A DNA stretch of 64,000 nucleotides, taken from sequence record MH560358; one strand, written 5' to 3'. Both the position numbers and the translations under genes were made by a program. The notes beneath the pieces are model-generated. The model did not search any database, was not told where the DNA came from, and saw nothing but the letters and a program-made list of their open reading frames with translations. Each line of letters opens with the position of its first letter. Positions within the stretch are counted from its first letter, which is position 1. Positions 1 through 64,000 of the stretch are shown here, piece after piece. Origin of the DNA: Escherichia virus KFS-EC.

Positions 1-16
1 GGTTGCAGATGACCTT

Positions 17-2566
17 ATGTGGAGTAATACCGCAAACTATTTCGATGACCCGACCGCACGAAATCTTGATAAATTTGGGGCATTTCGTACTAATGATATG
101 GATGGTCATCTAGCACTTGCTTTGCATATTCCCCATCCTAGCGGTATAAATCATGCTCGTGGGTTTGATTTTACTTATGGTTCTAACGTTGTTCCTACTG
201 TAAAAACCTATGGTTATAACGCTGATGGTGTATTGGCATATTCATATCGCATGTATCACGAAGGTGATAAGCCTAGTCCGTCAGAATTAAATGTATACAG
301 CAAACAAGAAGTAGACCGGATGTTCCAGAAGACCATCAACTTTGGTGTAGAAACTGGATGGTTTAAAATTGCTACCGCCTTTATTCCGCAAAATGATGGA
401 CGTAGCTTGAAAATTAGATTGATTGGTGGAAGTGGGTGGAACGTAGGACAAACTGGACAATGTAATATTATTGAACTTGTTATAAGGACTAGCAACGGTT
501 CGCCTAAAGGAATTAACTTTGTTGCGTATCATCATGTTTCTGGTTACGAAAATCAATTTTGTGCCATTAATACAGGTGATGACACTTATGATATCTATGC
601 ATATTACTTCGAATTTACTAATATGGTAATGGCTGAATATCAAGCGTCCAGCGGTGTTAATTTAACTGTACTTGATCGACCTGAATATGTCGGCGAAAAA
701 CCTGTAGCTGATCATATCTATGATGCATATACAATATACTCCTTTAACAGTTTCAGTAACCGTGGAACGTTAAATTTTGCTGGAAACCCTCAAGGCCAAT
801 ATGACATTGAGCATTTGAACGTGCAACAAACTAACAGCAAAAAGATGTTGCGTCGCTTCCGTAGTTCTGGTCCTGCCACTATCTGGCATGAGACAGTTGA
901 TGATAACCAGTATCGTCTTGCTACTGGATACGAAGATACAAATCAGGAATTATTGCTGACAGCAACATCCGGGTTACATGTCAAGAAATTAACATTGGAT
1001 GGCGGTGTCACTGGAAATTCTGGTATTGATATTCGTCGAGGACCAAACGAATCAAGCCATTTTAATTTCATGGATTATCGCACTGGACAAGATGTTCGTA
1101 ATGGTTGGTTTGGTTTTGGTGATGGAACAACCAAAGATTTTATTTGGTGGAACGATAACGGTCAAAACTCTATAAACCTGATTGAAGACGGTGAATTACA
1201 TATTACTGGCGGTAGAGGCCAGAAAATTGTAATGAATAGCGAAGTTGCATTATCTGAAAATGCTCGTTTGGCTGTTAAAGGTGGCAATTATGGCTTAATT
1301 TTTAGAAATGATGGCGTTGGCTTCCATATTCTTACCACAGATCTCGGTGATTCATTTGGACCGTGGAATACTCGTAGACCATTCAGCTATGATTTTGCGG
1401 ACGGTGGATTGTATTTAGGTGGTACTGCAACCGCTCGTTGTTTGCATCTGGGAATTGATGGTAGCACTCGTCTCGAAGACAACCTTTTCTTTAAAGCTGG
1501 TTCTCGTCAATCTATGGACTATATGGAACTAGTCCATTGGGGGGCAAGCAATACAGGTCGAAATAACGTTTTAAGTCTTCGTGACTCAAAAGGATTTTTC
1601 GCAGAATTTGAACGATTGGGTGATGATACCATTAAAAACACCTTCTTCGGGAAACTTAAAGTTAATCGTGGTTCTGACGCAATCGTCATGAATGCCGAAA
1701 CGGGTGATTCGTCTATATATTTGCTGGGTACTTGTGCTGATAATAACAACTGGTATATCGGTAAAGGTGGTGCTGATAATGGATTAGCGTTCTATAGCTA
1801 TGCTACTAATGCTGCTATCAATATTACAAACGCTGGTGATATCGCGCTAAGTCCAAAAGGTGTCGAAATGACTCATGTCAATAACGTTCGATTCTATGTT
1901 CATGGTGAACGTTGGACTGCTAGCCAATCTGGAGGCTGGGGCGATCAATGGGGATTAGAAGCGCCGATATTTGTCGATCATGGTTATGTTGGACCAGATA
2001 GCTATTATCCAATTATTAAAGGAAGAAGTTTAATCACCAATCAAGGGTATACAACTGCCGTCGATTTTGGTCTTCGTCGTGTTCCTCAAAATTGGGGGCA
2101 AGCTATTATTCGTGTTGGATCTGCGGATGCATCGCCAGCGGCTGGTCATCCTCAAGCTGTATTCGAGTTCCATCATGATGGTACTTTCTATTCTCCTGGT
2201 AATGGTAACTTTAACGATGTTTATATTCGTTCCGATGGTCGTCTGAAAATTAATGTTGAAGATTACGAAGAAAATGCGGTGGATAAGGTAAATAAACTCA
2301 AAGTTAAAACCTACGATAAAGTTAAATCTCTTAATGACCGAGAAGTTATAGGTCATGAGATTGGTATTATCGCACAGGATTTACAAGAGGTATTACCGGA
2401 AGCTGTTAAAACCGCAAAAATTGGTGGTCTTGATAACCCAGAAGAAATTTTAACAATTTCAAACTCCGCAGTGAACGCGCTTTTAATTAAAGCGGTCCAA
2501 GAAATGAGCGAAGAAAATAAACTTCTTCGTGAACGTCTTGCTGCAATTGAAGCTAAATTAGGGTAA
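17..2566 (+). CDS. tail fiber protein, 3' portion (gp37-like long tail fiber distal subunit) with C-terminal intramolecular chaperone domain; 5' end lies outside the window
   Basis: 849-aa ORF open to window start; last ~130 aa (DKVKSLNDREVIGHEIGIIAQDLQEV... then coiled coil) fit the tail-fiber/endosialidase intramolecular chaperone pattern; sits just upstream of holin t as gene 37/38 does in T4. Confidence 0.6.
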   Translation: MWSNTANYFDDPTARNLDKFGAFRTNDMDGHLALALHIPHPSGINHARGFDFTYGSNVVPTVKTYGYNADGVLAYSYRMYHEGDKPSPSELNVYSKQEVDRMFQKTINFGVETGWFKIATAFIPQNDGRSLKIRLIGGSGWNVGQTGQCNIIELVIRTSNGSPKGINFVAYHHVSGYENQFCAINTGDDTYDIYAYYFEFTNMVMAEYQASSGVNLTVLDRPEYVGEKPVADHIYDAYTIYSFNSFSNRGTLNFAGNPQGQYDIEHLNVQQTNSKKMLRRFRSSGPATIWHETVDDNQYRLATGYEDTNQELLLTATSGLHVKKLTLDGGVTGNSGIDIRRGPNESSHFNFMDYRTGQDVRNGWFGFGDGTTKDFIWWNDNGQNSINLIEDGELHITGGRGQKIVMNSEVALSENARLAVKGGNYGLIFRNDGVGFHILTTDLGDSFGPWNTRRPFSYDFADGGLYLGGTATARCLHLGIDGSTRLEDNLFFKAGSRQSMDYMELVHWGASNTGRNNVLSLRDSKGFFAEFERLGDDTIKNTFFGKLKVNRGSDAIVMNAETGDSSIYLLGTCADNNNWYIGKGGADNGLAFYSYATNAAINITNAGDIALSPKGVEMTHVNNVRFYVHGERWTASQSGGWGDQWGLEAPIFVDHGYVGPDSYYPIIKGRSLITNQGYTTAVDFGLRRVPQNWGQAIIRVGSADASPAAGHPQAVFEFHHDGTFYSPGNGNFNDVYIRSDGRLKINVEDYEENAVDKVNKLKVKTYDKVKSLNDREVIGHEIGIIAQDLQEVLPEAVKTAKIGGLDNPEEILTISNSAVNALLIKAVQEMSEENKLLRERLAAIEAKLG

Positions 2567-2573
2567 TTGGAAA

Positions 2574-2591
2574 GCGGGGAGAAATCTCCGC
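2574..2591 (+). other. stem-loop (GNRA-type loop) just after tail fiber stop; no T-tract
   Basis: gcggggagaaatctccgc forms a 7-bp stem with GAAA loop 8 nt after the stop codon; not followed by a U-run, so probably an RNA stability/processing structure rather than a terminator. Confidence 0.3.
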
Positions 2592-2604
2592 TAAGGATTC
2601 TTAT

Positions 2605-2928
2605 ATGGGATATTGGGTAAGTAGTGAAATTAATACTAAAATCGATGCTTTAAAATGGCATGTATTTGATATTCCTAACGGCTATGGTACTGCTCGTGCT
2701 GGTGTCGCTGTAATGCGTCATAATGCTGGTGGTGGGTGGTCTGATGCACATATTAACGTAGATGGTTTGACCGTTGCTCGTCGTCGTGGTGGGACCAATT
2801 GGGGATCTACTATAAATTCGTTTGTTCCTGCTGGCTGCACCGTCTCCTTTGGTTTAGGGGGTGAAGGTGGTGACTCAGAATTGCTTTTGCATGGCTTTTG
2901 TGTGTCTGGAAGTCATAAGGGGTCATGA
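2605..2928 (+). CDS. hypothetical protein, Gly-rich, in the position gene 38 occupies in T-even phages
   Basis: 107-aa ORF with AAGGA 8 nt upstream of ATG; co-directional with tail fiber gene. Confidence 0.4.
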   Translation: MGYWVSSEINTKIDALKWHVFDIPNGYGTARAGVAVMRHNAGGGWSDAHINVDGLTVARRRGGTNWGSTINSFVPAGCTVSFGLGGEGGDSELLLHGFCVSGSHKGS

Positions 2929-3087
2929 TTGGGGACAGATCCATTCTTGTATTGTGCCGCAGGGAGTAACGATCACGGTAACTACAAACAGGGGTATTTC
3001 CCATCTTCGTTATAGACGCTTGAGCAACCGTTAAAAAAAGAATTAAGGAAAACTCCCAGGGAAGGGAACTACTAAGGAGAAACGGCT

Positions 3088-3306
3088 ATGGTCTATAATA
3101 TCGTCATTGGTGCTTTGTCTAATTTCGGAATGAAACTATTGTCAAAGTTAATTAGTGAAAAGATGCTCACTAAAATTTTCTTCTATTGCGCTCGTCGTCT
3201 TGCGGCTTATACCAATACGCCAATTGATGATCGTTTTGTGGAAGAACTTTATAAGGAGTTTAATAAAGATCAGTCAGAAGATAGCAACGAGCAAAATAAA
3301 AAATAG
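3088..3306 (+). CDS. hypothetical small protein
   Basis: 72-aa ORF with strong RBS (AAGGAG, 7 nt spacing). Confidence 0.45.
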   Translation: MVYNIVIGALSNFGMKLLSKLISEKMLTKIFFYCARRLAAYTNTPIDDRFVEELYKEFNKDQSEDSNEQNKK

Positions 3307-3361
3307 TGATAGTCAAGTACCTAAATAAGAGTACACTGTCATAGTTATCTTAGGGCATTAT

Positions 3362-4018
3362 ATGCAAGTTTCTGAAAAAGGGAAAGACTTTTCTATCTCA
3401 AATGTCCTGCGCGCTATTTTCACAACTAAAAGCACGGAGTTGCTCGTACTTCGTGTTTTTGCTGCCGTCGTGTTGTCCATATTAGCATTTGTCGTTTATA
3501 GTAAAAACGAGTTATTTGCGCTTTATAAAGAGACTCGTTATGAGACTTATGCTCACGTTCTCCAGGTAGAGAAAGACCGCAATTTTGATAATGCAGCACA
3601 GGAGCAGTTACAGATAGTTCATGTGTCGGCTGATGCCGATTTTTCTGCTGTTTTTAGTTTTCGTCCGAAAAACCTAAACTATTTTGTTGATTTGGTGGCA
3701 TATGAAGGAAAGTTACCGCATACAATCGATGAAAAAAATTTAGGCGGATTCCCTATCAATAAAACGAGTGAAGAATATCGTAGGCATCTTTTAGGTAAAT
3801 CCTATTTTACCGATAAAGATTTCCAGTATATTCCATCAAGAGAAAAGAAATTAGAGAGTATCGATATAGGGGTTATGTATTCTTGTCCTATATTCAATCT
3901 CGACAATGTCTATTCTGGTAGTATCTCCATTGCATGGAAGAATAAACCGGATATTGACATTGAGAATTTAGATACTCTTTGCAATCAATCTGCCAGAATC
4001 CTCGGAAGGATTAGATAA
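3362..4018 (+). CDS. t: holin (T4 t-type, class III holin)
   Basis: 218 aa, same length as T4 T; single N-proximal TM segment; extended identity to T4 holin (EQLQIVHVSADADFSAVFSFRPKNLNYFVDLVAYEGKLP, SCPIFNLDNVYSGSI, ARILGR). Confidence 0.92.
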   Translation: MQVSEKGKDFSISNVLRAIFTTKSTELLVLRVFAAVVLSILAFVVYSKNELFALYKETRYETYAHVLQVEKDRNFDNAAQEQLQIVHVSADADFSAVFSFRPKNLNYFVDLVAYEGKLPHTIDEKNLGGFPINKTSEEYRRHLLGKSYFTDKDFQYIPSREKKLESIDIGVMYSCPIFNLDNVYSGSISIAWKNKPDIDIENLDTLCNQSARILGRIR

Positions 4019-4024
4019 CTTAAA

Positions 4025-4056
4025 GGGGAAGCCTTTCGGCCTCCCCTTCTTTTTAT
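4025..4056. terminator. bidirectional rho-independent terminator between convergent late (plus) and early (minus) units
   Basis: ggggaagcc-tttc-ggcctcccc hairpin followed by ttctttttatt; sits between holin stop (4018) and end of minus-strand ORF (4053). Confidence 0.65.
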
Positions 4057-4301
4057 TGGCGCATAGAAGCCCCTGAATCACATTTTGACGCTGTATGATG
4101 AAAACAGGTAGCGTACCAGTCATCGGCTTGTTTGTCTTCGTCAGAAAACGCGTAATTGCGTTGTATGCCGTTTTCTACTTTGACCAGTGCAATAGCTGTT
4201 TCTGGAAGATCAATCAATCGGACAAAATCACCATCTTCCCACTCTACACGAGCAATATCATAGCCCATCTCAAAGTATACAATCGCTTGTTCTAATTTCA
4301 T
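4053..4301 (-). CDS. hypothetical protein (82 aa)
   Basis: ORF in track; start overlaps stop of upstream gene (4298); last gene of minus-strand unit before terminator. Confidence 0.5.
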   Translation of the reverse strand: MKLEQAIVYFEMGYDIARVEWEDGDFVRLIDLPETAIALVKVENGIQRNYAFSDEDKQADDWYATCFHHTASKCDSGASMRQ

Positions 4302-4627
4302 TCTGGAAACTTCCCGTAAACATTCTCTGCCAGCTTACGTGCATCTTTTACAATATCTTTCATATAATGACTATAATTTTTAGCTAGATCAATGATGCAA
4401 TCAACAAAGAAGTAATAGCGTCGCAGTGCTACCAGCTCAACATCTTCAAGATGACCATTTTCTCCAATCGCTGAAATATGTTTAAATTCCTTTCGGATCG
4501 CGTCCATCGCTACATTAACTTCTTTTATAATATCTTTCGTATTATATGCACCTCGACTAATCAAAATTTTGGTTAGGTCTTCTGCTTTTTCGTGAAAGTT
4601 GTCAATTTCAAACTCGATCATAATCAC
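4298..4627 (-). CDS. hypothetical protein, paralog of 4736..5068
   Basis: 109-aa ORF; C-terminal ...KDIVKDARKLAENVYGKF resembles ...TKIVDEARIMTENIFGKF of the neighbouring gene. Confidence 0.5.
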   Translation of the reverse strand: MIMIEFEIDNFHEKAEDLTKILISRGAYNTKDIIKEVNVAMDAIRKEFKHISAIGENGHLEDVELVALRRYYFFVDCIIDLAKNYSHYMKDIVKDARKLAENVYGKFPE

Positions 4628-4735
4628 CTCTCATAATTTCACGCTGTTGTTTCAACATTTTTTCGTGGTTTGCTAATTCTATACCTTGTAATAGCATAAC
4701 CAGTGCAATTTTCAATGATTCATCATCTTTCATAA

Positions 4736-5068
4736 TCAAAATTTACCGAAAATATTCTCTGTCATAATTCTTGCTTCGTCGACTATTTTCGTCATGTTCA
4801 TGGTGTAGTTATGATCATTTAGTGCCTTAATGACAACGAGCAAGGAATCTAAAAACACTCGATATCGGGTATATTCTACGCTATTTGTGAATACCGATGT
4901 TTTCTCTACTTTATCGATCAGATAGCCTAAAGCCGATAGCGCCTCGTTTACTTCCCTTGTTACTTTATCGGCGCTAAACAACACCGGATAAAGACGCGGT
5001 GTGATTAACCGCGCTGCCTCTTTCAATTCGGTCGCTTTCCATGATTCATATTTGTCATAGTTAAACAT
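4736..5068 (-). CDS. hypothetical protein, paralog of 4298..4627
   Basis: 110-aa ORF; shared C-terminal motif with the adjacent gene. Confidence 0.5.
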   Translation of the reverse strand: MFNYDKYESWKATELKEAARLITPRLYPVLFSADKVTREVNEALSALGYLIDKVEKTSVFTNSVEYTRYRVFLDSLLVVIKALNDHNYTMNMTKIVDEARIMTENIFGKF

Positions 5069-5080
5069 TGTATAGTCTCC

Positions 5081-5413
5081 TTACAGATGAAAACCTGTTA
5101 CGATCACCGCGTCGATCATACCGCTAGGAATAAACGGTTCGCCCTCTTTTATTTCAACTTTGAATTGATGCCATTTCGCTAATACTTCTTCCGGTACACC
5201 CAGCGATTCGGCGTCTGCTTTAGTTTCATCCATAATCCAACTAGGCTGCATGAGAGCATAGTTTACATAGTCCATTTCTGGGGTCATGTCATCAATGTTA
5301 ATATATTTGCAGTTGACGCGTTTCAGAATTTCAAATTCTTTATTATCAACCTGTACCATGTATAATTCAGTAGTTTCTGGAATCAGTTCCCACACAATCA
5401 GTACATTTTTCAT
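5081..5413 (-). CDS. hypothetical protein
   Basis: 110-aa ORF, tightly packed co-directional. Confidence 0.5.
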   Translation of the reverse strand: MKNVLIVWELIPETTELYMVQVDNKEFEILKRVNCKYINIDDMTPEMDYVNYALMQPSWIMDETKADAESLGVPEEVLAKWHQFKVEIKEGEPFIPSGMIDAVIVTGFHL

Positions 5414-5421
5414 AGTTCACC

Positions 5422-5790
5422 TCACTTAACAAAGATTTTCTTTAATGCTTTCAGGATCGTTGCTTCCGGCGCTTCTTCCGGTGGAGGAAGCAATTCTACC
5501 ACTTCCTCTTCCAACTCGATATAGTCTACCAGATATTCTACATAGAATGCAAGTGCTTCCATGAAATTAGATGCTACATCCGATTCACCACACGCGCCTA
5601 CATGCATTGTATAAACATCACTGCGATCAAGTTTGTGGATGCTTCCAAGATAGTTTCGGTTATACCAGACTTCCCACACTTTCAACTTTCCGGTTTTGGT
5701 TGCTGTTTTATAATCGGTTTCGTAATGATGCAATTGACGTTGCAAATCATTGATAATAACACATTTTTCGTAATTGTTTTGAATTTCCAT
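5422..5790 (-). CDS. hypothetical protein with acidic Pro-rich C-terminus
   Basis: 122-aa ORF. Confidence 0.5.
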   Translation of the reverse strand: MEIQNNYEKCVIINDLQRQLHHYETDYKTATKTGKLKVWEVWYNRNYLGSIHKLDRSDVYTMHVGACGESDVASNFMEALAFYVEYLVDYIELEEEVVELLPPPEEAPEATILKALKKIFVK

Positions 5791-5800
5791 GATGTAATCC

Positions 5801-5992
5801 TCACTTATCGTTAAGAAGTTCTAAAACTTTCTGTCGTACTTTGTCAATATTAGTTGATTCAAAAACTGTACGGTATCCCCAGCTTTGACCGTATGAGCGG
5901 TTGCAATCTCCATATCCCCATTGTTCAACCTGATAGTATTCAAGGAATGGGTGCTGCCGAACTATGATACCATCGCGATTAAAAATTACCAT
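5801..5992 (-). CDS. hypothetical small protein
   Basis: 63-aa ORF. Confidence 0.4.
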   Translation of the reverse strand: MVIFNRDGIIVRQHPFLEYYQVEQWGYGDCNRSYGQSWGYRTVFESTNIDKVRQKVLELLNDK

Positions 5993-6015
5993 AATATAAT
6001 CCTCACGTCAACAAC

Positions 6016-6297
6016 TTATTTTCGGTTGTACTTCTGCCACTTTCGGTAATACTGCTTGTAAAATTGTTTTGCGTTTTCACCATCTTTACTATACATGTTA
6101 TCTACCATCAAGTCAATAAGACCTCCCGGTGTCTGGTAGTTCCCCGCTCGGATAAGTTCTTTAATTAAATTGTCCTGATGATCTTTGTATACTACGTTAA
6201 TGATGGTCTTTTCTGCTTTCTTCGTCCCGATCATCCGGTGATTAGCTTTCATCGCATCCCACCAATCTTTTGTGATCTTCATGTTATTGAATTGCAT
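6016..6297 (-). CDS. hypothetical protein
   Basis: 93-aa ORF. Confidence 0.45.
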   Translation of the reverse strand: MQFNNMKITKDWWDAMKANHRMIGTKKAEKTIINVVYKDHQDNLIKELIRAGNYQTPGGLIDLMVDNMYSKDGENAKQFYKQYYRKWQKYNRK

Positions 6298-6308
6298 AAT
6301 TTAACCTC

Positions 6309-7067
6309 TTACTTGCAAACGTATTGATCTACATCAATTGCGCCACCGAATGTAGGATGACGTTTTTCGAATCGAATAGTTCCGTCGTTTGGTTCGAAAA
6401 CGGAGTATTCATATAGATCTTTCTTGCCAACATTCTTATAAAACCCGCCTTTAGTCATAACGGTTTCTTGTACGTTTGCTTTGTGTACGTTGTATTCATC
6501 AATGTATACAAAATCAACCATCTTCCCATTTTTAATTGTTACTTTAAGATCTCCTGGTTGGTTTCCATATTTTGCATACAGTGGGGCTTCTTTAATTTTG
6601 GTGGAAATTCCATCTTTCATACTCCACTCATAACGAACGGTGCATTGATAGGTAAAAGTTTCGACCTTCGGTTCTTCTACAACTTTTGCTTCCTGTTTCG
6701 GTTGTTCTTCGTCAACCTTCGCAGAAGTCTCTGAATCGCTTTCCGACGCAGTTTCTTCTTTAGGTAATACATTCATCAAGTTTTGAATTTGAGCGTTATA
6801 TACAGCCTCCAGTGGCTGAATCTGCCCGATATTGATCATTGTATCACGAACAGTTTTATTCCAGTTGCGTTGCTCTTGTTTAAGCGACAGATCAATCTTA
6901 ACAGCCTTAACATATACTTCATGAAGTTTAGAATCCAGTGCGGAGATTGACTCATTGGCACAAATAAACTTCTCTGATTTGGTAGTGGCTTTAGCGCAAT
7001 CAAAGGACGCAGCATTAGCACCGAAAGCAGTAGCAGAAAGAACGATAGCAGCGATAATGTTTTTCAT
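6309..7067 (-). CDS. secreted two-domain protein; N-terminal domain resembles the LprI/DUF1311 lysozyme-inhibitor-like fold
   Basis: Signal peptide MKNIIAAIVLSATAFGANA; then FDCAKATTKSEKFICANESISALDSKLHEVY...QRNW (CxxAxT...E..IC...LD..L..Y...Q..W pattern), acidic linker, ~110-aa C-terminal domain; RBS GAGGAA. Confidence 0.6.
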   Translation of the reverse strand: MKNIIAAIVLSATAFGANAASFDCAKATTKSEKFICANESISALDSKLHEVYVKAVKIDLSLKQEQRNWNKTVRDTMINIGQIQPLEAVYNAQIQNLMNVLPKEETASESDSETSAKVDEEQPKQEAKVVEEPKVETFTYQCTVRYEWSMKDGISTKIKEAPLYAKYGNQPGDLKVTIKNGKMVDFVYIDEYNVHKANVQETVMTKGGFYKNVGKKDLYEYSVFEPNDGTIRFEKRHPTFGGAIDVDQYVCK

Positions 7068-7095
7068 AATATATTCCTCAATGTTTTGTCTTGAT

Positions 7096-7130
7096 GGGAG
7101 TATCTTACTACTCCCTTAATCCGGTGTCAA
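7096..7130 (-). promoter_or_regulatory. early sigma70-type promoter with stem-loop over -10 (PeSL-like)
   Basis: minus strand TTGACA-17 bp-TAAGAT; GGGAGTA/TACTCCC inverted repeat encloses the -10; upstream of 6309..7067. Confidence 0.55.
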
Positions 7131-7137
7131 CTACTTT

Positions 7138-7293
7138 TTAAATTTCTTCTACAGTAAAGTCTTCAATGTTGTTGTGCTCGGAGAACGTTGCCAGACCAGC
7201 ATTCCATGCATCATCCTCAGAGAAGAATACACCGTAACGTTCATATCCTTTAGCGCCTTCAAATTTAATCATTAATTTGTGAGTATGTTTCAT
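7138..7293 (-). CDS. hypothetical small protein (51 aa)
   Basis: ATG at 7293 preceded by GGAG RBS; longer track ORF (to 7356) runs through the promoter so the internal start is used. Confidence 0.45.
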   Translation of the reverse strand: MKHTHKLMIKFEGAKGYERYGVFFSEDDAWNAGLATFSEHNNIEDFTVEEI

Positions 7294-7324
7294 TTTGATT
7301 CTCCTTCGTTGTCTTGATGGGTTT

Positions 7325-7354
7325 AGTATAGGGGATCGCCGATCCCCTGTCAAC
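7325..7354 (-). promoter_or_regulatory. early sigma70-type promoter with palindromic spacer (PeSL-like)
   Basis: minus strand TTGACA + GGGGATCGGCGATCCCC (17-bp perfect palindrome) + TATACT. Confidence 0.6.
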
Positions 7355-7363
7355 ATCTATTTT

Positions 7364-7576
7364 TTAATTTTTACCCGCTCGTGCATTAATACGCATTTTC
7401 TGCATAGCCATGATCTGGCTTACTGCTTCTTCTTTACGTTCTTGCGTGATAACGTGACCAGATTCCGCAAACTCTCCCGCAACTTCTTCTACGATCTCGC
7501 GAACTTGAGAACGTCCAAAGATGCGGTTTCCTTCGTAGCTCATAAATTCAGTCACTACTTGCTCAATAGATTTCAT
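7364..7576 (-). CDS. hypothetical small protein (70 aa)
   Basis: ATG at 7576 with GGAG RBS; track ORF N-terminus overlaps promoter. Confidence 0.45.
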   Translation of the reverse strand: MKSIEQVVTEFMSYEGNRIFGRSQVREIVEEVAGEFAESGHVITQERKEEAVSQIMAMQKMRINARAGKN

Positions 7577-7595
7577 GTGATTCTCCTTTCGTTTG

Positions 7596-7634
7596 GTATG
7601 GGAGTATAATACTACTCCCATTTCTTTACGTCAA
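7596..7634 (-). promoter_or_regulatory. early sigma70-type promoter with stem-loop over -10 (PeSL-like)
   Basis: minus strand TTGACG-17-TATTAT with GGGAGTA..TACTCCC inverted repeat around -10. Confidence 0.55.
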
Positions 7635-7637
7635 CAA

Positions 7638-7799
7638 CTATTTTAAATTATTTTCGACCTTCACCCATTCCGCGTATTCTTGCGCGGCTACTTTCGGATT
7701 TAGTCCGTCTTCGTACATTGCATCAAGTAATTCTTTGTCGGTGGGCTTATACCCTAGATAAGCCTCCACCTGATTTTTCCAAATTTTATACCAGTTCAT
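7638..7799 (-). CDS. hypothetical small protein (53 aa)
   Basis: internal ATG at 7799 (MNWYKIW...) chosen because the upstream gene ends at 7804. Confidence 0.4.
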   Translation of the reverse strand: MNWYKIWKNQVEAYLGYKPTDKELLDAMYEDGLNPKVAAQEYAEWVKVENNLK

Positions 7800-7803
7800 A
7801 TTA

Positions 7804-8076
7804 TCACCAATCAAGAGCGCGTGTCTCTGCGTCTTCCCATGCTTGATCCATAACAGCCTTGAAAACATATTCTAGAGTATCATCTTTAGAGAATCCGAAG
7901 ACTTTAGACGGAATATCTTCGATTGCTACTCCCGCAACTTCTGCATTACGCGCTTGGCAATAATGCAACTCTAAGTTATCGAGATAGCGACCGCCTAATT
8001 TCTCCATATCATCCCAGCATTTCCAGTAACCTACTTTATTTGCAATTGCTAACACTTTGCTGTTTTCGTTGCTCAT
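7804..8076 (-). CDS. hypothetical protein (90 aa)
   Basis: ATG at 8076 downstream of promoter at 8107..8136. Confidence 0.45.
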   Translation of the reverse strand: MSNENSKVLAIANKVGYWKCWDDMEKLGGRYLDNLELHYCQARNAEVAGVAIEDIPSKVFGFSKDDTLEYVFKAVMDQAWEDAETRALDW

Positions 8077-8106
8077 CTTTGATTCTCCTTTTGTTTGGTA
8101 TGTGTG

Positions 8107-8136
8107 TATTATGCGAGGCTGGATTCGTGAAGTCAA
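8107..8136 (-). promoter_or_regulatory. early sigma70-type promoter
   Basis: minus strand TTGACT-18-ATAATA directly downstream of terminator hairpin. Confidence 0.5.
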
Positions 8137-8139
8137 CAA

Positions 8140-8176
8140 CTTTTTAAAATAAAAAAGCCGACCACAAGGATCGGCT
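8140..8176 (-). terminator. rho-independent terminator (minus strand)
   Basis: AGCCGA tccttgtgg TCGGCT hairpin followed on the minus strand by TTTTTTATTTT; after stop of 8187..8582. Confidence 0.6.
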
Positions 8177-8186
8177 TAATAATCAG

Positions 8187-8582
8187 TTACTTACTAAATT
8201 TCTTTTTGGCTTCGTCTACCGCATGAGATGCCAGTACCGCAGCCGCATGTGCACTTTTATCTGTGTTGCAGAGAACGCCCAGATAAACATCACGCCAAAG
8301 TTTAATCATCTCGTAGATCATATCAATATCATTTTCTTGTTTGTTGGCGATGCTATTCGTCGTTATCTGGTAAGGTAACGGCTTGATCTGTACTGGTTCC
8401 GCCATCGGGCTAATCGGTTTCGGATCAGTCATAATAGGTGCTGTTGTGGGTGGTGTTTTCCATACATCATTATTCCACGGTTTAATCGTTGTGTCGTAAA
8501 GTTTATAAGGATTTTTGTCTGGGTCAACCATCCATGCATGATGAGTACCCAAACCATTTGAAGTGATGCGTCGTTCAGTCAT
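8187..8582 (-). CDS. hypothetical protein, Pro-rich central region
   Basis: 131-aa ORF. Confidence 0.5.
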   Translation of the reverse strand: MTERRITSNGLGTHHAWMVDPDKNPYKLYDTTIKPWNNDVWKTPPTTAPIMTDPKPISPMAEPVQIKPLPYQITTNSIANKQENDIDMIYEMIKLWRDVYLGVLCNTDKSAHAAAVLASHAVDEAKKKFSK

Positions 8583-8784
8583 ACTTTCCCTCCAAAAATT
8601 CTTTCATCAAATAGTCTATCGTTGCTCTGTGTTCTGGTGTGTTTGTTATCTCTGCTAACTTATTCAGAGATTCAATAGTGATCCGGTTGGCTTCTTCCAT
8701 AGTCTCAACGACCATTGGCACAATCTTTTTATTGTTGTACACAAATGCAATATAACCGCCTTCTGGATATTCTTTCATAATCAA
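8575..8784 (-). CDS. hypothetical small protein
   Basis: 69-aa ORF overlapping both neighbours by 4-8 nt (translational coupling). Confidence 0.45.
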   Translation of the reverse strand: MIMKEYPEGGYIAFVYNNKKIVPMVVETMEEANRITIESLNKLAEITNTPEHRATIDYLMKEFLEGKYD

Positions 8785-10142
8785 CCCTTCTTAAGTTCTT
8801 TAAGATCTTTCTTATATTCCTTCATTGCGGTCGTCTTTGTCCAATACTCATATTCACTATGATGTTTATCGGCATCTTTGACCAGTCGATCATACTCTTC
8901 TTGAGTAACGCTATATAATGGCATAGAAACTAGCTTATCGGCGTATGGACGCAGTTTTTCATGTCCATTTATGGATTGCATTACCTCGGCCTTTTTCTTG
9001 CCCTGTAGCTCGATTTCGCCCTTAATTACGCGATCGATAAATTCGGCTTTAGCCATTGCATAATTGTATGCTTCCAGCGTTTCCGCTTGCATCAATTCAA
9101 TGCGTTTATCGACATACCCTAATCGGATTTCGACGAATCGACGGATCAGATCGCTCGCTTTCTCGAATACTTCTACTAAACCACGTTCGTTAACTACTAC
9201 GATATTCTGGGCTACTAACTGCGTTAGTTTAAAATCCTTCATGATTTGCTCATGTCGAGCGGATTCATCTTCGCTTTTGAAATAATCGCGTTTCAGTGTT
9301 ACTTCAAATCTGAATCCGTCCTTAGAGCAACGGTCATTATACGATACAATCAGATCTTTTTCTTCCAGTGCATCCAGTACCGCTACATATTCTTCACGGT
9401 CGAACTTATAAGGAACTTCTGATATTGTCAGTTTAGTCTTGCCGTTTAGTTCATATGTACCCTCAAGAATCACACCATCGCGATCATCTCGCGGGATAAC
9501 TTTACCTGTGAATTTCGGGAATTGAACACTAGGTTCTTTATCCAGTTTTCCGGCAAGTGCTAGCTCTGTGCATTCAATAAGGCTTTCCAGTGAATGCGGT
9601 AAAATGTCAGTTTTATACCCTGTAGCAATACCACTAATACCATTAGCCAATACCATTGGCACAACTGGCAAGTAGAAAGCTGGCGGGATGTGTTCCAGAT
9701 CTTCGTGCTTAGGTGCGCAATTCATATCTTTATAGATTTTAAAGAAGTTTTCATGCACACGAGCAAAGATATAACGTGCCGCACCTGCTTTCTGGACTAA
9801 ACGCGATCCGAAGTTACCTTGACCGTCAAGCAGTGGAGTATTATTGCTCCATGTATTCGCCATGAGTGATCCGGCTTCTACGGCATTAGTTTCCCCGTGG
9901 TGATAACCCAACTCAGCAACACCAGATCCAATATCTGCCATCTTACGGAATTTCTTACGGTCGCCTTTACTCTTTTGCAAAGCACATTCCATAACAAAGC
10001 GTTGCACTGGTTTAAGTCCGTCTACCAATTGAGGAATCCCGCGTTCCTCGGCAGAATAGATCGCATATTCCTTAGCTTCATTATGTACAATGCTTTCAAG
10101 GCTGCGGTAAGTAACTGATTTATTCATCTTCACCTCATACAC
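8781..10142 (-). CDS. 52: DNA topoisomerase II medium subunit (GyrA-like), T4 gp52 homolog
   Basis: 453 aa (T4 gp52 about 442); GyrA-type N-terminal motifs (LKPVQRFV, active-site region); conserved position near rIIB. Confidence 0.88.
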   Translation of the reverse strand: MYEVKMNKSVTYRSLESIVHNEAKEYAIYSAEERGIPQLVDGLKPVQRFVMECALQKSKGDRKKFRKMADIGSGVAELGYHHGETNAVEAGSLMANTWSNNTPLLDGQGNFGSRLVQKAGAARYIFARVHENFFKIYKDMNCAPKHEDLEHIPPAFYLPVVPMVLANGISGIATGYKTDILPHSLESLIECTELALAGKLDKEPSVQFPKFTGKVIPRDDRDGVILEGTYELNGKTKLTISEVPYKFDREEYVAVLDALEEKDLIVSYNDRCSKDGFRFEVTLKRDYFKSEDESARHEQIMKDFKLTQLVAQNIVVVNERGLVEVFEKASDLIRRFVEIRLGYVDKRIELMQAETLEAYNYAMAKAEFIDRVIKGEIELQGKKKAEVMQSINGHEKLRPYADKLVSMPLYSVTQEEYDRLVKDADKHHSEYEYWTKTTAMKEYKKDLKELKKG

Positions 10143-10497
10143 GCTTACAAATCACATTCTTTACTTTATCAGATTTATCAGCCCAATCCAATAGCCATTT
10201 TAACGGAAGGATTGAAACAATAAACGGGGCAGCAATCAAAGCAAACATGATACACCGGATAATCAGGAAAGCGCAAGTAACAAAGCTAGCGATACTGATC
10301 CCGACAAAACAAAATACCATAGAAAACAGAGTAATGATATAGAAAGGCCAGAATACCCACTCCCGCATCTTAACGCCTTTGTATTCTCTGAATTGCTTAA
10401 AATCTACAAACAACTCTCGGATAGACGCATACAGGACCGAAAAATCATCTTTCATTGCTCTGAATGAGCAATCTTCTATTTTAGAATGACCTAGCAT
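10135..10497 (-). CDS. hypothetical membrane protein
   Basis: 120 aa with two strongly hydrophobic segments. Confidence 0.5.
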   Translation of the reverse strand: MLGHSKIEDCSFRAMKDDFSVLYASIRELFVDFKQFREYKGVKMREWVFWPFYIITLFSMVFCFVGISIASFVTCAFLIIRCIMFALIAAPFIVSILPLKWLLDWADKSDKVKNVICKRV

Positions 10498-10499
10498 TA

Positions 10500-10793
10500 T
10501 TAACCGCCTTTCATCATTGATACTGGAATTGTTTTCTGATTTGTGTATAATTGGCCTACTTCAATTTTTTCTTGAATCACCACGACGTTACAATATCCAC
10601 TGTCTTTAAGTTTTCTGATAATGACTCGCTTTTGTTCGTCGGTAATAGGATTGACTGTTCTCACCAATTCACCGCAAATAATAGCACCATCTTTACAATT
10701 ACCAGTAACTTTCATGCTACGACCGTGAACAACAACCACGTCACCGTAAATCACATTTTCGTCGTCGTATTTGGTAATAACCGTTACCGTCAT
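10500..10793 (-). CDS. hypothetical protein
   Basis: 97-aa ORF; RBS AGAGGGAA; preceded by hairpin ggccgcgcaaagcggcc (10814..10830). Confidence 0.5.
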   Translation of the reverse strand: MTVTVITKYDDENVIYGDVVVVHGRSMKVTGNCKDGAIICGELVRTVNPITDEQKRVIIRKLKDSGYCNVVVIQEKIEVGQLYTNQKTIPVSMMKGG

Positions 10794-10838
10794 AATGTAT
10801 TCCCTCTAAGAAAGGCCGCGCAAAGCGGCCTATGTTGA

Positions 10839-11165
10839 TTATTGTTCTACAGTATAGCCGTTGTTTTCAAGCCATGCAATAACAATCTTTTCACCAATTT
10901 CATCGAGCATTTCATCAGCGCCATATTCTTTGATGAAAATCGATGGATCATTATTGCTTACTACGTGCTGGATCACAACATGTTCAGGAATTGCGTCTAG
11001 CAGTTCGCTATGATCATACTCATTAACGATATCTTCAACACTAACACTATTAACCAAATCAACATCATCCATAGTCACAGTAACGCGACCGGACGGACGA
11101 AGTGAATATTGGCTACTTTCAACTTCAACATGTGCACTTTCGCAAGTAACTTTCATATCAACCAT
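10839..11165 (-). CDS. hypothetical acidic protein
   Basis: 108-aa ORF. Confidence 0.5.
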   Translation of the reverse strand: MVDMKVTCESAHVEVESSQYSLRPSGRVTVTMDDVDLVNSVSVEDIVNEYDHSELLDAIPEHVVIQHVVSNNDPSIFIKEYGADEMLDEIGEKIVIAWLENNGYTVEQ

Positions 11166-11179
11166 AATTAATTCCTCTG

Positions 11180-12172
11180 TTAGTAATGGCTAAAACCTTC
11201 GGTTACATCTTCAACCACATAGTAACGATGACAGCGCATTTTGGCATTCGCATAATCTTTCGGAATACTTACAACATGACGCGGATCAACTTTACATTTA
11301 ATGATTCGGCCTCTTCCACCGCCATAGTGCGGAATATAGTGTTTCGCTGCAACGTGGAGGCCATTAGAGCAAGTGCGATCATCATCTGGGTCCACGTCTT
11401 TACGCTTCATTTTAACCGTGCGCCCTGGGCTATTATCAAACGTATGCGTAAAGAAATCTTTATAATCAACATCAACACGTTTCCATGCATAGAAACAACC
11501 ATCTTCCCCGATCTCAATGTCGTTGTGCTCTAAGAAGTCAAACAGACGATCTACGGCCTTACGGCTAGGGTTTTTCTTGCACTTCTCAAAGAAGTTCAGA
11601 TAGTGCGTATATGGCTTATTCTCTTTAATCGACTCCACAACTCGACGAGTCAGATTATTATCAAGAACAATATTATGATAATACACAATACCATTTTCGA
11701 TACGGAAAGCGCCGTGATAATATACTTCAACCGCTTTCTTAATGTCAATCAGCGTAATTGCTTTAATAAAATCATTCTGCTTAACCGCTTCCAGTGCTTC
11801 ATTAAAGTTAACATGTGATGGATCAGCAGTATAAACAATGTCACCACATGTAATAGTAATAAACTTAGTTGAGGCTATGGCTACGATTTTTGAGGAAGTA
11901 GTCACGGGCTTTTTTGCGCGTTCACCGCCTTTTCCTTTACTGGTTTTACGGCGTGCTTTACGTTTTTCTAGTGCCTTGCGACCTTCCGCTACTGCGTCTT
12001 TCTGAATCAGTAATACGCGGGAAGCAGTACGACGAGATACACCAAATGCTGCCGCAAGTGCTTCGCGGGTAGTAAACTTACCTTCGCCCCACTGTTTAGC
12101 CAGTTTGATTTGTTTTTCAGAATCCAGGCATTGAACGTTACGGTCAGAGACGGTGATTTTTGCTTTAGTCAT
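11180..12172 (-). CDS. rIIB: rIIB protein
   Basis: Strong similarity to T4 rIIB (SRLFDFL, FDNSPGRTVKMKR.DV.PDDDRTCS.GLHVAAKHYI.HYGG.RGRI.KCKV.PR.VVSIP.DY.NAKMR); start taken at ATG 12172 with AGAGGA RBS 9 nt upstream. Confidence 0.92.
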   Translation of the reverse strand: MTKAKITVSDRNVQCLDSEKQIKLAKQWGEGKFTTREALAAAFGVSRRTASRVLLIQKDAVAEGRKALEKRKARRKTSKGKGGERAKKPVTTSSKIVAIASTKFITITCGDIVYTADPSHVNFNEALEAVKQNDFIKAITLIDIKKAVEVYYHGAFRIENGIVYYHNIVLDNNLTRRVVESIKENKPYTHYLNFFEKCKKNPSRKAVDRLFDFLEHNDIEIGEDGCFYAWKRVDVDYKDFFTHTFDNSPGRTVKMKRKDVDPDDDRTCSNGLHVAAKHYIPHYGGGRGRIIKCKVDPRHVVSIPKDYANAKMRCHRYYVVEDVTEGFSHY

Positions 12173-12234
12173 AGTATTCATTCCTCTATTAGTTGGGCGA
12201 CTATCGCCGCCCGATTCACATCATTATACCAGAA

Positions 12235-12366
12235 TTATTTTGCTTCGACAACCTTGCGGATTGTGCGGTCTGATACATTATAGATTCGTGCCAGTTCGCC
12301 TTTAGTCAAGCCGCGAGCGTATTGTTTACGGATGGTTTCTTTCTGGATAGCGGTCAGTTTAGTCAT
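12235..12366 (-). CDS. unannotated small helix-turn-helix protein (43 aa) between rIIA and rIIB, resembling the rIIB N-terminal segment
   Basis: MTKLTAIQKETIRKQYARGLTKGELARIYNVSDRTIRKVVEAK; GAGGTGA RBS 4 nt from ATG; aligns with rIIB residues ~20-60 (EKQIKLAKQWGEGKFTTREALAAAFGVSRRTASRVL); below the 60-aa track cutoff. Confidence 0.5.
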   Translation of the reverse strand: MTKLTAIQKETIRKQYARGLTKGELARIYNVSDRTIRKVVEAK

Positions 12367-12377
12367 AATATCACCTC

Positions 12378-14486
12378 TTAAAATTTAACATTCTTAACCA
12401 GTTTCATAAAGTCTTGTGCGCGTTTGTCATTATGCAGAATACGATACCAGTTATCTACAATATCATACAGTAACGGGCTATTCTCTTTAAACTTCGCACA
12501 AACTGCTTTAATTCGTTCGTTTGCTACCGTGAATTTTTCATCACAAATCTTTTTAGTTTCTTCGTCCATAATCCAACGAGTACGAAGGAGTAACTTGGAA
12601 ACCTCTTTATTATAATGACGACCGTACAGTCTGTCAATAAATTCTGGAACACAGCGTTCTAGTTCATCGTCATGAAACAACATAGTGATCACACCCAGAT
12701 ATTCGCCATACCCCAGATGATTGGTCTTAACCTTCTTAGCCAGACCAGCCAGCTTACCGCAAACAAATTCTAGCGCACATTCCAATTGTTCGTCAACGAG
12801 ATATTTTTGTGTCTCGTTTCGAGTAATAATATACTTTGTTACCCCGAAGTAGTCAAGCGCCGTGTGTAATGTATTTTCACTATGGATCGATTTACGACTA
12901 CGGCTTTCGAATGCATCACCTACGCGGAACATGTGCAAGCCTGATAACTCGCGAATCTCTGCCGCTTTCATGTGATGGCTGGTTTTATGCCAATTGTCAC
13001 CAATCTTTTCCATAATATACACGTTAGGCAGCTTGGGAGTAGCTTCACGTTGTGTACGCTCGGTCTTTTCCGGTTTAACTGCTTTAGCACGCAGATCATC
13101 GGCCTCAGACACTTTAATCACGGTCATTTCAGAATCATCATAATACTGTTTGATGTACTCGAAAGTCTCCATATGTTTTTCGTTGTTCTGACGGAACACC
13201 AGTACCTTTTTATTGATTCCGTATTCCTGGACCATGCCGTTAAGAGTCAGTGCACGCAGTTTCGGTTTATCTGTATCATCAATAAGACACGTAATATCTT
13301 CTTTATGCATCCATACAAAATGCGTAATGTTGTATTGACTGCTAACGAAAGCAGGGCGCAATTTACTGATTGTGTGACGAGTACGATACAGAGTATACAC
13401 CTGACCTTCTACGTCATTTGGCGAATCTTTACCAGCATTCACAAACTTATTATAGATTGCTACCGGATCATCCCACTGACCGATCTTACCCATCTTGCTA
13501 ATAATATTGCGTTGCGTCGATGAATACTCGCTCATAAATTGAGCAAGTTTACGCTCTGTTTTAATGTTGGCGATCTTTTCTTTAACCTTTTCCAACATCA
13601 TTTCATTGATTTCTGCAATGCGTTTTTCGATGTTCGCTTTAGTCTCAATTGACAAGTGAACTTCTTCACGCGATGGCATAAGGTCCAGATCACCCAACTC
13701 AAAATTAATGTAAATGGTCTGGTGCTGGCGGTTTACAGCTTCTAACCATGTTCCGCGAACATATTCATACGGGATCGGATACTGGATCTTACCCATGATT
13801 GCATATACTACATAGGAATCGTTATCACGCCCATTACAAACATAATAATTATCAAAGCTAGGGAAATAATTAATTTCGATTGCATTGATATTAGGTTTGT
13901 GTTCCCCAAAATGACGCAGTACAAATTGCGCTTCTCGATGCCATGTCTGAATGTCTTTTTCTTTCACCGGAATAGTGATTTTCAGACCATTGTCTTCATA
14001 GGTCGGTTCGTCGAAAATCTGCACCATTTTCGGCATCGAGTTTTGCACAAATGCCGTAAAGCCATAAGCGCGACCATTGTAATAGTTTACGATTGTAAAG
14101 GTGTCGGTATAGCTATAAGCAGATTTCGCACCTAAACCAAAAGATCCGATATAATCATTAGTCTGGTCTTTTGTTGATTCAAAGTAAACCGTAAACAGTT
14201 GTTCTAATTCTTTCTTAGACGGAATACCAGTACCATAATCACGCACAGAAAAATACGGTTCGATTGCAGTCGGTAAATGAATATCAAACGGACGATCTAA
14301 GGTTCCGGCTTCTTTGTGAGTGTCGGTAGCATTGCACGAATACTCACGGACGCAAGCACGCTCACAATATTGATAAGTGTTCTTAGAAAGCACCATAAAA
14401 GCCTTGCTACTTGCTTTCAGTGAAAAATCAACCGCACCGCTCAAGTCACTGCCAAATACTTCTTCATTATCAATATGCATTTTCAT
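12378..14486 (-). CDS. rIIA: rIIA protein (GHKL-type ATPase domain)
   Basis: 702 aa (T4 725); N-terminal histidine-kinase-like ATPase motifs (DYGTGIP, GSFGLGAKSAY); adjacent to rIIB in T4 order; RBS GAGGA. Confidence 0.92.
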   Translation of the reverse strand: MKMHIDNEEVFGSDLSGAVDFSLKASSKAFMVLSKNTYQYCERACVREYSCNATDTHKEAGTLDRPFDIHLPTAIEPYFSVRDYGTGIPSKKELEQLFTVYFESTKDQTNDYIGSFGLGAKSAYSYTDTFTIVNYYNGRAYGFTAFVQNSMPKMVQIFDEPTYEDNGLKITIPVKEKDIQTWHREAQFVLRHFGEHKPNINAIEINYFPSFDNYYVCNGRDNDSYVVYAIMGKIQYPIPYEYVRGTWLEAVNRQHQTIYINFELGDLDLMPSREEVHLSIETKANIEKRIAEINEMMLEKVKEKIANIKTERKLAQFMSEYSSTQRNIISKMGKIGQWDDPVAIYNKFVNAGKDSPNDVEGQVYTLYRTRHTISKLRPAFVSSQYNITHFVWMHKEDITCLIDDTDKPKLRALTLNGMVQEYGINKKVLVFRQNNEKHMETFEYIKQYYDDSEMTVIKVSEADDLRAKAVKPEKTERTQREATPKLPNVYIMEKIGDNWHKTSHHMKAAEIRELSGLHMFRVGDAFESRSRKSIHSENTLHTALDYFGVTKYIITRNETQKYLVDEQLECALEFVCGKLAGLAKKVKTNHLGYGEYLGVITMLFHDDELERCVPEFIDRLYGRHYNKEVSKLLLRTRWIMDEETKKICDEKFTVANERIKAVCAKFKENSPLLYDIVDNWYRILHNDKRAQDFMKLVKNVKF

Positions 14487-14500
14487 AATATAATCCTCAC

Positions 14501-14758
14501 TTAATTAAAATCTTCTTTGTCCATCTCTGCGTAGATTACATCCCACGCCCATAAATCAATAAACGCATTATATGTCACGGTGCAATCGTTGTCAATCACT
14601 TCTTTCGCATATTTCTTGATGTTTTCGTAGGAAACTTGCGGATCAATTTTGTGTTTACGAAGGTGTGCATATTCATACCTCAAACATTTCATAAACAGGT
14701 CCATCGATTTCTTTTCTCGATGACACTTGGCGATCAGAAAATCAAAACTTCGACTCAT
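14501..14758 (-). CDS. hypothetical protein (rIIA.1 position)
   Basis: 85-aa ORF directly upstream of rIIA. Confidence 0.5.
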   Translation of the reverse strand: MSRSFDFLIAKCHREKKSMDLFMKCLRYEYAHLRKHKIDPQVSYENIKKYAKEVIDNDCTVTYNAFIDLWAWDVIYAEMDKEDFN

Positions 14759-14768
14759 TTTCTACTCC

Positions 14769-14963
14769 TTATACATTTTCAATCACCCATTGCAGATGGG
14801 CTTCTGCGTCAACCAGTTCAGCGCGGCTTTTCTCTAAACACTTGCTGTATTCTTTACGTTCCCAATCAGCAATTTCGTTTTTCAGGACTTCTTCATAGTA
14901 AGCAATTACGCCTTTCAGGTCTGAAACTTTACGGCTTGCCAGTTCGATGTAATGGTTACGCAT
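14769..14963 (-). CDS. hypothetical small protein
   Basis: 64-aa ORF. Confidence 0.4.
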   Translation of the reverse strand: MRNHYIELASRKVSDLKGVIAYYEEVLKNEIADWERKEYSKCLEKSRAELVDAEAHLQWVIENV

Positions 14964-15159
14964 TTTGATTCTCCTTTGTTACTAGATAACGAATTTGGTC
15001 TTGCATTGCGATCAGTTCCCAGCGTGCTACTTTCATCATGGAAACCGACTCTTTGAACATAATATTAGCTTTTTCCTTATTCCCTGTCAAGTAGATTTCT
15101 GCAATTTTTTCACAAAATTTTTGAGTTTCTTCATTCTTAAACGGTTTCATATAAGTCAA
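14956..15159 (-). CDS. hypothetical small protein
   Basis: 67-aa ORF; first codon in track is TTG, true start may be ATG at 15150. Confidence 0.4.
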   Translation of the reverse strand: MTYMKPFKNEETQKFCEKIAEIYLTGNKEKANIMFKESVSMMKVARWELIAMQDQIRYLVTKENQNA

Positions 15160-15174
15160 CCTTTTGTTTTCGAT

Positions 15175-15209
15175 GGGGACATTATGATATATCCCCGATC
15201 CAGTGTCAA
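15175..15209 (-). promoter_or_regulatory. early sigma70-type promoter with stem-loop over -10 (PeSL-like)
   Basis: minus strand TTGACA-17-CATAAT; GGGGA...TCCCC inverted repeat spans the -10. Confidence 0.5.
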
Positions 15210-15216
15210 CAGATTT

Positions 15217-15597
15217 TTAATCTTTTTTCAGTACATCCATTACTCGCTCTGCGATCAGTTCTCGTAAGCACTGATAACCATGATATTTGATGGCAATGTC
15301 ACGCAGATCATTAACCAGTTCCCGTACTTCATGGTCTTTCAGATCGTCTCTGTATTTCGATTTAACCGTGTCTTTAGGTGGACTGTGGATAACCTGAAAA
15401 CCTTGTTCTGCAATCACTGCGGCTTCTCGCTGGCGTTCATGTTGTACTGTATTTTTGATCAGGTCTGCTTCCATGAACTTTGCCATACTCATCATCATGT
15501 TATTCTTTTTGCTCATTATTAAATCCTCATAAAAGAAAAGGGAGACTCCCATTATAGAGAATCTCCCTTGTATGTCAAGTGTTATGATTGCATCCAA
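15217..15597 (-). CDS. hypothetical protein
   Basis: 126-aa ORF immediately downstream of topoisomerase gene; start may be internal (MSKKNN...). Confidence 0.45.
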   Translation of the reverse strand: MDAIITLDIQGRFSIMGVSLFFYEDLIMSKKNNMMMSMAKFMEADLIKNTVQHERQREAAVIAEQGFQVIHSPPKDTVKSKYRDDLKDHEVRELVNDLRDIAIKYHGYQCLRELIAERVMDVLKKD

Positions 15598-17405
15598 ATT
15601 TTGCGTTGATCTGCATCTTCACTATAGAGCAAATCGAATAGCTCTTTATAGTTTTCCGGCAACGTGATGATCTCCATGACAGGATCGTTGATCACGCGAT
15701 GATAGTCTGATTCTGTGAGCGATGCTAAACCTTTGATATATCGAATGTTGTAACCTTTGATATTATCTCGGTCGTTCTCGAAATCTTCTAGGTCATAATA
15801 CCATCGAACATCATCACCTTTCTTTGGTTCCGCAATGATAATAGGTGTTTTGATAAACCGGATTCGTCCATCTTCGAACAATTCAGGCCAACGTGCAAAG
15901 AAAGAGATCAGACTAGGTTTAATAGACCCGATGCCGTCAGTATCAGCGTCAGTCATAATCGCAATATTTTTGTATTGCATAACTTCCAATGCATCAACAC
16001 CAAATTGCAAGCCAGTGATCGCCATGATGTTAAAAATTTCGGCGTTCTTAACGATCTTTGCCTCCGGTTGTTCCCACGTTGTAAGAGTTTTGCCTCGCAA
16101 CGGGAAACCGCCATGTAAATCTTGGTCACGTACAGAGATCAGATAGTTGATCGCGGAATCACCTTCCGTCAAAAACAGGGTAGTTTCTGCGTCAGTTCCA
16201 ATAAGGTTAGCTTTAACGTGTTTTGACACCTTAGCCCGTTTTGCTGCCTTTGCTGCCTTAGTCGCTGCCGCTTTATCTGCTGCCTCTTTGCGTGCCAGGA
16301 CTACAGCAATAATAGGCATGATAATGTTTTCTTTCTTCGCAATGACTTTAGCCAGCTTTTTAAAATCAAGATCAATATGACGCTTGATATCACCAGTCGG
16401 GTTAGTCAAGCGTTCTTTTGTCTGTGAATCAAAACGAAGGTTAGGCAATTCACGAACAATAAGAATACAGGTCAATCCAGATTTAACCGCAGCTTTAGTA
16501 ACATCAACCTTATATTCTTTCTTGATTCGTTTTACAATCTCTTCACAAAGATCATCTGTCACATAATCAACGTGTGTTCCCCCGTTTTTGGTAAACAGAC
16601 CGTTAGCAAAGGATACTGATTTAAAACCTTCTCCCTCGACCGCCGGAACTAGGGCAAGTGAAAAGTTTTTATCTTCAATGACAAACGGATCATCATTGTA
16701 TAGTTTAGCATAATCCTTGAACTTACTAACAATACGTTTACCATTAAACTTAAACGTGATCTTAGGAAATATTACGCTCAATGATTGCAGACGATCATGA
16801 ACAATATCTAAAACAGAGTTGTCCATCATATAACCTTCGAAGTGGTCGAAGTCTGGACAAAATGTAACCTTCGTTCCCTTCAATTTTGATGGTTTTGATG
16901 ACCATGTGACATTTTCAGCACCGTTTGTGCATTGAACGGTCATTTCTGTTTCGCCGTCACAGGTCACACCAGTAAACCAATCGCTAAAGAAATTTGATAA
17001 CGACGACCCAACACCGTTCATCCCTTGCGTTAATCGATTGGTATCATCAAAGTTAGACCCTGCTTTTGTTCGTGTCCATGCGGCTACAGGTTGCGGAATC
17101 TGCGTACCCTCTGGGGTAGTAACCATATGTTGAGGAATACCGCGACCATTGTCTGTTACCGTAACAATATTGTTTTGGATATCGACGCTAATCACATTGG
17201 CAAATTCAAAGTTAGTGCGGATCGCCTCGTCTACAGAGTTGTCGATGATCTCATCAATGATTTTAACCAGTCCTGGAACATATGAAATTTTTGTCCATTT
17301 ACCGAACAGGAAACGTTGATGTTCTTCGTAAGTTGTTGATCCTATATACATTCCTGCACGCTTAAGGACATGTTCACGATCAGATAAAATGCGAAACTCA
17401 CTCAT
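15582..17405 (-). CDS. 39: DNA topoisomerase II large subunit (GyrB-like), gp39 with the gene-60 segment fused in one ORF
   Basis: 607 aa; near-colinear with T4 gp39 (ILSDREHVLKRAGMYIGS, VPGLVKIIDEIIDNSVDE, DNGRGIP, GMNGVGSS) and continues through the region that is separate gp60 in T4; RBS GAGG. Confidence 0.93.
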   Translation of the reverse strand: MSEFRILSDREHVLKRAGMYIGSTTYEEHQRFLFGKWTKISYVPGLVKIIDEIIDNSVDEAIRTNFEFANVISVDIQNNIVTVTDNGRGIPQHMVTTPEGTQIPQPVAAWTRTKAGSNFDDTNRLTQGMNGVGSSLSNFFSDWFTGVTCDGETEMTVQCTNGAENVTWSSKPSKLKGTKVTFCPDFDHFEGYMMDNSVLDIVHDRLQSLSVIFPKITFKFNGKRIVSKFKDYAKLYNDDPFVIEDKNFSLALVPAVEGEGFKSVSFANGLFTKNGGTHVDYVTDDLCEEIVKRIKKEYKVDVTKAAVKSGLTCILIVRELPNLRFDSQTKERLTNPTGDIKRHIDLDFKKLAKVIAKKENIIMPIIAVVLARKEAADKAAATKAAKAAKRAKVSKHVKANLIGTDAETTLFLTEGDSAINYLISVRDQDLHGGFPLRGKTLTTWEQPEAKIVKNAEIFNIMAITGLQFGVDALEVMQYKNIAIMTDADTDGIGSIKPSLISFFARWPELFEDGRIRFIKTPIIIAEPKKGDDVRWYYDLEDFENDRDNIKGYNIRYIKGLASLTESDYHRVINDPVMEIITLPENYKELFDLLYSEDADQRKIWMQS

Positions 17406-17504
17406 TATTAAACCTCTTCATAACATAACCATAACTTACTGCAACCGCCACAAAGACGGCTGCAACAATCATATTAAAAATTGAGTGATTGTCAAGTATA
17501 TGAC

Positions 17505-17678
17505 TCATGACACGCGCACATTTTTATCATAGTACCCGCCATTAATCCCGCGCGGGGCAGTTAATCCCTGTTTGCATTCTTTACCACATTCAGGGCATTC
17601 TGCCTTTTCACGCTCGGAAATTTTGCGGATTTTCTGAAATTGACCGTGTTCTTCACAAGAATAATCGTATAATGGCAT
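17505..17678 (-). CDS. FmdB-family zinc-ribbon protein
   Basis: MPLYDYSCEEHG...CPECGK: two CxxC pairs in the FmdB arrangement; ATG 17678 with AAAGGGGA RBS; track ORF start (17759) overlaps dexA. Confidence 0.5.
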   Translation of the reverse strand: MPLYDYSCEEHGQFQKIRKISEREKAECPECGKECKQGLTAPRGINGGYYDKNVRVS

Positions 17679-17679
17679 A

Positions 17680-18348
17680 TTATCCCCTTTGTTTCTTAAC
17701 TGAATTTGGATCTGGATTTTCTGGTAGGTCTTCCAGACCCATAGCATAACGTTGTGCATAGATTAGCATAAGAATATCGCGAGCGCAATCATGAATTGCA
17801 TCATGTGCGATAAAACCATCTAGCGTACCCATTGGTAACGGACACTCACACATCCCGCGATGCATCAATGTACGCTCAATGGCGGTGCGAACATCTCGGA
17901 TATTCCAGAATCGCACAGGTTCAAGGCTGAACGTCTCTCGTGTATTGTGTGCACGGCGGATCATATCAACTAGTAACGGAATATCAAACGCATTACCGCG
18001 TGACCACAATACGGATTTAACCGGATCTACTCCTACGGCTTCATAGAATGCGTTAAAACGCGCTAAACCTTCTTTAGTTGATACTTCCGTACCATTTGTG
18101 ATTAATTGCTTTCTCATGCCTTCTGAGGCGGTATTCTTCCACCATTCAACCACACCATGATCAAACACCCTTACACCTTTCTGGGAAGGAATATCAAATT
18201 TTACCAGAAAGGAATTGTCAACCAGTTCTTTAAATGTAGGTGGATTGTGCGGATCTTCTTTAAATCCGATTGCCGCCATATTGATAACCGCCCCATCAGG
18301 CGGATAACCTAAACTTTCAAAGTCAATCATTAAATCCACTGGAAGCAT
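17680..18348 (-). CDS. dexA: exonuclease A (DnaQ-like 3'-5' exonuclease), DexA homolog
   Basis: 222 aa (T4 227); N-terminal MLPVDLMIDFESLG exonuclease motif I; position between 39 and dda; GGAGG RBS before ATG 18348. Confidence 0.8.
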   Translation of the reverse strand: MLPVDLMIDFESLGYPPDGAVINMAAIGFKEDPHNPPTFKELVDNSFLVKFDIPSQKGVRVFDHGVVEWWKNTASEGMRKQLITNGTEVSTKEGLARFNAFYEAVGVDPVKSVLWSRGNAFDIPLLVDMIRRAHNTRETFSLEPVRFWNIRDVRTAIERTLMHRGMCECPLPMGTLDGFIAHDAIHDCARDILMLIYAQRYAMGLEDLPENPDPNSVKKQRG

Positions 18349-18349
18349 T

Positions 18350-18589
18350 TTAAATATCCTCCGCGATGTGCCGGAATAACTCCAGATCATTTTTATCTAA
18401 CACTAGATTGCATTTGGTTGACCGATAATTGCAAACATTAATCAGTAAACTTTCCATCGCCTGTACCGACTGTACTTTATGTCGAAAAGACATTACATGT
18501 TGTGCATAATCAGCGTGAATTTTATCACGATGGAATGTTACGATGGCATCTAAACATAACAGTTTATCAATTTCATCAATAATCATCAT
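18350..18589 (-). CDS. hypothetical small protein
   Basis: 79-aa ORF between dda and dexA. Confidence 0.4.
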   Translation of the reverse strand: MMIIDEIDKLLCLDAIVTFHRDKIHADYAQHVMSFRHKVQSVQAMESLLINVCNYRSTKCNLVLDKNDLELFRHIAEDI

Positions 18590-18590
18590 A

Positions 18591-18773
18591 TCAGTAACCC
18601 CGCTTAGTGAAGTGATCTATCATGGAATTAATACAATCGGCCTCGCTGATTCCAGATATACCCCATCCGTAGTTACCCCACCTGAAATGCATGTATACAC
18701 ATTCGCCATGATACGATACTTTCACTTCGTCAAATTCTGGGATACTTCGCATAATCATAATAATATTCCTCAA
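18591..18773 (-). CDS. hypothetical small protein
   Basis: 60-aa ORF overlapping dda stop. Confidence 0.4.
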   Translation of the reverse strand: MRNIIMIMRSIPEFDEVKVSYHGECVYMHFRWGNYGWGISGISEADCINSMIDHFTKRGY

Positions 18774-20161
18774 ATATAGTCTACACGATACCGAGCACGG
18801 GTAACACCAACATATAATAACTGCATTGCCAATTCAAAGTCAACATTGTCTGTACACATGCAAGGGGTATACAGGAACACGCGGTCTACGCTGATCCCTT
18901 GTGACTTATGAATGGTGCAAGCTGGTAATGCTTTTACATTCAAGAACATACGCCTCATCGTCCAGAAGGAATCCCAATCTGGTTTAAATTTTGGATTCTC
19001 TTTCTTCATTTCGCGATATTGTCCGGCGACCGTATTCAGATAGATAGAGAAAATGTTCTTCTGACGTTGTTCTGTCAGAATGTTGATTTCTACTAAATCC
19101 GGTTTATCTGTAGTGATTCCGACTGCATCTAAACCGACTTTCTGATTTAGGATTTCTTTGTCTTCGTCATCATCGACGCTTTCCACTTTCAGAGTATAGC
19201 CTAAAACTGGTTGCGGATCTACCCCCGTGCAACGTAATGTAAATTCGCGCGGGATGACCTCTTTAACTCGGATCATCTCACCATTGTTAAAAATAACATT
19301 GGGAATCTTCTTCCCGCGTTCATCTCGCAGATATTCGATCAACGGTTCCTGAGTAACCAGAATTTCATCTACAATCACTGGTTCATCGGTGTTATAAACG
19401 CGCTTACGTACAATTTCATTGAGTTTTTCGACGCTCTTGTTAGTGTAGGCCAGAATACGGTTTTCTAGAAGGTCTTCCGGCGTTTTAACGGTTTCGAAAT
19501 AATGCTTCATAAACTCCGGCAGAGTTGAGCTATGGAATACACCCTCGTTACCGCACTGCTTTTCGAATACCCATTTACCGTTACGGACAGCGGTCGCCAC
19601 ATCAATTATTGGCGCATTAGATCGTTTAATCTCTGTAAGTTCTACATTCTGGAACCTTTCATCGGTGAAGAAAGGAGAGATCGACGTTGCACCGCTCGTA
19701 TCAACTGGTCGTAACTGGTACAGATCACCCACAGCAATAATAACAATTCGACCGTTAATACTCTTCATGAGGATATCAAATAGTTTCTTATCGACCATAC
19801 TCGCTTCATCAACAATGATGATCTGAACATCATCAAGTTTAGGAGTATCTTTTTGCTCAAATACTTGAGTGTCTTCATAGTTGGTCGGATTGAGTCGCAG
19901 AAGTGCATGTAAGGTAAACGCTTGACGGCCTACCGCCTTACTCAAAACTTTTTTAGCCTGGTGGGTAGGCGTTGCCAAAACCACACCAGTTACACCACGG
20001 CGGACCATTTCCTGAACAATGAATTTCATCATTGCGGTTTTACCAGTACCCGCCGCACCACGGACAGTTGTATGCTTCTTTTGTTCAATACGTTTCATTA
20101 GAACATCAAAAGCATGTTTTTGCCCGTCTGTTAACATATCGAAAGTTAATACTCTGCTCAT
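18770..20161 (-). CDS. dda: Dda DNA helicase (SF1)
   Basis: 463 aa; Walker A GAAGTGKT, Walker B IIIVDEASM, SF1 motifs; T4 order dexA-dda. Confidence 0.9.
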   Translation of the reverse strand: MSRVLTFDMLTDGQKHAFDVLMKRIEQKKHTTVRGAAGTGKTAMMKFIVQEMVRRGVTGVVLATPTHQAKKVLSKAVGRQAFTLHALLRLNPTNYEDTQVFEQKDTPKLDDVQIIIVDEASMVDKKLFDILMKSINGRIVIIAVGDLYQLRPVDTSGATSISPFFTDERFQNVELTEIKRSNAPIIDVATAVRNGKWVFEKQCGNEGVFHSSTLPEFMKHYFETVKTPEDLLENRILAYTNKSVEKLNEIVRKRVYNTDEPVIVDEILVTQEPLIEYLRDERGKKIPNVIFNNGEMIRVKEVIPREFTLRCTGVDPQPVLGYTLKVESVDDDEDKEILNQKVGLDAVGITTDKPDLVEINILTEQRQKNIFSIYLNTVAGQYREMKKENPKFKPDWDSFWTMRRMFLNVKALPACTIHKSQGISVDRVFLYTPCMCTDNVDFELAMQLLYVGVTRARYRVDYI

Positions 20162-20475
20162 TATCCTAAAATCCTCACCTTGCGAACACAGATAGTATTG
20201 AGTTCTCGCCGTACCCGTTCTTTTTCATATTCAGGAATTTTATATTCGATACCATCCCGAACAATTTCAGAAGACCGGATTATGCCAAATTTTCGTTTAG
20301 GTACAACCTTGTATTTCGGTTCACCCGCCAATAGACTCTCACAATAATCTATCTGATCACACATTGACGCTAACGCAGCATCATGTGTTTCGCAAGTTAG
20401 GACGCGACCCTTCGCGTCCACTGAGTATTGAAAGAATCCGTCTTTATCACGATAACATATAGCAAATACATGCAT
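20161..20475 (-). CDS. hypothetical protein
   Basis: 104-aa ORF, start/stop overlaps with neighbours. Confidence 0.5.
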   Translation of the reverse strand: MHVFAICYRDKDGFFQYSVDAKGRVLTCETHDAALASMCDQIDYCESLLAGEPKYKVVPKRKFGIIRSSEIVRDGIEYKIPEYEKERVRRELNTICVRKVRILG

Positions 20476-21230
20476 TATAAACCTACCTTCGCTTTCATCA
20501 ATTCAATCCACGACGCATCAATCGGAAGCCCGTATTTCACGCGTTCTTTTTGTGCTGGCGTTAAGTTCTCATACTTAGAAAGAGATTCAATCAAAACGCT
20601 GGTATATTTTAGCACGATTTCGGTATTGTTTGCAATAGCCTTAAGTTTTTCTTCTTTCTTGTTGATTTCGCTAAGGGCTTGCTTGAGATCTGCAATTTTC
20701 TGATAACGTTCTTCCATACGGAAGAGAGTATTTTTAATCGCTCGCTCGGCTGCCTCTGCTTTCTCCGGTTCGTTGTGCTTTTTGTGGCGCTCGATTGCTA
20801 ATTTCTTTTCTTCGATTGCTATTTCCTGATTTTTGATGCGATTCTCGTTAAGTTCGATCCACTCGATGTACTTCGCACGTAGGGTAATTTCATCATCAGA
20901 AAGTTTACCGTTAGTTCCTAGTTCCTGGATCTCTTTAAGAGATTCGATAGTGTGATTGCCACGGAAAGAATTGTATTTCCGTTTAACCGGAATTACATTG
21001 CCATCAACATATCCTAGATTGCAATCAATGCGCTCTAAGGAGAGTCCATCATCACCTTCACCGAACGCTTCACCTGAATATGCGCAATGAGTCTGACGGT
21101 AAATGTTACGCACAGTGACTAAGCTCATAGAGAAGTCTTTGTTGCGACGTGAAGCGCCAGTCATGATAGAGTTCAGACGGAAAACAACCAGCGCCAATTC
21201 TTCGTTAGATTTAAAAGCAAACAGTTTCAT
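20475..21230 (-). CDS. hypothetical protein with degenerate HNH-like N-terminal motif and C-terminal coiled coil (occupies the srd-like position)
   Basis: 251 aa; HCAYSGEAF..DGLSLERID..GYVDGNVIPV resembles an HNH core lacking the catalytic His; Lys/Glu-rich C-terminal half. Confidence 0.5.
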   Translation of the reverse strand: MKLFAFKSNEELALVVFRLNSIMTGASRRNKDFSMSLVTVRNIYRQTHCAYSGEAFGEGDDGLSLERIDCNLGYVDGNVIPVKRKYNSFRGNHTIESLKEIQELGTNGKLSDDEITLRAKYIEWIELNENRIKNQEIAIEEKKLAIERHKKHNEPEKAEAAERAIKNTLFRMEERYQKIADLKQALSEINKKEEKLKAIANNTEIVLKYTSVLIESLSKYENLTPAQKERVKYGLPIDASWIELMKAKVGL

Positions 21231-21258
21231 AATTGATTCTCCTTAGTTGGTATGTGTG

Positions 21259-21289
21259 TATTATTGTCTATCTGGTTTGTGCTGTCAAC
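21259..21289 (-). promoter_or_regulatory. early sigma70-type promoter
   Basis: minus strand TTGACA-18-ATAATA, followed by conserved leader and AAGGAGAATC RBS of 20475..21230. Confidence 0.5.
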
Positions 21290-21291
21290 AC

Positions 21292-21795
21292 TTAAATTAA
21301 AGAAAATTTGTAAATCTCTATCAGATCGCCATTACACGCGTAAACTTCCTCGATCTCATCAAGGATCATGGTCGTCCCTGTCTTGTATATGCACTCGCGC
21401 TCATCTGCCAACATAGCATACAAAGACAGTCGAGTAGTTGGATTGTCATACTCTTTAGACACCACTCGGTCAATAGCATGTTCGTAATAATTCATGCAAG
21501 GCTTGGTAGGTTTTATTGCAATAATCTTTCCTGTTGCATAAACATCGGTTGCAAAGTCCTCTGCTGTTGATTGCAGTGGCGTAAAGCTCATAGGACGCTC
21601 TACAACGAAAGAATCACCCACAATTAAGGTATCCAGCTTACGGCCTTCTCTTTTGCTCACACCGCGATACAAGGCTTCATGATGCACTAACCGCTCAGTC
21701 TTTTCGATCAATCCATTAAGGATCGACATATCGATATTTTCTTTAGAGTTCATCACTTCATCAATGATGTTAAGTTCTTCTGGTGTAAATTGCAT
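21292..21795 (-). CDS. ADP-ribosyltransferase, ModA/ModB-like (R-S-E class)
   Basis: 167 aa; motifs in order YRG, STAED (S-T-S-like) and ERE; located between dda and gene 56 as modA/modB in T4. Confidence 0.55.
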   Translation of the reverse strand: MQFTPEELNIIDEVMNSKENIDMSILNGLIEKTERLVHHEALYRGVSKREGRKLDTLIVGDSFVVERPMSFTPLQSTAEDFATDVYATGKIIAIKPTKPCMNYYEHAIDRVVSKEYDNPTTRLSLYAMLADERECIYKTGTTMILDEIEEVYACNGDLIEIYKFSLI

Positions 21796-21802
21796 AATAA
21801 AA

Positions 21803-21857
21803 AAGCCTCCAATCTTTCGACGGGAGGCATAATAAAACCATTATAGAGTAGTGTCAA
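21803..21857 (-). promoter_or_regulatory. early promoter followed by leader hairpin that includes the RBS of the ModA-like gene
   Basis: minus strand TTGACA (21852..21857)-17-TATTAT (21829..21834), then GCCUCC-12 nt-GGAGGC hairpin (21805..21828) and UUUUUUAUU immediately before the ATG at 21795. Confidence 0.45.
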
Positions 21858-21864
21858 CTAATTT

Positions 21865-22383
21865 TTAGTAGCCGCGTTCTTGACGGGCGAAGTTTTCAGC
21901 ATTTTTCAGATAGTACAGCTTGAAGATATCCTTAGCGGTTAAACCTAAGCCCAGCATTTTAATCAGCACAAAATGCCAGATATCGATCAATTCCATCGAA
22001 ATTTCGGTTTTATCGTCATCTGACAGGTCAGCAAATTTACGCGATCGTGCTTCGCCGTGGTTTTTCTTCCACACTTTAGTAATTGCGCTTGCATCTTTGC
22101 CATTTGACATGCCACCCAGGGCAACATAAAGTTCTCGTGTCTCGTCGTCGATTGCGTCATCCCACAACTTCATCCAGTCAAGGATTTCTCCACAAGTTTC
22201 CAGCTTATCAGGATGCGGCACCCACTCAAATTTATCAGCTAGTGCGACCTGTAATCCTTTTTGCATATCTAACATTACTTGCAGCGGATCTTTGCCGCTA
22301 GTGATTGCCTCGGAATACGCAATACCAGCTTTAGACATAGTTTCATCATTAACAAGACCAGCACAAGAATTAAATTCACTCAT
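21865..22383 (-). CDS. 56: dCTP pyrophosphatase (MazG-like), gp56 homolog
   Basis: 172 aa from ATG 22383 (T4 gp56 171 aa); MazG-type EExxE motifs (ELIDIWHF); longer track ORF starts upstream. Confidence 0.8.
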   Translation of the reverse strand: MSEFNSCAGLVNDETMSKAGIAYSEAITSGKDPLQVMLDMQKGLQVALADKFEWVPHPDKLETCGEILDWMKLWDDAIDDETRELYVALGGMSNGKDASAITKVWKKNHGEARSRKFADLSDDDKTEISMELIDIWHFVLIKMLGLGLTAKDIFKLYYLKNAENFARQERGY

Positions 22384-22393
22384 AATAAACCTC

Positions 22394-22957
22394 TCAAATA
22401 ACATTAAACACTGCAAATTCACCGTGATACTTATACGCATAGTCATTATATACTATTGCGGCGTCTATTTCTAGGTCAAATTGTCCTATATAGACTTTAT
22501 TTCCTTCATTGTCCCTTATCTGGGCGACCCATTTACCCGAACGACTATTATAATGCACTCCTTTAAAATTGCTAGTTTTAGTTTGGTTATTTCTTCTCAT
22601 ATTTTGGGTATTCTGTTTTTGTGTCGCCTCTCTTAAGTTTGGAGGGTCGTTGTTTTCTGGATTCCCGTCAATATGGTCAATGACAGGTGGGCAATACCCA
22701 TGCTCTAAGAAGAATACTATTCTATGCACAAGCTCAAAATATTGTTTTCCTTCAAAAGAAAACGAGACTTTTAGGTGTCCGGCTGTGACTTTAGATACCT
22801 TTACTATATCACCAACCTTATAAAACTGGCCTTCTTTCGTCGTTCGGCTTGCTTTGCTGTTTGTTTTATGAATCAATATACCACTTTCGTGTCTATATCT
22901 TCGACGTATTTCATCCTTTAGTTCATCGCTCCATTCTTTGGCTTTCCTTACCCTCAC
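22394..22957 (-). mobile_element. free-standing homing endonuclease gene, HNH nuclease plus AP2 DNA-binding domain
   Basis: 187 aa; HNH core IDHIDGNPENNDPPNLREATQKQN; AP2-like FKGVHYNSRSGKWVAQI...YIGQF; GTG start with GAGGG RBS; inserted between genes 56 and 61. Confidence 0.75.
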
Positions 22958-22974
22958 AATACAACCCTCATTAA

Positions 22975-24003
22975 TTAAAATTTACAATATTTCATAAACC
23001 GCATTTTAGCCATCAGACCTTGTACGGTGTTCTCTTTGATATATTCCATGATCTGGTCGCGTGTAGCGCCCTCGTCCTGAATCATGGCGTTAACGTCTTT
23101 AGAATGCCACGGGCAACGGTCCCACAATACAATCTTTTCCCCTGCATTGATAAACTTTTCCAGTCGGTGCATTGTATCGGCAGACCGTGGTTCCGCATCA
23201 AGTACAAACACTCGCTGGTCTGGGAAAGGGATTTCATCTAATCCCAAAGTACCGCCAGTAATTGCACACCCGTTATCAATAAACAATGAATCGATCGGAC
23301 CTTCTAAGAAATACACTGGTTTACTCGGATCGGCGCGTTCAAGACCATAGACCTTACTCGCTAACTCGTGAGTTTTAATCGTCATATATTTGGTCTTTCC
23401 GTAATCCTTTCTCAATGCTCGCCCCTGAATGGATTCTATCTTGTTCTCGCGGTTAAAGATAGGAATCACTAAACGTGGTTCAGGTTGTGGATTCTTGAAA
23501 GTATCAGCCTTAATGTGATTTGCTACCTTTTGCCATTCTCTCGTGAAATACAGAAGATCCCATTTATCGTGAGGGATGCAACGATCACTGACATACTTTA
23601 TTATAGGATGATTAGCCGGAAGAGTATCTAATCTCTCGCAGAAAGGCAATGTTTGCACTTTCTTAATCTCCGACTTTTCTACCTTTTTCAGTGGCTTGAA
23701 CGTGGTGTTCTTGTGGTCGCCTTGTTCCTTCCGTCGTTCCATAAGCCATTCCCTGAATAGGTCCGGCTTATACTGTTTGAGAAATTCACCTAACGGCTGA
23801 TTGTAGTTACAGTTGAAACAGCCGCAACGCAAACTATCCTTATAGGTATAGATACGGAATCGCGCTTGAGTATGATTTTTCTTTGAGTCACCGCAGATCG
23901 GACAACTACAGACCAGCGTAAATGAGCTAGTATGCAACCGTTTAAAATTTCGTTCGCCGTATATGGCTTTTTCCGCTATTTCATAATCTGCGTAGTAAAT
24001 CAT
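22975..24003 (-). CDS. 61: DNA primase, gp61 homolog
   Basis: 342 aa (same as T4 gp61); N-terminal zinc ribbon CPICGDS...CFNC; TOPRIM region. Confidence 0.88.
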   Translation of the reverse strand: MIYYADYEIAEKAIYGERNFKRLHTSSFTLVCSCPICGDSKKNHTQARFRIYTYKDSLRCGCFNCNYNQPLGEFLKQYKPDLFREWLMERRKEQGDHKNTTFKPLKKVEKSEIKKVQTLPFCERLDTLPANHPIIKYVSDRCIPHDKWDLLYFTREWQKVANHIKADTFKNPQPEPRLVIPIFNRENKIESIQGRALRKDYGKTKYMTIKTHELASKVYGLERADPSKPVYFLEGPIDSLFIDNGCAITGGTLGLDEIPFPDQRVFVLDAEPRSADTMHRLEKFINAGEKIVLWDRCPWHSKDVNAMIQDEGATRDQIMEYIKENTVQGLMAKMRFMKYCKF

Positions 24004-24012
24004 AATAACCTC

Positions 24013-24216
24013 TTATAGCTCAAATTTCATGAAAGTTCCTACACTTTCATTTTCATTCTCTCCGTTTTCATCTAAGCCAAATTTGTAGACACTACCATCT
24101 GGCGATGTGTAAGAGAATACACGAAAACGGCCTACCGAATCAAGTTCTGTAAATTCATATTCTTTTCCGGCTTCAAAAAGTGCATATGTGCTTTTAAGAC
24201 ATTTCATCGTAATCAT
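24013..24216 (-). CDS. hypothetical small protein
   Basis: 67-aa ORF; ATG overlaps the stop of the small membrane ORF upstream (ATGA). Confidence 0.45.
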   Translation of the reverse strand: MITMKCLKSTYALFEAGKEYEFTELDSVGRFRVFSYTSPDGSVYKFGLDENGENENESVGTFMKFEL

Positions 24217-24371
24217 TTAAGCGCCACCGACAACAGAATGAGAACTACACCAACATACATTGTGATCTCGGATAACTTTTCTGTTTTTGTTTTGTGTCCA
24301 GATAATCCGAAAACAACAACACCGATAATAGCGGACAGCAAGCCAACGATAAACATGATGATACTAAGCAC
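24213..24371 (-). CDS. unannotated small membrane protein (about 52 aa, two hydrophobic segments)
   Basis: GTG 24371 (AAGGAG 7 nt upstream) or ATG 24356; VLSIIMFIVGLLSAIIGVVVFGLSGHKTKTEKLSEITMYVGVVLILLSVALK; stop overlaps next ATG; the overlapping plus-strand track ORF 24238..24594 is antisense. Confidence 0.4.
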   Translation of the reverse strand: MLSIIMFIVGLLSAIIGVVVFGLSGHKTKTEKLSEITMYVGVVLILLSVALK

Positions 24372-24536
24372 CGTCTTTCTCCTTTTTGCGTTTTTCTTTA
24401 CCCGCTACACTAGGTCCACGATTGGTAATAGATCCGCTCGTTTCACCTGCTGCGATCTTCTCAGGATTGCCGCCAGCATCGCCAGTGGTCATATCTTCTT
24501 TGAGTTTATTTTCTTCAACAAACTGTTTAAATCCAA

Positions 24537-24914
24537 TCATAGAATAATCTCTTTCAGTAAGTCAACAATCTGGTCTTTCGTCAGTTTATCCTGATTCTCT
24601 ACAATCTTGATAACACAAGCATTAACATCTTTTCGAGTCACGCGGGAGATCGTTTTAATACGATGAAACGGTTCGTAGAAATATACTGCTTCATTATAGA
24701 GCGCAGCAATTTTTCGACGCATTTGATCTTTATCTGACAAGAAAACAAGTGCTGTTTTATGACCTTCTACACCCGCCACGTTATATAGTTCAGCAACACC
24801 CCAGCGACCTTCCGGTTCAATCATTCCGGCGTGTTTACCGTCGATAAAAATAAGAATATCTCCGTTGAATGCGGTTTTGAATGCTACATCTTCCGGCGTA
24901 ATCATATTTTTCAT
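24537..24914 (-). CDS. hypothetical protein
   Basis: 125-aa ORF. Confidence 0.5.
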   Translation of the reverse strand: MKNMITPEDVAFKTAFNGDILIFIDGKHAGMIEPEGRWGVAELYNVAGVEGHKTALVFLSDKDQMRRKIAALYNEAVYFYEPFHRIKTISRVTRKDVNACVIKIVENQDKLTKDQIVDLLKEIIL

Positions 24915-24944
24915 AATATAGTCTCCTTAGAGTTTCATTATAGA

Positions 24945-25580
24945 TCAAGCGAATGTAGAAAGCAAATGTTTTGTTTCTTTCAGTTGTCGTTCAAGATCTT
25001 TGCGTTTCTCTTTAAGTTGCATTTTAGCATTATTTCGCTGTTTTTCAACATCTTTATCAATACTCTTATTCCAGTTATCAATATCAGAATAAGTTGGCAT
25101 ACCCAATTCTAGACCTAATGCGGTTGGATACAAGGTAACAGTCCATAAACCGCTAATCTTCTTAAATAGGTCGGGGTGTAGTGTACTATCTACATCTTCC
25201 GGTGTCAACTCTTTTTCTTCTTTCAGTGGTGGGATCTCGTCATATGGTTCCAGTGCATTTACTTTAATGTCAGATACCTCATCAAAGAATCCGCGTACAT
25301 CCGCAGGAAATACACAAGCAATTTCCCAACCGTGATCACGCAGAGAAGTAATATTTTTCACTCCCCCACCATGTGTGATGATTGATGTGACATTGCCATC
25401 AAGGTCCACCGAATTTACGAGAAATGGCTTATCGTCTGTCAGATCATTATAAAACTGTGCTTCGGCTGTAGTCATCTCCAGAAACAGATCTCGGATCGGA
25501 CGACCATCAGGTGCGTTACCTTCCTTGAGAGTATAAAAGCGACTTACGATCCATTTTGGCGGTAAAGCATTAGCGATCAT
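24945..25580 (-). CDS. hypothetical protein with C-terminal coiled coil
   Basis: 211-aa ORF directly downstream of gene 41. Confidence 0.5.
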   Translation of the reverse strand: MIANALPPKWIVSRFYTLKEGNAPDGRPIRDLFLEMTTAEAQFYNDLTDDKPFLVNSVDLDGNVTSIITHGGGVKNITSLRDHGWEIACVFPADVRGFFDEVSDIKVNALEPYDEIPPLKEEKELTPEDVDSTLHPDLFKKISGLWTVTLYPTALGLELGMPTYSDIDNWNKSIDKDVEKQRNNAKMQLKEKRKDLERQLKETKHLLSTFA

Positions 25581-25630
25581 GTTATATCTCCTATCAAATC
25601 ATTCACCAGCGCCCCGCAGGGCGCATTTTA

Positions 25631-27043
25631 TTAGAAAGTCATGTTATTTGCTAGCTCGTCGAGTTTTTCTCGTTTCTCGGCTTGCTGTGCGCTTTGTGGT
25701 TTAACCTGTGCATTCTCCTGATCTGCGATCTGGTTTGGGACTTCATACCAACGCTGATTGCCTTTTTTCACACCAACGTTAAACCGTGAATAATAGTTCT
25801 TATCACCGTAACGAGACTTGATCTGCTTCATGAGTTGGACGCCCATTTTAGCCAGGTCTTCGGTTTCGATAACACCCAACATAAAGTCGGCAGTAGCCGG
25901 AAGACCTGCCGATTCAGCGGTATCACTCATGTTAAGGTCGGAAGCATCCCAACCCGCGCGGGTAGTCTGTGCCGCAGTCCAACCAACAACATCCCACTTA
26001 ACAAAAAATCCTCGCAGTTCTTCCGCAATCGCCTTAACTAGTGTGTAACTATTTTCAGAGTATACACGCAAGCGAGACGATGCGCAAATCCCAAGATAGT
26101 CAACAATCACAACATCAGGTTTAAACTGTTTCTTGAGTCGCAATTCATTCATTAACGCCTCAAAGTGATTGGAGTTCGCGCCACCAGTCGGATACTGCTT
26201 GATCATCAATTTTCCAACCGGACGATCTCCGTTCTTCTTATTCTTAACCCGCTTCATACGTGCGGAATATTCCGCAAAAGAAACATTACCATTATCCAAT
26301 TCATCTAATGTAATGTCAAGCAAGTTTGCGTCAATACGTTTGGCTACGACATGCTCTGCCATCTCCATTGAGATATACAATACATCATAACCACATTCCA
26401 TATAATCCGCAGCAAGAGAACACAGTCCAAGCGATTTGCCAACGTTTACACCAGCAAGCAACACATTTAGCGTTTTTCTTTCCGCCCCTCCTTTCGTGAT
26501 TTTATTCAACATCGGCAGCTTAAATGGGATCTTATTCGCCTTAGTCTGATATAACAGGAATCGTTTTTCAAAGTCATTAAACCAGTCATGACCTACATCA
26601 GAATCAAACGTAATGGATAGTGCTTCCTGCATAATTTCAGGAATAGCGCCCTCACTAGGCAATTTCTTATTCTGTTTCTCTTTTGGTAGTTGTGCGTTCG
26701 CCTGAATCTCTAGCGCCCGTGACATTGCATTGTACATAGCACGGTCACGAATAAATTTTTCGGTTTCCTTCATTAACCAATCAAGGTCTTCCGGTGTATT
26801 CTCCAGCGAATCGAGAAGAGTTTTAGCCCCTTCATATGTTGTCTGATTGCCTCTCTCCTTGTCTAAAGCAATCTGTAATGCAGTTGGCGTAGGAATATTG
26901 GAATATTCGTCTACGTGCTTTTTAATCAGCTTATAAATCAGTTTTTCTTCGTCTTCGGTGAAGTAGTCCGCTTTAAGGTGAGGCCATACATTCGTAAAGA
27001 ATGCGCCATTGTAAATCAACTGTGAAAAGATAGTTTTAATCAT
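25631..27043 (-). CDS. 41: replicative DNA helicase (DnaB-like), gp41 homolog
   Basis: 470 aa (T4 475); Walker A GVNVGKS, RecA-fold helicase motifs; position between uvsX/40 and 61. Confidence 0.9.
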   Translation of the reverse strand: MIKTIFSQLIYNGAFFTNVWPHLKADYFTEDEEKLIYKLIKKHVDEYSNIPTPTALQIALDKERGNQTTYEGAKTLLDSLENTPEDLDWLMKETEKFIRDRAMYNAMSRALEIQANAQLPKEKQNKKLPSEGAIPEIMQEALSITFDSDVGHDWFNDFEKRFLLYQTKANKIPFKLPMLNKITKGGAERKTLNVLLAGVNVGKSLGLCSLAADYMECGYDVLYISMEMAEHVVAKRIDANLLDITLDELDNGNVSFAEYSARMKRVKNKKNGDRPVGKLMIKQYPTGGANSNHFEALMNELRLKKQFKPDVVIVDYLGICASSRLRVYSENSYTLVKAIAEELRGFFVKWDVVGWTAAQTTRAGWDASDLNMSDTAESAGLPATADFMLGVIETEDLAKMGVQLMKQIKSRYGDKNYYSRFNVGVKKGNQRWYEVPNQIADQENAQVKPQSAQQAEKREKLDELANNMTF

Positions 27044-27357
27044 ACGTAGCCCCCAACTACACGCATAACAAAGGTCTTGAGTTTATACCAGAAAGTTTCT
27101 TTTTTCAACTTTTCTTCTGCTTCTTTGATCTGCGCGGTTAACGCCTTAATGACGTGTGGATATACCACATCACGATCTGACGGCGTGGAGTAGTCGACCA
27201 CAATACCTTTAGTGTCTGGATCGTATTCAACATTATGAATATAGACAATATGATGTTCTCCCTCTTCATCAACAATTATCAGTTCCTGAATAACTGTCTT
27301 CATTGCTTCTTGAATCAAGCTGTGTGCTTCTTCTAAACTTGTTGGTTTCTTATCCAT
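27040..27357 (-). CDS. hypothetical protein in the gene-40 position
   Basis: 105-aa ORF, ATGA overlap with gene 41; called by position only. Confidence 0.45.
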   Translation of the reverse strand: MDKKPTSLEEAHSLIQEAMKTVIQELIIVDEEGEHHIVYIHNVEYDPDTKGIVVDYSTPSDRDVVYPHVIKALTAQIKEAEEKLKKETFWYKLKTFVMRVVGGYV

Positions 27358-27398
27358 AATATAATCCTCTCAGTCAAAATATCATTTTACTACTTTAA

Positions 27399-28148
27399 TT
27401 ATTCTATGTCAACAAATTTCCAATTTGGAAAGTCTGGACTCATACAACGACGCCGAACGGTTCCGCGCTCGTTTCCTAGTACCTTAGATACTTCCGATAC
27501 AGATTTATAAATCACACCATCAACAAATACAGCCTTTCGGTCTTTCCTGTTTTGGTTTTTGCTCTTTTCTCTTCTGGCTTCTACGTTATCCGAATCATTC
27601 CATTGTCTCTTTGCTGTCTCTCTGGAAGATATTGCCTTTTGTTCTTTAACAATATCTTTAACGAGTTGTTCTTGTCCTGTTATCTTCGCCCACACATTAA
27701 CAGACTGGATAGCATTAGCCTCACTCATTCCCCAGCGTTTGCCGGATATATTCTTACGACGCACGCGTAGAAATTCGTTAAAGACTTCTTCGCATTGGTG
27801 CATATAATCACGAAATCCATATTTCTTAGCCCATGCCTCTTTAATTGCATCAGACATATTTTCGGCAATACGTCTACGCATCCATGCATACTCCTTATTA
27901 TTGCGACCGTGACTGGTCATGCACATCATACGCGAAGCCATAATAAGACCCACATGTTTAGGATACATTTTAGCTAAAAGTAGATGTGCTGTAAAGTGTT
28001 CCTCTGGAGTCAATGGAACGAGATTTTCGTGGTCATCGGTTCCACCCATACAACGTGGTTTAACGTGATGGATCTCTACATATCCGGTCGGCTTCTCGCG
28101 GGTTCTTGCTCGTTCAATCAATTTTTCGTAATGTGCTTTGTAGTTCAT
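27399..28148 (-). mobile_element. free-standing HNH homing endonuclease gene
   Basis: 249 aa from ATG 28148 (GGAGGA RBS); HNH core YVEIHHVKPRCMGGTDDHENLVPLTPEEHFTAH; basic C-terminal DNA-binding tail; inserted between gene 40 position and uvsX. Confidence 0.75.
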
Positions 28149-28163
28149 GTGATCCTCCATATG

Positions 28164-28183
28164 AAAAAGGGGCATAACGCCCC
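28164..28183 (-). terminator. rho-independent terminator after uvsX
   Basis: minus strand GGGGCGUUAUGCCCC hairpin followed by UUUUU, 16 nt after uvsX stop. Confidence 0.55.
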
Positions 28184-28199
28184 TTAACTGTCACTGATA

Positions 28200-29270
28200 T
28201 TATGCTAACATATCTTCGATTTCTTTGTCAACTGCTTCGTCGCTGATAATCTGGCCTAACTGATAATGATCGTTGATTGCTTTCTGGAAGTGCTCATTGG
28301 TCAGTAGAGGTTTCCAGAACTCCACACTGTCAGTGTCTTTTGCACGCACCTTGCGGTCTTCAACTTCCATTTCTCCGGTCTCCTCGTTAAGAATAGCGCG
28401 AGAATACCAGCCATTTGATGGTTTAACTACCCAACCCAACTCCACCGCAAGATCCAGCAATCCAGAATAAGGATCGATGCCACCACTAAACGTTACGCTA
28501 ATCGGGAACTTTGATCCCTCTCTAACCGTTCGTGATTTCTCGGCTTTCAGAATAAAGTCATAACCCGTAACCTCGGTTCCTTCTTTCTGCTGGCGACGCC
28601 CAATGATGAAAATTTCATTGGAAGAGTAAACGCCACCAGTACCGCCACCCATGATATCTTTCGGGTAAAGATCCATTGAGCTATAAACGTGGTTAATCGC
28701 AATGCACGGAATATCATTCATGGTCAGATACGGCGTAATCATACGGAACAAGCCTTTAAGTGCTTTAGCTCTCGTCATATCCTGCGCCGATTTCTCATTA
28801 ATCGCGTCTTCAACTTCTTTTTTACTTGCCAAGTTACCGATTGAGTCAATAAAGATGATCACTTTATCTTCACGGGTAATTTGCTCAAGCTGGTTCATGA
28901 TCTCAAATTTAAGTTCTTCGATGTTCTTGATTGGAACGTGCACCACTCGATCAGGATCTACACCCATAGATGACAGATACGCGGAAGTAATGCCAAATTC
29001 TGAATCAAAGAACAAACAAGCCGCATCTGGATTCTGTTTCATGTATGCACTAACACAAGTTAATCCCATGTTTGATTTAAAGTGCTTAGACGGACCAGCA
29101 AAGAAAATCAGACCAGATTGAAAGCCTTTTTTAAGATCACCAGAAAACGCAATATTCAGCATCGGGTTCTTAGTGCGAGTATTTGTTTTTTCGTTAAAGA
29201 AGCTGGATTTAGACAGTACCGCAGTAGTTTTCAGGGTAGAGTTCTTTTTCAGTTTTTCCAGTACAGACAT
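28200..29270 (-). CDS. uvsX: UvsX recombinase (RecA-like)
   Basis: 356 aa; RecA-fold Walker A (GPSKHFKSN) and conserved core; T4 order 41-40-uvsX. Confidence 0.88.
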   Translation of the reverse strand: MSVLEKLKKNSTLKTTAVLSKSSFFNEKTNTRTKNPMLNIAFSGDLKKGFQSGLIFFAGPSKHFKSNMGLTCVSAYMKQNPDAACLFFDSEFGITSAYLSSMGVDPDRVVHVPIKNIEELKFEIMNQLEQITREDKVIIFIDSIGNLASKKEVEDAINEKSAQDMTRAKALKGLFRMITPYLTMNDIPCIAINHVYSSMDLYPKDIMGGGTGGVYSSNEIFIIGRRQQKEGTEVTGYDFILKAEKSRTVREGSKFPISVTFSGGIDPYSGLLDLAVELGWVVKPSNGWYSRAILNEETGEMEVEDRKVRAKDTDSVEFWKPLLTNEHFQKAINDHYQLGQIISDEAVDKEIEDMLA

Positions 29271-29281
29271 TATTAATACCT

Positions 29282-29509
29282 CTATTCAGTTAATCCGTAA
29301 TACTTTAATTGCTTCATTGTTATTCGATCTTTGTAGTGCTCTTGAATTAACTTTTTCATCACATCAACATCGATCGTCACAAATACTTCGTTGCTGTGAT
29401 TTCCGTGAACTTTCTTGAAATGCTCTATGCCTTCCTCACGTTCACGTTTAATCTTTTCAATGTCTCTCATAATATATTTCTCACATTGGCGGGTATCGTA
29501 ACCCAACAC
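29282..29509 (-). CDS. hypothetical small protein
   Basis: 75-aa ORF between DNA polymerase and uvsX (where beta-gt/42/imm sit in T4). Confidence 0.45.
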   Translation of the reverse strand: MLGYDTRQCEKYIMRDIEKIKREREEGIEHFKKVHGNHSNEVFVTIDVDVMKKLIQEHYKDRITMKQLKYYGLTE

Positions 29510-29531
29510 CCGCCATTATACACACTTTATC

Positions 29532-32210
29532 TTAAATGTCAAACAGGTCCGTAAGCGATGCCACCTTTTCATATTGCAGCTTTGCAGCCGTGGTAATGTT
29601 CTCCAGTGGTTTGACGAAAGTCTTATTAAACAACAAAGGCCAGTCCAACCACTTCAACACCTCTGATTCAATTTCTGGAGGAATACGAGTACCAGACAAC
29701 CAACCAAAACAGATTTCTCCAAACGGATTTCGATCTTTAAGCGGTACAATCATAACCTTCTCGCCTTCACGAATCGGATCTAGTCCGAATTTTCGAGCAT
29801 TACGATTATAACACAATACACTCTTAACCGCATACGGACAACCCTTAATCGGATACCCGTTTGAATCGCTGTATTTCTGTAGGTTGTTTGCAGATGATAC
29901 CGCAGCAACATCAAGATAGTCAAGTTTTCTAAATTCTTGCTCAAAAATACCGTAGTATTCCTGCAATGACTCTTCACCTTCCTGCAACATACGGCGAATA
30001 CATTCTTTCAGTGATTTCTGACATGCTTTAGGGGTGGAGCTACGTTGCGTTTCCAAGCCCATGATTTTTAGCTTAGGTTCAGCAAAGCGCGTTCCTTCCA
30101 TATCCCAAACATTAAGAGCATAACGCTTTTTGCCAGTCCAGAATCCACCGATACCCGCAGATTTCAACGGAGGACCAGCAATTGCCTCACGGTCCATAAA
30201 CATCAAGTGCTCATAGTTATTCATGTACTCGCATAACTCGCGATATCCCTTGTCGATAATAGGTTCCATCCGATGTTTACCGAAATTATCAAGGAAGTCA
30301 ACAAGTTTTTCGGTATCGTCGAAACGATCTTCCCCGCCAACCTTATCAACAACATTGTTAACCAGCACATAAACGGAGTCAGTATCACAATAACGAACAT
30401 ATGCAAAATCGGTTGTTCCGCAAAGCTCGTTTAAGTATTCGTTAATCTTACGCTCAATCCACTGAATTGCAAGCTGACCAAACAAGGTGATCGCACTAGC
30501 GTTACGGAGATCATAAAAACGGAATTTAGGATTCCCCAACGCACCATAAAGGGAGTTGATCAAAACTTTTCGAGAAAGCTGGTTTGTATTGCACAAGATC
30601 GACTCGTCTTTACATTCTTCCAGCAATTTCTCTAAGGCATCTTTACTTAATTCAGAAAGCATCGATTTAAACGCTTCATCAAAGTCGTGACGCACTTCAA
30701 CGCTATAGCTAATGGTTCCCCCATAAACATGATTTTCATCGTGTAGAATCGCTTTACAGAGTTCAGCATTGCGATCACATGCCAGCATCATATTTTTGTA
30801 CTGCTTGCGCTGGTCGAATACCTTTTTAATCTCAATCGGTACGATACCATGAATATCTTTTCGATACATCCACCCGTTAGGCGAGCAAGAATACTCATCG
30901 CTCGGACGCGGGGCAGTTTTATTGATATACTCGTGCATCGGTGCAGCATCAAAAGATCCAGCGATTGTTTCCGGCGAAATGTTAACCTGACGGATGATTG
31001 ATGGATACAGACTTGTTAAGTCAAAGCTCATCATCCAGCGATAAGCATTAGGTACAGGTTCTTTTACAAAAGCACCTGGATAAGTCTGCTTAGGCTGTAT
31101 CTTGTTCTCCGGTACTACTTTACCCTCAGCTTTCAGAGATCCGAAAATAATAGCATCCCATACTTTCATCGGGTTATAAACATGGTTAAATTTAATCTTT
31201 GCATAGAAACATAGGCTATACACCAGATCGATAAATCCGCGCTTTTTATCAATCGCCAGCACACGATCAACGTCGCCGATGTTATAATCGATGTAAAGTT
31301 GATGGTTGTCATCACGCAATTTCTTTAACGGACCGTCATAATCAACCTTACCGATTCCTGTCTCATATTCAGCAACATAATCTAATGCATATGTTGGTTG
31401 AGTCGTAAAGCTAAATTTCTTGTACAGGTCAATATAATCAAGGCTTTCGATCCCCATGATCGTAAATGCTTCACGCTCGTTGCCAAAATCATCCTGTGAG
31501 ATTCGGGATTTAATCTTACCGCACGGGCTTAGACGGGTAGCGGTTCTACTTCCGAACTTATTACTGATACGCTTAATGATATATGGAATATCGAATGTTT
31601 CTGTGTTCCAGCCAGTGAAACCAACTGGTCGGTTTTCCTCAAAGAATCGGATGTATTCTAACAGCAATTCATCTTCTGTATCATAGACATTATAAACAAC
31701 GCGCTCTACAATATCTGGACGAAGAATGGATTTGCTTGCTTCCCAAGATTCACCGTTTTTTCCTTTCAAGTCAAATACAAAGAAACGATCATGTACGGAA
31801 TCATAATGCGTAATTGCATCGATAGGATATTTCGCTTCTTCTGGTTTAGGAAATTCCGGTGCAGTGACCTCAATATCAACCCAGGATACACGGATTTTAT
31901 TTCGGTCATATCGAATCTCACCTTTATATGTATCGGACAGATAGGAGATGATAAAATCATCCATCCCTAGTGCCTCCTGCCCCATTTCTCCCATCTTTTT
32001 ACGCCATTTGTTGGCCTCGTTCATAGATGGGAATTTTTTAGCAATGCAAGGCTTGCCATAGATATCTTTATAATTCGTAACCATACCAGGCGCGGCATGA
32101 TGAAATAAAGTTGGCGTATATTCAACGTAACGCTCTTGTTCTTGTCCAGCATCATCAATATAACGCTCGTAGATCTTATCACCTACTCGCTCACATGACA
32201 GAAAATACAT
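29532..32210 (-). CDS. 43: DNA polymerase (family B), gp43 homolog
   Basis: 892 aa from ATG 32210 (AAGGAG 8 nt upstream); extensive colinearity with T4 gp43 (FPSMNEANKW, DIEVT, YSCSPNGWMY, SLYPSIIRQVNISPET, NSLYGALG, CDTDSVYV). Confidence 0.95.
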   Translation of the reverse strand: MYFLSCERVGDKIYERYIDDAGQEQERYVEYTPTLFHHAAPGMVTNYKDIYGKPCIAKKFPSMNEANKWRKKMGEMGQEALGMDDFIISYLSDTYKGEIRYDRNKIRVSWVDIEVTAPEFPKPEEAKYPIDAITHYDSVHDRFFVFDLKGKNGESWEASKSILRPDIVERVVYNVYDTEDELLLEYIRFFEENRPVGFTGWNTETFDIPYIIKRISNKFGSRTATRLSPCGKIKSRISQDDFGNEREAFTIMGIESLDYIDLYKKFSFTTQPTYALDYVAEYETGIGKVDYDGPLKKLRDDNHQLYIDYNIGDVDRVLAIDKKRGFIDLVYSLCFYAKIKFNHVYNPMKVWDAIIFGSLKAEGKVVPENKIQPKQTYPGAFVKEPVPNAYRWMMSFDLTSLYPSIIRQVNISPETIAGSFDAAPMHEYINKTAPRPSDEYSCSPNGWMYRKDIHGIVPIEIKKVFDQRKQYKNMMLACDRNAELCKAILHDENHVYGGTISYSVEVRHDFDEAFKSMLSELSKDALEKLLEECKDESILCNTNQLSRKVLINSLYGALGNPKFRFYDLRNASAITLFGQLAIQWIERKINEYLNELCGTTDFAYVRYCDTDSVYVLVNNVVDKVGGEDRFDDTEKLVDFLDNFGKHRMEPIIDKGYRELCEYMNNYEHLMFMDREAIAGPPLKSAGIGGFWTGKKRYALNVWDMEGTRFAEPKLKIMGLETQRSSTPKACQKSLKECIRRMLQEGEESLQEYYGIFEQEFRKLDYLDVAAVSSANNLQKYSDSNGYPIKGCPYAVKSVLCYNRNARKFGLDPIREGEKVMIVPLKDRNPFGEICFGWLSGTRIPPEIESEVLKWLDWPLLFNKTFVKPLENITTAAKLQYEKVASLTDLFDI

Positions 32211-32242
32211 AATATAAACTCCTTCACTTACGAAAGACACTC

Positions 32243-32281
32243 ATTATAGGGGAATCGACCTAGTTTGTCAATACCCCTATC
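32243..32281 (-). promoter_or_regulatory. early sigma70-type promoter for gene 43 with inverted repeat enclosing the -35 box
   Basis: minus strand TTGACA-17-TATAAT; ATAGGGG ... CCCCTAT arms flank the -35 and spacer. Confidence 0.55.
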
Positions 32282-32292
32282 CCATCAGTATC

Positions 32293-32655
32293 TTATCGCC
32301 CGATTTGATATTTCTCTATCAGTGTCCATTCTTCTTTCTGTTTGAAAGACAGTACACGGAAATTATTAACTTCGGTCGTTTCAAAATCACTATCAATCAG
32401 GGTACACAGATTCCACTGCGCCAGAAGTTTTGCAATGTTATTGCGGCGTAATTCATCTTCCCACGTCATTTTAACACTACGACCATCTAATTTCAACAAC
32501 TCCTTGAAATGAACGATGTAATAGCGCCCCTTCTTCTGGAGAATATGACAAGACTGATACAGTGTCTTGTCTCGATTGTTGGCAATGCCGCAGCGGGTTA
32601 AAGTCTCCTTAATTTTAAGGAAGTTTTCAGGACTAATCAAATTAATTTCAATCAT
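32293..32655 (-). CDS. regA: translational repressor RegA
   Basis: 120 aa; high identity to T4 RegA (KETLTRCGIANN.DK.LYQSCHILQKKG.YYIVHFKE, NNFRV.SFKQK). Confidence 0.93.
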   Translation of the reverse strand: MIEINLISPENFLKIKETLTRCGIANNRDKTLYQSCHILQKKGRYYIVHFKELLKLDGRSVKMTWEDELRRNNIAKLLAQWNLCTLIDSDFETTEVNNFRVLSFKQKEEWTLIEKYQIGR

Positions 32656-32656
32656 T

Positions 32657-33235
32657 TTACCACCTTTCTATAATCTTTTTAAGTCGTTTCCTTTCTGTCT
32701 GATTCTTAGTAACACCCGCCAAAAGTTCATCGGTCGCATACGGTTTAATGTGCTTCAATAACTTGTCCATATATCCCTTTTCATTAGCCAAATCGAGATA
32801 AAACCGGGCGTCATCCATATTTACACAATATGCTTTCGCCACTGCCATTAAAACCAATTTTTGGTCCAATTCTTCTGTTAGTTTAGCCCATTTACCGTAT
32901 CGTTTCCCCTTAGAAATACTCTGTAAGAGATAATCAAAATGCATTTGATCTGGGAGGCCATGACCGATTAAATTCATCACATACGCGCTATATAGGCAAT
33001 CTGCGTGCTGGGAAAGAGCGGTGTTAATCCATCTCTGGTTATATGCAGAATTGTTTCCCACATTAACGCGCTGTTTATCTAAGGTGATATGATCCATCAG
33101 AGCAAATAATGCATTGTCGGTTTTCTCGGTGAATGTGTCAGCTAATTCAGACACCTTTTCCCAATCACGAGAGCGCCATGCAATTTCATGCTCGTTTAAT
33201 TGTGTATCATCTTCACCGAAAAATTGACCTAACAT
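32657..33235 (-). CDS. 62: clamp loader small subunit, gp62 homolog
   Basis: 192 aa (T4 187); conserved position between regA and 44. Confidence 0.75.
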   Translation of the reverse strand: MLGQFFGEDDTQLNEHEIAWRSRDWEKVSELADTFTEKTDNALFALMDHITLDKQRVNVGNNSAYNQRWINTALSQHADCLYSAYVMNLIGHGLPDQMHFDYLLQSISKGKRYGKWAKLTEELDQKLVLMAVAKAYCVNMDDARFYLDLANEKGYMDKLLKHIKPYATDELLAGVTKNQTERKRLKKIIERW

Positions 33236-34224
33236 TATACGAACTCCAATTCAACCATTAATTGCATTAACAAAAAGACAATGTGAATCTCTTTATCAGC
33301 CGCGTGCGCAAACATCTGATTATTTTCACCGATAATCTCAGTGAGACGAATAATAGAAGCTGGCTTAACTTGAGTATACAACTCAGTATAAAGTTTCTTG
33401 ACAAATTGAGCGTATGTATTGGTATATCGCGGTGCAAGTTTACGCACATTAGCAAACTGTTTAGTTTTAAGTGCTTCCACCACATCGGTTACTTCGGTAT
33501 TGCTACTTTCGATAACCATGCTCAATACGCCAGCATCAATTTTACCGTGTTTAGCGTAGCGGTCCAAAAGTTTCATTACGCGTCGGAAGTCTGGGAAGTT
33601 CTGCTTAACCAGTTCCGCTAATACGCGCATTTCTTCGACTGGCACACCTTCTTTATCAAGAATTGCTTTACACCGGACGATCATTTCTTTCATCATGCGA
33701 AGCTGATCATCTTTAGTCGGAGATCCAAACGTGATGGGGTCAAATCGAGATCGTAACGCTGGGATAATACCTTCTAGATCGTTTGCTGTGATAATGAATG
33801 TCACGTTGTTTGAGTATGCCTCAGAGAAACTACGCAAGTGTCTTTGAGCGTCAGCCAACCCAGCTCGGTCATACTCATCGATAATAACAACTTTGCCTTT
33901 TTCTCTTTTTTCTTCATCGAGTGATACACTCTGCGCAAAGCGTGTAATCTCATCGCGGATAAAATCAATCTTACAATCTGCGCCGTTAACAAACAGATAA
34001 TCAACACCCACATCTTCGCAAAGCGCCTTAGCAACGGTTGTTTTACCAGTACCTGGCGATGGGCTATGCAGGATCATAGAAGGGATTCGGCCTTGCTTAA
34101 CAATCTGCGCGAAGATCTTTTTATCTGCTTCCGGCAGAATACATTCAGAAATTGATTTCGGACGGTATTTCTGTTCCCACTGAAACTCATTTTCATTAAC
34201 ACTCAGCATATAATCACCTCTCAC
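33235..34224 (-). CDS. 44: clamp loader ATPase subunit (AAA+), gp44 homolog
   Basis: 329 aa; Walker A SPGTGKTT, Walker B IIDEYD, SRF-like arginine finger region. Confidence 0.9.
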   Translation of the reverse strand: MRGDYMLSVNENEFQWEQKYRPKSISECILPEADKKIFAQIVKQGRIPSMILHSPSPGTGKTTVAKALCEDVGVDYLFVNGADCKIDFIRDEITRFAQSVSLDEEKREKGKVVIIDEYDRAGLADAQRHLRSFSEAYSNNVTFIITANDLEGIIPALRSRFDPITFGSPTKDDQLRMMKEMIVRCKAILDKEGVPVEEMRVLAELVKQNFPDFRRVMKLLDRYAKHGKIDAGVLSMVIESSNTEVTDVVEALKTKQFANVRKLAPRYTNTYAQFVKKLYTELYTQVKPASIIRLTEIIGENNQMFAHAADKEIHIVFLLMQLMVELEFV

Positions 34225-34274
34225 AAATTACATCATTAAAACGGGGAGTATTTACACTCCCCACAAACATTATA

Positions 34275-34964
34275 TTAGTCGGTGTAGCTGGAGTCAAGGT
34301 CACACGCGATCATATAAGATACGGTTTCACTTGCCAGCCATACAGCCTTACGGCGAGTGAAGCTCAGTTTGTAATCGCCGAAGTCAGTAGCAACCAGTTT
34401 CATGTTATCTTTACGAATAAAGAAATGGAAGTCGGCGGTTCCGGCATATTCGCCCATGTCAAGACAAAACATCTCATTAGGATTATTTTTGTCAATCTCT
34501 TCCCAACCTTTGATCATCAGACGACCATCAATCGGTAGAAATTCAAGGCGATCCACTTTAAGCTGATTGCTCATTTTCATAAGCTGTTTCAGATCGTCGT
34601 TGCTCAGTTCGTAATCTACATCGCTTGCAGGTGGAGTAACTCGGCCTTTCGGTGATACGATAGCAGCAGAACTAGCACCAGGATAATTAATTTTCAGACG
34701 ATCATTAGACACACGAATGTTTCCGGTGCGGTTATCAACCGTAATATCTGCTTCATCGCCCACCAGATTCAGAATGCCCAGGAAAGAGTTAAGATCATAG
34801 ATCCCGATTTCGTGTTCCAGTTCTTGATTCAGAGTCGCTTCACCATATACAACGTTTGTCATGTTTTTGGTGATTAGGACGTTTCCTTTTTTCAGGATGA
34901 TACCTGGGTTAATAGCGGAAAAGTTTTTCAGGGTAGCAATGGTTTCTTTAGTCAGTTTCATCAA
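34275..34964 (-). CDS. 45: sliding clamp, gp45 homolog
   Basis: 229 aa (T4 228); N-terminal MKLTKETIATLKNF..INPGI matches T4 gp45 MKLSKDTTALLKNF..INSGI. Confidence 0.88.
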   Translation of the reverse strand: MMKLTKETIATLKNFSAINPGIILKKGNVLITKNMTNVVYGEATLNQELEHEIGIYDLNSFLGILNLVGDEADITVDNRTGNIRVSNDRLKINYPGASSAAIVSPKGRVTPPASDVDYELSNDDLKQLMKMSNQLKVDRLEFLPIDGRLMIKGWEEIDKNNPNEMFCLDMGEYAGTADFHFFIRKDNMKLVATDFGDYKLSFTRRKAVWLASETVSYMIACDLDSSYTD

Positions 34965-34991
34965 ATCACCTTTATCATGTTAATCAATTAA

Positions 34992-35390
34992 TTACGGGTT
35001 TACTTCGTGCTCATTTTGAATCTTTAGCATTCTTTCGATAAATTTTTTCTCGGCTTCCTTATCGGATGAGTGAGTATACTTCAATCCAATGTAAGCTGTC
35101 AAGTATTGTTGCAGAGCATAGACAGTAACAGGATTCTTTGCGGTCTTTTTTCCGTCGAGATATACCAGATCACCACGAACATCAAACGCAAGTTTACGAC
35201 GAATCACATTATCAACAAATTTATCTAGGACAAAATACCACTCAATACACTCTATCCCGTGACGGTAGTTCATTACATCATTATCTTTGATATAGTCAAA
35301 CGGAATATGACATAATTTACTATTTTGTAGGATGAATAGCATTTGTTCTTTTAAGCTCATACGTTTCATTCTATCACTTCCCATCAGCAA
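34992..35390 (-). CDS. hypothetical protein in the rpbA position
   Basis: 132-aa ORF adjacent to gene 45; assignment by position only. Confidence 0.45.
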   Translation of the reverse strand: MLMGSDRMKRMSLKEQMLFILQNSKLCHIPFDYIKDNDVMNYRHGIECIEWYFVLDKFVDNVIRRKLAFDVRGDLVYLDGKKTAKNPVTVYALQQYLTAYIGLKYTHSSDKEAEKKFIERMLKIQNEHEVNP

Positions 35391-35766
35391 TTGCGATCAG
35401 ACGAGTTACTACTACGCTAGCGGCTTCAATCAGCAGTTCATCAGTGTCAATCTGATAACCCTTTTCGAGAATATCTTTACCTCGAATAGTTTTAGCGCCT
35501 TTAGCAATTGAATCATCGTAATACTTGCGCATTGCCGCGATCCATTCTTTTTGCACCATATCATCAATATGCGCGTACAGTTCAAAGCGTGCTTGCTGTG
35601 GGATAACCTTCATTTTAGCTTTCTCGCTTTCCGGCATTTGTAGTACCCACGCTTTACGGATCTTGTTCATTGCTCGGTCAAATTCGAGACTGGTTTTCTT
35701 GTTCTGAATGTCTGCTACAGTAATTTTAGCCAGGTTTGCGGAAGTAGTCATAATATTAATCTCCAA
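35374..35766 (-). CDS. hypothetical protein
   Basis: 130-aa ORF. Confidence 0.5.
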   Translation of the reverse strand: MEINIMTTSANLAKITVADIQNKKTSLEFDRAMNKIRKAWVLQMPESEKAKMKVIPQQARFELYAHIDDMVQKEWIAAMRKYYDDSIAKGAKTIRGKDILEKGYQIDTDELLIEAASVVVTRLIAIADGK

Positions 35767-35781
35767 AATAAAATCAGTATA

Positions 35782-36012
35782 TCACGTTCTAAAGTTTGTT
35801 GCAACCCCAGCATCAGGGTAATCAAGTTTATCAAAGTTGGGGACCAGCATAAACTCATGATGACGACAAGACAACATTTTTGTTATGTCTTCATCGCTGT
35901 ATATGCTGTTTTTCATATCCCCCATACTAACTACATATTCTTCACCGGAATATAGATTGATTAATGTATACAATTCTAACTCCGGCTGCGTTACTCTGTC
36001 AAATGTTAACAT
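35782..36012 (-). CDS. hypothetical small protein
   Basis: 76-aa ORF. Confidence 0.4.
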   Translation of the reverse strand: MLTFDRVTQPELELYTLINLYSGEEYVVSMGDMKNSIYSDEDITKMLSCRHHEFMLVPNFDKLDYPDAGVATNFRT

Positions 36013-37696
36013 TCATTTCAGTGAATCGCCCACGTTTAACCATCTTGAGATGACGGCTAAAATCATCAGGGTTATGGTCACGATGGCTGATAATATACAC
36101 GTTATCATCTAACTTGTCAATGATGGAATCAAGTGCTTTTACGCCCTGAACGTCCGTAGCCCCATCATAAATTTCGTCGAGTACCAACAAAGAAATATTA
36201 GTACCAGATACTTTACCAGCAACATCACGCCATGTAAAGAGCATCGCAAGGTCAATACGTGCCTTTTCGCCTTGACTGAACGATGTATACGAAAACGATT
36301 CACGCCCCCGTGATTTGATTGTTTCGTTAAACTCTTCATCTAGCGTAAAGATATAATCCGCTTCCATGATATCAAGATAATACGCAATCCGATCATTGAA
36401 ATATGGAATATATTTCTTGACGATAGACGCCTTAACACCGGAATCCTTCAACATTTCTGTTACAAATCCACGGTGATATTTTTCAAGAACTAGCTTTGAT
36501 TTTTCATTAGTGATCTCTACCAGTTCGTGTTCCAGTTTAGCAAGTTCTTCGGAATTGTCAACCCTTTCTTTTTGTAATTCCTGAATTGCTTTCTGGATCT
36601 GTTTAGCCCGACCGACAGATGCCGTTAAATTCGCTCTCTGTGACTCTATAGCGCGTTTAATTTCCAAGACCTTAGTTTGTGCTGTCTGGAAAGAATTTGC
36701 TTTCTCTGCGTATTCTACGCGTTTCTCGTCAATAAGAGACAGTTTATGTTCCGCTTGTGCTTTTTGTTCGCGTACAGCCTGATCATTACCCTGAATGATC
36801 GGTTGTGTGCACGTAGGACAGATCCCGCCTTTCTCGTGCATATGGATAACACGGTCAAAGTTCTGGATCTGCGCACCAATCTGTGCGATAGCAGTATTAA
36901 TTTTAGCCAATGCCGCGCTAGGATCTTCCGGCATAACAACAGCCAATAGCTCATCTGTCAAGCGTGTTTCTTCGGCTTTAAATGCTTTAGCCGATTCTAC
37001 CTCTTTATCATACATATTCTGTAAACGCTGTAGATTCTCGGCACTCGCCTTGCTAGCGTCTTCGATGTACTTTTTATGAGTATTGATTTGTTGCTGAACG
37101 TGATTAGCTTTCATTTCCTGCATTTGGATATTCTGGGTAATCTCGCGCACATACGCTTTATTCAGTTTATCCATTTCGCCTAGAGTAGCAATATCAAGCA
37201 AATCCTCGACCAGTTTACGGCGACCCGCTGCCGGAAGACTCATAAACGGAACATAACCAGCAGTGCCTAAAACAACGATCTGTTTAAAGCTGGCTAGGTT
37301 CATTCCTATGATACCTTCAAAATATTCCTGAAAGTCTTTGGTGCTTGCGCTCTCGTCGATCTTTTGACCGTCGCGATGCACTTCGAATACTTCCGGTTTT
37401 TGACCACGTTTGATATAAAACTCTTTCCCGTCCAGATCAAACCAGACTTCGACTAACAGTTTCTTTTTGTTGACGCTGTTAATCAATTGGCCTTTCTTGA
37501 TACTACGAAACGGTTTACCGAACAACACAAAGCAAAGCGCCTCGATCATTGTTGATTTACCAGCACCGTTAACACCAGTGATTAGTGTCTTTTTGAATCC
37601 GTCTAGCTGAATCTCAACAGGTTCAGCACCCACGCTCATTATATTTTGATAGCGCAAGGTTTTAAAATTTAACTTTGCCATTAATCCACTCCGCAA
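35999..37696 (-). CDS. 46: recombination endonuclease subunit (SbcC/Rad50-like), gp46 homolog
   Basis: 565 aa (T4 560); Walker A GVNGAGKST, long coiled-coil with CPTC zinc hook, C-terminal signature/D-loop. Confidence 0.9.
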   Translation of the reverse strand: MRSGLMAKLNFKTLRYQNIMSVGAEPVEIQLDGFKKTLITGVNGAGKSTMIEALCFVLFGKPFRSIKKGQLINSVNKKKLLVEVWFDLDGKEFYIKRGQKPEVFEVHRDGQKIDESASTKDFQEYFEGIIGMNLASFKQIVVLGTAGYVPFMSLPAAGRRKLVEDLLDIATLGEMDKLNKAYVREITQNIQMQEMKANHVQQQINTHKKYIEDASKASAENLQRLQNMYDKEVESAKAFKAEETRLTDELLAVVMPEDPSAALAKINTAIAQIGAQIQNFDRVIHMHEKGGICPTCTQPIIQGNDQAVREQKAQAEHKLSLIDEKRVEYAEKANSFQTAQTKVLEIKRAIESQRANLTASVGRAKQIQKAIQELQKERVDNSEELAKLEHELVEITNEKSKLVLEKYHRGFVTEMLKDSGVKASIVKKYIPYFNDRIAYYLDIMEADYIFTLDEEFNETIKSRGRESFSYTSFSQGEKARIDLAMLFTWRDVAGKVSGTNISLLVLDEIYDGATDVQGVKALDSIIDKLDDNVYIISHRDHNPDDFSRHLKMVKRGRFTEMNVNI

Positions 37697-37925
37697 TCAC
37701 ACATTCCATAATATTAAATGCTAACACATCTTCATCAATGTTGTAAACACTTGCTGCCTTCACTTTAACTAATGTGTCTCTGCGATCTGGCAGCATGATC
37801 ACATAATCCAGTGTCGCAGGATCATATGTCATAAAGGGATCAACATAAATCCCTTTATTCAATGCCAGATATTCGCGAAGACCTTCTATAACCCTGTGTC
37901 TAAGGTAGGTCATCGATAGAATCAT
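37662..37925 (-). CDS. hypothetical small protein
   Basis: 87-aa ORF. Confidence 0.4.
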   Translation of the reverse strand: MILSMTYLRHRVIEGLREYLALNKGIYVDPFMTYDPATLDYVIMLPDRRDTLVKVKAASVYNIDEDVLAFNIMECVIAEWINGKVKF

Positions 37926-38518
37926 TTTAGTTTATGTTCCTCTAAAAATTCTTCAATTTCACCTTGCAGGTCTTCCGCTTGTTGTTCCAGAATATCGCGA
38001 AATTCACCTACAGTCAAGCGATAATCACACTTCACCAGTCGATGTGGGAGAATATACCCTTTATACATTGTCTCTGACGCTTCCAGGAATACCCCACTAT
38101 GCATGACAGAGATCCAACCTGTTAACGTCAATGGAGTATTCGGAAAATAATACTTGCTGGATTGTTTCCACTGTACGAAAGCACCATATACAATCGGATT
38201 ATATTCACCAACCACACTCTTAATAATGGATTCTACTTTGTCTTTTACAAAGTCGCCAATGCCCATAGTCACCATCAATTCTTGTGGGTGAATCACTTTA
38301 AGGTAACGACGGTAGCCGTCATCATACCACAGCTTAACCACTGGCTGACCCCACATTTTAGCAATACGCGCTTTCAGATAACCATAGATCGGATTCTTGT
38401 AATATGATTGTTTTAGTGTGTACGCGTGCACCAATTCAATAAAATATTCCATTGCTATCGAATCAGGATCAGCCGCGACCATAGTCGTATTCATAATATG
38501 TTCCTCGTTCAATTTCAT
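37922..38518 (-). CDS. hypothetical protein
   Basis: 198-aa ORF. Confidence 0.5.
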   Translation of the reverse strand: MKLNEEHIMNTTMVAADPDSIAMEYFIELVHAYTLKQSYYKNPIYGYLKARIAKMWGQPVVKLWYDDGYRRYLKVIHPQELMVTMGIGDFVKDKVESIIKSVVGEYNPIVYGAFVQWKQSSKYYFPNTPLTLTGWISVMHSGVFLEASETMYKGYILPHRLVKCDYRLTVGEFRDILEQQAEDLQGEIEEFLEEHKLK

Positions 38519-38786
38519 ATTGTTTCAGGTCTTCTAAAAGTTCATCCACTGCTTGTTTCAGCACATGACGCAGCGTAAAGTAATAGCTTTCATCAAATTC
38601 TATTTCCTCGCGAGGAATAGAGCGAAACTTGCACTTAACGGTAGTATCAGTGAGTCGCTTTTCGACCATCATCCGAACTTCTTCATGCTCTTTGGAATAC
38701 CATACATCAACGGAGATCCCCTTGCGTCGAGCAAACATAGGCAATGCCGCATTAAATTCCATTACCTTTTGTGCAAGTGTTTTCAT
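38469..38786 (-). CDS. hypothetical protein
   Basis: 105-aa ORF. Confidence 0.45.
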   Translation of the reverse strand: MKTLAQKVMEFNAALPMFARRKGISVDVWYSKEHEEVRMMVEKRLTDTTVKCKFRSIPREEIEFDESYYFTLRHVLKQAVDELLEDLKQYEIERGTYYEYDYGRG

Positions 38787-39046
38787 CGTACAGACTCCAT
38801 AGACCCACGAGCAATAACATTCTGGGTAATATCAGCAACCTTACGGGATACGATGTTTGTTAGCCCCTCTTTGGTGATATTTTCACGATCAAATGGGATT
38901 TCGTCATGAGTCCACAAACCATAGTTAGACCGAAATGATAGCATATACTGACCATCTCGCACAACCTCAAATACATGAATCTTAGTGAATTTCGATAAAC
39001 CTTCGTTGATTTCTTTCAGTGCATTAGTAATCATAACAACCTCCAA
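38783..39046 (-). CDS. hypothetical small protein
   Basis: 87-aa ORF. Confidence 0.45.
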   Translation of the reverse strand: MEVVMITNALKEINEGLSKFTKIHVFEVVRDGQYMLSFRSNYGLWTHDEIPFDRENITKEGLTNIVSRKVADITQNVIARGSMESVR

Positions 39047-39088
39047 TCAATTTTTAGAGAGTATAACGGGGATTTCTCCCCGCGTCAA

Positions 39089-40114
39089 CTAACTTTTTGC
39101 GTTATTTACTTCGGCTAAAAGTTCATCAGAAATACGCTTGACCGCCGCAAGTTCTTCCGGTTCTAGGTTTTGTTCTTCCAGATATTCATAGACCATCTGA
39201 ATAGTGCTTTTAACTTCAATAACACCTGTTTCCTGTGATGCGCTACTCTCCAGTTTATGGACCACTTTTAGCTTGTGTACAACGGCCTCTAACGCGCTTT
39301 CTAACTTAGTTAATCCATTATCAGCGACCGTTGCGATAAGACGCACACTAAGCCCTTTAAATCGTTCTACATCGATTTTATCGTCTGACGGGTAAGTGAT
39401 ACGCACATGATAAGTTTTGTCATTCTGGATAAACTCTTTTTTGTGTGTATCGGTATCGAATACCCAAAAACCACGCGGATCGTTTTCGTCACCCGCCGTT
39501 AGTGTGTATGGTGTACCAATATACGTTACGTTACCGCCATCACTAATAGTATGAAAATGACCAGAAAACACTTCACGGTATTTCTTGAGGAAGTCCGCGC
39601 TATAACCTTCGGATTTTAGCCCTTTATAGAAATAGTAACCGGACAATTCCCAATGGCCTACACAATATTCGCTGAATGAGTTTTGAATAAACTCTAAAAT
39701 CTCTGATTTATTGTCATCACAAAACCACGGGAACAGATCAAATGATACACCATCAAAGGTAACTGTTTCAGGTTTATCAATGACCTTAATGCAATCATAC
39801 TGGCTTAACACTTCACGCGGTGCGTTAGGCTGGATCTTGTTTCGTTTAAACATATCATGATTCCCGACCGTGGTATAACAAGTAATACCAGCCTCTTCCA
39901 GTAACGGGATGACCTTAGTACGGTTAAATTTCATGGTTTCATGGGTAATTGCTTTTCGGCAATCAAACCAATCCCCTGTTTGAATCCATGTCTTAATATT
40001 ATGCTCTTTGGAGTATTCAACCGCTTTCTTGATGGTATCAAGAATATACTCATGCACCCACGGATCATCGCCACCGATACCAGTATGCAGATCACCTAAA
40101 AGCAAAATTTTCAT
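39089..40114 (-). CDS. 47: recombination endonuclease subunit (SbcD/Mre11-like), gp47 homolog
   Basis: 341 aa (T4 339); calcineurin-like phosphoesterase motifs (LLLGDLH, GDWFD, GNHD, GHFH). Confidence 0.9.
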   Translation of the reverse strand: MKILLLGDLHTGIGGDDPWVHEYILDTIKKAVEYSKEHNIKTWIQTGDWFDCRKAITHETMKFNRTKVIPLLEEAGITCYTTVGNHDMFKRNKIQPNAPREVLSQYDCIKVIDKPETVTFDGVSFDLFPWFCDDNKSEILEFIQNSFSEYCVGHWELSGYYFYKGLKSEGYSADFLKKYREVFSGHFHTISDGGNVTYIGTPYTLTAGDENDPRGFWVFDTDTHKKEFIQNDKTYHVRITYPSDDKIDVERFKGLSVRLIATVADNGLTKLESALEAVVHKLKVVHKLESSASQETGVIEVKSTIQMVYEYLEEQNLEPEELAAVKRISDELLAEVNNAKS

Positions 40115-40154
40115 AGTCTCTTCCTCTCTTCGTTTTCGATGCTCTCACTATATC

Positions 40155-40182
40155 ACAGAAAAATAAAAAGGGAAACCCTTTT
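40155..40182 (-). terminator. candidate rho-independent terminator upstream of gene 47
   Basis: minus strand AAAGGG-uuu-CCCUUU hairpin followed by UUUAUUUUU. Confidence 0.45.
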
Positions 40183-40204
40183 CAGAGTCTCCCTTATAAA
40201 GCCA

Positions 40205-40492
40205 TTACAGCATACTTAATACCGTTTGCCGTGTACTAATCCACATAGCAGAAAGCAGTTCTGGCGTGTGTGGCTGTTTGTAGATATCACGTAATTTTCC
40301 GATAGCGTAGATATACGCATCACGGTTATCATCGATGATAGCTTGTTCAGCCCACCGCTTAAGGCGTGCAATCTCTCGCGAGTTCTTACGCAAGATCTTT
40401 TCCGCTTTCTTAGCGGCTTTAGCCTCTAGTTCTGCTTGTACTTTGTCTACTTCATTCACCGCAATCTGGTCATGCTGTTCATCGTAAGTCAT
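40205..40492 (-). CDS. hypothetical protein
   Basis: 95-aa ORF. Confidence 0.45.
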   Translation of the reverse strand: MTYDEQHDQIAVNEVDKVQAELEAKAAKKAEKILRKNSREIARLKRWAEQAIIDDNRDAYIYAIGKLRDIYKQPHTPELLSAMWISTRQTVLSML

Positions 40493-40728
40493 GTTATTTT
40501 TCCTTCTGGGATATAGTCGATGATTAAAGAAAATTCATCTTCTGATACATTATAGCTATGTGAGATTGTACCCGTCAAGACCTCAAGATCCGGTGATTTG
40601 ATATTGCACGGATCGATAATCACCGGAACGCCGCAATCTCTCAAAAATAATTTGGCGAAATACGGCACGAGGTCAGTTTCAAACTCTGCTTCTTCCAGCA
40701 AACGGGAAATGTTAATTTTCAATCTCAT
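40489..40728 (-). CDS. hypothetical small protein
   Basis: 79-aa ORF overlapping gene 55 stop. Confidence 0.45.
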
Positions 40729-41245
40729 AAAATTGGTCCAGGCTAGGCAATTCCTCGGTCAATACATCTTCAACCTTTGGCGCTTTCGGTTTATTGACCG
40801 ATTCCTCGTAGTTGTTGATTTTATCGTAAATGTCCTGTATGAATGCCTCATCAGCAATCTGGCACATATCAGCGTCGCGTTCGTCATATACATGATGCAC
40901 AAAATATTTGTATTTTGCGGCTGTCGCTGTTCTCTCTTTTTTAATGCGCTGTACAAAAGCATTAAAGCACGCTTGCGTGATGTAAGCATGAGGATTTTTA
41001 TACTTTGTCTCGTCAAAATTAATCAAACCCTTGACCGCCGCTTCGATTCCGTCGTCGATCATTTCTTCGCGCCATGTTTGACTATAACCAGAAAAGTTAA
41101 AACGACGTGATAGATTTTTAGAGATTTGCATAATTGCTAGGCCGATTTGATCGCTCATTGGAACTTGCCGACCTTCTGCTGCAATTTGTTGTTTCCAACG
41201 GCAAATTTCTTCGTAAAGCTCTTTATTGTTTACATAATCAGACAC
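40712..41245 (-). CDS. 55: late-transcription sigma factor gp55
   Basis: 177 aa; near-identity blocks with T4 gp55 ([80 protein letters not shown]). Confidence 0.95.
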
Positions 41246-41285
41246 TTCGCACCCTCGCTATTATTTAGGAAATAACCCTTTCGGG

Positions 41286-42755
41286 CTATTCCCCATTGCC
41301 ATTATACTTTCTTTGCTTAGTTATCCACACTCTAACCATCTCTACTGATTCACCGTCAGACGGATCAAGAGTTTTTCCCTTTTTCTTCATGCGGTACTTA
41401 AATCCGTTAAATCTTGCATTCTCTTGCTCGTTAAAATCGAACATCTTTTTAAATGATTTTCGCCCTTTACGCTCACCACATTCTAGCGGAATCATTCGGT
41501 CTGTTATTACATTGGCATTAGGTAGAAACGTTTTTAGATAATCTACCAACGCCCAATCAGGAACATATAGATTAACATTCTCCTTGCTCTCGTTGTCTCT
41601 CAGGTTACAACGCAAACATAATTGAAATGCTGGTTCCAGATAATCAGACACATGACGCGCTTTCAAAAACTCATTTGTCGGGAGATCACAACTATTAGCA
41701 AGACCTTTTAAAATATCAATCTCCCATCGTTGAGGGTTAAAGCTGAACATCACAGCAACATTTTTATGATGAATGTAAGAGTTAAGACCATAAGACCCGT
41801 AAGGTATCCGCTCGCCAATACCATTTGTGCACGCTTCACGGTCCCGATTCACGGTATAAATGAAGTCATCACCACATTCATTTTTAACCATATCAACAAG
41901 ACGTTCAAAGGTATTGTTTGTTTCTGACTGGTGACGCGACCATCGTTCGGAGTCCGTCATAAGGATGATGTTAACTCTATCTGTATTTTTATACTCTTTG
42001 AAATATAGTCTGGATTCTAGCGCACTCGGAACAAAATCGCAATTTGCATAGTATCGTAGATACTTCCCGCTATATGTATCAAAGAGATTTGCACATGCTA
42101 TCGTAACCTTTTTAAAGTCTCCCCACGTACCGTGTTTGTTATCGTTCAAGAAAACAATTTTCGACCCATTCTTCCGGTGTCCTTCGTTATGTTTTACCAT
42201 AACGTTGATTTTCTTCTCTAATAACGCCTCATAAAGCCCTCTAAGAGAAGAATCGATCATATCAGTACCATCCTTTGCACTTTCTATCTTTTCTTTGATA
42301 GCGGCCTTCTCAGAGTCTTTTAGAACTAAGTTCTGTAGGCATTCCGATTCGTCGGCGATTGGTTCGCAATGCTTCGTGATAAGTTCAAGATTAGACTTAA
42401 ACGGATACTCATTAAATTCAACCAGTTGAGGAACTTCATCAATGTAAAGAGCATATTCACCAAACATTTTTGAACGTTCCATATTAGATAACGCTGTATG
42501 TGTAATGAATATCACATCAGCACCGTCTTTAACTGATTGCATTATCGACGCTTGCACTGTCTTAAGGCTTCTTAGTCTGGTGCTATCAATCAAGACAGCA
42601 CGACCGCCCATTCTTTTAAACTTATTGTAAGATTGTTCACTTAAAACACGAGATGGCGAAGCAATAACCGCTTTTTCTTTTGTCTCTAGGACGTGGGAAA
42701 GTATAGCATCAGTTTTCCCCGCCGCTGGCAATGCGATTAATGTTTCAATCTTCAT
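41286..42755 (-). CDS. P-loop NTPase of unknown function
   Basis: 489 aa; N-terminal Walker A ALPAAGKT (res 8-15) and Walker B-like LYIDEV (~res 103); remaining ~370 aa Cys/Trp-rich without recognised motifs. Confidence 0.55.
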   Translation of the reverse strand: MKIETLIALPAAGKTDAILSHVLETKEKAVIASPSRVLSEQSYNKFKRMGGRAVLIDSTRLRSLKTVQASIMQSVKDGADVIFITHTALSNMERSKMFGEYALYIDEVPQLVEFNEYPFKSNLELITKHCEPIADESECLQNLVLKDSEKAAIKEKIESAKDGTDMIDSSLRGLYEALLEKKINVMVKHNEGHRKNGSKIVFLNDNKHGTWGDFKKVTIACANLFDTYSGKYLRYYANCDFVPSALESRLYFKEYKNTDRVNIILMTDSERWSRHQSETNNTFERLVDMVKNECGDDFIYTVNRDREACTNGIGERIPYGSYGLNSYIHHKNVAVMFSFNPQRWEIDILKGLANSCDLPTNEFLKARHVSDYLEPAFQLCLRCNLRDNESKENVNLYVPDWALVDYLKTFLPNANVITDRMIPLECGERKGRKSFKKMFDFNEQENARFNGFKYRMKKKGKTLDPSDGESVEMVRVWITKQRKYNGNGE

Positions 42756-43060
42756 TAGAAACCCTTACGTCGTGCTTTCTGGCATTTCTTGATCATTTTA
42801 TCAGAAATTTCGCGCTTAGGTGCAATCTCTTTCACACCGAAAGCACTAATGCCAAATTCAGAGAGAATATATTCAACCAACAATTCACGCACACGCGATT
42901 TACCGATATTCACGCCGTTATTTTTCAGATATGTCTGGCCTTCGACTTGCATCAGATCTAAATCTGCGTCGGTAATATTGATTTCTTCCATGCGCCCAAA
43001 TCGAGAATAAACCATGTGTGCGATTGCATTGTGTACTAACATAATATATTCCTCACTCAA
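42755..43060 (-). CDS. hypothetical protein
   Basis: 101-aa ORF coupled to the NTPase gene (ATG/stop overlap). Confidence 0.45.
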   Translation of the reverse strand: MSEEYIMLVHNAIAHMVYSRFGRMEEINITDADLDLMQVEGQTYLKNNGVNIGKSRVRELLVEYILSEFGISAFGVKEIAPKREISDKMIKKCQKARRKGF

Positions 43061-43063
43061 GAA

Positions 43064-43222
43064 TTACTTAATGATACTTACTTTACCAGATCCATGACAA
43101 TGAGCGCAACACCCATCACCACGCAATCCTGTTCCGTTACAGTGTTTACACTTCTTCAACGGTAAAGTCATTATAGCAAATAAAGCAATAATGAACACCG
43201 AAACTAAATTCTCAATAATCAT
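43064..43222 (-). CDS. unannotated small protein: N-terminal hydrophobic segment plus DnaJ-type zinc finger (2 x CxxCxGxG)
   Basis: 52 aa: MIIENLVSVFIIALFAIMTLPLKKCKHCNGTGLRGDGCCAHCHGSGKVSIIK; ATG 43222 overlaps nrdH stop; below track cutoff. Confidence 0.45.
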   Translation of the reverse strand: MIIENLVSVFIIALFAIMTLPLKKCKHCNGTGLRGDGCCAHCHGSGKVSIIK

Positions 43223-43481
43223 AAATCGCCCTCAGTTCTTTATAGCCTCCAATGTGCTCGTTGTCAATGAATATCTGGGGGTATACAAACCGGAGGCTCT
43301 TTGAGTTTAGCCTCCCCGCCAGTTCTTCAATCATATCACGGTCGGGAATAATGTCAACCCCGACCTGCTTGAATACTGGTTTAAGTGTATACGGAATACC
43401 CAGATCATCCAGTAGCTTCATTGCACTAATACAACCATAACAATGATAAGCCTCTTTCGGTATACCGTATATCTCGATCAT
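43212..43481 (-). CDS. nrdH: glutaredoxin-like protein NrdH
   Basis: 89 aa; CYGC redox motif near N-terminus; adjacent to nrdG/nrdD. Confidence 0.7.
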   Translation of the reverse strand: MIEIYGIPKEAYHCYGCISAMKLLDDLGIPYTLKPVFKQVGVDIIPDRDMIEELAGRLNSKSLRFVYPQIFIDNEHIGGYKELRAIYDY

Positions 43482-43978
43482 TTCTCAGCCTTTAATCTTT
43501 CTAGTTCTTCTTCCAGTTCCTTGATCCGTTGGTCACGTTCAAAGTCACGCTGCAACTTAATGGCGAATACTCGTTTAAACTGATTGTAATCATCGATTTT
43601 AAACACTTCTTCTTCGCCATAGCGACGCACAGAAACTTCGTAGTTATTGAAGAATTGTTGCATCATTGCTTCGGATGATAGCTCTGCTGATACCACTTTA
43701 AAATATTGATCTTCTGTAGGCGAAAACCAATTACAAGCATAAAGATAAACCTTTTCATTGTCTGGACACTGGTAAGCCTTACCATCGATTTCAATCACAG
43801 AAACATATTCAGGTATACTAGATGAATCAATAGCTAAGACTTTAAACGCACGGTCCCCGATAAACTCGGAGATCACACGATTCGCATCACTGGTTGCAAA
43901 TGCTTTACGCGCTTGTTCGTTTTTCCACTGATAGGTCATACCAACAACAAACATATTACCAACCTCGCTCTTTACCAA
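43478..43978 (-). CDS. hypothetical protein, one copy of the WxxGKTYxWKD/IEIDG repeat module plus coiled-coil tail
   Basis: 166 aa; shares module with 43956..44780, 44793..45266 and 49663..50841. Confidence 0.55.
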   Translation of the reverse strand: MVKSEVGNMFVVGMTYQWKNEQARKAFATSDANRVISEFIGDRAFKVLAIDSSSIPEYVSVIEIDGKAYQCPDNEKVYLYACNWFSPTEDQYFKVVSAELSSEAMMQQFFNNYEVSVRRYGEEEVFKIDDYNQFKRVFAIKLQRDFERDQRIKELEEELERLKAEK

Positions 43979-44780
43979 TCAAAAATTCAACTTCACGACG
44001 TTTAATGTCTTCTTGAAGGTCTTTAATCTTCTGGCGATCTTGCATTATTTCGTCCATCTTGTCAAGTGCTGCGATGAAATCATCGAAACGTTCAAAGGTT
44101 TTACCTTCATTTGCTTCGCCAAATTTAACCATTGTCAGGCCGTAACGACTACTAAACAGACGTTTCAACTGTCCAACGATTTTAGAATCAGTGGTTATAA
44201 CTTCCAATTCTTCTACTTCACGAAAGAATTTTCTATCAGAATCAATAAACCAGCTAGTTCCTTTATGGTCTCTATCTTCGGTTGCGCTCATTAGAGTATG
44301 GTCTTTACCATCAATTTCAATTACATCAATTTGCCCACATGGACTAACATTTTTAACAGTAAAAGGTCTATAATTTATTGCTCGTGCAATAACATAATTA
44401 AGGTTAGATACGTTTTCAGCATAATGGCAGAAGTCGGTCATAGCATTCGCATCTTTCCAAGTATAAGTTTTACCAACTTCCCATTTCTGGGGAACTTCTT
44501 CAACTTCACGAAAGAATTTTCTATCGAATGGACTAAAGAAATATGTTGCAGTCCAAATGTCTTTTCCTGTAGCAGTTTTCGCCGTATGATAAACACCGTC
44601 TAGCTCTATTGCATTAATCCAACCGTTGCCATCAATCTCGATGATGGTAAATGGCTTGTCACCAATAGCTGCACTAATATCGCTGTTAAGTGGAGAAAGA
44701 ACACCTTCTCCGTTAGTAATAAACTCAGTTTTAGCGTTTTCGTCTTTCCAGGTGTAAGTTTTACCAATTTCCCATTTCAT
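43956..44780 (-). CDS. hypothetical protein, two tandem copies of the repeat module plus coiled-coil tail
   Basis: 274 aa; internal duplication (WEIGKTYTWKDENA...DRKFFREVEE and WEVGKTYTWKDANA...DRKFFREVEE). Confidence 0.55.
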   Translation of the reverse strand: MKWEIGKTYTWKDENAKTEFITNGEGVLSPLNSDISAAIGDKPFTIIEIDGNGWINAIELDGVYHTAKTATGKDIWTATYFFSPFDRKFFREVEEVPQKWEVGKTYTWKDANAMTDFCHYAENVSNLNYVIARAINYRPFTVKNVSPCGQIDVIEIDGKDHTLMSATEDRDHKGTSWFIDSDRKFFREVEELEVITTDSKIVGQLKRLFSSRYGLTMVKFGEANEGKTFERFDDFIAALDKMDEIMQDRQKIKDLQEDIKRREVEFLIGKERGW

Positions 44781-44792
44781 AATATATTCCCC

Positions 44793-45266
44793 TTAACCGA
44801 TTTTATCAAGTTCGTTTAATGCTTTCTCTGCTTCCTGTATAGCTTGCACCCTTTCCGGCATTTTGTCAAGAAAATCTTTCAACTCTTCAAAACTGGAGAT
44901 ATGACGCAAGGCGTTAGCACCGATAGCCGCATGTGATTTGCATTCAAAGCGGATTTTATAATTATCCATCGCCAACTTGAGAAGATCAATTAATTTAGAT
45001 TCTTCTGGAATAATAATTTCTTCAAATCTGCTACGGTCATGATCCAGAAACCAACAAGATAGACCTACATCGGTTGAACTCATATAAGTTCCATCATGAA
45101 GATAAACAGACCGCACGTATCCTTTTTTCGCATCAACCGACGCAACTTTAAACGGTAATCTCAGATATTTCAAATAATCAACATCATACCATTTAAAAAA
45201 TTGGTTTGCATCTTTTACATCTTTCCACGCATAGGTCTTACCAGCTTCCCATTCCATAATAATCAC
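44793..45266 (-). CDS. hypothetical protein, one copy of the repeat module
   Basis: 157 aa; MEWEAGKTYAWKD... same module family. Confidence 0.55.
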   Translation of the reverse strand: MIIMEWEAGKTYAWKDVKDANQFFKWYDVDYLKYLRLPFKVASVDAKKGYVRSVYLHDGTYMSSTDVGLSCWFLDHDRSRFEEIIIPEESKLIDLLKLAMDNYKIRFECKSHAAIGANALRHISSFEELKDFLDKMPERVQAIQEAEKALNELDKIG

Positions 45267-45267
45267 C

Positions 45268-45777
45268 TCAAATAATTTTCACTGGAATACTATTAACAAT
45301 CTTGTATTGTACTTGATTGTCAGACCCCCGCCACGGCTTCTTCGTTGGCATATCTTTAATATAACGCCCATCGATGAACACGTCAACTGATTCTACAATT
45401 TTTCTTTGCTCATCATTCAATTGGTCAAGGGTATAACCAGACCATAGCCAAATATCTTTATTTGGCATCCATGATTTTACTTCATCGATGATCCGCTGTA
45501 CACCCTTTAAATTGCGTTTATACAGTGGATCGCCACCTAAGAATGTTAGCCCCTGAATAAAATCAGGTCTAAGCAGATCCAGAATCAATCCCATTGTATC
45601 ATCGGTGAATGGTTCCCCGTTCTTAGGATTGAGTAGGCTAGCATTAAAGCAACCATCACATGCGTGTGAACATCCGGTAACGTAAAGGGAGACTCTCACT
45701 CCCTCACCGTTAACCATATCACAATCTTTAATATCGGCATAGCGTAGTTTGCCGTATGTATCAGAACTCATATTCAA
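45268..45777 (-). CDS. nrdG: anaerobic ribonucleotide reductase activating protein (radical SAM)
   Basis: 169 aa; radical-SAM cluster CSHACDGC; adjacent to nrdD. Confidence 0.85.
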   Translation of the reverse strand: MNMSSDTYGKLRYADIKDCDMVNGEGVRVSLYVTGCSHACDGCFNASLLNPKNGEPFTDDTMGLILDLLRPDFIQGLTFLGGDPLYKRNLKGVQRIIDEVKSWMPNKDIWLWSGYTLDQLNDEQRKIVESVDVFIDGRYIKDMPTKKPWRGSDNQVQYKIVNSIPVKII

Positions 45778-45913
45778 TTACCCCGAACTCGTTTACAATC
45801 TGCGCTTTATAGTAACCACCGCGAGATGCCAATAGATAAGCTGGGCTTAGGTATTCGTATTCACGGATTTCTACTTGTGCGTTTTCAGTTTCCCAAATCA
45901 GTAAAGTCCACAT
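45761..45913 (-). CDS. hypothetical small protein (50 aa)
   Basis: ATG 45913 with GGAG RBS downstream of promoter 45955..45984; track ORF N-terminus is read-through of the promoter. Confidence 0.35.
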   Translation of the reverse strand: MWTLLIWETENAQVEIREYEYLSPAYLLASRGGYYKAQIVNEFGVIEYEF

Positions 45914-45954
45914 ATTTGATTCTCCTGTAAAGTTGTATCTCGTCTTGATGTGTG

Positions 45955-45984
45955 TAGTATAGGGGATCTCGCGATCCCCGTCAA
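45955..45984 (-). promoter_or_regulatory. early sigma70-type promoter with palindromic spacer (PeSL-like)
   Basis: minus strand TTGACG + GGGATCGCGAGATCCCC + TATACT. Confidence 0.55.
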
Positions 45985-45988
45985 GCAT

Positions 45989-46555
45989 TTATTTAAATTT
46001 TTCGAGAGATTTCAACCACAGGCGGCCTGGTAGGTACTCTCCGGCAAACATGAAATTGTCATCTGGATAAGAACGCAGCATATTCAAAATAAACTTCCGG
46101 CACTCTTCGTAATCTTTACGTTTAAGATAAATCACATTCTCGCCAGTACCGATCACACCTTTGCTGTATCCATGCTCTTTACGCACAGACCATTGTACAG
46201 TATCCTTTTTAACCCGAATCACAACAGGTTCCCAATACCCAGCGCATCCGGCTACACCACACGAACAGGTGAGGAAGTATTGACCTTTTGCTTTGTTTTC
46301 CTCCCACCCGATATTAACCGGATGCCATTCGTGAAACAAGGCTAAAGCATCGTGTGTCTCTTCGATCTGTTTATTGTCAATTCTTACCGTAACCATCCAT
46401 ACAGGGATCTTATTTGTTGGTTCATCATCATAACATGAATCATCATAACATGAATCATCATCAATATGTTCTAATGTCATATCAACATTAATTGATTTTG
46501 CGTGTTCCAGGTGTCGTTGTGCTTTACGTTTACGGTTTAATGATTTCATAGTCAC
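45989..46555 (-). CDS. hypothetical protein (Cys-rich), contains in-frame 15-bp tandem duplication
   Basis: 188-aa ORF; DSCYDDSCYDD encoded by catcataacatgaat x2 at 46426..46455; true start may be internal. Confidence 0.45.
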   Translation of the reverse strand: MTMKSLNRKRKAQRHLEHAKSINVDMTLEHIDDDSCYDDSCYDDEPTNKIPVWMVTVRIDNKQIEETHDALALFHEWHPVNIGWEENKAKGQYFLTCSCGVAGCAGYWEPVVIRVKKDTVQWSVRKEHGYSKGVIGTGENVIYLKRKDYEECRKFILNMLRSYPDDNFMFAGEYLPGRLWLKSLEKFK

Positions 46556-46566
46556 CTCACATTATT

Positions 46567-47106
46567 TCAAAGATCGCGATATTGTACATTATGAAAATGA
46601 GAACTTGCATTACCAATATTGTAGATAACAAATTCTTCATCCGGCGCTTGCGCTACAAATTGAGTATGAGCAACCGCTACGACTTTAAAAATACGATCCG
46701 TGATCTTGTGCTTAATTTCTGCCCCTACTTCCATAGGAACATATTCATTTGTTTCTGTTTCAGTCGCAAAACAGCCATCTTCTTCATAAGCACGAACAAA
46801 TCGGTCGCAATCAGTACGCTTAACAAATTCAAGAGTATATAATTCTCGTGAATTGTCGGTATAGACCAATACAGAATTATTATGATAGCGAATCACATAC
46901 AGGTTATTATCATCGTCAATTACGCAAAAGCTACGGATTCCTTCGCCTTGACTCCAGCAGATATTAACCACCGTTCCTCTAATAAAAAAACTTTCCTTTA
47001 AATTAAAACTAGTCAATGTGCTAGCGTGCATTTTAACAACAACACCATCACCAATTTCCAGTTTACGAAGTTTAACTTCTTTGCTCAGTACACAAAACAT
47101 CATCAT
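46567..47106 (-). CDS. hypothetical protein
   Basis: ATG triplet at 47100-47106 with AGAGAGGA RBS downstream of promoter; track ORF extends to 47154. Confidence 0.5.
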   Translation of the reverse strand: MMMFCVLSKEVKLRKLEIGDGVVVKMHASTLTSFNLKESFFIRGTVVNICWSQGEGIRSFCVIDDDNNLYVIRYHNNSVLVYTDNSRELYTLEFVKRTDCDRFVRAYEEDGCFATETETNEYVPMEVGAEIKHKITDRIFKVVAVAHTQFVAQAPDEEFVIYNIGNASSHFHNVQYRDL

Positions 47107-47134
47107 ATTGTCCTCTCTTTGTTTCGATGTGAGC

Positions 47135-47162
47135 ATTATACATGAGCTAATCATGTTGTCAA
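47135..47162 (-). promoter_or_regulatory. early sigma70-type promoter
   Basis: minus strand TTGACA-16-TATAAT immediately after terminator hairpin. Confidence 0.55.
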
Positions 47163-47169
47163 CACCCCA

Positions 47170-47200
47170 AAACGAAAAAGCCGACCCTTTCGGATCGGCT
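47170..47200 (-). terminator. rho-independent terminator after nrdD
   Basis: minus strand AGCCGA..TCGGCU hairpin followed by UUUUUCGUUUU, 6 nt after nrdD stop. Confidence 0.6.
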
Positions 47201-47205
47201 AAAAA

Positions 47206-49068
47206 TTACATGTGCTTAACGCGGTTTACCATCTCGGAGTGTTTCCCGTGGTTAAATGGACGCAGATCAACAGATCCAAGATATCCACTAACGCGACGGA
47301 TAACATTCATCTTTTCCAGATTGTCATTTCCGCAATCAGGGCAAACAAAACCAGACTCGGTCGCTCTCATTTCCTTATTAGATCCGCATACATGACATAC
47401 ATCAGAAGGAGTATTAACACCGAAGTAGTGCAATTTATCCATTGCATAGTCTACTACAGTTTCAAGACCTTTCAGGTTGTTTTTCATGTCTGGGAACTCA
47501 ACATAAGAGATCATGCCACCGGACGCCAGCCAGTGATAATCTTTCTCAAAGTCGATTTTCTCAAATGGAGTGACTTTCCGGTCTACGTCAAGGTGGAATG
47601 AGTTGGTGTACCAGTCTTTATCGGTAGCACCCTTAACAATACCAAATTGCTCTCTGTCCAGTCGATTAAATCGATAGCAAAGGCTCTCGGCTGGCGTACC
47701 GTAAAGACTAAACCCAAGTCCGGTTTCATCCTTCCATTTTTCAGTATAATGACGCAAGATCTTAAGAATATGTTTACCGTATCGCTGCGCATCTTCCGAA
47801 TCAAACGGATGAACACCAAACAGGACGCTCAATACCTCATGTAAACCAATATATCCAATAGAGATACTAGCGCGACCATCTTTCAACACTTCCAAAATTT
47901 CATCGTTTTGATGAATACGGAAAAATGCACCTTCGGTATACAGTACAGGAGCAACATTGGCTTTAGCGCCTTTTAAAGCGTCTACGCGACTCATGAGCGC
48001 ATCAAAACAAATAGGCATACGATTAGCTAGCTCTTGTTCGAATAGCTCAATTCTGCGCATTACAGACGCTTTACCAGCACGACGCGCGGCAATAAGAGCA
48101 ATACGCGGAAGATTCAGAGTCACAACACCCAAGTTATTACGTCCGTCTAATACTTCTTCGCCTTTCTCATTATGCCACACACCCAGGAAGCTACGACAAC
48201 CCATCGGGCTAACCGGAACACTAGATCCGGTGATACTACGGTTATTCTTCGCAGAGATATAATCAGGGTAAAGACGCTTACTAGAACATTCCAATGCAAG
48301 TTGCTTAATGTCGTAGTTCGGATCTTCCGGTTTAAGGTTTAATCCTTCTTCTAAGAACATCACCAGCTTAGGAAACACCGGAGTGATACCATCTTTACCT
48401 AAACCTTTAGTTCGAACTTTCAGGATCGCTTTCTGAATCAGTTTTTCTTCCCAGCTAGTCCCCATACCAAATGTTAAAGTCACAAAAGGTGTTTGACCGT
48501 TGGTGGAGAACAAAGTGTTGATTTCATATTCCAACGCTTGATACCCGTCTAGCGTTTCTTTTTCTGTCTTCTCTTGTGCATAGAGAGTATCCGCTTTGAT
48601 TCCGTAGGTTTCGGCATCAGCAAGGTGTTTATGATATGTTTTCTCAACGTATGGCGCTAAAACCTGATCGATGTTTGCAATTGTGGTCCCGCCATATTGA
48701 TGACTTGCCACCTGTGCGATAATTTGAGCGGTTACAGCACAAGCAACGCCGATTGATTTCGGACTTTCGATTTGTGCGCTACCCAATTTAAAACCATTCT
48801 CTAACATGTCTTTGAGATTAACAAGACAGCAGTTAGTAAACGGCATAGCGGGTGCATAATCCATATCATGATAATGAATGTCACCGTCTACATGCGCTTT
48901 ATAGATGTGCTCAGGTAACACGGTTTTAGCAATCTGTTTAGACACAGCACCAGCAATCAGATCTCGACGTGTCGGGAATGTTCGCGCGTCTTTGTTCGCG
49001 TTCTCTTTGCTTACTTCGTTTTCTTTACCCGTTGCGATCTCTGTAATGTCTTTGATTAGTTTTTCCAT
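47206..49068 (-). CDS. nrdD: anaerobic ribonucleoside-triphosphate reductase
   Basis: 620 aa (T4 605); C-terminal glycyl-radical motif RVSGYLGS and zinc-ribbon CPDCG...C; uninterrupted (no intron). Confidence 0.92.
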   Translation of the reverse strand: MEKLIKDITEIATGKENEVSKENANKDARTFPTRRDLIAGAVSKQIAKTVLPEHIYKAHVDGDIHYHDMDYAPAMPFTNCCLVNLKDMLENGFKLGSAQIESPKSIGVACAVTAQIIAQVASHQYGGTTIANIDQVLAPYVEKTYHKHLADAETYGIKADTLYAQEKTEKETLDGYQALEYEINTLFSTNGQTPFVTLTFGMGTSWEEKLIQKAILKVRTKGLGKDGITPVFPKLVMFLEEGLNLKPEDPNYDIKQLALECSSKRLYPDYISAKNNRSITGSSVPVSPMGCRSFLGVWHNEKGEEVLDGRNNLGVVTLNLPRIALIAARRAGKASVMRRIELFEQELANRMPICFDALMSRVDALKGAKANVAPVLYTEGAFFRIHQNDEILEVLKDGRASISIGYIGLHEVLSVLFGVHPFDSEDAQRYGKHILKILRHYTEKWKDETGLGFSLYGTPAESLCYRFNRLDREQFGIVKGATDKDWYTNSFHLDVDRKVTPFEKIDFEKDYHWLASGGMISYVEFPDMKNNLKGLETVVDYAMDKLHYFGVNTPSDVCHVCGSNKEMRATESGFVCPDCGNDNLEKMNVIRRVSGYLGSVDLRPFNHGKHSEMVNRVKHM

Positions 49069-49112
49069 TGTATCACCTATGAAAAAGCGGGATTTCTCCC
49101 GCTCGTTGATAG

Positions 49113-49607
49113 TTATTTTACCAGTTCTGCTAATTCTTTTTCCGCCGCTTCCAGTTCAGCTTTCAGTTGTTTGATCTCTTGTCGCTTCTTATTAGCGGCT
49201 TCCTGCTTACTATTTCGGATAATCTGATCTAGATATGAATCCCACTCCTGAATATTTTTGATAATGTAACCGTCAACATTAATTGGTCGTAGATTCAGTA
49301 CAGCTTCCAGTTTAGTCGCAAAAACTTTAATTGCTGGGGTGAAGTATTCATATTCGTTATCTTCAAACCAATAACCTAGACTTGCATTCTCAATACGAAG
49401 ACGAAGTTTAAGATCAAGGTCTTTATCTTCGGTGTAAAGATCTTTCACCTGCCCCATCGAGCTAACAACAACTTTAAAACGAATTTTATCTACACCGCCA
49501 AAAACATCTTCAAGAATATCAGCAATTGAGCTATTAGCGCAAGATTGGTCGCTGAATGCGTCAAGATTTTCTTTAGTTACAGTATACCAAATATCTTGTT
49601 TCCACAT
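49113..49607 (-). CDS. hypothetical protein with C-terminal coiled coil
   Basis: 164-aa ORF downstream of promoter 49633..49666. Confidence 0.5.
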   Translation of the reverse strand: MWKQDIWYTVTKENLDAFSDQSCANSSIADILEDVFGGVDKIRFKVVVSSMGQVKDLYTEDKDLDLKLRLRIENASLGYWFEDNEYEYFTPAIKVFATKLEAVLNLRPINVDGYIIKNIQEWDSYLDQIIRNSKQEAANKKRQEIKQLKAELEAAEKELAELVK

Positions 49608-49632
49608 AATATAATCCTCTCGTTGTTAAGTT

Positions 49633-49666
49633 GGGAGTATTATAGCATACTCCCTTCGCATGTCAA
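49633..49666 (-). promoter_or_regulatory. early sigma70-type promoter with stem-loop over -10 (PeSL-like)
   Basis: minus strand TTGACA-16-TATAAT inside GGGAGTAT..ATACTCCC inverted repeat. Confidence 0.55.
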
Positions 49667-50841
49667 GCACTAACTTTTTTCTTTACTGCTTTCACCTTCT
49701 GGCGAATTGCTCGAATCTCTTCGATCTCTTTTTCAGTCTCTTTAACAATTTCTTTGCGATTCTGAATATCTGTATCTAGATTCTCATCGAGTTTAGGAAG
49801 CATGTCGATCAAGAACTTTTTAAAGTCTTTCAGGTTTCGGATAACAGCACCTTCACCCATTACCGCAACACCCACACCATCCGGCAGATCACCAAACAGC
49901 TTAACCAGTTCAGACAGATGATCATAGTCTTCTAATGCTTCCTCCGGTTCAGATGGCAGTTCAACAAAGTTATAACGTTCATCATTGCTGATCAAGTGAT
50001 ACCAGCAAAGCCCGAAAGATTTCGGTGTATATTCTACACCATCAATTTCAACCGCGTCAACACTTCCATAATCATCTACTTTAGTTACCTTAAATCCTTG
50101 TCCCAGCTTTTGAACAATTTCAACAACATGACTTGATACAGTTTCAGCGGTAAACCAATATGGCAAATTATGCTGATTTGGCTTGTAGCGTTCACCTACT
50201 TTAAATCTCTGACCATCCGCTTGCATAGCATGAAATTGTTGTTTCGTGATTTCCGCGAAGTATTCAAATTCGCTACCGTCAAACAAGCAATTCCATTGAC
50301 CACAAAAACGGTCCGCCTTGACGGTTTCACCTTTCGCGGTGATCATGGTAGCTGATCCGTGCAATTCTTCTTCAACTAAAAAGCCATATTCGACAAAATC
50401 AACAAGTTTCATAGCTTCTTTGTGATCTGGATCATGCTCTCCCCAGAATCTCTTAAATTCTTGCAAACCTTCTGGTGTAAACGAATAACATTTACCTTTT
50501 TCAAAGTAAGTCGGCATTGCATCCTCTTTCTTGTTCATCGCTTCGTATGCCTCTTTTGATATACGTTTAAAGTATTTGCGCTCATTGTGCATAATCATAG
50601 TAGACCAATAATAAACGATATCCTCAGCGGAATAAACTACATCTCCAGCTTCAATAGTAATAACATGACCGTGGTCATCTTTTTCTAATACTTTAAAGCC
50701 CTTTTCGACGATTTCAGCAACCCGAATATGACCACGGCGCGAAGCATCGGTCAGAATAATTGAATAGCGAGAAAAGTCTAGAAACTCATCTTTACCGCCT
50801 TCACGGAATGCATAGTAATGACCTTCAAAGAATTTAGCCAT
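49663..50841 (-). CDS. hypothetical protein with three copies of the repeat module and a coiled-coil tail
   Basis: 392 aa; modules related to those in 43478..45266; GAGGA RBS. Confidence 0.55.
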   Translation of the reverse strand: MAKFFEGHYYAFREGGKDEFLDFSRYSIILTDASRRGHIRVAEIVEKGFKVLEKDDHGHVITIEAGDVVYSAEDIVYYWSTMIMHNERKYFKRISKEAYEAMNKKEDAMPTYFEKGKCYSFTPEGLQEFKRFWGEHDPDHKEAMKLVDFVEYGFLVEEELHGSATMITAKGETVKADRFCGQWNCLFDGSEFEYFAEITKQQFHAMQADGQRFKVGERYKPNQHNLPYWFTAETVSSHVVEIVQKLGQGFKVTKVDDYGSVDAVEIDGVEYTPKSFGLCWYHLISNDERYNFVELPSEPEEALEDYDHLSELVKLFGDLPDGVGVAVMGEGAVIRNLKDFKKFLIDMLPKLDENLDTDIQNRKEIVKETEKEIEEIRAIRQKVKAVKKKVSA

Positions 50842-50866
50842 AATAGAATCCTCTCGTTGTTTATAT

Positions 50867-50901
50867 GGGAGTATCTTACTACTCCCATTTCATGCTGTCA
50901 A
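50867..50901 (-). promoter_or_regulatory. early sigma70-type promoter with stem-loop over -10 (PeSL-like)
   Basis: minus strand TTGACA-17-TAAGAT inside GGGAGTA..TACTCCC inverted repeat; near-identical to element at 7096..7130. Confidence 0.55.
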
Positions 50902-50904
50902 CTA

Positions 50905-51378
50905 CTATCTTAATCTTTGTATAAATTGTTTCTTATACTTCTTCGTGATCTCTTCTCTTGTATCAGCGTCACAATAATCGAAACCTTCTGCGTCCATAAT
51001 AGCAAGCATCTCCGCGCGTGTCAAGCGTGAAAATCGTTTTACTTTATCAACAGCATATTGAGGATGTAAATGATTGTCGGTGTAGTCTCCTTTGATGTAA
51101 TTAACATAGTTTGTAGCCCAAACAACGAAATCAGCACCTAAAGCACCAACACCAAACCGTTTAAAGTCTCCGGTCAACGATCCTTCTAGGCGGTTGCAAC
51201 ACGAATGAAGCAATCCCCTTACGCGGCCTTGCCCTTTACCATCGAGATCGTGGTCGTGGTCAAGATGGTTTTTGCTCATATCCTCAAAAAGTGGCAATTG
51301 ACAAAGGGGGCAAATGCCCCCCTGTTTTTCGAATAGTTCTTGTTTGTACTCTTTAGCACTCTTAGCAGTCAGTAACAT
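50905..51378 (-). CDS. 49: recombination endonuclease VII (Holliday junction resolvase), gp49 homolog
   Basis: 157 aa from ATG 51378 (GGAGGG RBS); CPLC...NHLDHDH...GKGQGRVRGLL...CN motif block as in T4 Endo VII. Confidence 0.88.
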   Translation of the reverse strand: MLLTAKSAKEYKQELFEKQGGICPLCQLPLFEDMSKNHLDHDHDLDGKGQGRVRGLLHSCCNRLEGSLTGDFKRFGVGALGADFVVWATNYVNYIKGDYTDNHLHPQYAVDKVKRFSRLTRAEMLAIMDAEGFDYCDADTREEITKKYKKQFIQRLR

Positions 51379-51402
51379 AAATTCACCCTCCAAAGAAGGT
51401 AT

Positions 51403-51696
51403 TTAACCATTAATCTTGTTTTTGACTACAAAGGATCGGAACTCATCAAAACCACCGATATAATCACCATTATAGAAAATCTGCGGCATGGTGGCAATAA
51501 CTTCTACCCCTGCGCGATCCTGAATATCGGCAATGATATAATCAATCTTTACCGGACGACCGTTTTCGTCCACACCATCATTAACCGGAATGTAGATGTA
51601 AGGGATCTTACGCGCTTCACAAAGGCGCTTTGCATTCTGGCAATACTTACAGTTGTAACCTTCAAAACCAAAAATTTCTACCATGTTATACCTCAA
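51403..51696 (-). CDS. nrdC: thioredoxin/glutaredoxin NrdC
   Basis: 97 aa; CKYCQNAKRL redox motif and TMPQ.F..G..IGGFD as in T4 NrdC. Confidence 0.8.
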   Translation of the reverse strand: MRYNMVEIFGFEGYNCKYCQNAKRLCEARKIPYIYIPVNDGVDENGRPVKIDYIIADIQDRAGVEVIATMPQIFYNGDYIGGFDEFRSFVVKNKING

Positions 51697-52505
51697 TCTA
51701 CGTTAGTTACATAAACTTCTTGCGTATCAGAAGACTTACCACCTGAACGATCTAGGCAATAGGTCTTATTCAACAGGACGCAGTTTAAATCATTCCGCTT
51801 GATAAAGTCAAGGAGATGATCATTTACCTTTCCCTTATGATGTGTGACATTACTGATACCAAACCGAAAACCACGCTCCATAATAGATTCTACCCACTGA
51901 TAGAATTTAATCTCTTCCTCGTCACTCCAGAACTTATTATATTCCGCAGAAGTGATAAGGTACGGCGGGTCCAAATAAACGAAATCACCTGGCAAGATCT
52001 CGATCTCGTCATAGCGACCAGACGTAAAACTGATTCGACCGTCTTTGTTTTCTTCCTTAAAATTCAGGACACGCTCTACCGCGTTTTCGTTAAAAGTCCG
52101 GCGACCAAAATTAGCATTAAATTCTCCCTTCCTGTTATGGCGGTTAATGTTGCTAAAACTGTGCTGAATCAGAACAAACAGAGATAGCGGATCTGGATTC
52201 TCGTTATACTTCTTGCGGAATGCCATATAAGAATCTTTATCATCACGAGACAAACCATTTTCGGCAATGATACGCTTGATCGTAGAAACCGGATCAGGAC
52301 ACTCGTCAATCTCTTTGTACGCGTCAATTAAGCGGTGATCATAGTCATTAGCCAGAACATCCCCTTCGACGTACAGAGACACGCTCAAGCCGCCACAAAA
52401 GGCATCAACAAAGCGGTTATAGTGCTTAGGGAAATACTTACTAACACTAGGCAATAACTTTTCCTTATTGCCAGTATAGGGAATTAAACCTAATGCTTTC
52501 TTCAT
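51693..52505 (-). CDS. dam: DNA adenine methyltransferase (Dam)
   Basis: 270 aa from ATG 52505 (TAATG coupling with upstream gene); motifs YTGNK, FVD.FCGGLSV, DFVYLDPPY, YNKFWS.EEE as in T4 Dam. Confidence 0.9.
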   Translation of the reverse strand: MKKALGLIPYTGNKEKLLPSVSKYFPKHYNRFVDAFCGGLSVSLYVEGDVLANDYDHRLIDAYKEIDECPDPVSTIKRIIAENGLSRDDKDSYMAFRKKYNENPDPLSLFVLIQHSFSNINRHNRKGEFNANFGRRTFNENAVERVLNFKEENKDGRISFTSGRYDEIEILPGDFVYLDPPYLITSAEYNKFWSDEEEIKFYQWVESIMERGFRFGISNVTHHKGKVNDHLLDFIKRNDLNCVLLNKTYCLDRSGGKSSDTQEVYVTNVD

Positions 52506-52936
52506 TATCCCTTCCTCAAATAAGTTCTCTCGATCTCTACCAGTTCGAAAAATTCTTGCCAATCACACGGAAAATTGCAGTTTCCGAAATGATCCTCTTT
52601 GTAAAGTTCTTTACCGGATGGCAGCTTAATATCTGTTACGCTGTAGTATCCGCAACAATCGCAATCACCATCTGTATATTCTGTTTTAGTCGGAATATCC
52701 ATCATTGCCAGATACAAAGGTACATCGTCTTGCTCAAAGTTCATGTAACCTTCATGGTCGAATGAAACAAAGTTATCATCGCCACCGAAAGGGATATAAT
52801 GGTCATAATCGGTTACAGGTTGACCGTGCAATTCCCATTCTACAATTTTAACATTACCACTAAACTTTATACCCATAATTTCAACAAGAAAATGAGTATC
52901 GTCAATGTAAATCTTACTAGGGGTTGGATAAACCAT
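52505..52936 (-). CDS. hypothetical Cys-rich protein
   Basis: 143-aa ORF translationally coupled to dam. Confidence 0.5.
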   Translation of the reverse strand: MVYPTPSKIYIDDTHFLVEIMGIKFSGNVKIVEWELHGQPVTDYDHYIPFGGDDNFVSFDHEGYMNFEQDDVPLYLAMMDIPTKTEYTDGDCDCCGYYSVTDIKLPSGKELYKEDHFGNCNFPCDWQEFFELVEIERTYLRKG

Positions 52937-52946
52937 TATATAATCC

Positions 52947-53243
52947 TCATATCTCAGAGAATAGAATCTCTGTTAGCTTCACTGACTGCTCTCTGAATGT
53001 TAGCGTATACTCGAAAGGAAAGTCAACACCCAACTTCAAAAGAGAATAGCCTACATCCTCTTTATGCTTATCGGTTAGGGCAATCCTAACCAATTCCCGT
53101 TGAATCTCTTTAGGCGGTGAATGGATAGTAACACGGGTATCATGCAATGTCCAGTCACCATTACGAATCAAGATTAACGGTTTATCGTCATTGAAGATCA
53201 CCGACCCCTTTCCGGTCGGTGAGTGTTTTATACTAATCATCAA
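52947..53243 (-). CDS. hypothetical protein
   Basis: 98-aa ORF. Confidence 0.45.
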   Translation of the reverse strand: MMISIKHSPTGKGSVIFNDDKPLILIRNGDWTLHDTRVTIHSPPKEIQRELVRIALTDKHKEDVGYSLLKLGVDFPFEYTLTFREQSVKLTEILFSEI

Positions 53244-53454
53244 ATTCTAAGAAATATTCTGGAACGATATACCCGTTAAAGTCATTGCACTTATAAAAAC
53301 GTGGTGCATTCAATGCTGAATGAGCATTAGTAAAGAGTTTACCCTCTAGAAACAGAATGTAATTAATAGGTCTAATACCGACAGAATCAGGGTCTAAACC
53401 TTTTTCTTTCAGTTCAGCCAGCGTTAAAACTCGGCCAGATCGTAACTTAGCCAT
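53233..53454 (-). CDS. hypothetical small protein
   Basis: 73-aa ORF. Confidence 0.4.
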   Translation of the reverse strand: MAKLRSGRVLTLAELKEKGLDPDSVGIRPINYILFLEGKLFTNAHSALNAPRFYKCNDFNGYIVPEYFLEFDD

Positions 53455-53740
53455 GATTTACCCCTAATTCATCAAGATTATGTCGCAGCATTTCAGAGTA
53501 TTTTTCTACTTCCTTGATCTTAGTGTGGATCTCCACGATCTCATCTTCACTATCAGAAAGTTTAATGGCAATTGCTAGCATGCTTTTACCAGCTTTCATA
53601 GTCTCTTTCCGTTCAACCAATAGATCCGCGTGTTTCAGTAGCAGTTCTTCACGTCGAACATAAGCAACAGTTAGAGCTTCATCAGCGATTTCTAAAGCAT
53701 TTTCAGCGACACCAACAACCATTTTACGAGTAGACAGCAT
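53447..53740 (-). CDS. hypothetical protein
   Basis: 97-aa ORF. Confidence 0.45.
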   Translation of the reverse strand: MLSTRKMVVGVAENALEIADEALTVAYVRREELLLKHADLLVERKETMKAGKSMLAIAIKLSDSEDEIVEIHTKIKEVEKYSEMLRHNLDELGVNHG

Positions 53741-53754
53741 AAATTCACCTCACA

Positions 53755-54063
53755 TTATTTCACGTTAACGCCGTCATCAATCCAGCCGACGCTATTTGGT
53801 TTAACAGTTTTACCATAGGATGCATACTTAATCAAGCATGGTTTAACATCATTATCAAATCTTCCTAAACGTACTCCCAAATCAGGAATATCCATGTATG
53901 CGGCTTTATATCCCCATGTGCCATATTCAGAATCAATCTCAACCGGACGGCCTTTAAAAGCATACACTACACCGTGACGGTCAACGATAACATAACAATA
54001 ACCAGCCGGAAGATACACAGTTTCGCCGTAAACTTTAACTGGAGTAGCAGAAGAGATAAACAT
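53755..54063 (-). CDS. hypothetical protein
   Basis: 102-aa ORF. Confidence 0.45.
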   Translation of the reverse strand: MFISSATPVKVYGETVYLPAGYCYVIVDRHGVVYAFKGRPVEIDSEYGTWGYKAAYMDIPDLGVRLGRFDNDVKPCLIKYASYGKTVKPNSVGWIDDGVNVK

Positions 54064-54132
54064 AATATAATCCTCACATCGTTCATTTGATGCGGTTATT
54101 ATATGATAACCGCATTTTCATGTCAACAGTTT

Positions 54133-54441
54133 TTAAAAATCTTCTTCCGGTTTATATCGACCGTCATCGACTGGTTTTGGACTGAATCCTTTATGCGTGC
54201 GCGGCTTCGCTTCCGGTTTACCAGCAATCATCAAACCAAAACATTTCAGCCCCTTATAACACATAACAATATCAACCACGGTCCACGTTATAGGCCATAC
54301 GATTGCAGCAATACAAAATGCTCCTGTATCGACCTCTTTGGTGTCCTTGTCGAATCTGGCGTACAAGCAGAATACTAGATACGAGATCATTGCACCAGTA
54401 GTCCAGATATAAAGCACATTAACAATATCTTGTGTTGTCAC
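54133..54441 (-). CDS. hypothetical membrane protein
   Basis: GTG 54441 with AAGGAGG RBS (5-nt spacing); two TM segments; track ORF (to 54555) would overlap the upstream gene by 100 nt. Confidence 0.4.
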   Translation of the reverse strand: MTTQDIVNVLYIWTTGAMISYLVFCLYARFDKDTKEVDTGAFCIAAIVWPITWTVVDIVMCYKGLKCFGLMIAGKPEAKPRTHKGFSPKPVDDGRYKPEEDF

Positions 54442-54451
54442 ATTATCCTCC

Positions 54452-54730
54452 TTACATGTCTTGCAGTGCATAAAAGCATTTTTCTTCATAGTCATAGAAA
54501 ATGTCAAAGTATGCTTTTTCCACATACTCGCCATTAATCCAAGCGGCAGTAACAATCAGAGTGGTCCAGTTAGATCCGCTCTCAACGGTAAAGGTTTTAA
54601 TACCCAGCTTCGCTGCCAAGTCGAACGCAAACCGGACGCAACCACGGCAGGAAGTGATATTGGAAGTTTTGATTTTAAAGCCACCGCGAGTTTTAGAAAT
54701 TTCTACTTTAGCGAAAGACAGGTTGATCAT
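54452..54730 (-). CDS. hypothetical protein
   Basis: ATG 54730 with GGAG RBS downstream of promoter 54772..54801. Confidence 0.45.
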   Translation of the reverse strand: MINLSFAKVEISKTRGGFKIKTSNITSCRGCVRFAFDLAAKLGIKTFTVESGSNWTTLIVTAAWINGEYVEKAYFDIFYDYEEKCFYALQDM

Positions 54731-54771
54731 TTTGATTCTCCTTAAGAAAGTGTGTTTCGTTTTGATGTGTG

Positions 54772-54801
54772 TAGTATAGGGGATCACCGATCCCCTGTCA
54801 A
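54772..54801 (-). promoter_or_regulatory. early sigma70-type promoter with palindromic spacer (PeSL-like)
   Basis: minus strand TTGACA + GGGGATCGGTGATCCCC + TATACT. Confidence 0.6.
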
Positions 54802-54810
54802 CAACTTTTT

Positions 54811-55140
54811 TTATGATTTTAGTGAATTAACCACTACATCAAAATGATGTACAGAGCACACCTTACGAAACACATATTCATCATGTTTCGGAATCGCCCC
54901 CAACCGCTTTATTTCGCTCGCCGACACGATAAACCGTTTATCAGGTGCATTTACCTTATATGCTTCAACAACGCACGGAAAACGCGTTTTAGAGAGTTCG
55001 GGATAGTTTTCTGACTCCATCAGGACAATGAATACCCTATTACATTGATTGTAGAATCCGGTTTTTGATTTCATCAAGTTTTCTTCTCTGTGAAATTCGT
55101 GCAATCTTCCTTTCATGATTTCGTTGGTTCTCGTCTTCAC
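54811..55140 (-). CDS. hypothetical protein (start uncertain)
   Basis: 109-aa track ORF; overlaps upstream ORF by 100 nt, so a later in-frame start (55074 or 55020) is likely. Confidence 0.4.
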   Translation of the reverse strand: MKTRTNEIMKGRLHEFHREENLMKSKTGFYNQCNRVFIVLMESENYPELSKTRFPCVVEAYKVNAPDKRFIVSASEIKRLGAIPKHDEYVFRKVCSVHHFDVVVNSLKS

Positions 55141-55381
55141 AGTTTACCCACTCAACAAGGTCTTTACCTAACTCGAAAGCCCATTCTCGGTCCTGCTTTA
55201 CGTTTTGTAGGTATGGACTTTCCGACACTCGACGAAGTGATCTTGTCGTAACAAGAATGATCCCAGGAATGTTCGGATGTTCCTTTCCATATACAATAGG
55301 ACGCGAGTCACTATCAATACCCTGTAAGAAGGTGTATCCCGAATCACTTAGGATCATATACATTTTCATTTCATCCATCAC
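55040..55381 (-). CDS. hypothetical protein
   Basis: 113-aa ORF. Confidence 0.45.
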   Translation of the reverse strand: MMDEMKMYMILSDSGYTFLQGIDSDSRPIVYGKEHPNIPGIILVTTRSLRRVSESPYLQNVKQDREWAFELGKDLVEWVNCEDENQRNHERKIARISQRRKLDEIKNRILQSM

Positions 55382-55638
55382 AGTTTCCTCAACCAGTTAT
55401 TAAAGCGAGTAAACCATGATGCTTTTCGTGCTTCTTCTTCGGCTTTGCACGCACGCAAACCACTGAAACACCATTCATAATCATCACTGAAACATGATTC
55501 AACAGGAACACCCGCATTTCGTAGTTCTCTGGTCGTTATCATGAATCCTTGACATAATGGGCGACCTTCAACAATGATAGGAAGTTTAACTTTTTCCATG
55601 AAAGTATACCCAGCACGGTCAATAATTTCAATCTTCAT
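55378..55638 (-). CDS. hypothetical small protein, MKIEIID family member 1
   Basis: 86 aa; MKIEIIDRAGYTFMEKVKLPIIVEGR...; paralog of 55657..55854 and 57973..58194. Confidence 0.5.
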   Translation of the reverse strand: MKIEIIDRAGYTFMEKVKLPIIVEGRPLCQGFMITTRELRNAGVPVESCFSDDYEWCFSGLRACKAEEEARKASWFTRFNNWLRKL

Positions 55639-55656
55639 AATATAATCCTCAATTAG

Positions 55657-55854
55657 TTATACCGCCCAGGCTTCATTTGCACGAAAACACCATTCATACT
55701 CAGGAAAATAACCTTTAATTGGTACGCCAGCTTTTTGTAGTTCCTGCGTTTCTACAAGATAATCAAGCCCATATCGACGACCTTCCACGATGATAGGAAG
55801 TTTAACGCCATTCATGAAAGAAAATCCACCATCATCAATAATTTCAATTTTCAT
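55657..55854 (-). CDS. hypothetical small protein, MKIEIID family member 2
   Basis: 65 aa; MKIEIIDDGGFSFMNGVKLPIIVEGR... Confidence 0.5.
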   Translation of the reverse strand: MKIEIIDDGGFSFMNGVKLPIIVEGRRYGLDYLVETQELQKAGVPIKGYFPEYEWCFRANEAWAV

Positions 55855-56099
55855 TTGACATTATCTCCATAGATCTTTCCATCAATATCAATTTCACCAG
55901 CGCGAACATCTAGGATAAGATGTGGTAGGTGTATGCAGTTTTCCCACCCTACGCGCTTCATTTCTTCTACGGTAACGTAAGCCCATCCGTTCGCTGTAAT
56001 AAAGTCTACTTCAACCTTGAGAGGAAAGCAAGACTTTTCTATGTCTTCGAATCCGATAATGTGTTTTGTCGTTGAATATGGAATATATCCGGTGATCAT
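55851..56099 (-). CDS. hypothetical small protein
   Basis: 82-aa ORF. Confidence 0.4.
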   Translation of the reverse strand: MITGYIPYSTTKHIIGFEDIEKSCFPLKVEVDFITANGWAYVTVEEMKRVGWENCIHLPHLILDVRAGEIDIDGKIYGDNVK

Positions 56100-56557
56100 T
56101 TTGTGATCTCCTTATACTCAACACACCATAAGCGGGTAGCCCATGATAAACGCTCATAACGCTGGCAGAAATCGGACCATAGATATTGTGCACCGTTCGG
56201 CATAGTTGAAATATGCGTTTTCTCACCTACTTTCACGAAAGAAGTATTCGATTTTGTGATCTCGACCGGAGTATATCCGAAAGCTGGTTCCAAGTCAACA
56301 TCTGAACTAAATGCTAATTTAACAGAATTTGTTTTTCTGACCGCTGTCCTGTTTCCTTCCGGGTATAACACAGCAGGTTTAGCGCCTAAGCGGATAAACT
56401 CAGTATTTTTAATGAACAGAATATCATGATAACCGTCATATTCCGACACTTCCATAGTAACAGGAAAATCGATATGTGCTAAACCTGGTAGATCTCGCAT
56501 ATCATGAAATGTAGCCATAAGCTTTTTCATTCTATATTCCTCACTCTTCTGTTTCAT
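56096..56557 (-). CDS. hypothetical protein
   Basis: 153-aa ORF. Confidence 0.5.
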   Translation of the reverse strand: MKQKSEEYRMKKLMATFHDMRDLPGLAHIDFPVTMEVSEYDGYHDILFIKNTEFIRLGAKPAVLYPEGNRTAVRKTNSVKLAFSSDVDLEPAFGYTPVEITKSNTSFVKVGEKTHISTMPNGAQYLWSDFCQRYERLSWATRLWCVEYKEITK

Positions 56558-56738
56558 TTCTTTTATATGGTACTATAACAGGATTAATACAGCAAGCACC
56601 AATTACGTTATGAGCACCACAATTTAAACATTTATAGTCATGGAACTTATTAAGGAATCGACCAAACTCATAGCCGACTAACGCCGCATGTACTTGAGTC
56701 TCGATCTCATCCATATCAGCCAATGTTTTAACCTTCAT
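56541..56738 (-). CDS. hypothetical small Cys-containing protein
   Basis: ATG 56738 with GAGGA RBS; track ORF start (56777) overlaps upstream gene. Confidence 0.4.
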   Translation of the reverse strand: MKVKTLADMDEIETQVHAALVGYEFGRFLNKFHDYKCLNCGAHNVIGACCINPVIVPYKRNETEE

Positions 56739-56748
56739 AATATAATCC

Positions 56749-57039
56749 TCAAATTGTAGTTTTGCGAAGATGGTCATTACATGCTTTTAATGCATCGGTC
56801 GCGGTGTCATAGCGAGTATTATCATAGCACCAATAACCATCTGTCAACTGATAAATTAATCCATCCTTTTTAGCTTCGATGAAAGACAATTCTTTGAAAG
56901 TTTCTACTTTCTTTGCTGATACTCCACGGTCACGGCGCTTATAGAGTTTAGCCAAAATGCGTTCAGCTTGTTCCTCTTTATCACCAGACAGATCCCAGAT
57001 GATGTTTCGGATATGCTTGATTAATTGTTCAGTGGTCAT
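56749..57039 (-). CDS. hypothetical protein
   Basis: 96-aa ORF downstream of promoter 57069..57096. Confidence 0.45.
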   Translation of the reverse strand: MTTEQLIKHIRNIIWDLSGDKEEQAERILAKLYKRRDRGVSAKKVETFKELSFIEAKKDGLIYQLTDGYWCYDNTRYDTATDALKACNDHLRKTTI

Positions 57040-57068
57040 CTTTGATTCTCCTTAGTTGGTATGCGTGC

Positions 57069-57096
57069 ATTATAGCATTGTGATTATCTTTGTCAA
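57069..57096 (-). promoter_or_regulatory. early sigma70-type promoter
   Basis: minus strand TTGACA-16-TATAAT, followed by leader ...AACTAAGGAGAATC and ATG 57039. Confidence 0.55.
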
Positions 57097-57097
57097 C

Positions 57098-57133
57098 ACC
57101 CAAAAACAAAAAAGGCTACCCCGAAGGATAGCC
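57098..57133 (-). terminator. rho-independent terminator after the gp38-like gene
   Basis: minus strand GGCUAUCC-uucg-GGGUAGCC hairpin followed by UUUUUUGUUUUUG. Confidence 0.55.
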
Positions 57134-57140
57134 CATAAAA

Positions 57141-57917
57141 TTACACGCGAGCACCGTAGATCGTGCCTACTTTATCCCAGCGTGGAGCATTACCAGTAAC
57201 GGCTTTACCAGCAGCACCACCGTTATATTCTGTACCGTTACCCTGAGTATTACATCTTCCTCCAGCAGCACCAACGTTACCGCCCGCACCGCCTGTATAT
57301 GCACTAAGAGACCCCTTACCAACAGATCCTTTACCCGGAGCGGAAATGGAGCCAGCGGTTGCACCAGAACCCATATTAGAGGAAGACCCGGCAGCACCGA
57401 ATGGGCAACCACCGCCGCCACCAAATACTAGTCGACCCCTGTTACCGCCGCCACCGCCGCCACCGCCGCCAGCGATAGCACCGTTATTTGTAATTCGTAG
57501 ACGTGTACCGATAGCGTTATTGATTGCGTTTCCACCAGCAGCGCCAGCAGCGTTACTACCACCATTACCCCCACGTCCGTAGACAGTCACACCGGAGTTA
57601 ATGATCAATGTTACATATTCGTTTGTTAACGAGCTAGGGAAGTCAAGACAAGGAACGCCAGTAGATTGGGAAACAATATTACCTGTGATAGTAATTACTA
57701 CCGGAGTAGATCCTTGTGCTTTCATCCAGTTAATAAGAGTGTCTTTATTGTAAGAGTTACTAGCACCAATGCTATAATGAATCTCTTTAGAGCGTCCGAC
57801 CATTGCCGACATATACGCCGGACGACCTAAGCGTACAGCTTGCATTGCGGCGCTCATCCACCGTTGACCAGTCTCGGACACAGCAGATGATCCTACCCAT
57901 CCAGAAGATATTGCCAT
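57141..57917 (-). CDS. glycine-rich gp38-type tail-fiber adhesin-like protein
   Basis: 258 aa; N-terminus GWVGSSAVSETGQRWMS...GRSKEI resembles the gp37-binding region of T2-type gp38 as recalled; then YGRGGNGGSN..GAAGGN, NNGAIAGGGGGGGGG and further Gly-rich blocks separated by short variable segments; GAGGA RBS. Confidence 0.6.
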   Translation of the reverse strand: MAISSGWVGSSAVSETGQRWMSAAMQAVRLGRPAYMSAMVGRSKEIHYSIGASNSYNKDTLINWMKAQGSTPVVITITGNIVSQSTGVPCLDFPSSLTNEYVTLIINSGVTVYGRGGNGGSNAAGAAGGNAINNAIGTRLRITNNGAIAGGGGGGGGGNRGRLVFGGGGGCPFGAAGSSSNMGSGATAGSISAPGKGSVGKGSLSAYTGGAGGNVGAAGGRCNTQGNGTEYNGGAAGKAVTGNAPRWDKVGTIYGARV

Positions 57918-57972
57918 AAAATTTCCTCATAAGAAAAGCCCCAATTAAGGGGGCATTGATTGATAATATTAC

Positions 57973-58194
57973 TTAGATGACCTCTGCTTCACCATCCAGG
58001 AAGAAAGACCATGTTTTGTTAGGATAGCGAAGCGCCCATGATTCAGCAGTTTTAACACCCGCTTCGAACAATTGACGGCTGGTTACTTTAGCCATACCAT
58101 CTTCGATGGCAACGTTTTCAATAATCATCGGGTACTTAGCGCCACGCATGAAACCGAAACCAGCGGAAGATTTGATAATTTTAACAGTTGCCAT
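57973..58194 (-). CDS. hypothetical small protein, MKIEIID family member 3
   Basis: 73 aa; MATVKIIKSSAGFGFMRGAKYPMIIEN...; followed by hairpin GCCCC..GGGGC + U-run (57933..57960). Confidence 0.45.
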   Translation of the reverse strand: MATVKIIKSSAGFGFMRGAKYPMIIENVAIEDGMAKVTSRQLFEAGVKTAESWALRYPNKTWSFFLDGEAEVI

Positions 58195-58234
58195 TTTTGA
58201 TTCTCCTAGAAAGTGTATCTCGTTTCGATGGGTG

Positions 58235-58264
58235 TATTATGCAATAACACCGGATCGCTGTCAA
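58235..58264 (-). promoter_or_regulatory. early sigma70-type promoter
   Basis: minus strand TTGACA-18-ATAATA with conserved leader and GGAGAATC RBS. Confidence 0.5.
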
Positions 58265-58281
58265 CACTTTCTAAGAAATTT

Positions 58282-58566
58282 TTAAACTAATCGAATATAG
58301 CCCAGAATTTCAGCACTTTTAGCCAGATCTAAAACTTCCCATTCAAGGTCTCCATAGTCATAATTTGCAACCATCAACTGACCATTTTTCATGCAGCAAT
58401 CATGAGAGAAAATTTGCCCCGCATAAACTACGATAGTGATAAACTTTCCTGATTCTGGCGGTGTGGAAGACAAAGCGACCATATGACCATTCAGCTTAGT
58501 CACCAGTGATGGAACAATAAAATTCGGGCTTACCTTAATACCGTTAAATTCGTTTGTGTCTTTCAT
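58282..58566 (-). CDS. hypothetical protein
   Basis: 94-aa ORF. Confidence 0.45.
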   Translation of the reverse strand: MKDTNEFNGIKVSPNFIVPSLVTKLNGHMVALSSTPPESGKFITIVVYAGQIFSHDCCMKNGQLMVANYDYGDLEWEVLDLAKSAEILGYIRLV

Positions 58567-58913
58567 GCCAGACCTCGCAAAATACTAATAGCATAATCAT
58601 GCTGGTTATTCATAATATCAATTGCATTGTGATAACGAGCTAAACCATCAAGGATAAATTCTTGTTTATCCTGTTTCAGTTTGGTATCACGCGCAGCCAT
58701 AAGAGCATCAAGAACAGGTCCAAAGTGATTATCTAATTCATCTTCGGTTGCAATGTTTCCTATTGCCTCGTCGATCCGTGATTCTAATGCTTGCTTTTCG
58801 TTGATCACTTGCTGGGTATATTCCAACACATCAAGAATATCGCGGGTAACGTCGCCATGATAAGGTATTCCCGCATGAAGATGATCAATTAGTCGTTGAA
58901 TGTCAATGTTCAT
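58563..58913 (-). CDS. hypothetical protein
   Basis: 116-aa ORF. Confidence 0.45.
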   Translation of the reverse strand: MNIDIQRLIDHLHAGIPYHGDVTRDILDVLEYTQQVINEKQALESRIDEAIGNIATEDELDNHFGPVLDALMAARDTKLKQDKQEFILDGLARYHNAIDIMNNQHDYAISILRGLA

Positions 58914-59248
58914 TTGTAACCCTCCTCTGAAAGCACATCCCAGATCGTTGAGTCAAGGTGCATTAAATTCCACATAATAGAGTCATAACTACCGAAGCCA
59001 GAAGTAAAAATTACATCACACTGGCGATATGTCTTATGAAAATCGGTGGCTGTCTCTGCATCAATAGGCATATCGTCACCTGAAAGCACCAGACATTTAA
59101 GAATCATAACTCTGTTAGCCGTTGGCGCTTGCTTAGTCTTTTCAGCATATTTTTCGATGATCCGTTTTGCCTTTTCTTCTTTGATACGTCCAGACCAAAT
59201 CCGGTTTCTATATTGATTCATAATAATTTCAATCACATCATTTTGCAT
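58910..59248 (-). CDS. hypothetical protein
   Basis: 112-aa ORF. Confidence 0.45.
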   Translation of the reverse strand: MQNDVIEIIMNQYRNRIWSGRIKEEKAKRIIEKYAEKTKQAPTANRVMILKCLVLSGDDMPIDAETATDFHKTYRQCDVIFTSGFGSYDSIMWNLMHLDSTIWDVLSEEGYK

Positions 59249-59447
59249 TCTTCACGGTCTCCATAATTGTTTTGTAAGCCAGTTTAAGATGGTCACCGAA
59301 AAACTTTGCGGTGTTACCCTTCGGATCGCGGAGCATGGTTTCTACGATCTCATCGGCAGTAACAATTTCTCCTTTCTTTGCTGCATGTTCTACCATATAC
59401 TTCAAAGTTTCTTCGGAAGCAAGTGCTGCGGCTACTGGATTAATCAT
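59238..59447 (-). CDS. hypothetical small protein
   Basis: 69-aa ORF downstream of promoter. Confidence 0.4.
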   Translation of the reverse strand: MINPVAAALASEETLKYMVEHAAKKGEIVTADEIVETMLRDPKGNTAKFFGDHLKLAYKTIMETVKNAK

Positions 59448-59475
59448 TTTGATTCTCCTTTGTTGTCGATGTGTG

Positions 59476-59505
59476 CATTATGCTATACCCTATTCCGGTT
59501 GTCAA
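59476..59505 (-). promoter_or_regulatory. early sigma70-type promoter
   Basis: minus strand TTGACA-18-ATAATG, followed by GGAGAATC leader. Confidence 0.5.
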
Positions 59506-59521
59506 CACCTAAAAACGAAAA

Positions 59522-59541
59522 AGCCACCCTTTCGGATGGCT
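59522..59541. terminator. bidirectional-looking hairpin terminator
   Basis: AGCCA ccctttcgga TGGCT hairpin with A-run upstream and T-run downstream. Confidence 0.5.
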
Positions 59542-59775
59542 TTTTGATTATATTTTATTCACGTCCATTTGTATAGTAGTGTTTGAATCGACCTTTGCTA
59601 AACTAGTTAAACATAGTAACCAATTCACCATCCCTTTCCAATGATAACACTTCCTCGTCTTAGACGGGTCTTCTGATTCGGCAGTAATTGAACACGCGAA
59701 AGTATGAGGAAGCCAAATAGTTGTGTTGATGCTAGTATTCTTTTACTTCTGGTATGTATCCCAATGTGACTAACA

Positions 59776-60174
59776 TTAAGCCAATCGAGTGAGTTTATAA
59801 ATTGTTTTAAAGCATAGAGCTTTGATATCGTCTAAAACGCTCTGTAACGAGCTATCAACATCATTATAAATCTCACTAGCCATTTGCGTTAACTCTTGCA
59901 AATAGGCAATTTCGCTCATCTCCTTGCGGACGACCAACGTTGGCTGATAACGACCAGTGATCCCAATATTGGTTTCAGTGAAATCATCAACCAATTCTTG
60001 CATTTCAAGATAGAACTCTTCTAGAGCCTTATGTTTTGCATAAGATCCAGGACCAGTTACTCCAAAATGCGCAGAATGCATATAAGTAACACTCATCAGA
60101 CATTCACCGATAAAGCGGTCAACTTTATTAGCTTTCCCCTCTTCGGACGTCTTTAGAAAATCAATGAATTTCAT
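59776..60174 (-). CDS. ferritin/Dps-like protein
   Basis: 132 aa from ATG 60174 (GGAG RBS); MHSAHFGVTGPGSYAKHKALEEFYLEMQELVDDF resembles the Dps HW.VKGP.F..LHE.FEE.Y helix; start overlaps stop of upstream gene by 14 nt. Confidence 0.45.
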   Translation of the reverse strand: MKFIDFLKTSEEGKANKVDRFIGECLMSVTYMHSAHFGVTGPGSYAKHKALEEFYLEMQELVDDFTETNIGITGRYQPTLVVRKEMSEIAYLQELTQMASEIYNDVDSSLQSVLDDIKALCFKTIYKLTRLA

Positions 60175-60463
60175 GTTCTCTATTCTCCATATTATGCAAC
60201 ATAACAAACTGTTGTGCGGCATATTCCCCCATAATAAAACACTGCTTAGAATCCATACATTTACTACGAGCATACATCTTCATAATATGGGCATGAAATT
60301 TCTGGCTGGTTTCAATGGAAGGAGATATTTTGTTTACATATACTATCATTGCACCGTCGAAATAATCAGTAAAGTCACCAGTTGGATCATATTGATCAGC
60401 ACTGACACTTCCGACCGCAGTCAAGCATATTGCCGCTGTTAGAGTTTTACGAATAAATGACAT
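60161..60463 (-). CDS. secreted/periplasmic hypothetical protein
   Basis: 100 aa; signal peptide MSFIRKTLTAAICLTAVGSVSA. Confidence 0.5.
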   Translation of the reverse strand: MSFIRKTLTAAICLTAVGSVSADQYDPTGDFTDYFDGAMIVYVNKISPSIETSQKFHAHIMKMYARSKCMDSKQCFIMGEYAAQQFVMLHNMENREHEIH

Positions 60464-60531
60464 AAGTCATTCCCCCAGATTTAAAATATTCAGTTATATT
60501 TATAATCTGGGGCTTTATTTATGATTAACTC

Positions 60532-61128
60532 TTAGTTGGTAGTGCCATCAATAAAATGTTTACGGCACACAGAAACATATTTATCCTCTGCACCAACTTC
60601 GATTTGAGCACCATCGCGAATAACATTACCCTCTTTATCTACACGAAGGACCATTGTTGCTTTCTTGCCACAATGACAAATACCCTTCATTTCGACCAGT
60701 TTATCAGCAAATGCCATCAATGCCGCAGATCCTTCAAATAGATTGCCCTGAAAGTCAGTGCGAAGGCCATAGCACAGTACAGGGATATTTGCATCATCAA
60801 CAAGCGCACACAAGCCTAAAACATGCTCTTTAGTCATAAATTGGGCTTCATCTACAAATACAGCATCAGGACGCCAGCGATCTGGTCTACGCTTACCTAA
60901 CGATTCACGATAAACCAAGTCGAAAAGATCATCCGATTCAGTGAAGGTGATCGCTGGAGCACTTAGACCAATTCGGGAAACAACTTCACTTTCTGAATCT
61001 CGATTATCAATCGCTGGCTTAAGAATTAATACTCGCATATCACGTTCGGTATAGTTATAAGCACTTTGTAACAGAGAAGTTGATTTGCCAGCGTTCATAG
61101 ATGCATAGTAGAAATATAATTGCGCCAT
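60532..61128 (-). CDS. tk: thymidine kinase
   Basis: 198 aa (T4 193); P-loop MNAGKST, VDEAQF, C-terminal zinc-binding CHCG...C. Confidence 0.92.
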   Translation of the reverse strand: MAQLYFYYASMNAGKSTSLLQSAYNYTERDMRVLILKPAIDNRDSESEVVSRIGLSAPAITFTESDDLFDLVYRESLGKRRPDRWRPDAVFVDEAQFMTKEHVLGLCALVDDANIPVLCYGLRTDFQGNLFEGSAALMAFADKLVEMKGICHCGKKATMVLRVDKEGNVIRDGAQIEVGAEDKYVSVCRKHFIDGTTN

Positions 61129-61421
61129 TAATTAATCTCCAAAAATCCAGCAAGACCTAAACCGATATAAGTCCAGATACCAATAAAAAAGATGTTAATG
61201 CTCATGGCAAGGATAAACCCTTTTAGCGTTTTAGGATATCCAACCCAATATTCCAGACCATCTTCTAACCGGATCAGTTTATTGCCCTGAGAGTCCATAT
61301 CGACTACAACATGTTTATTTCGAGATTGCAATAGATATTGTTTTACAATCTCTACACCCGCCATAATAACAATAACGAAAATAAAAGTCCACACAACAAG
61401 ATTAATGATAGTCTCAAGCAT
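61128..61421 (-). CDS. hypothetical membrane protein
   Basis: 97 aa with N- and C-terminal TM segments; stop overlaps tk start. Confidence 0.5.
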   Translation of the reverse strand: MLETIINLVVWTFIFVIVIMAGVEIVKQYLLQSRNKHVVVDMDSQGNKLIRLEDGLEYWVGYPKTLKGFILAMSINIFFIGIWTYIGLGLAGFLEIN

Positions 61422-61656
61422 TTTCTATCACCTCCACCCAATCAGGTGTTTCCTGAAAGACTCCTTCACCTTCATGATGGTCGCAACCTTTATTGCTGCA
61501 ATACATCCACCAATCCCACATTCCCCACGGTAAACGCTGCATATCGTCGTTACAGCAAGTGAAGATGATAGGCCAACCACATCTACCACAACGGCAGTTT
61601 TCCTTCATGTGAGCGGTATTAGGCTTCTTCATAGATGACTCCAATATAATCGACAT
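61414..61656 (-). CDS. hypothetical Cys/Trp-rich protein
   Basis: 80-aa ORF; CRCGRCGW and CSNKGCDHH clusters. Confidence 0.45.
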   Translation of the reverse strand: MSIILESSMKKPNTAHMKENCRCGRCGWPIIFTCCNDDMQRLPWGMWDWWMYCSNKGCDHHEGEGVFQETPDWVEVIENA

Positions 61657-61859
61657 TTACATTTAGGGCAATGCGGTTCTTTAATATAATACCCGTCTGT
61701 CTTTGGAACACTAACAGGAGCGGTTTTTATATTGTATTCAATGAAACAACGAAAACAAGTTACGTTTTCTACAGACTGACGTTTCACCCAATCACCGGAA
61801 TATAGATCATTTTTATTTGTCATATTCAACCACCACAATGTTAATGTCTGGAGTAGCAA
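61629..61859 (-). CDS. hypothetical zinc-ribbon protein
   Basis: 76-aa ORF; CFRC...CPKCKC. Confidence 0.45.
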   Translation of the reverse strand: MLLQTLTLWWLNMTNKNDLYSGDWVKRQSVENVTCFRCFIEYNIKTAPVSVPKTDGYYIKEPHCPKCKCRLYWSHL

Positions 61860-62268
61860 TATTAATGATCTCTTCTACACATTCCCACTCAAGGCCACCG
61901 ATACCGCAACCGATTTTAGGAATATAGAAAGGCTGTATAGCACCCTCAAAAACATCATTGAGAGACTCAAATCCTTTCAGGATAGCACCATATTCAGCAT
62001 TTGGACCCGGTCGGAATTGGGTATAGAGATTCACCCCGCACCAGTTATAACCATTAACTTGATGCGTCCAGACACTAAACCCACCCAGCTTTTCGACCTT
62101 ACCGCGAGAAGTTTGCTTGTCAATCTCTAACGCTTGCGGGAACTCTTTCGCGATCTTCGCAGCAATACCAGCGCCCATAGTATGAAAACAATTACAACCA
62201 TGAATTAAATGACCGTTTCCTTGTTTAAACAGGGCGATGAGATCGCCCTTTACAGTATCAATAATCAT
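61813..62268 (-). CDS. macro-domain protein (ADP-ribose binding/processing)
   Basis: 151 aa; HGCNC...MGAGIA...G.....GG matches the macro-domain N-terminal signature. Confidence 0.6.
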   Translation of the reverse strand: MIIDTVKGDLIALFKQGNGHLIHGCNCFHTMGAGIAAKIAKEFPQALEIDKQTSRGKVEKLGGFSVWTHQVNGYNWCGVNLYTQFRPGPNAEYGAILKGFESLNDVFEGAIQPFYIPKIGCGIGGLEWECVEEIINIATPDINIVVVEYDK

Positions 62269-62283
62269 AATATAAACCTCACA

Positions 62284-62643
62284 TTAGTCACGGGAAGACA
62301 ACCCAGCCATAAAACGGCTTAACAGTGTGTCGCGATAAGCAAAGCATAATTGCTTATCAGGGGCAGTATCACACAGGTTACGTTTTGTTTTAGCAAAGCT
62401 GGCAATACTCAGATCCCACGCTCGATTTTTTCGTTTTTCGTCTCGACCTTGTTTGTATGCTTCATCAAGTTCGAGCGCGATAAAATCACTACACATGTTA
62501 TCATCATCACAGAAAGTTTTAATGATCTTTTTGTTGATCTCAAATCCTTTGTATTCGAACTTTGGATAAGGGCGCTCATTACTAGCAAGCGCACCAGCAG
62601 AGAACATCATAGCAATCATAGCAATTATTGTCAACTTTTTCAT
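62284..62643 (-). CDS. secreted/periplasmic hypothetical protein
   Basis: 119 aa; signal peptide MKKLTIIAMIAMMFSAGALA; four Cys. Confidence 0.5.
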   Translation of the reverse strand: MKKLTIIAMIAMMFSAGALASNERPYPKFEYKGFEINKKIIKTFCDDDNMCSDFIALELDEAYKQGRDEKRKNRAWDLSIASFAKTKRNLCDTAPDKQLCFAYRDTLLSRFMAGLSSRD

Positions 62644-62650
62644 ATATTCC

Positions 62651-63241
62651 TCAATAGCGTTTAGTCTTAAGAATGCCTTTACTCTTTAGATGGTTAGCCT
62701 TTTTTAGTACGTCATCAGCATAACCTAATCCGGCTTTATAGTTCCATCCAGCATTGTAAGAAGCTAGCGCGAGTCTGATATTACCGTTTCGAATATCCAG
62801 CCAGTATGCTAACTCATCCATCGCGTAGAATGCAGAAACCTCGCGATTCATGATAAAGTTGATAGTCTGGCGATCACTCATTTTAACACCGCGCTTTGCA
62901 TTTTTCGCTTTCACCGTTTTAAGGTAATTTTGAAATAATCCATAAGCATGATGATTTTTCTTTGGTGCTAAGTTTGCACCCGCGCTTGATTCTTGCCATG
63001 CGATACCCGCCAGGATGTGACCTAAACCCTTTCCGTTATAGCGAATATTCGGATGGTACTTTTTCAACTTACCGCTTTTCTCGAATTGCTCGCCGTATTG
63101 ATAGGCGAAATGTAAATTATCTAGTTGGTGTGCTGTAAAGTTGTCTATCGGCGCTTTTTTGATCGGTGCGCTAGTCGATGCGTGTGTAGCACCAACGGCT
63201 AGTGACAGACTCAATACTATCGCTTTTAGAACTTTTAACAT
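62651..63241 (-). CDS. secreted lytic transglycosylase (SLT domain)
   Basis: 196 aa; signal peptide MLKVLKAIVLSLSLAVGATHA; SLT motifs GIAWQESS, GLFQ, AYNAG. Confidence 0.7.
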   Translation of the reverse strand: MLKVLKAIVLSLSLAVGATHASTSAPIKKAPIDNFTAHQLDNLHFAYQYGEQFEKSGKLKKYHPNIRYNGKGLGHILAGIAWQESSAGANLAPKKNHHAYGLFQNYLKTVKAKNAKRGVKMSDRQTINFIMNREVSAFYAMDELAYWLDIRNGNIRLALASYNAGWNYKAGLGYADDVLKKANHLKSKGILKTKRY

Positions 63242-63326
63242 TAATTTCTCCTGTTTGGCTTAACTTTCTGATTCCATAATATAGCCCTATCACCAGAAAG
63301 TCAAGCATTAATTTAACCAATTTCCA

Positions 63327-63749
63327 TTATTGGTCTACCTTCAAAACAACAGCCGACATTTTACCCGCCAGTCGTTTTGGATTCTCTATAATCATTCGGC
63401 AGCATAGACCGTGATATGGCTTACCATCTTCGATTAGATCTACTGTCATCCCGATCCACATGTTACCGTCAGTAATTTCTAATCGATTAGGTCGGTCTTC
63501 CATTTTCAGGAAGTCGAAGATCTCCGGCAAACGAGTTTCTATCTTATTGAATAGTTCCATTGTCTTATGTTCATCGATATGACGATCGGTTAGACGGTCG
63601 ATCATATGCGGACTAAAGCGAATGAAAATATACTCACCATAACCATCATTCAAGCACTTTTCTTTGATCTGCGCATTGGTTTTGCGCATTTCGGTTTCGA
63701 AGAATCTACGCAGCTTACTACGGCGAACATGTACGTTAATTGTTTCCAT
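63327..63749 (-). CDS. regB: site-specific RNA endonuclease RegB
   Basis: 140 aa from ATG 63749; VRRSKLRRFFE near N-terminus and RLEITDGNMW...CRM...RL.GK block resemble T4 RegB as recalled; T4 order tk-(vs)-regB. Confidence 0.65.
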   Translation of the reverse strand: METINVHVRRSKLRRFFETEMRKTNAQIKEKCLNDGYGEYIFIRFSPHMIDRLTDRHIDEHKTMELFNKIETRLPEIFDFLKMEDRPNRLEITDGNMWIGMTVDLIEDGKPYHGLCCRMIIENPKRLAGKMSAVVLKVDQ

Positions 63750-63753
63750 TTTA

Positions 63754-63981
63754 TTATCCTTTCTTAAACAAATTGCGAAGCCAGTATACAAACGGGATTT
63801 CTTTAAACTTGAATTTCTCTATAGTTAATTCTTTAGTAGCAAGATGAATACCATAAGCATCATGTGTCACGATATGCCATTTTCTATAGTCCAAATGTGA
63901 ACAACCGTCTGGATCTAGGTTAATAAGAGTTTCTCGCTCACTAGGATTATTTTTCCACAATTTTGTAATAGGATCGCACAT
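63754..63981 (-). CDS. hypothetical small protein
   Basis: 75-aa ORF, start close to window edge. Confidence 0.4.
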   Translation of the reverse strand: MCDPITKLWKNNPSERETLINLDPDGCSHLDYRKWHIVTHDAYGIHLATKELTIEKFKFKEIPFVYWLRNLFKKG

Positions 63982-64000
63982 AATTCGACCTAGCGTACCA

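Follow-up and report, generated by a model that had tools for sequence, protein, structure and literature searches.

A nine-nucleotide tandem repeat in the gp38 adhesin gene of Escherichia virus KFS-EC and the glycine tract that it encodes

The gp38 gene and its tandem repeat

The DNA considered here is a 64-kb window, i.e., a stretch of 64,000 nucleotides of Escherichia virus KFS-EC (sequence record MH560358) that was analysed as a whole, and the repeat under study lies in a gene for a receptor-recognizing protein (Table 1). The product of this gene matches the Pfam family PF05268 (GP38) over the entire profile (positions 1-218 of 218; 5.1e-71, 239.4 bits with a cut-off of 25) and the Pfam family PF21721 (Gp38_N) likewise (positions 1-40 of 40; 3.9e-18, 65.6 bits, above the curated cut-off). 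It matches PHROG 2056, 'tail fiber protein; host specificity', at 1.3e-97, and its sequence matches in the PDB are the gp38 proteins of S16 (6F45 chain D, 1.1e-48, 41% identity) and PP01 (9V85, 2.1e-33). An AlphaFold2 model made with 79 homologues has a mean pLDDT of 93.8 and a pTM of 0.86, and the block means for residues 141-160 are 97-98. When this model was used in a Foldseek search, it matched 6f45_D (E = 1.5e-21, TM 0.82/0.85) and 9v85 (TM up to 0.85), and no match besides these two was found below E = 1. The modelled protein appears to possess, at the level of the overall fold, the attachment domain, the β-helix and the polyglycine-II sandwich by which the gp38 family is recognized in 6F45. 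The family is also expected to show an alternation of glycine-rich motifs and hypervariable segments, and this alternation is present in alignments of 120 and 79 homologues, where the glycine columns 114-117, 128-129, 150-156, 167-170 and 210-213 are invariant. A preliminary description of this DNA had called the gene gp38-like and its product a putative receptor-binding protein; the Pfam, PHROG, PDB and Foldseek matches confirm the gp38 gene call in full.

The 1.4-kb locus is 99.6% identical at the nucleotide level to that of Escherichia phage ELT3 and 96.7-98.2% identical to those of RB49, Phi1 and JSE, all of which belong to Krischvirus, and judged by sequence KFS-EC is itself an RB49-like phage of this genus. 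The gene is not located directly downstream of gp37, i.e., the T2/T6 arrangement is absent, and small ORFs flank it on both sides. In this the locus differs from that of S16, where gp38 adjoins gp37. A displaced gp38 is the known arrangement in RB49 and does not define the family (PMC3157838). Recognition of the host via gp38, either OmpA-dependent or through the O-antigen, was reported for RB49, Cognac49 and Whisky49 (PMC9569957). The plus-strand ORF inside the gene was rejected as a gene of its own, as it is probably a shadow produced by the reverse-complement reading of glycine codons within the strongly supported gp38 coding sequence.

A regular-expression search finds a perfect (CCGCCGCCA)x3 tandem array on the plus strand at positions 57445-57471, and Tandem Repeats Finder (TRF) delimits the array at 57444-57471 with a period of 9, 3.1 copies, 100% matches and a score of 56. 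Read on the minus strand, positions 57444-57470 are the glycine codons (GGC GGC GGT)x3, which specify G150-G158. The preliminary description had recognized a perfect 9-bp x 3 repeat here but placed it at 57456-57482, which is 11 nt too far to the right and reaches into non-repeat sequence, and it had ascribed to the repeat most of the polyglycine stretch, whereas in fact all nine glycines (aa 150-158) are encoded by it. The unit was rightly described as in frame, since a length of 9 nt is frame-neutral, though as written the unit is offset by 1 nt from the codon phase. In the whole window no more than five arrays have a TRF score of at least 40, and the 9-nt repeat ranks second best among them. 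The GenBank record of vB_Eco_TB34 (OX001802) already carries a repeat_region, '3.1 copies of ACCGCCGCC', at this place.

Table 1. Features of the gp38 locus of KFS-EC (positions in the window)
Feature	Position	Strand	Evidence
gp38, long-tail-fibre tip adhesin (receptor-recognizing protein), 258 aa; N-terminal attachment domain, β-helix, polyglycine sandwich	57141..57917	-	Pfam, PHROG, PDB, AlphaFold2/Foldseek, nucleotide identity to ELT3/RB49
First glycine-rich motif, aa 114-120 (GRGGNGG), which holds the other Cognac mosaic junction	57558..57578	-	Cognac changes type between CDS nt 342 and 348; conserved alignment columns
9-nt x 3.1 perfect tandem repeat, nine Gly codons, G150-G158; putative helix 3/glycine-rich motif of gp38	57444..57471	-	TRF; regular expression and codon listing; alignment to S16 gp38 151-GGGGGGGG-158; PMC6851490
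Hypervariable segment N159-F165 (NRGRLVF) after the tract; probable match to the distal loop after helix 3, loop B of PP01 gp38	57423..57443	-	Family alignment; PMC12892980; correspondence drawn from the S16 alignment
Second poly-Gly run G166-G170 (GGGGG), probable next PGII helix	57408..57422	-	ORF translation; repeat search
Intrinsic terminator immediately behind the stop codon of gp38	57105..57134	-	Terminator scan: stem 57134..57113, then T-run; a terminator is annotated here in relatives as well
Antisense 78-aa poly-proline ORF	57346..57582	+	ORF list; wholly within the gp38 CDS

The glycine tract in the gp38 fold

In a HMMER alignment, G150-G157 pair without a gap with G151-G158 of the homologous gp38 of Salmonella phage S16 (PDB 6F45 chain D, Dunne et al. 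2018). The S16 stretch 151-GGGGGGGG-158 is helix 3, the central polyglycine type II (PGII) helix of a three-layer 'polyglycine sandwich'; its backbone has a saturated network of hydrogen bonds to the neighbouring helices in a tightly packed lattice, and the distal receptor-binding loops of the protein are its hypervariable segments (PMC6851490). The two proteins also have common flanks: L-R-I-x-N-x-G-x-I-[AC] precedes the run, and the loop behind the run is succeeded by GGGGG-R/C-P-F/L-G. They differ in their hypervariable loops and in that S16 gp38 has eight glycines and a Phe at the ninth position, whereas KFS-EC gp38 has nine. The alignment and the overall TM-score, on which the PGII geometry of residues 150-158 is based, suggest that G150-G158 form the central PGII helix, i.e., helix 3 of the sandwich. 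A PGII helix has three residues per turn, and three glycines thus make up one turn. In PP01 gp38, the segment that comes right after helix 3 is loop B at the fibre tip (PMC12892980). As a separate observation, KFS-EC gp38 has Cys171 in place of the usual Arg.

The same alternation of glycine-rich motifs (GRMs) and hypervariable segments is found in the gp38 proteins of the T2/T6/K3/Ox2 type (Tetart et al. 1998; Trojet et al. 2011, PMC3157838). The GRMs of gp38 are described as strictly conserved, and no viable phage was recovered when T6 gp38 lacked GRM2, GRM3 or GRM4 (Trojet et al. 2011, PMC3157838).

Random DNA would not be expected to contain a perfect repeat of 27 nt. Once nine glycines have to be encoded, the 9-nt periodicity is unusual but short of extreme: a perfect three-codon period appears in ~1.1% of simulated nine-glycine runs with independent draws from the gene's own glycine codon usage. 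It may be argued that the periodicity is a coincidental choice of synonymous codons without any effect on mutation or recombination, since a chance of ~1% under independent draws has to be set against the many windows that were scanned. The perfect form is moreover limited to one sub-lineage, with relatives having 6-nt periodic or aperiodic tracts that encode the same protein, and there is no stable hairpin in the plus strand of the DNA and a weak one (z = -1.9) in the minus strand. Against this stand three observations described below, namely that the tract has far more than its share of the gene's indels and synonymous changes, that the deletions match the local repeat unit, being 9 nt long where a 9-nt period exists, and that a recombination junction lies inside the tract. 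We therefore regard a purely coincidental repeat as unlikely.

The G-rich sense strand or the mRNA could also act as a nucleic-acid structure, with G-quadruplexes or a CGG-type hairpin that regulate gp38 translation or stall replication. ViennaRNA, when G-quadruplex terms are included, places two 2-layer quadruplexes in the mRNA segment (-47.8 vs -26.2 kcal/mol without them), and the sense strand of the DNA folds at -12 kcal/mol. The energies of 2-layer quadruplexes in the ViennaRNA model may be overestimates, however, and all the synonymous variants that were tested (RB49, Cognac and the ECD7-like contig) give the identical quadruplex prediction, which means that the quadruplex is a generic property of GGN runs unrelated to the 9-nt period. 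The -12 kcal/mol hairpin of the minus strand lies within the shuffled range, being matched or beaten by 12 of 200 shuffles, and the third codon positions are not conserved. A role of this kind is extremely improbable. A DNA hairpin was likewise rejected as a promoter of slippage on account of the same shuffles and of the unstructured plus strand.

Variation and recombination at the tract

The locus was compared in 20 GenBank phage records, two IMG/VR contigs (the two loci given by an IMG/VR search for related loci) and seven metagenome/WGS contigs. Among KFS-EC and its 13 closest Krischvirus relatives, neither a change in tract length nor any other gp38 indel was found, and all of them have nine glycine codons. 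The perfect repeat is present in seven of these 14 aligned sequences, since the tract of KFS-EC is identical in ELT3, RB49_OZ, JSE, pEJ01, TB34 and SAP. The tract of PTE-Eco09 is that of KFS-EC moved by one codon, that of Cognac is (GGT GGC)x4.5, and those of RB49 (AY343333), Phi1, Whisky, AV108 and an ECD7-like contig are imperfect, unlike that of KFS-EC. When viral contigs were searched with the gapped DNA pattern ATCGCTGG-N{7,37}-GGNAACAGGGGT, 13 stretches were obtained, six of which are gp38 genes, all with nine glycines, and the rest chance matches; the same pattern gave 120 and 115 stretches in metagenome and genome contigs, respectively, and no glycine-only tract, the variable gap being unspecific.

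While the number of codons is constant, their third positions are not. Eight of the nine third positions in the tract vary, vs 67 of 249 elsewhere in the gene (Fisher p = 0.00027 for 14 related, non-independent sequences), and the excess is also seen relative to the other conserved glycine codons, of which 18 of 46 vary (p = 0.009, the same 14 related sequences). Pairwise diversity in these related, non-independent sequences is 0.33 in the tract vs 0.076 elsewhere. The excess at synonymous sites could have come from a few recombination events instead of slippage. The 9-nt periodicity is a transient, lineage-specific arrangement of the synonymous codons GGC and GGT.

Recombination at the glycine runs is apparent in Cognac. 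At sites diagnostic for the RB49 group versus the GEC-3S/Sf20 group, Cognac gp38 is a mosaic, of Sf20 type at CDS nt 330-342 and 438-447 and of RB49 type elsewhere. One junction falls inside the GRGGNGG motif (Table 1) and the other inside the nine-glycine tract, which equals that of Sf20 through codon 6 and that of RB49 from codon 7 on; the in-tract junction is seen in this one phage, with four informative sites on its 5' side. Two further homologues differ in the loop between the tract and the next glycine run: in the gp38 of Yersinia phage PYps47T (P0270) this loop is duplicated in tandem, with GGGGGYYSPFSQMRLTF present twice, and in P0095 it is deleted. The duplication and the deletion were produced by unequal exchange between the tract and the next glycine run. 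Within the KFS-EC gene these two runs share a perfect 14-nt direct repeat, CCACCGCCGCCACC, at 57409-57422 (second glycine run) and 57451-57464 (main tract). The glycine runs of all alleles are strings rich in GGY codons, the exact stretches that they share are short (14 nt within the KFS-EC gene), and the third positions of the tract are the most variable in the gene.

The GRMs are considered to be a conserved core and were proposed to be recombination hotspots for the swapping of hypervariable segments (Tetart et al. 1998, cited in PMC12032242 and PMC3157838). Mosaic junctions within glycine-rich motifs are what such a recombination-linker model expects, here for one phage with few informative sites, and the junctions, the loop rearrangements and the 14-nt repeat are all consistent with it. 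The parallel with the linkers of T2/T6/K3/Ox2-type gp38 extends to Cognac, where both junctions are in GRMs and one is inside the homologous tract, and to the relatives in which a loop was duplicated or deleted between glycine runs. The papers on GRMs treat the protein and recombination, and a 9-nt tandem repeat or slippage is not discussed in the accessible portion of PMC3157838, where the word 'slippage' has 0 occurrences. A comparable event is known from T4 gp37, in which a small adhesin domain was duplicated and the host range expanded (Tetart et al. 1996, cited in PMC3157838). The likeness with the P0270 duplication lies in a changed number of receptor-binding segments that arises from unequal exchange at short conserved motifs; the differences are that gp37 is another protein, that its motifs are His boxes, and that a whole loop with its motif was duplicated and not a 9-nt unit. 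A contribution of Chi sites was considered and rejected: gp38 contains a single GCTGGTGG (57532-57539, minus strand), and some relatives have one at the start of the tract, but the two sites of the 64 kb are a number within chance, at least two being present in 17 of 100 shuffles.

The wider family was sampled as 350 distinct homologous proteins that cover the region, taken from one database search and two cluster look-ups. Across these proteins the length of the run is constant within each type of hypervariable segment, five singletons apart. In the NRG type, to which the KFS-EC allele belongs, 121 of 122 proteins have nine glycines and one has four. The five exceptions are all shorter and all in frame, P0012 by five glycines, P0026, P0028 and P0118 by three each and P0168 by two, and no longer run, in particular no 12-glycine allele, is found among the 350 proteins. 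At the DNA level, the locus that encodes P0026 (L005) differs from L009 and phage kaaroe by one substitution and a deletion of 9 nt, which is one unit of (GGT GGT GGC)x2.3, and the locus of P0028 (L004) differs from L008 by one substitution and 9 nt within the homologous tract. P0118 is a gp38 split by a frameshift. All five length variants are singletons from short-read metagenome or WGS assemblies. Their tracts are 21-27 nt long, and it is unlikely that they result from assembly collapse because tracts of this length are believed to be below the k-mer size of assemblers. The L005 allele sits in a 162-kb contig of near-genome length, and a run shortened by three glycines may therefore belong to a viable, replicating phage, which would weaken a strict constraint on length. 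In pairs of proteins at least 97% identical, drawn from 336 full-length proteins, ~10 internal indel events were counted, of which four are inside the nine-residue tract and two more abut it. The tract is the main site of small indels in gp38.

Length of the glycine run and its significance

The preliminary description had proposed that slipped-strand mispairing makes the repeat a possible hotspot of length variation in a receptor-binding protein and had pointed to closely related isolates as a source of copy-number variants. Part of this stands: frame-neutral slippage is plausible, and products that it would leave are found in the form of 9-nt deletions and of a tract that is the main indel site. 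These products are rare, however, and are singletons that only contract the run, and the term 'length-variation hotspot' overstates what is seen. In closely related isolates the expected variants do not appear, copy number being the same in KFS-EC, its 13 relatives and almost all proteins of its type; they appear in the family, as the five deletion variants. An absence of copy-number variation is thus nearly the case for the allele class of KFS-EC and is not the case for the family as a whole.

The strongest form of the proposal would be a contingency hotspot, where frequent slippage adds or removes three glycines, i.e., one PGII turn, and thereby moves the receptor-binding loop, so that length variants broaden or shift the host range. 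The comparison with the contingency loci of bacterial surface proteins and with adhesin repeats has some basis, as there is a short in-frame tandem repeat in a surface-recognition protein and as the lengths in nt of the rare gp38 deletions are all divisible by 3 and in three cases amount to exactly a single 9-nt unit. A frame-neutral unit that equals one turn of the helix, three natural alleles shorter by three glycines (two of them differing from their partners by 9 nt and one substitution), the presence of one of these alleles in a contig that suggests a replicating phage, and the standing of the tract as the commonest small-indel site of the gene all fit this proposal. A contingency locus would, however, be expected to differ in copy number between close relatives and to expand as well as contract by whole units; no difference in copy number is observed in the 13 close relatives, and no expansion among the 350 proteins. 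The gp38 tract has three units only, nine glycines are kept also in the half of the close relatives that have no perfect repeat, and the repeat encodes a buried structural core, the centre of the lattice, and not an exposed spacer (PMC6851490). From the GRM deletions in T6 no phage was recovered (PMC3157838). In RB49, the host-range mutants that were reported carry point substitutions at E230/Y231, outside the glycine run (PMC9569957). We conclude that a contingency hotspot is quite unlikely. Likewise quite unlikely is a 'length dial' that operates at a low rate, in which the loss, or rarely the gain, of one PGII turn (three glycines, one 9-nt unit) would retract or extend the distal loop behind helix 3 and generate viable variants with an altered receptor range that persist at low frequency in phage populations, of which L005 would be one example.

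The explanation that we consider very probable is that the repeat is the DNA for the central polyglycine helix of gp38, the length of which is held by selection, and that the tract is in addition a site of recombination and of rare deletions. In T2/RB49-type phages, gp38 is the monomeric adhesin at the end of the long tail fibre, where it attaches to the host receptor. According to this explanation, its central, fully hydrogen-bonded PGII helix would carry the hypervariable receptor-binding loop that follows it to the distal tip. The function would reside in the protein, and the repeat would exist because nine glycines are needed for this helix, the 9-nt period being an arrangement of synonymous codons. 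The near-identical glycine codons may at the same time serve as a tract of microhomology for recombination between gp38 alleles. Replication slippage or misalignment at the tract may occasionally remove two to five codons and would be visible as the small in-frame deletions and the register-shifted synonymous patterns; slippage is the likely, rather than the observed, mechanism of the deletions. Purifying selection for a fit in the lattice would then keep the length of the run, and deletion alleles are presumed to be unfit. Such selection fits the structural role of the helix and the deletion experiments in T6. Because its length is almost always conserved in relatives, the run appears to be held at that length, and the tract is not a contingency locus.

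The glycine run is thus an ordinary feature, the already described helix 3/GRM of gp38, and the site is not a switchable hotspot. What is added is modest: within gp38 it is mainly in the tract that small in-frame deletions arise and synonymous codons are scrambled, the tract can hold a recombination junction, and unequal exchange with the next glycine run duplicates or deletes a receptor-binding loop in relatives. These additions fit the long-standing recombination-linker model and open no new question. Many T-even-like phages that serve in therapy and diagnostics owe their host range to gp38, and the parts of this protein that can change in length matter for engineering. In this respect the result is mainly a negative one, and the tract should be treated as a scaffold and not as a tunable element.

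The gp38 cassette and its surroundings

[quoted passage not shown] In Krischvirus kvi (locus L280), FL15, FL20, MIZ4/5 and others (database matches H49-H60), both gp38 flanks are present but gp38 is missing between them. As noted in PMC12032242, gp38 is close to the holin gene in part of Krischvirus genomes and is found at a different place in FL37/FL38. The sigma-70 promoter past the terminator presumably directs transcription of the next small ORFs. Several small ORFs near gp38 look like mutual paralogues (MKIEIID.GG.FM..VKLPIIVEGR... / MATVKIIKSSAGFGFMRGAKYPMIIENV...). The ORFs on either side of gp38 appear to represent a repeated small-protein family, which carries no Pfam mark in related contigs.

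Features of the gp38 region and other elements of the window
Feature	Coordinates	Strand	Remark
gp38	57141..57917	-	flanks 56749..58194
Hairpin	57954..57938		5' of gp38
Terminator	57134..57113		3' of gp38
Sigma-70 promoter	57069..57096	-	12/12 consensus (TTGACA, 16 nt, TATAAT, with TG); immediately past gp38 terminator
Small ORFs	55378..56099; 57973..58194	-	near gp38
Codon 171 of gp38	57405..57407		TGC
Chi octamer GCTGGTGG	57532..57539	-	canonical; within another gp38 glycine-rich motif (AAGAAGG)
Counterparts of Cognac patches	57588..57576; 57480..57453
14-nt direct repeat	57409-57422; 57451-57464		perfect
15-nt x 2.5 tandem repeat	46424..46461		perfect; TRF score 76

Alleles of gp38 and their annotation

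Position 171 of gp38, which belongs to the motif GGGGG-x-PFG, is Cys in the window; Arg is conserved here in at least 90% of homologues, and Cys is also found in a few other alleles (P0005, P0014, P0058 and P0179). In two metagenome Tequatrovirus contigs (L006/L007), the gp38 call consists of two ORFs that overlap, a 58-aa Gp38_N and a 210-aa GP38, which points to a frameshift; the glycine tract of the split gene is additionally shorter by three residues. Either a defective allele or an error in sequencing may account for the split gene.

The GenBank annotation of gp38 is inconsistent among relatives. In PTE-Eco09 (L012), the gene is annotated as three 'hypothetical proteins' despite an intact full ORF, and the annotated CDS of ELT3 (L010) and JEP8 (L023) is shorter, starting at an internal ATG.

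Repeats, Chi octamers and rearrangements of gp38

The strongest array of the window is the 15-nt tandem repeat (ATCATCATAACATGA). Chi octamers are not enriched in the window, their count of two being within chance; in some relatives, a second Chi octamer is found at the beginning of the nine-Gly tract (GCT GGT GGC).

The gp38 of phage Cognac (L021) is a mosaic, an RB49-type gene with Sf20/GEC-3S-type patches at CDS nt 330-342 and 438-465. Both resolved junctions lie within glycine-rich motifs, one of them within the nine-Gly tract. In P0270, the homologue from Yersinia phage PYps47T (QNJ50602.1), a loop and a Gly run are duplicated in tandem (GGGGGYYSPFSQMRLTF x2), and the homologue P0095 carries a matching deletion; the window contains a direct repeat at the sites equivalent to this rearrangement. 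The duplication and the matching deletion imply that neighbouring Gly-codon runs have undergone unequal exchange.

What the first reader, a model, noticed from the sequence alone, without database searches (positions are those of the whole stretch)
60161..63241. Cluster of exported proteins near tk, including a secreted lytic transglycosylase
Three proteins with clear signal peptides (60161..60463, 62284..62643 and the SLT-domain protein 62651..63241 with GIAWQESS, GLFQ, AYNAG) and a two-TM membrane protein (61128..61421) are encoded close together on the early strand. A signal-peptide-bearing transglycosylase is distinct from the cytoplasmic endolysin and would act on peptidoglycan from the periplasm.
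Basis: partly seen in the sequence, partly recalled or inferred. Interest (0 to 1): 0.5.

Follow-up and report, generated by a model that had tools for sequence, protein, structure and literature searches.

The report
T4-type rI, vs, vs.1 exported proteins
The flagged stretch is the well-known early gene block regB–vs.1–vs–tk.4–tk–rI of an RB49-like (T4-type) coliphage, and its signal-peptide transglycosylase is the already annotated Vs.1 protein; the one real loose end is that its partner Vs, named a modifier of a cytoplasmic tRNA synthetase, looks like an exported protein.

Summary
The window is a Krischvirus, 99.9% identical to Shigella phage Sf20. The four ORFs are orthologs of T4 rI (antiholin), vs and vs.1, plus a genus-specific membrane ORF with two hydrophobic segments.

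Vs.1 passes the Pfam SLT threshold. Its catalytic Glu84 (AWQES), GLFQ and SYNAG motifs are essentially invariant across the family. Its AlphaFold model matches lytic transglycosylases best, and 62 of 66 homologs keep a Sec-type signal peptide.

This is not new. The nearest GenBank record already annotates the SLT domain, and the similarity was published in 2003 and 2006.

The block is not one functional unit. RI acts on holin T. tk, tk.4 (AdfM) and two zinc-ribbon ORFs, none of which has an export signal, lie in between.

What the tools add:
- vs.1 and vs form a conserved, translationally coupled pair (gap of 7 nt or less in 44 of 52 loci).
- All 45 Vs orthologs carry signal peptides, four of them with a lipobox, and all have four invariant cysteines. 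This conflicts with the name "valyl-tRNA synthetase modifier".
- Published T4 transposon data show that vs and vs.1 mutants share a fitness defect, which is worse in minimal medium.
- Vs shows a weak resemblance to CP12.

Verdict: already known genes, of low to moderate interest, with one testable annotation paradox.

The parts
63276..63304 (-). sigma-70-type early promoter-like site TTGACT-17-TATTAT upstream of vs.1, followed by the Shine-Dalgarno sequence AGGAG
   Evidence: a promoter is annotated at the same place in phage GEC-3S
62651..63241 (-). vs.1: 196-aa Sec-signal GH23/SLT-type lytic transglycosylase-like protein (mature form about 19.8 kDa, pI 9.9)
   Evidence: Pfam SLT 25.6 bits; phrog_600 1.3e-59; 53% identical to T4 Vs.1, E 1e-55; AF2 model pLDDT 84.8 with lytic transglycosylases as top PDB matches
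63179..63241 (-). predicted signal peptide of Vs.1 (residues 1-21, THA|S)
   Evidence: low-confidence linker at residues 21-31 in the model
62990..62992 (-). codon of the putative catalytic Glu84 (AWQES motif)
   Evidence: invariant in 21 homologs; aligned with AWNES of EtgA; codon checked
62284..62643 (-). vs: 119-aa exported four-cysteine helical protein (mature form about 11.6 kDa), annotated 'valyl-tRNA synthetase modifier'; translationally coupled to vs.1 (TGA, then GAGG, then ATG within 7 nt)
   Evidence: phrog_1256 1.8e-33; 27% identical to T4 Vs with all four Cys aligned; AF2 pLDDT 82
62584..62643 (-). predicted signal peptide of Vs (residues 1-20, ALA|S)
61813..62268 (-). tk.4/adfM macrodomain protein with no export signal (context, not part of the exported set)
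   Evidence: Pfam Macro; DarG-like; T4 tk.4 = AdfM, an anti-DarTG2 factor
61629..61823 (-). small zinc-ribbon ORF (context)
   Evidence: PF23903 6e-23; start as annotated in JSE
61414..61632 (-). small zinc-ribbon ORF (context)
   Evidence: PF23895 8.8e-34
61128..61421 (-). 97-aa membrane ORF with two hydrophobic segments, restricted to Krischvirus, function unknown
   Evidence: phrog_16027; found only in 57 Krischvirus records; annotated 'predicted membrane protein' in Sf20
60532..61128 (-). tk, thymidine kinase (context)
   Evidence: Pfam TK 1.1e-51
60161..60463 (-). rI antiholin (lysis-inhibition regulator), exported
   Evidence: Pfam Antiholin 82.8 bits; phrog_1246; matches the T4 RI structure 6psk, with the Cys pair aligned
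60398..60463 (-). predicted signal peptide of RI (residues 1-22, VSA|D)
   Evidence: T4 RI shown to have a cleavable signal peptide (PMC8385771)
59776..60174 (-). rI.-1 (DUF5856), last gene of the block
59518..59545 (-). intrinsic-terminator-like hairpin (12 bp) with a T run, closing the block
   Evidence: a terminator is annotated at the equivalent place in GEC-3S
3362..4018 (+). holin T, the periplasmic binding partner of RI
   Evidence: PF11031 203.8 bits; phrog_860

Best explanation
The stretch is the conserved T4-type early gene block (regB)-vs.1-vs-tk.4-...-tk-rI-rI.-1 of an RB49-like Krischvirus. It holds two separate periplasmic functions, not one exported-protein cluster.

(1) RI is exported by a cleavable signal peptide and binds the periplasmic domain of holin T (3362-4018) to impose lysis inhibition. 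This is by homology to T4.

(2) vs.1 and vs form a translationally coupled two-gene module transcribed from an early sigma-70-type promoter.
- Vs.1 is secreted by the Sec pathway, and its signal peptide is cut after THA. It is a family-1 (GH23) lytic transglycosylase with Glu84 as the catalytic acid. It is inferred to cleave glycan strands of the sacculus to 1,6-anhydro-MurNAc ends.
- Vs is co-exported, folds into a small helical protein stapled by two disulfides, and is inferred to act with Vs.1 as regulator, inhibitor or targeting partner.
- The module is not the bulk endolysin. It is an accessory wall-remodelling activity that raises phage fitness, most visibly in slow-growing cells on minimal medium.

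Shown here: gene identities, motifs, fold, conservation of the signals, synteny and coupling. Inferred: export, enzymatic activity, the Vs-Vs.1 partnership and the physiological role.
For: Identity:
- 99.9% to Sf20 and 98% to JSE, with the same gene order as T4.

Vs.1:
- Pfam SLT is above the curated cut-off.
- E84, G101, S161, Y162, G165 and Y174 are invariant. S86, F103, Q104 and N163 are nearly invariant.
- The AF2 model has pLDDT 84.8, with E84 at the end of helix 74-85.
- The 15 best Foldseek PDB matches are MltD, Slt and Cj0843 lytic transglycosylases plus one Ralstonia chitinase (3w6e), with probability about 1.
- The best PDB sequence match is the specialised transglycosylase EtgA, with AWqES aligned to AWNES.

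Export signals:
- Present in 62/66 Vs.1 homologs and 45/45 Vs homologs; 4 Vs orthologs carry a lipobox.

Pairing:
- A Vs homolog lies directly downstream in 44/52 loci, with a gap of -4 to +7 nt.

Expression:
- Promoter and terminator sites.
- T4 vs and vs.1 are classed as early RNA and middle protein, and both proteins were detected by mass spectrometry.

Fitness:
- T4 vs and vs.1 insertions have about 10-fold lower read means than their neighbours in liquid LB.
- Both drop further in M9: vs log2FC -2.19, padj 0; vs.1 -0.87, p 0.0055.

RI:
- Pfam Antiholin 82.8 bits and the 6psk match.
- Holin T is present in the window.
- The T4 RI signal peptide is cleavable.
Against: - No muralytic activity or localisation has been measured for any Vs.1 or Vs protein.
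- The Foldseek E-values are weak (0.012 at best, TM 0.4-0.5).
- Vs.1 occurs without a detectable Vs in Aeromonas, Vibrio, Ackermannviridae and Felixounavirus phages, so the partnership is not obligate.
- The shared T4 transposon phenotype could be a polar effect of vs.1 insertions on vs.
- Classical biochemistry assigns Vs to cytoplasmic valyl-tRNA synthetase (as cited in PMC8076793 and in the HIDEN-SEQ preprint).
- Vs has no recognisable fold or family that would indicate what it binds.
Confidence: 0.6

Rival explanations
1. Vs.1 is an accessory signal-peptide endolysin. It is exported early, stays latent in the energised periplasm, and is unleashed when holin T collapses the membrane potential. 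In this way it helps the main endolysin dissolve the wall. Vs would delay or limit it.
For: - It has the same architecture (signal peptide plus SLT domain, about 190 aa) as the experimentally Sec-dependent, holin-activated endolysin of Campylobacter phage F352.
- Firehammervirus F379 has a small overlapping gene that damps its SLT endolysin (PMC7692668).
- In loci L060 and L064 the Vs.1-like gene sits directly upstream of an i-spanin/o-spanin pair.
- One Felixounavirus record annotates the homolog as 'putative lysin'.
Against: - The gene is early and not in a lysis context: it sits next to regB, nrd, rII or pnk in every lineage inspected.
- A separate M15 endolysin exists in the same phage type.
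- T4 e mutants do not lyse even though vs.1 is present (established T4 genetics, from my own knowledge).
- The F352 endolysin shows no detectable sequence homology to Vs.1.
Confidence: 0.2
2. Vs is what its name says: a cytoplasmic peptide that binds host valyl-tRNA synthetase. Its N-terminal hydrophobic stretch is not used for export, or only part of the pool is exported. Its adjacency to vs.1 is incidental gene order.
For: - The literature assignment is cited.
- The M9-specific defect of the T4 vs deletion could fit a role in translation or amino-acid supply.
- The weak CP12-like pattern would suit a small adaptor that clamps onto an enzyme.
Against: - A Sec-type signal is present in 45/45 orthologs despite sequence turnover.
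- Four orthologs carry a lipobox, which only makes sense after export.
- There are four invariant Cys arranged as two predicted helix-stapling pairs.
- Tight coupling to another signal-peptide protein.
- His-tagged full-length T4 Vs was insoluble in the cytoplasm.
- The mature T4 Vs, at 11.0 kDa, is closer than the 13.1-kDa precursor to the roughly 10-kDa factor I recall from the 1977 purification (plus my own recollection).
Confidence: 0.15
3. The module protects the infected cell envelope against secondary attack (superinfection or lysis from without). Vs would inhibit an incoming tail lysozyme in the way Spackle does, or Vs.1 would edit the wall around entry sites.
For: - Both proteins are made early and are periplasmic by prediction.
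- Vs is a small helical disulfide protein, as Spackle is (my own knowledge).
- The fitness loss appears in liquid competition, where superinfection is common.
- The phage also encodes another exported protein with an LprI 'lysozyme inhibitor' domain.
Against: - Vs has no sequence or fold similarity to Spackle, Ivy, MliC/PliC or LprI.
- T4 sp insertions show no comparable depletion in the same data set.
- The idea does not explain the dependence on M9.
Confidence: 0.1
4. Vs.1 is a catalytically dead peptidoglycan-binding protein that merely keeps an SLT-like fold.
For: - The Pfam score is only just above threshold.
- Structural matches are modest.
Against: All family-1 catalytic motifs (E-S, G-L-F/M-Q, S/A-Y-N-A-G, Y) are invariant or nearly invariant across distant phage lineages. 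That pattern is expected for an active enzyme.
Confidence: 0.05

Closest known systems
T4 Vs.1 (Y06E_BPT4; phrog_600), the 'Vs.1 / transglycosylase SLT domain-containing protein' family of large virulent myoviruses
   Same: - 53% identity, E 1e-55.
- Same position between regB and vs.
- Same signal peptide and catalytic motifs.
- 100% identical to the GEC-3S protein.
   Different: - The window protein has a linker about 13 residues longer after the signal peptide.
- The T4 protein itself has no demonstrated function, so orthology does not give a mechanism.
T4 Vs ('valyl-tRNA synthetase modifier', phrog_1256, PF26829)
   Same: - 27% identity, with all four Cys, the signal peptide and the C-terminal GLS motif aligned.
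- Same position between vs.1 and tk.4.
   Different: - The predicted periplasmic location contradicts the annotated cytoplasmic target.
- Binding to the synthetase was not testable here.
T4 RI antiholin (PF24205; PDB 6psk, 6psh)
   Same: - Strong family match.
- Conserved Cys pair.
- N-terminal export signal.
- Holin T present in the window.
   Different: Only distant sequence identity to T4 RI (PDB E 0.009). The lysis-inhibition phenotype is not tested for Krischvirus.
Signal-peptide endolysins with an SLT domain (Campylobacter phage F352 Lys); the F379 SLT endolysin with its overlapping small 'lysis inhibitor' gene
   Same: - Signal peptide plus SLT catalytic domain, about 190 aa.
- Sec-dependent access to the wall.
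- A small adjacent gene that modulates the enzyme.
   Different: - No detectable sequence homology beyond the shared Pfam family.
- Vs.1 is an early gene, and the phage has a separate M15 endolysin.
- The small gene is downstream here, not upstream.
Specialised periplasmic lytic transglycosylases of secretion systems (EtgA, VirB1/IpgF type)
   Same: - Small GH23 enzymes with a signal peptide that are not bulk lysins.
- EtgA is the best PDB sequence match, with the catalytic and AYNAG motifs aligned.
   Different: - E-value only 0.08.
- No secretion machine is encoded nearby. Adjacency to spanin genes is seen only in two distant loci.
CP12 (PF02672), the small two-disulfide adaptor of Calvin-cycle enzymes (compared with Vs)
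   Same: - Same order of features: helix, Cys pair, helix, then a C-D-x-x-P-D-x-x-x-C-x-x-Y loop with identical spacing.
- hhalign score 25.9, against 10.1 +/- 2.0 for 150 column shuffles.
   Different: - Below every database-wide threshold: PDB E 0.55; Pfam best E 0.065, in 2 of 20 members.
- No AWD_VEEL core.
- Vs has a signal peptide and an extra C-terminal helix.

Membership tests
Family-1 / GH23 lytic transglycosylase (Pfam SLT PF01464) | Match to the SLT profile above the curated threshold | tested here: met
   25.6 bits against a cut-off of 21.3, residues 76-167
Family-1 / GH23 lytic transglycosylase (Pfam SLT PF01464) | Catalytic Glu in an E-S motif at the end of a helix | tested here: met
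   E84-S85 in AWQESS; E84 is invariant in 21 sequences and lies at the end of helix 74-85 in the model
Family-1 / GH23 lytic transglycosylase (Pfam SLT PF01464) | Motifs G-L-(M/F)-Q and (A/S)-Y-N-x-G, plus a downstream Tyr | tested here: met
   G101-L-F103-Q104, S161-Y162-N163-A164-G165 and Y174 are invariant or at least 90% conserved
Family-1 / GH23 lytic transglycosylase (Pfam SLT PF01464) | Lysozyme-like alpha-helical fold | tested here: met
   AF2 pLDDT 84.8; the top Foldseek PDB matches are MltD, Slt and Cj0843 (probability 0.92-1.0), but with E of 0.012 or worse and TM 0.4-0.5
Family-1 / GH23 lytic transglycosylase (Pfam SLT PF01464) | Non-hydrolytic cleavage giving 1,6-anhydro-MurNAc products | not testable with these tools
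   Requires enzyme assays
T4 Vs.1 orthologous group | Sequence similarity and the regB-vs.1-vs-tk.4 gene order | tested here: met
T4 RI antiholin (PF24205) | Profile match, exported N-terminus, conserved periplasmic Cys pair, and a cognate holin T in the genome | tested here: met
   82.8 bits against a cut-off of 27; signal; Cys pair aligned with 6psk; holin T 203.8 bits
T4 RI antiholin (PF24205) | Lysis inhibition on superinfection | not testable with these tools
   This is a phenotype
Vs, valyl-tRNA synthetase modifier (phrog_1256 / PF26829) | Homology to T4 Vs | tested here: met
   phrog 1.8e-33; BLASTP 4e-8 with the four Cys aligned
Vs, valyl-tRNA synthetase modifier (phrog_1256 / PF26829) | Cytoplasmic location compatible with binding ValRS | tested here: not met
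   Sec signal in 45/45 orthologs and a lipobox in 4. This is a prediction only
Vs, valyl-tRNA synthetase modifier (phrog_1256 / PF26829) | Physical binding to, and modification of, valyl-tRNA synthetase | not testable with these tools
   Requires biochemistry
Signal-peptide (Sec-exported) endolysin | Cleavable signal peptide fused to a muralytic domain | tested here: met
   (predicted)
Signal-peptide (Sec-exported) endolysin | It is the phage's lysis enzyme, expressed with or linked to the holin | tested here: not met
   Early promoter and early-gene context; a separate M15 endolysin in Sf20; holin T lies 59 kb away on the other strand
CP12 (PF02672), considered for Vs | Profile match above threshold | tested here: not met
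   Only 2 of 20 members match, best E 0.065; PDB CP12 hits have E 0.55-1.7
CP12 (PF02672), considered for Vs | Two Cys pairs with a C-terminal C-x3-P-x4-C loop | tested here: met
   Vs CDTAPDKQLC compared with CP12 CDDNPDAAEC; hhalign probability 37-66%, z about 8 against shuffles
LprI/DUF1311, Ivy, MliC/PliC lysozyme inhibitors, considered for Vs | Sequence or fold match | tested here: not met

The most novel reading that the evidence does not exclude
vs.1-vs is a dedicated two-component periplasmic wall-remodelling module of T4-type phages. The protein that has been called 'valyl-tRNA synthetase modifier' for 50 years would then be an exported, disulfide-bonded, possibly CP12-like adaptor that binds and controls the Vs.1 lytic transglycosylase, or another periplasmic enzyme. 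The synthetase association would be secondary: either formed after cell breakage or a mis-assigned ORF. The strong minimal-medium defect of T4 vs mutants would then be an envelope phenotype, not a translation phenotype.
Probability: 0.2. Interest if true: 0.65.

Novelty: already known. Interest (0 to 1): 0.3.

Why it matters
As submitted, the finding re-discovers annotated T4-type genes, so it changes little.

The follow-up is worth recording for three reasons:
- Vs.1 is one of the most widely conserved accessory genes of large virulent myoviruses. It is present in 2084 of 50,697 phage records, across Straboviridae, Ackermannviridae and Felixounavirus, and it still has no function.
- Its usual partner, Vs, carries an annotation that is hard to reconcile with its universally conserved export signal.
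- A 2025 transposon screen shows both genes matter for T4 fitness, especially on minimal medium.

A simple localisation and epistasis experiment could therefore settle an old, unexplained T4 phenomenon and correct an annotation that is copied into hundreds of genomes.

Tried and rejected
- **Vs.1 as an ortholog of the characterised Campylobacter F352 signal-peptide endolysin.** BLASTP and hhalign found no similarity outside the signal peptide. It is an analog only.
- **The 146-aa lipoprotein at the vs position in Aeromonas phages as a divergent Vs.** No match to the Vs profile even with filters off.
- **RegB control of vs.1 through a GGAG site in its Shine-Dalgarno sequence.** The site is present in the window but in only 8 of 36 distinct loci, so it is not a conserved feature.
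- **A scan of viral contigs with the Vs alignment.** Whether Vs ever occurs without Vs.1 was therefore not tested.
- **Direct PDB sequence searches with single proteins.** Nothing for Vs or Vs.1.
- **Older primary papers (Miller 2003; Müller & Marchin 1975).** Not held in the library. How ORF 60.9 of the original 1986 sequence record (X04567) came to be named vs could not be checked.
- **My initial assumption that RI has a SAR domain.** Dropped after finding the 2021 paper showing a cleavable signal peptide.

Full report
**What the window is**

A megablast of 59700-63400 finds 57 phage records, all of the RB49/JSE type (genus Krischvirus). The best is Shigella phage Sf20 at 99.9% identity. Annotated records (JSE, GEC-3S, Sf20) and T4 itself give the same gene order on the - strand: regB, vs.1, vs, tk.4, small ORFs, tk, rI, rI.-1. 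The finding therefore lies in the classical T4 early region between regB and rI.

**Checking the observation**

The four ORFs are at the stated coordinates.

- Hydropathy and a simple n/h/c plus -3/-1 rule give N-terminal export signals for three of them: RI (…GSVSA|DQ), Vs (…AGALA|SN) and Vs.1 (…GATHA|ST). They also give two hydrophobic segments for ORF 61128-61421.
- Vs.1 matches Pfam SLT above the curated threshold, at 25.6 bits against 21.3.
- The quoted motifs are present, except that the third reads ASYNAG rather than AYNAG.
- Among about 96 --strand ORFs in the window, the heuristic gave three clear export signals (6309-7067, Vs, Vs.1). RI, which that scan did not score, makes four, and three of the four lie here. 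Because vs.1 and vs are one coupled unit, this is a mild enrichment.

**Identity of each part**

- **RI (60161-60463).** It matches the Pfam Antiholin family at 82.8 bits and the T4 RI crystal structure, with the Cys pair conserved. Its partner, holin T, is at 3362-4018.
- **ORF 61128-61421.** This is a membrane protein found only in the 57 Krischvirus records. T4 has the soluble tk.1-tk.3 there.
- **Genes in between.** These are tk, two zinc-ribbon ORFs, and the macrodomain Tk.4. In T4, Tk.4 was recently named AdfM, an anti-DarTG2 factor. None has an N-terminal export signal.
- **Conclusion.** The block is not a functional cluster of exported proteins.

**Vs.1**

- It is 53% identical to T4 Vs.1 and 100% identical to the GEC-3S protein.
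- In an alignment of 21 homologs down to 30% identity, E84, G101, S161, Y162, G165 and Y174 are invariant. S86, F103, Q104 and N163 are nearly so. This is the full motif set of family-1 lytic transglycosylases.
- The AlphaFold2 model (pLDDT 84.8) places E84 at the end of a helix.
- Its best PDB matches are lytic transglycosylases (MltD, Slt, Cj0843), with probability about 1 but modest E-values and TM-scores.
- The best PDB sequence match of the family profile is the specialised transglycosylase EtgA, with the catalytic and AYNAG motifs aligned (E 0.08).
- The family is present in 2084 phage records across Straboviridae, Ackermannviridae and Felixounavirus, always among early or nucleotide-metabolism genes. 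It is often mislabelled RegB.
- Nothing here is new. Sf20 gp234 is annotated as SLT/lysozyme-like, and the similarity was reported in 2006, citing the 2003 T4 genome review.

**Vs**

- It is a fast-evolving, phage-restricted protein: only 20 cluster representatives among 1.8 billion proteins.
- Every ortholog examined (45 unique) has a Sec-type signal. Four have a lipobox (LSGC). The mature part has four invariant cysteines plus G66, Y103 and G114.
- The model (pLDDT 82) is a four-helix protein in which the Cys pairs sit at helix-loop junctions. It has no informative structural or family match.
- A Vs gene follows the Vs.1 gene with a gap of -4 to +7 nt in 44 of 52 loci. In the window the vs.1 stop codon overlaps the ribosome-binding site of vs.
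- Vs.1 can occur without a detectable Vs in Aeromonas, Vibrio and non-Straboviridae phages.
- The predicted export is hard to reconcile with the name 'valyl-tRNA synthetase modifier'. Consistent with export, His-tagged full-length T4 Vs formed inclusion bodies.

**Expression and phenotype of the T4 orthologs**

- A near-consensus sigma-70 promoter and Shine-Dalgarno sequence precede vs.1, and a strong terminator follows rI.-1.
- In T4, vs and vs.1 are classed as early RNA and middle protein, and both proteins were detected.
- In the HIDEN-SEQ transposon data both genes are non-essential on LB plates.
- In liquid LB their insertion read means are about ten-fold below those of their neighbours: 26.6 and 22.6, against 178-652.
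- They fall further in M9: vs log2FC -2.19, padj 0; vs.1 -0.87, p 0.0055, padj 0.155. A clean vs deletion plaques poorly on M9.
- The shared direction fits a common pathway, but polarity of vs.1 insertions on vs cannot be excluded.

**Mechanism**

- The best-supported reading is two independent periplasmic functions: RI-holin T lysis inhibition, and a Vs.1/Vs module in which Vs.1 is an exported GH23 lytic transglycosylase and Vs its co-exported partner.
- Vs.1 is unlikely to be a bulk endolysin. It is early, Krischviruses have a separate M15 endolysin, and T4 e mutants fail to lyse despite having vs.1 (my own knowledge).
- Functionally it resembles signal-peptide SLT endolysins (Campylobacter phage F352) and the specialised transglycosylases of secretion systems. 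It is not detectably homologous to the former and only weakly similar to the latter.

**A lead on Vs**

- The Vs profile repeatedly hits CP12 just below threshold.
- hhalign gives 37-66% probability over about 65-70 columns. The score is 25.9, against 10.1 +/- 2.0 for 150 column shuffles and 12.5 for the reversed alignment.
- The signal is driven by an identically spaced C-D-x-x-P-D-x-x-x-C-x-x-Y loop.
- This may be convergence on a short motif, so it is recorded as a lead only.

**Verdict**

The genes are already known and annotated. The residual interest lies in the unexplained function of the conserved vs.1-vs pair and in the export-signal paradox of Vs.

Noticed in passing
window 6309-7067 (-): A 252-aa protein with a classical signal peptide (…AFGANA|AS) and a Pfam LprI 'lysozyme inhibitor' domain just above threshold (23.8 bits against 22). 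It is the only other clear Sec-signal protein in the window. Homologs occur in 113 phage records: Krischvirus, and Klebsiella and Aeromonas T4-like phages.
   Followed up: partly
window 62284-62643 (-) and Vs orthologs in L004-L065: Vs shows a sub-threshold but shuffle-resistant resemblance to CP12, with the same C-x3-P-x4-C-x2-Y loop. The hhalign score is 25.9, against 10.1 +/- 2.0 for column shuffles.
   Followed up: partly
window 61813-62268 (-): Tk.4 is a DarG-like macrodomain protein. The T4 ortholog was named AdfM, an anti-DarTG2 factor, in a 2025 preprint.
   Followed up: partly
GenBank records hit (e.g. Salmonella phage Mooltan, L086 2495-3112): Many Vs.1 homologs are annotated 'RegB' or 'endoribonuclease'. 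This looks like an annotation slipped over from the neighbouring gene; they carry the SLT domain, not the RegB domain.
   Followed up: no
L060 3001-5064 and L064 2953-5389: In these distant T4-like contigs the Vs.1-like gene is followed directly by an i-spanin-like and an o-spanin-like (lipoprotein) gene and then a PseT-like kinase. In Felixounavirus the homolog sits between rIIB and polynucleotide kinase.
   Followed up: no
L039 3871-4311, L041 4118-4558, L063 4088-4528: Aeromonas T4-like phages lack a detectable Vs. They have an unrelated 146-aa lipoprotein immediately upstream of tk.4.
   Followed up: partly
window 62606-62634 (-): A strong sigma-70-like site (TTGACA-17-TATGAT with an upstream TG, 11 of 12 matches) lies inside the first codons of vs. 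It could give a transcript starting within vs and reading into tk.4.
   Followed up: no
window 10135-10497 (-) and 54133-54555 (-): Two further small ORFs with predicted membrane segments (three segments, phrog_16033; two segments, phrog_16460). They have no known function and no Pfam match.
   Followed up: no
window 61414-61632 and 61629-61823 (-): Two overlapping small Cys-rich ORFs match the recently defined phage zinc-binding families PF23895 and PF23903. They replace T4 tk.1-tk.3 at this position.
   Followed up: no

Follow-up and report, generated by a model that had tools for sequence, protein, structure and literature searches.

The open reading frame (ORF) at positions 59776-60174 of the 64,000-nucleotide stretch of Escherichia virus KFS-EC DNA that was analysed here (sequence record MH560358; referred to below as the window) is, as judged from its sequence and position, the Krischvirus (RB49-type) ortholog of the T4 gene rI.-1, and its product, RI.-1, is very probably a true but distant homolog of the Dps proteins. 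RI.-1, Pfam DUF5856 and phrog_858 appear to define one large phage-specific family of compact proteins derived from the Dps mini-ferritins. The gene itself was already known, and its ferritin-likeness had been hinted at by database labels and, for a distant homolog, by a single Phyre2 result. New here are the statistical support for a link to Dps, a ferroxidase signature that is near-invariant across the family, T4 included, and the size of the family compared with that of the canonical phage Dps genes.

The ORF is read from the minus strand, has its stop codon within these coordinates and encodes 132 residues (MKFIDF...KLTRLA). It is the last gene of a unit with the order tk - rI - rI.-1, which is common to phages GEC-3S, JSE, RB14 and CfP1. 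The genes of the unit and their junction are as follows:

59776-60174, minus strand: rI.-1 coding sequence, 132 aa plus stop codon; Dps-like, DUF5856/phrog_858
60161-60463, minus strand: rI antiholin gene, 100 aa, secreted product with an N-terminus of the signal-anchor-release type; Pfam PF24205 and phrog_1246
60532-61128, minus strand: thymidine kinase gene (tk), conserved upstream neighbour; Pfam TK, E = 1.1e-51
60161-60174, minus strand: overlap of the rI stop and the rI.-1 start, 14 nt; direct sequence reading

An initial annotation of this DNA had described a 132-aa frame that overlapped the stop of the gene for a secreted 100-aa protein by 14 nt. The frame is present, and the overlap proved to be exact, since the rI TGA lies at 60161-60163 and the rI.-1 ATG at 60172-60174. 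The secreted protein was recognised as a T4-type RI antiholin (Pfam Antiholin PF24205, E = 1.6e-23; phrog_1246, labelled 'lysis inhibition'), and rI is named as such in the annotations of related phages. The rI/rI.-1 junction is also a 14-nt overlap in GEC-3S; it is a 4-nt overlap in the T4-type phage RB14 and a 10-nt gap in CfP1. Further upstream, beyond tk, the Pfam and PHROG searches identified a macro-domain protein and an SLT-like protein. A longer, 165-aa version of the product, starting from the ATG at 60273 inside rI, has no homolog support, and all homologs begin at or near MKF/MQ. The DNA around rI.-1 is 100% identical to that of Krischvirus RB49 and Shigella phage Sf20, and 98-99% identical to that of approximately 50 further Krischvirus genomes. 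The ORF is annotated as rI.-1 in JSE, and its RefSeq-style label is 'starvation-inducible transcriptional regulator'. This label was not adopted, because the name has been taken over from Dps and there is no test behind it.

Several putative expression signals were located in and around the unit:

60497-60504, minus strand: TATAAATA, late promoter box of the T4 type, 34 nt ahead of the rI ATG; exact match
60473-60512, minus strand: predicted RNA hairpin, in whose loop region the late promoter box lies; folding
60185-60188, minus strand: GGAG, possible rI.-1 Shine-Dalgarno sequence, 10 nt before the ATG and within rI; direct sequence reading
59518-59545, minus strand: intrinsic terminator at the end of the tk-rI-rI.-1 unit, 230 nt past the rI.-1 stop; 12-bp stem and T run

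The T4 rI.1-rI-rI.-1 operon is transcribed from a late promoter and from a distant early promoter (Golec et al., PMC2962797). The window contains one exact copy of TATAAATA, that upstream of rI, against a chance expectation of 5.8 copies. The 66-nt stretch of the hairpin around it had a folding energy of -24.2 kcal/mol (z = -5.85), none of 200 shuffled sequences was as stable, and its 3' arm overlaps the rI Shine-Dalgarno sequence GGGGGA. In the T4 genes e and soc, a hairpin masks the ribosome-binding site on early read-through transcripts and not on late ones. By analogy, the hairpin described here would mask the rI ribosome-binding site in early read-through transcripts, but not in late transcripts that begin inside the hairpin. 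The distant GGAG is the sole Shine-Dalgarno candidate for rI.-1; together with the rI overlap, it suggests that translation of rI.-1 is probably coupled to that of rI and would take place mainly late. In GEC-3S, a terminator is annotated at the position corresponding to the one that closes the unit. No Rfam match was obtained in the 230-nt 3' untranslated stretch after rI.-1, and the folding of this stretch, terminator included, gave a z value of only -2.65.

Membership of the family was clear. RI.-1 matched Pfam DUF5856 (PF19174) with a score of 76.7 bits (cut-off of 34.6, E = 3e-21) and phrog_858 with an E-value of 3.4e-43 over residues 1-131, strong matches that show that the ORF is not a chance one. 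By tblastn, the family was detected in 1,422 of 50,697 phage records, and the positive lineages included many Straboviridae genera (with rI.-1 of Tequatrovirus among them) and the Ackermannviridae. A profile search of the whole library returned 1,908 clusters (50% identity) at E≤1e-3 and 281 at E≤1e-10. The shortest members have as few as 113 aa. In some clusters the domain forms part of much longer proteins (200-1,934 aa), in which no second domain was found in Pfam or PHROGs, except for DUF3008 in one. When 185,579 species genomes were scanned with two patterns of the close family, a single locus was matched. That locus was rejected as a cellular gene, as the 178-kb contig that carries it shares 97% identity with an Enterobacter phage and represents a phage genome in a bacterial assembly; in this one scan, the family was therefore absent from cellular genomes. 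A literature search retrieved no paper containing the term 'DUF5856' and no study of the iron chemistry of any DUF5856 protein.

Canonical Dps genes were much rarer in the same records. With E. coli Dps as the tblastn query they were found in 131 of the 50,697, which makes the RI.-1 family approximately ten times more common. Among the matches listed for this query there were no Straboviridae or Ackermannviridae, barring two Aeromonas records in the organism tally. Dps-like enzymes have been described as rare in phages and as known only from a few Lactobacillus and some gut phages (Benler et al., 2021). For canonical phage Dps, whose carriers include the 'Gratiaviridae', a role in limiting oxidative damage during infection has been proposed (PMC8008677).

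The initial annotation had read the product as Ferritin/Dps-like, and this reading was supported by independent searches. A phmmer search with RI.-1 against all PDB chains returned almost exclusively Dps proteins (2d5k, E = 3.4e-5; Dlp-2, E = 4.3e-5; Dlp-1, E = 6.6e-5; 1n1q, E = 7e-5), with the ligand residues aligned. Comparison by hhalign of a 51-member alignment of the family with six canonical Dps proteins (E. coli Dps and the Dps proteins of Streptomyces, Cronobacter, Aeromonas, Lactobacillus and Clostridium phages) gave a probability of 92.2% and an E-value of 5.9e-7 over 116 columns, pairing residues 13-128 of RI.-1 with residues 29-163 of E. coli Dps. Significance appeared only with this six-member alignment; against E. 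coli Dps by itself, the probability was 5%. RI.-1 also matched phrog_3636, the PHROG of canonical Dps, at an E-value of 8.5e-7 (E. coli Dps itself, 3.5e-27), and reciprocally two canonical phage Dps proteins matched phrog_858 at approximately 4e-5. The NCBIfam matches of RI.-1 were to Dps models only, and all of them were weak and below the cut-off. A profile of the broad family was weaker against the PDB (E = 0.003) than RI.-1 by itself, because most members do not have the GPG loop that is described below.

A four-helix bundle had been proposed at the outset as a check on this reading, and one was obtained. The AF2 single-chain model of RI.-1 (pLDDT 93.8, pTM 0.88) has four long helices, with helical segments at residues 3-11, 17-37, 44-73, 88-103 and 108-130, so that the protein is predicted to have the four-helix-bundle fold of the ferritin-like proteins. 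When the model was used as a Foldseek query, Dps ranked first with E-values that were not significant.

The residues that would form a ferroxidase site were located in one segment of the protein:

59974-60078, minus strand: Dps-type ferroxidase motif, codons 33-67; alignment to Dps and family conservation

The motif, H33-x2-H36-x11-H48-x14-D63-x3-E67, covers the end of helix A, the AB loop with its GPG sequence, and helix B. The peptide originally quoted as resembling the first ferroxidase helix of Dps, MHSAHFGVTGPGSYAKHKALEEFYLEMQELVDDF, corresponds to residues 32-65 and includes H36, H48 and D63 in their Dps-aligned positions. Residues H36, H48, D63 and E67 align with H51, H63, D78 and E82 of E. 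coli Dps by hhalign, and with the PDB Dps chains by phmmer; the E. coli residues are the established inter-subunit ferroxidase ligands of Dps. The spacing of the four ligands in RI.-1 (12/15/4) is exactly that of Dps. The absence of ferroxidase residues had been named as one result that would count against the Dps-like reading; all four are present.

Conservation of these positions was counted in 150 representatives of 50%-identity clusters. H36 was kept in 149, H48 in 148, D63 in 148 and E67 in 149 (98.7-99.3%), and all four ligands are also found in the T4-type RI.-1 of RB14 and in the Ackermannviridae homologs. Other conserved positions in the same set were Y126 (150), Y55 (145) and D115 (138, with Glu in 7 more). 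We argue from the near-invariance of the four ligands that the metal site is the function under selection, and it is likely that RI.-1 keeps a metal-binding site. The geometry of the site may nevertheless differ from that of Dps, as the two His residues are separated by 9 positions, and not 12, in 260 of 272 aligned family members. The Dps spacing of 12, together with a 'V-x-G-P-x-[FY]' loop, is confined to the Krischvirus clade (9 members), and this Dps-like spacing and loop account for the weak matches of Krischvirus RI.-1 to the NCBIfam Dps models, which the T4-type and Ackermannviridae forms do not match. The fifth residue of the Dps site (D67 in E. coli) corresponds to E52 in RI.-1 and is variable across the family, and the Trp beside the first His in Dps is replaced by Phe in RI.-1 and mostly by Leu in the family.

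RI.-1 differs from the established Dps and ferritin types in other respects. It falls under the cut-off of every curated Dps and ferritin model: the scores were 15.9 bits against a cut-off of 114 for NF006975 and 12.7 against 300 for NF052461, and Pfam PF00210 did not report RI.-1 even at E≤10, compared with a score of 80.4 bits for E. coli Dps. The RI.-1 model has no counterpart of the BC helix, the helix on the two-fold axis of Dps, but a predicted loop at residues 74-87, and the hhalign alignment has a 10-residue deletion in the RI.-1 family at this helix. There is no ExxH motif in RI.-1, no His after residue 48 and none in helices C and D, which excludes an intra-subunit site of the ferritin or bacterioferritin type.

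The protein is acidic, with a pI of 5.03 and 14 Lys and Arg residues compared to 20 Asp and Glu residues; the pI is 5.57 in the T4-type member and 5.35 in the Ackermannviridae type. RI.-1 has no Lys-rich tail, as its first 20 residues contain 5 Lys and Arg and 4 Asp and Glu residues, and no DNA-binding domain was found in it with Pfam or NCBIfam. Dps proteins need not have a Lys-rich tail, and some distant members of the family (P0132 and P0135) have Lys-rich N-terminal extensions. The initial annotation had suggested that such a protein could protect DNA or handle iron and oxidative stress; since RI.-1 is acidic and has no Lys-rich tail, protection of DNA by binding is the weaker half of that idea.

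On balance, we lean towards the explanation that RI.-1 is made late and acts on iron and peroxide through a metal (ferroxidase) site shared between subunits. Two RI.-1 chains would pair about a two-fold axis in the manner of Dps, and each of the two metal sites of a dimer would be built from the two histidines (H36, H48) of one chain and the acidic pair (D63, E67) of its partner. Fe(II) bound at these sites would be oxidised by H2O2 or O2, and the product might be stored in a higher-order cage. The specific physiological role can be put forward only tentatively: the protein may reduce Fenton chemistry late in infection, at a time when host transcription would be off and the host Dps/OxyR response could not be induced. 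The benefit might be greatest in lysis-inhibited cells, which have to remain energised for hours, and this would explain both the co-expression with rI and a slight, indirect prolongation of lysis inhibition in T4.

Several observations count against this explanation, namely the failure of RI.-1 against the curated models, the loss of the BC helix, the His spacing of 9 in most members and the variable fifth residue of the site. In addition, the overexpression effect seen in T4 needed RIII, which a pure antioxidant model would not predict, and the Ackermannviridae homologs are present in purified virions, which an intracellular model does not explain.

The latter finding is the basis of an alternative that we regard as unlikely, in which the protein is a virion-associated iron or ferritin-like protein that is built in, packaged or tightly bound, and would carry metal for a structural component or for 'Ferrojan horse' entry, or enter the cell together with the phage DNA and protect it. 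LIMEstone1 ORF078, which is 42% identical to Krischvirus RI.-1 (E = 1e-29) and has an annotated late promoter upstream, was listed as a 'confirmed structural protein' by mass spectrometry (MS; 13.15 kDa, 28% coverage, 3 peptides), and according to the LIMEstone1 authors all 12 unknown structural proteins of that phage have structural counterparts in ViI. Sajous1 gp217, which is 43% identical to Krischvirus RI.-1 (E = 1e-29), was represented by 10 spectra in CsCl-purified virions and was assigned to 'Ferritin' by Phyre2 at 96.7%; its authors proposed a Ferrojan-horse entry role (PMC10892097). The Ackermannviridae gene lies within a small cluster of MS-confirmed structural genes, and in a Foldseek search against BFVD, Dps-like domains fused to 'prohead protease' proteins were recovered with weak E-values. 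However, all of the MS evidence comes from Ackermannviridae and none from T4-like phages, and the Straboviridae gene is located in the non-structural tk-rI region. To our knowledge, RI.-1 is not among the known virion proteins of T4. Carry-over does occur, as ligase, PhoH, gp44 and terminase were found in the same MS preparations, and an iron-loaded cage would be dense and could band together with phage in CsCl. The plating of a Vi01-like phage was unchanged on tonB and feoB host mutants. A capsid-targeting or gp21 cleavage site of the T4 type was sought in the N-terminus of RI.-1 and rejected, as there is no L/I-x-E motif; the virion-associated Ackermannviridae forms do not have this segment.

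It is rather unlikely that RI.-1 is instead a dedicated lysis-inhibition accessory that contacts RIII and the T holin, as in the model of Golec et al., with the Dps fold providing no more than a scaffold, or a sensor of redox state or metal that adjusts lysis timing. The adjacency of rI and rI.-1, whether as a 14- or 4-nt overlap or as a 10-nt gap, is conserved across Straboviridae genera. Overexpression of T4 rI.-1 from a plasmid slightly delayed the collapse of lysis inhibition, strengthened the effect of RIII and relieved RIII toxicity, but had no effect in an rIII mutant (PMC2962797). These effects were slight and were obtained by plasmid overexpression, and the role of RI.-1 was still called undefined in a 2019 review (PMC6832632). 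The family also extends to phages that do not have the lysis-inhibition genes: the jumbo phage RaK2 has an RI.-1 homolog although T, RI, RI.1 and RIII are absent (PMC3622015), and the Ackermannviridae homologs occur in phages without T, RI and RIII. This distribution favours a general biochemical role over that of a dedicated lysis regulator, and the near-absolute conservation of the ligands in 150 divergent representatives is hard to reconcile with a pure scaffold. A role in DNA binding or transcriptional regulation, to which the PHROG, RefSeq and JGI labels point ('DNA-binding ferritin-like protein'), is highly improbable. The Lys-rich extensions of P0132 and P0135 would fit such a function, but the label descends from the Dps name and is attached here to an acidic, tail-less protein in which the domain searches described above found no DNA-binding domain.

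A reading that combines several of these elements, which we consider improbable, is that the RI.-1/DUF5856 proteins form mini-ferritin cages in or on the virions of large virulent myoviruses and are co-expressed with the antiholin in T-even-like phages, so that iron or antioxidant capacity would be moved between hosts and the iron and peroxide state would be tied to the lysis decision. The virion-cage reading draws on MS of three Ackermannviridae, and such cages would be reminiscent of the ferritin-like cargo of HK97-fold encapsulins.

The interpretation of RI.-1 as an iron- and peroxide-handling protein would have consequences beyond the window. The gene lies in the classic r-gene region of T4, which has been studied more than any other phage, and the sole study of the gene, from 2010, saw small effects of overexpression on lysis inhibition. 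As a putative Dps derivative with an intact ferroxidase signature, an uncharacterised gene of approximately 1,400 sequenced phages gains a biochemical function that can be tested. If the protein is active, large enterobacterial myoviruses would commonly manage iron and peroxide as one of their late functions. The relationship also links two literatures that apparently do not cite each other, those on T4 lysis inhibition and on the virion 'ferritin' of Vi01-like phages.

Among known systems, the closest is the T4-type RI.-1 (RB14, Tequatrovirus), which is 33% identical to the Krischvirus protein over its full length (E = 8e-25), matches the same family models and has the same four ligands. As here, rI.-1 is located downstream of tk, directly after rI and overlapping it. 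Unlike in T4, no rI.1 gene separates tk from rI, and the overlap with rI is 14 nt in the window compared to 4 nt in the T4 type. Krischvirus RI.-1 has a three-residue GPG insert that sets the two His residues 12 positions apart, whereas in the T4-type proteins and most other members the distance is 9. The Ackermannviridae homologs (LIMEstone1 ORF078, Sajous1 gp217 and dinky_85) belong to the same family and share the ligands of Krischvirus RI.-1, but have 117 aa, without the short N-terminal helix or the GPG insert, and their genes lie away from rI, within a group of genes for structural proteins confirmed by MS and close to the primase gene. It is these homologs that have been detected in purified virions.

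Bacterial Dps proteins (E. coli Dps; Firmicute Dps and Dlp proteins, among them PDB 2d5k, 1jig, 1ji5 and 1n1q; HP-NAP) resemble RI.-1 in their homologous sequence and in the H/H/D/E ligands at a spacing of 12/15/4. They also share the Tyr seven residues after the second His, and Y126 of RI.-1 is aligned with W160, an aromatic residue of helix D. RI.-1 differs from them in that it is a 132-aa, acidic protein in which the BC helix is deleted, Phe or, in the family, Leu takes the place of Trp, and there is no basic tail; moreover, its family is encoded by virulent phages. The ferritins, bacterioferritins and DpsL proteins have a di-iron site of the E / ExxH / E / ExxH type within one bundle, which RI.-1 does not. 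The phage Dps proteins of phrog_3636, from Streptomyces BE-cluster, Lactobacillus plantarum and Clostridium phages and from Grimontviridae, are, unlike RI.-1, ordinary Dps proteins of the PF00210 type, with 133-159 aa and a Trp beside the first His. Both groups are nevertheless phage-encoded and fall within the Dps superfamily, and they are joined by weak reciprocal PHROG matches.

In the family alignment (A2), a three-residue GPG insert within residues 36-48 of the rI.-1 product was retained by the Krischvirus clade only (9 of the 272 sequences), where it sets the two His residues 12 apart, as in canonical Dps, and gives the Dps loop motif. In every other clade, that of T4 included, the His-His spacing was 9. 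The insert may be ancestral, with repeated loss elsewhere, or may represent a secondary gain.

The DUF5856 domain of this family also was found in larger proteins. A recurrent architecture in metagenomic sequences (proteins P0142, P0146, P0149, P0155, P0184, P0217, P0261 and P0266; loci L006 and L008) had the DUF5856 domain at the N-terminus, followed by a linker that was conserved and then by C-terminal regions that were variable and unrelated, spanned 100-200 aa and gave no Pfam or PHROG match. In other members the domain was embedded within proteins of 687-1,934 aa, and two (P0132 and P0135) carried Lys-rich N-terminal extensions. One family match, locus L012, was located on a 178-kb contig (NZ_JBHSCL010000010.1) of the assembly of 'Flagellimonas marina', a marine Flavobacterium; Enterobacter phage EcL22g was 97% identical to this contig across 8.4 kb. 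The contig is almost certainly a T4-like phage genome that was either contaminating or co-sequenced.

In two Grimontviridae phages, Cronobacter phage GAP52 (L017) and Aeromonas phage BUCT695 (L018), the anaerobic ribonucleotide reductase gene nrdD lay directly 3' of a canonical Dps-like gene, an adjacency that hints at a connection between phage Dps proteins and iron- or radical-dependent nucleotide metabolism.

Three further genes were noted in the neighbourhood of rI.-1:
57141-57917 (-): 258-aa protein with long Gly-rich runs, approximately 1.9 kb downstream of rI.-1
61813-62268 (-): protein containing a macro domain (E = 6e-7 to Pfam Macro; phrog_335, 'phosphatase')
62651-63241 (-): SLT-like transglycosylase with a signal peptide (phrog_600)
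The last two are located upstream of tk, within its own minus-strand gene run. For the Gly-rich protein, the GEC-3S annotation gives distal long tail fiber assembly catalyst (gp38-type adhesin).

The rI.-1 stop codon is separated from the terminator by 230 nt (59546-59775). This region contained no convincing ORF, the largest being 27 aa, and had no Rfam match; its predicted structure was modest (z = -2.65, terminator included). One element was recorded there:
59575-59547: sigma-70-like promoter, directly ahead of the terminator

At the start of rI, the following elements were identified:
60497-60504 (-): exact T4 late-promoter box, TATAAATA, the sole exact copy within the 64-kb window
60473-60512 (-): strong hairpin enclosing this box (folding z = -5.85)
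60455-60472: second, small hairpin, covering the rI AUG
The 3' arm of the larger hairpin covers the rI Shine-Dalgarno sequence. Judged from this arrangement, the hairpin and late-promoter box 5' of rI look like a device of the T4 e/soc type, which would permit translation from late transcripts only.
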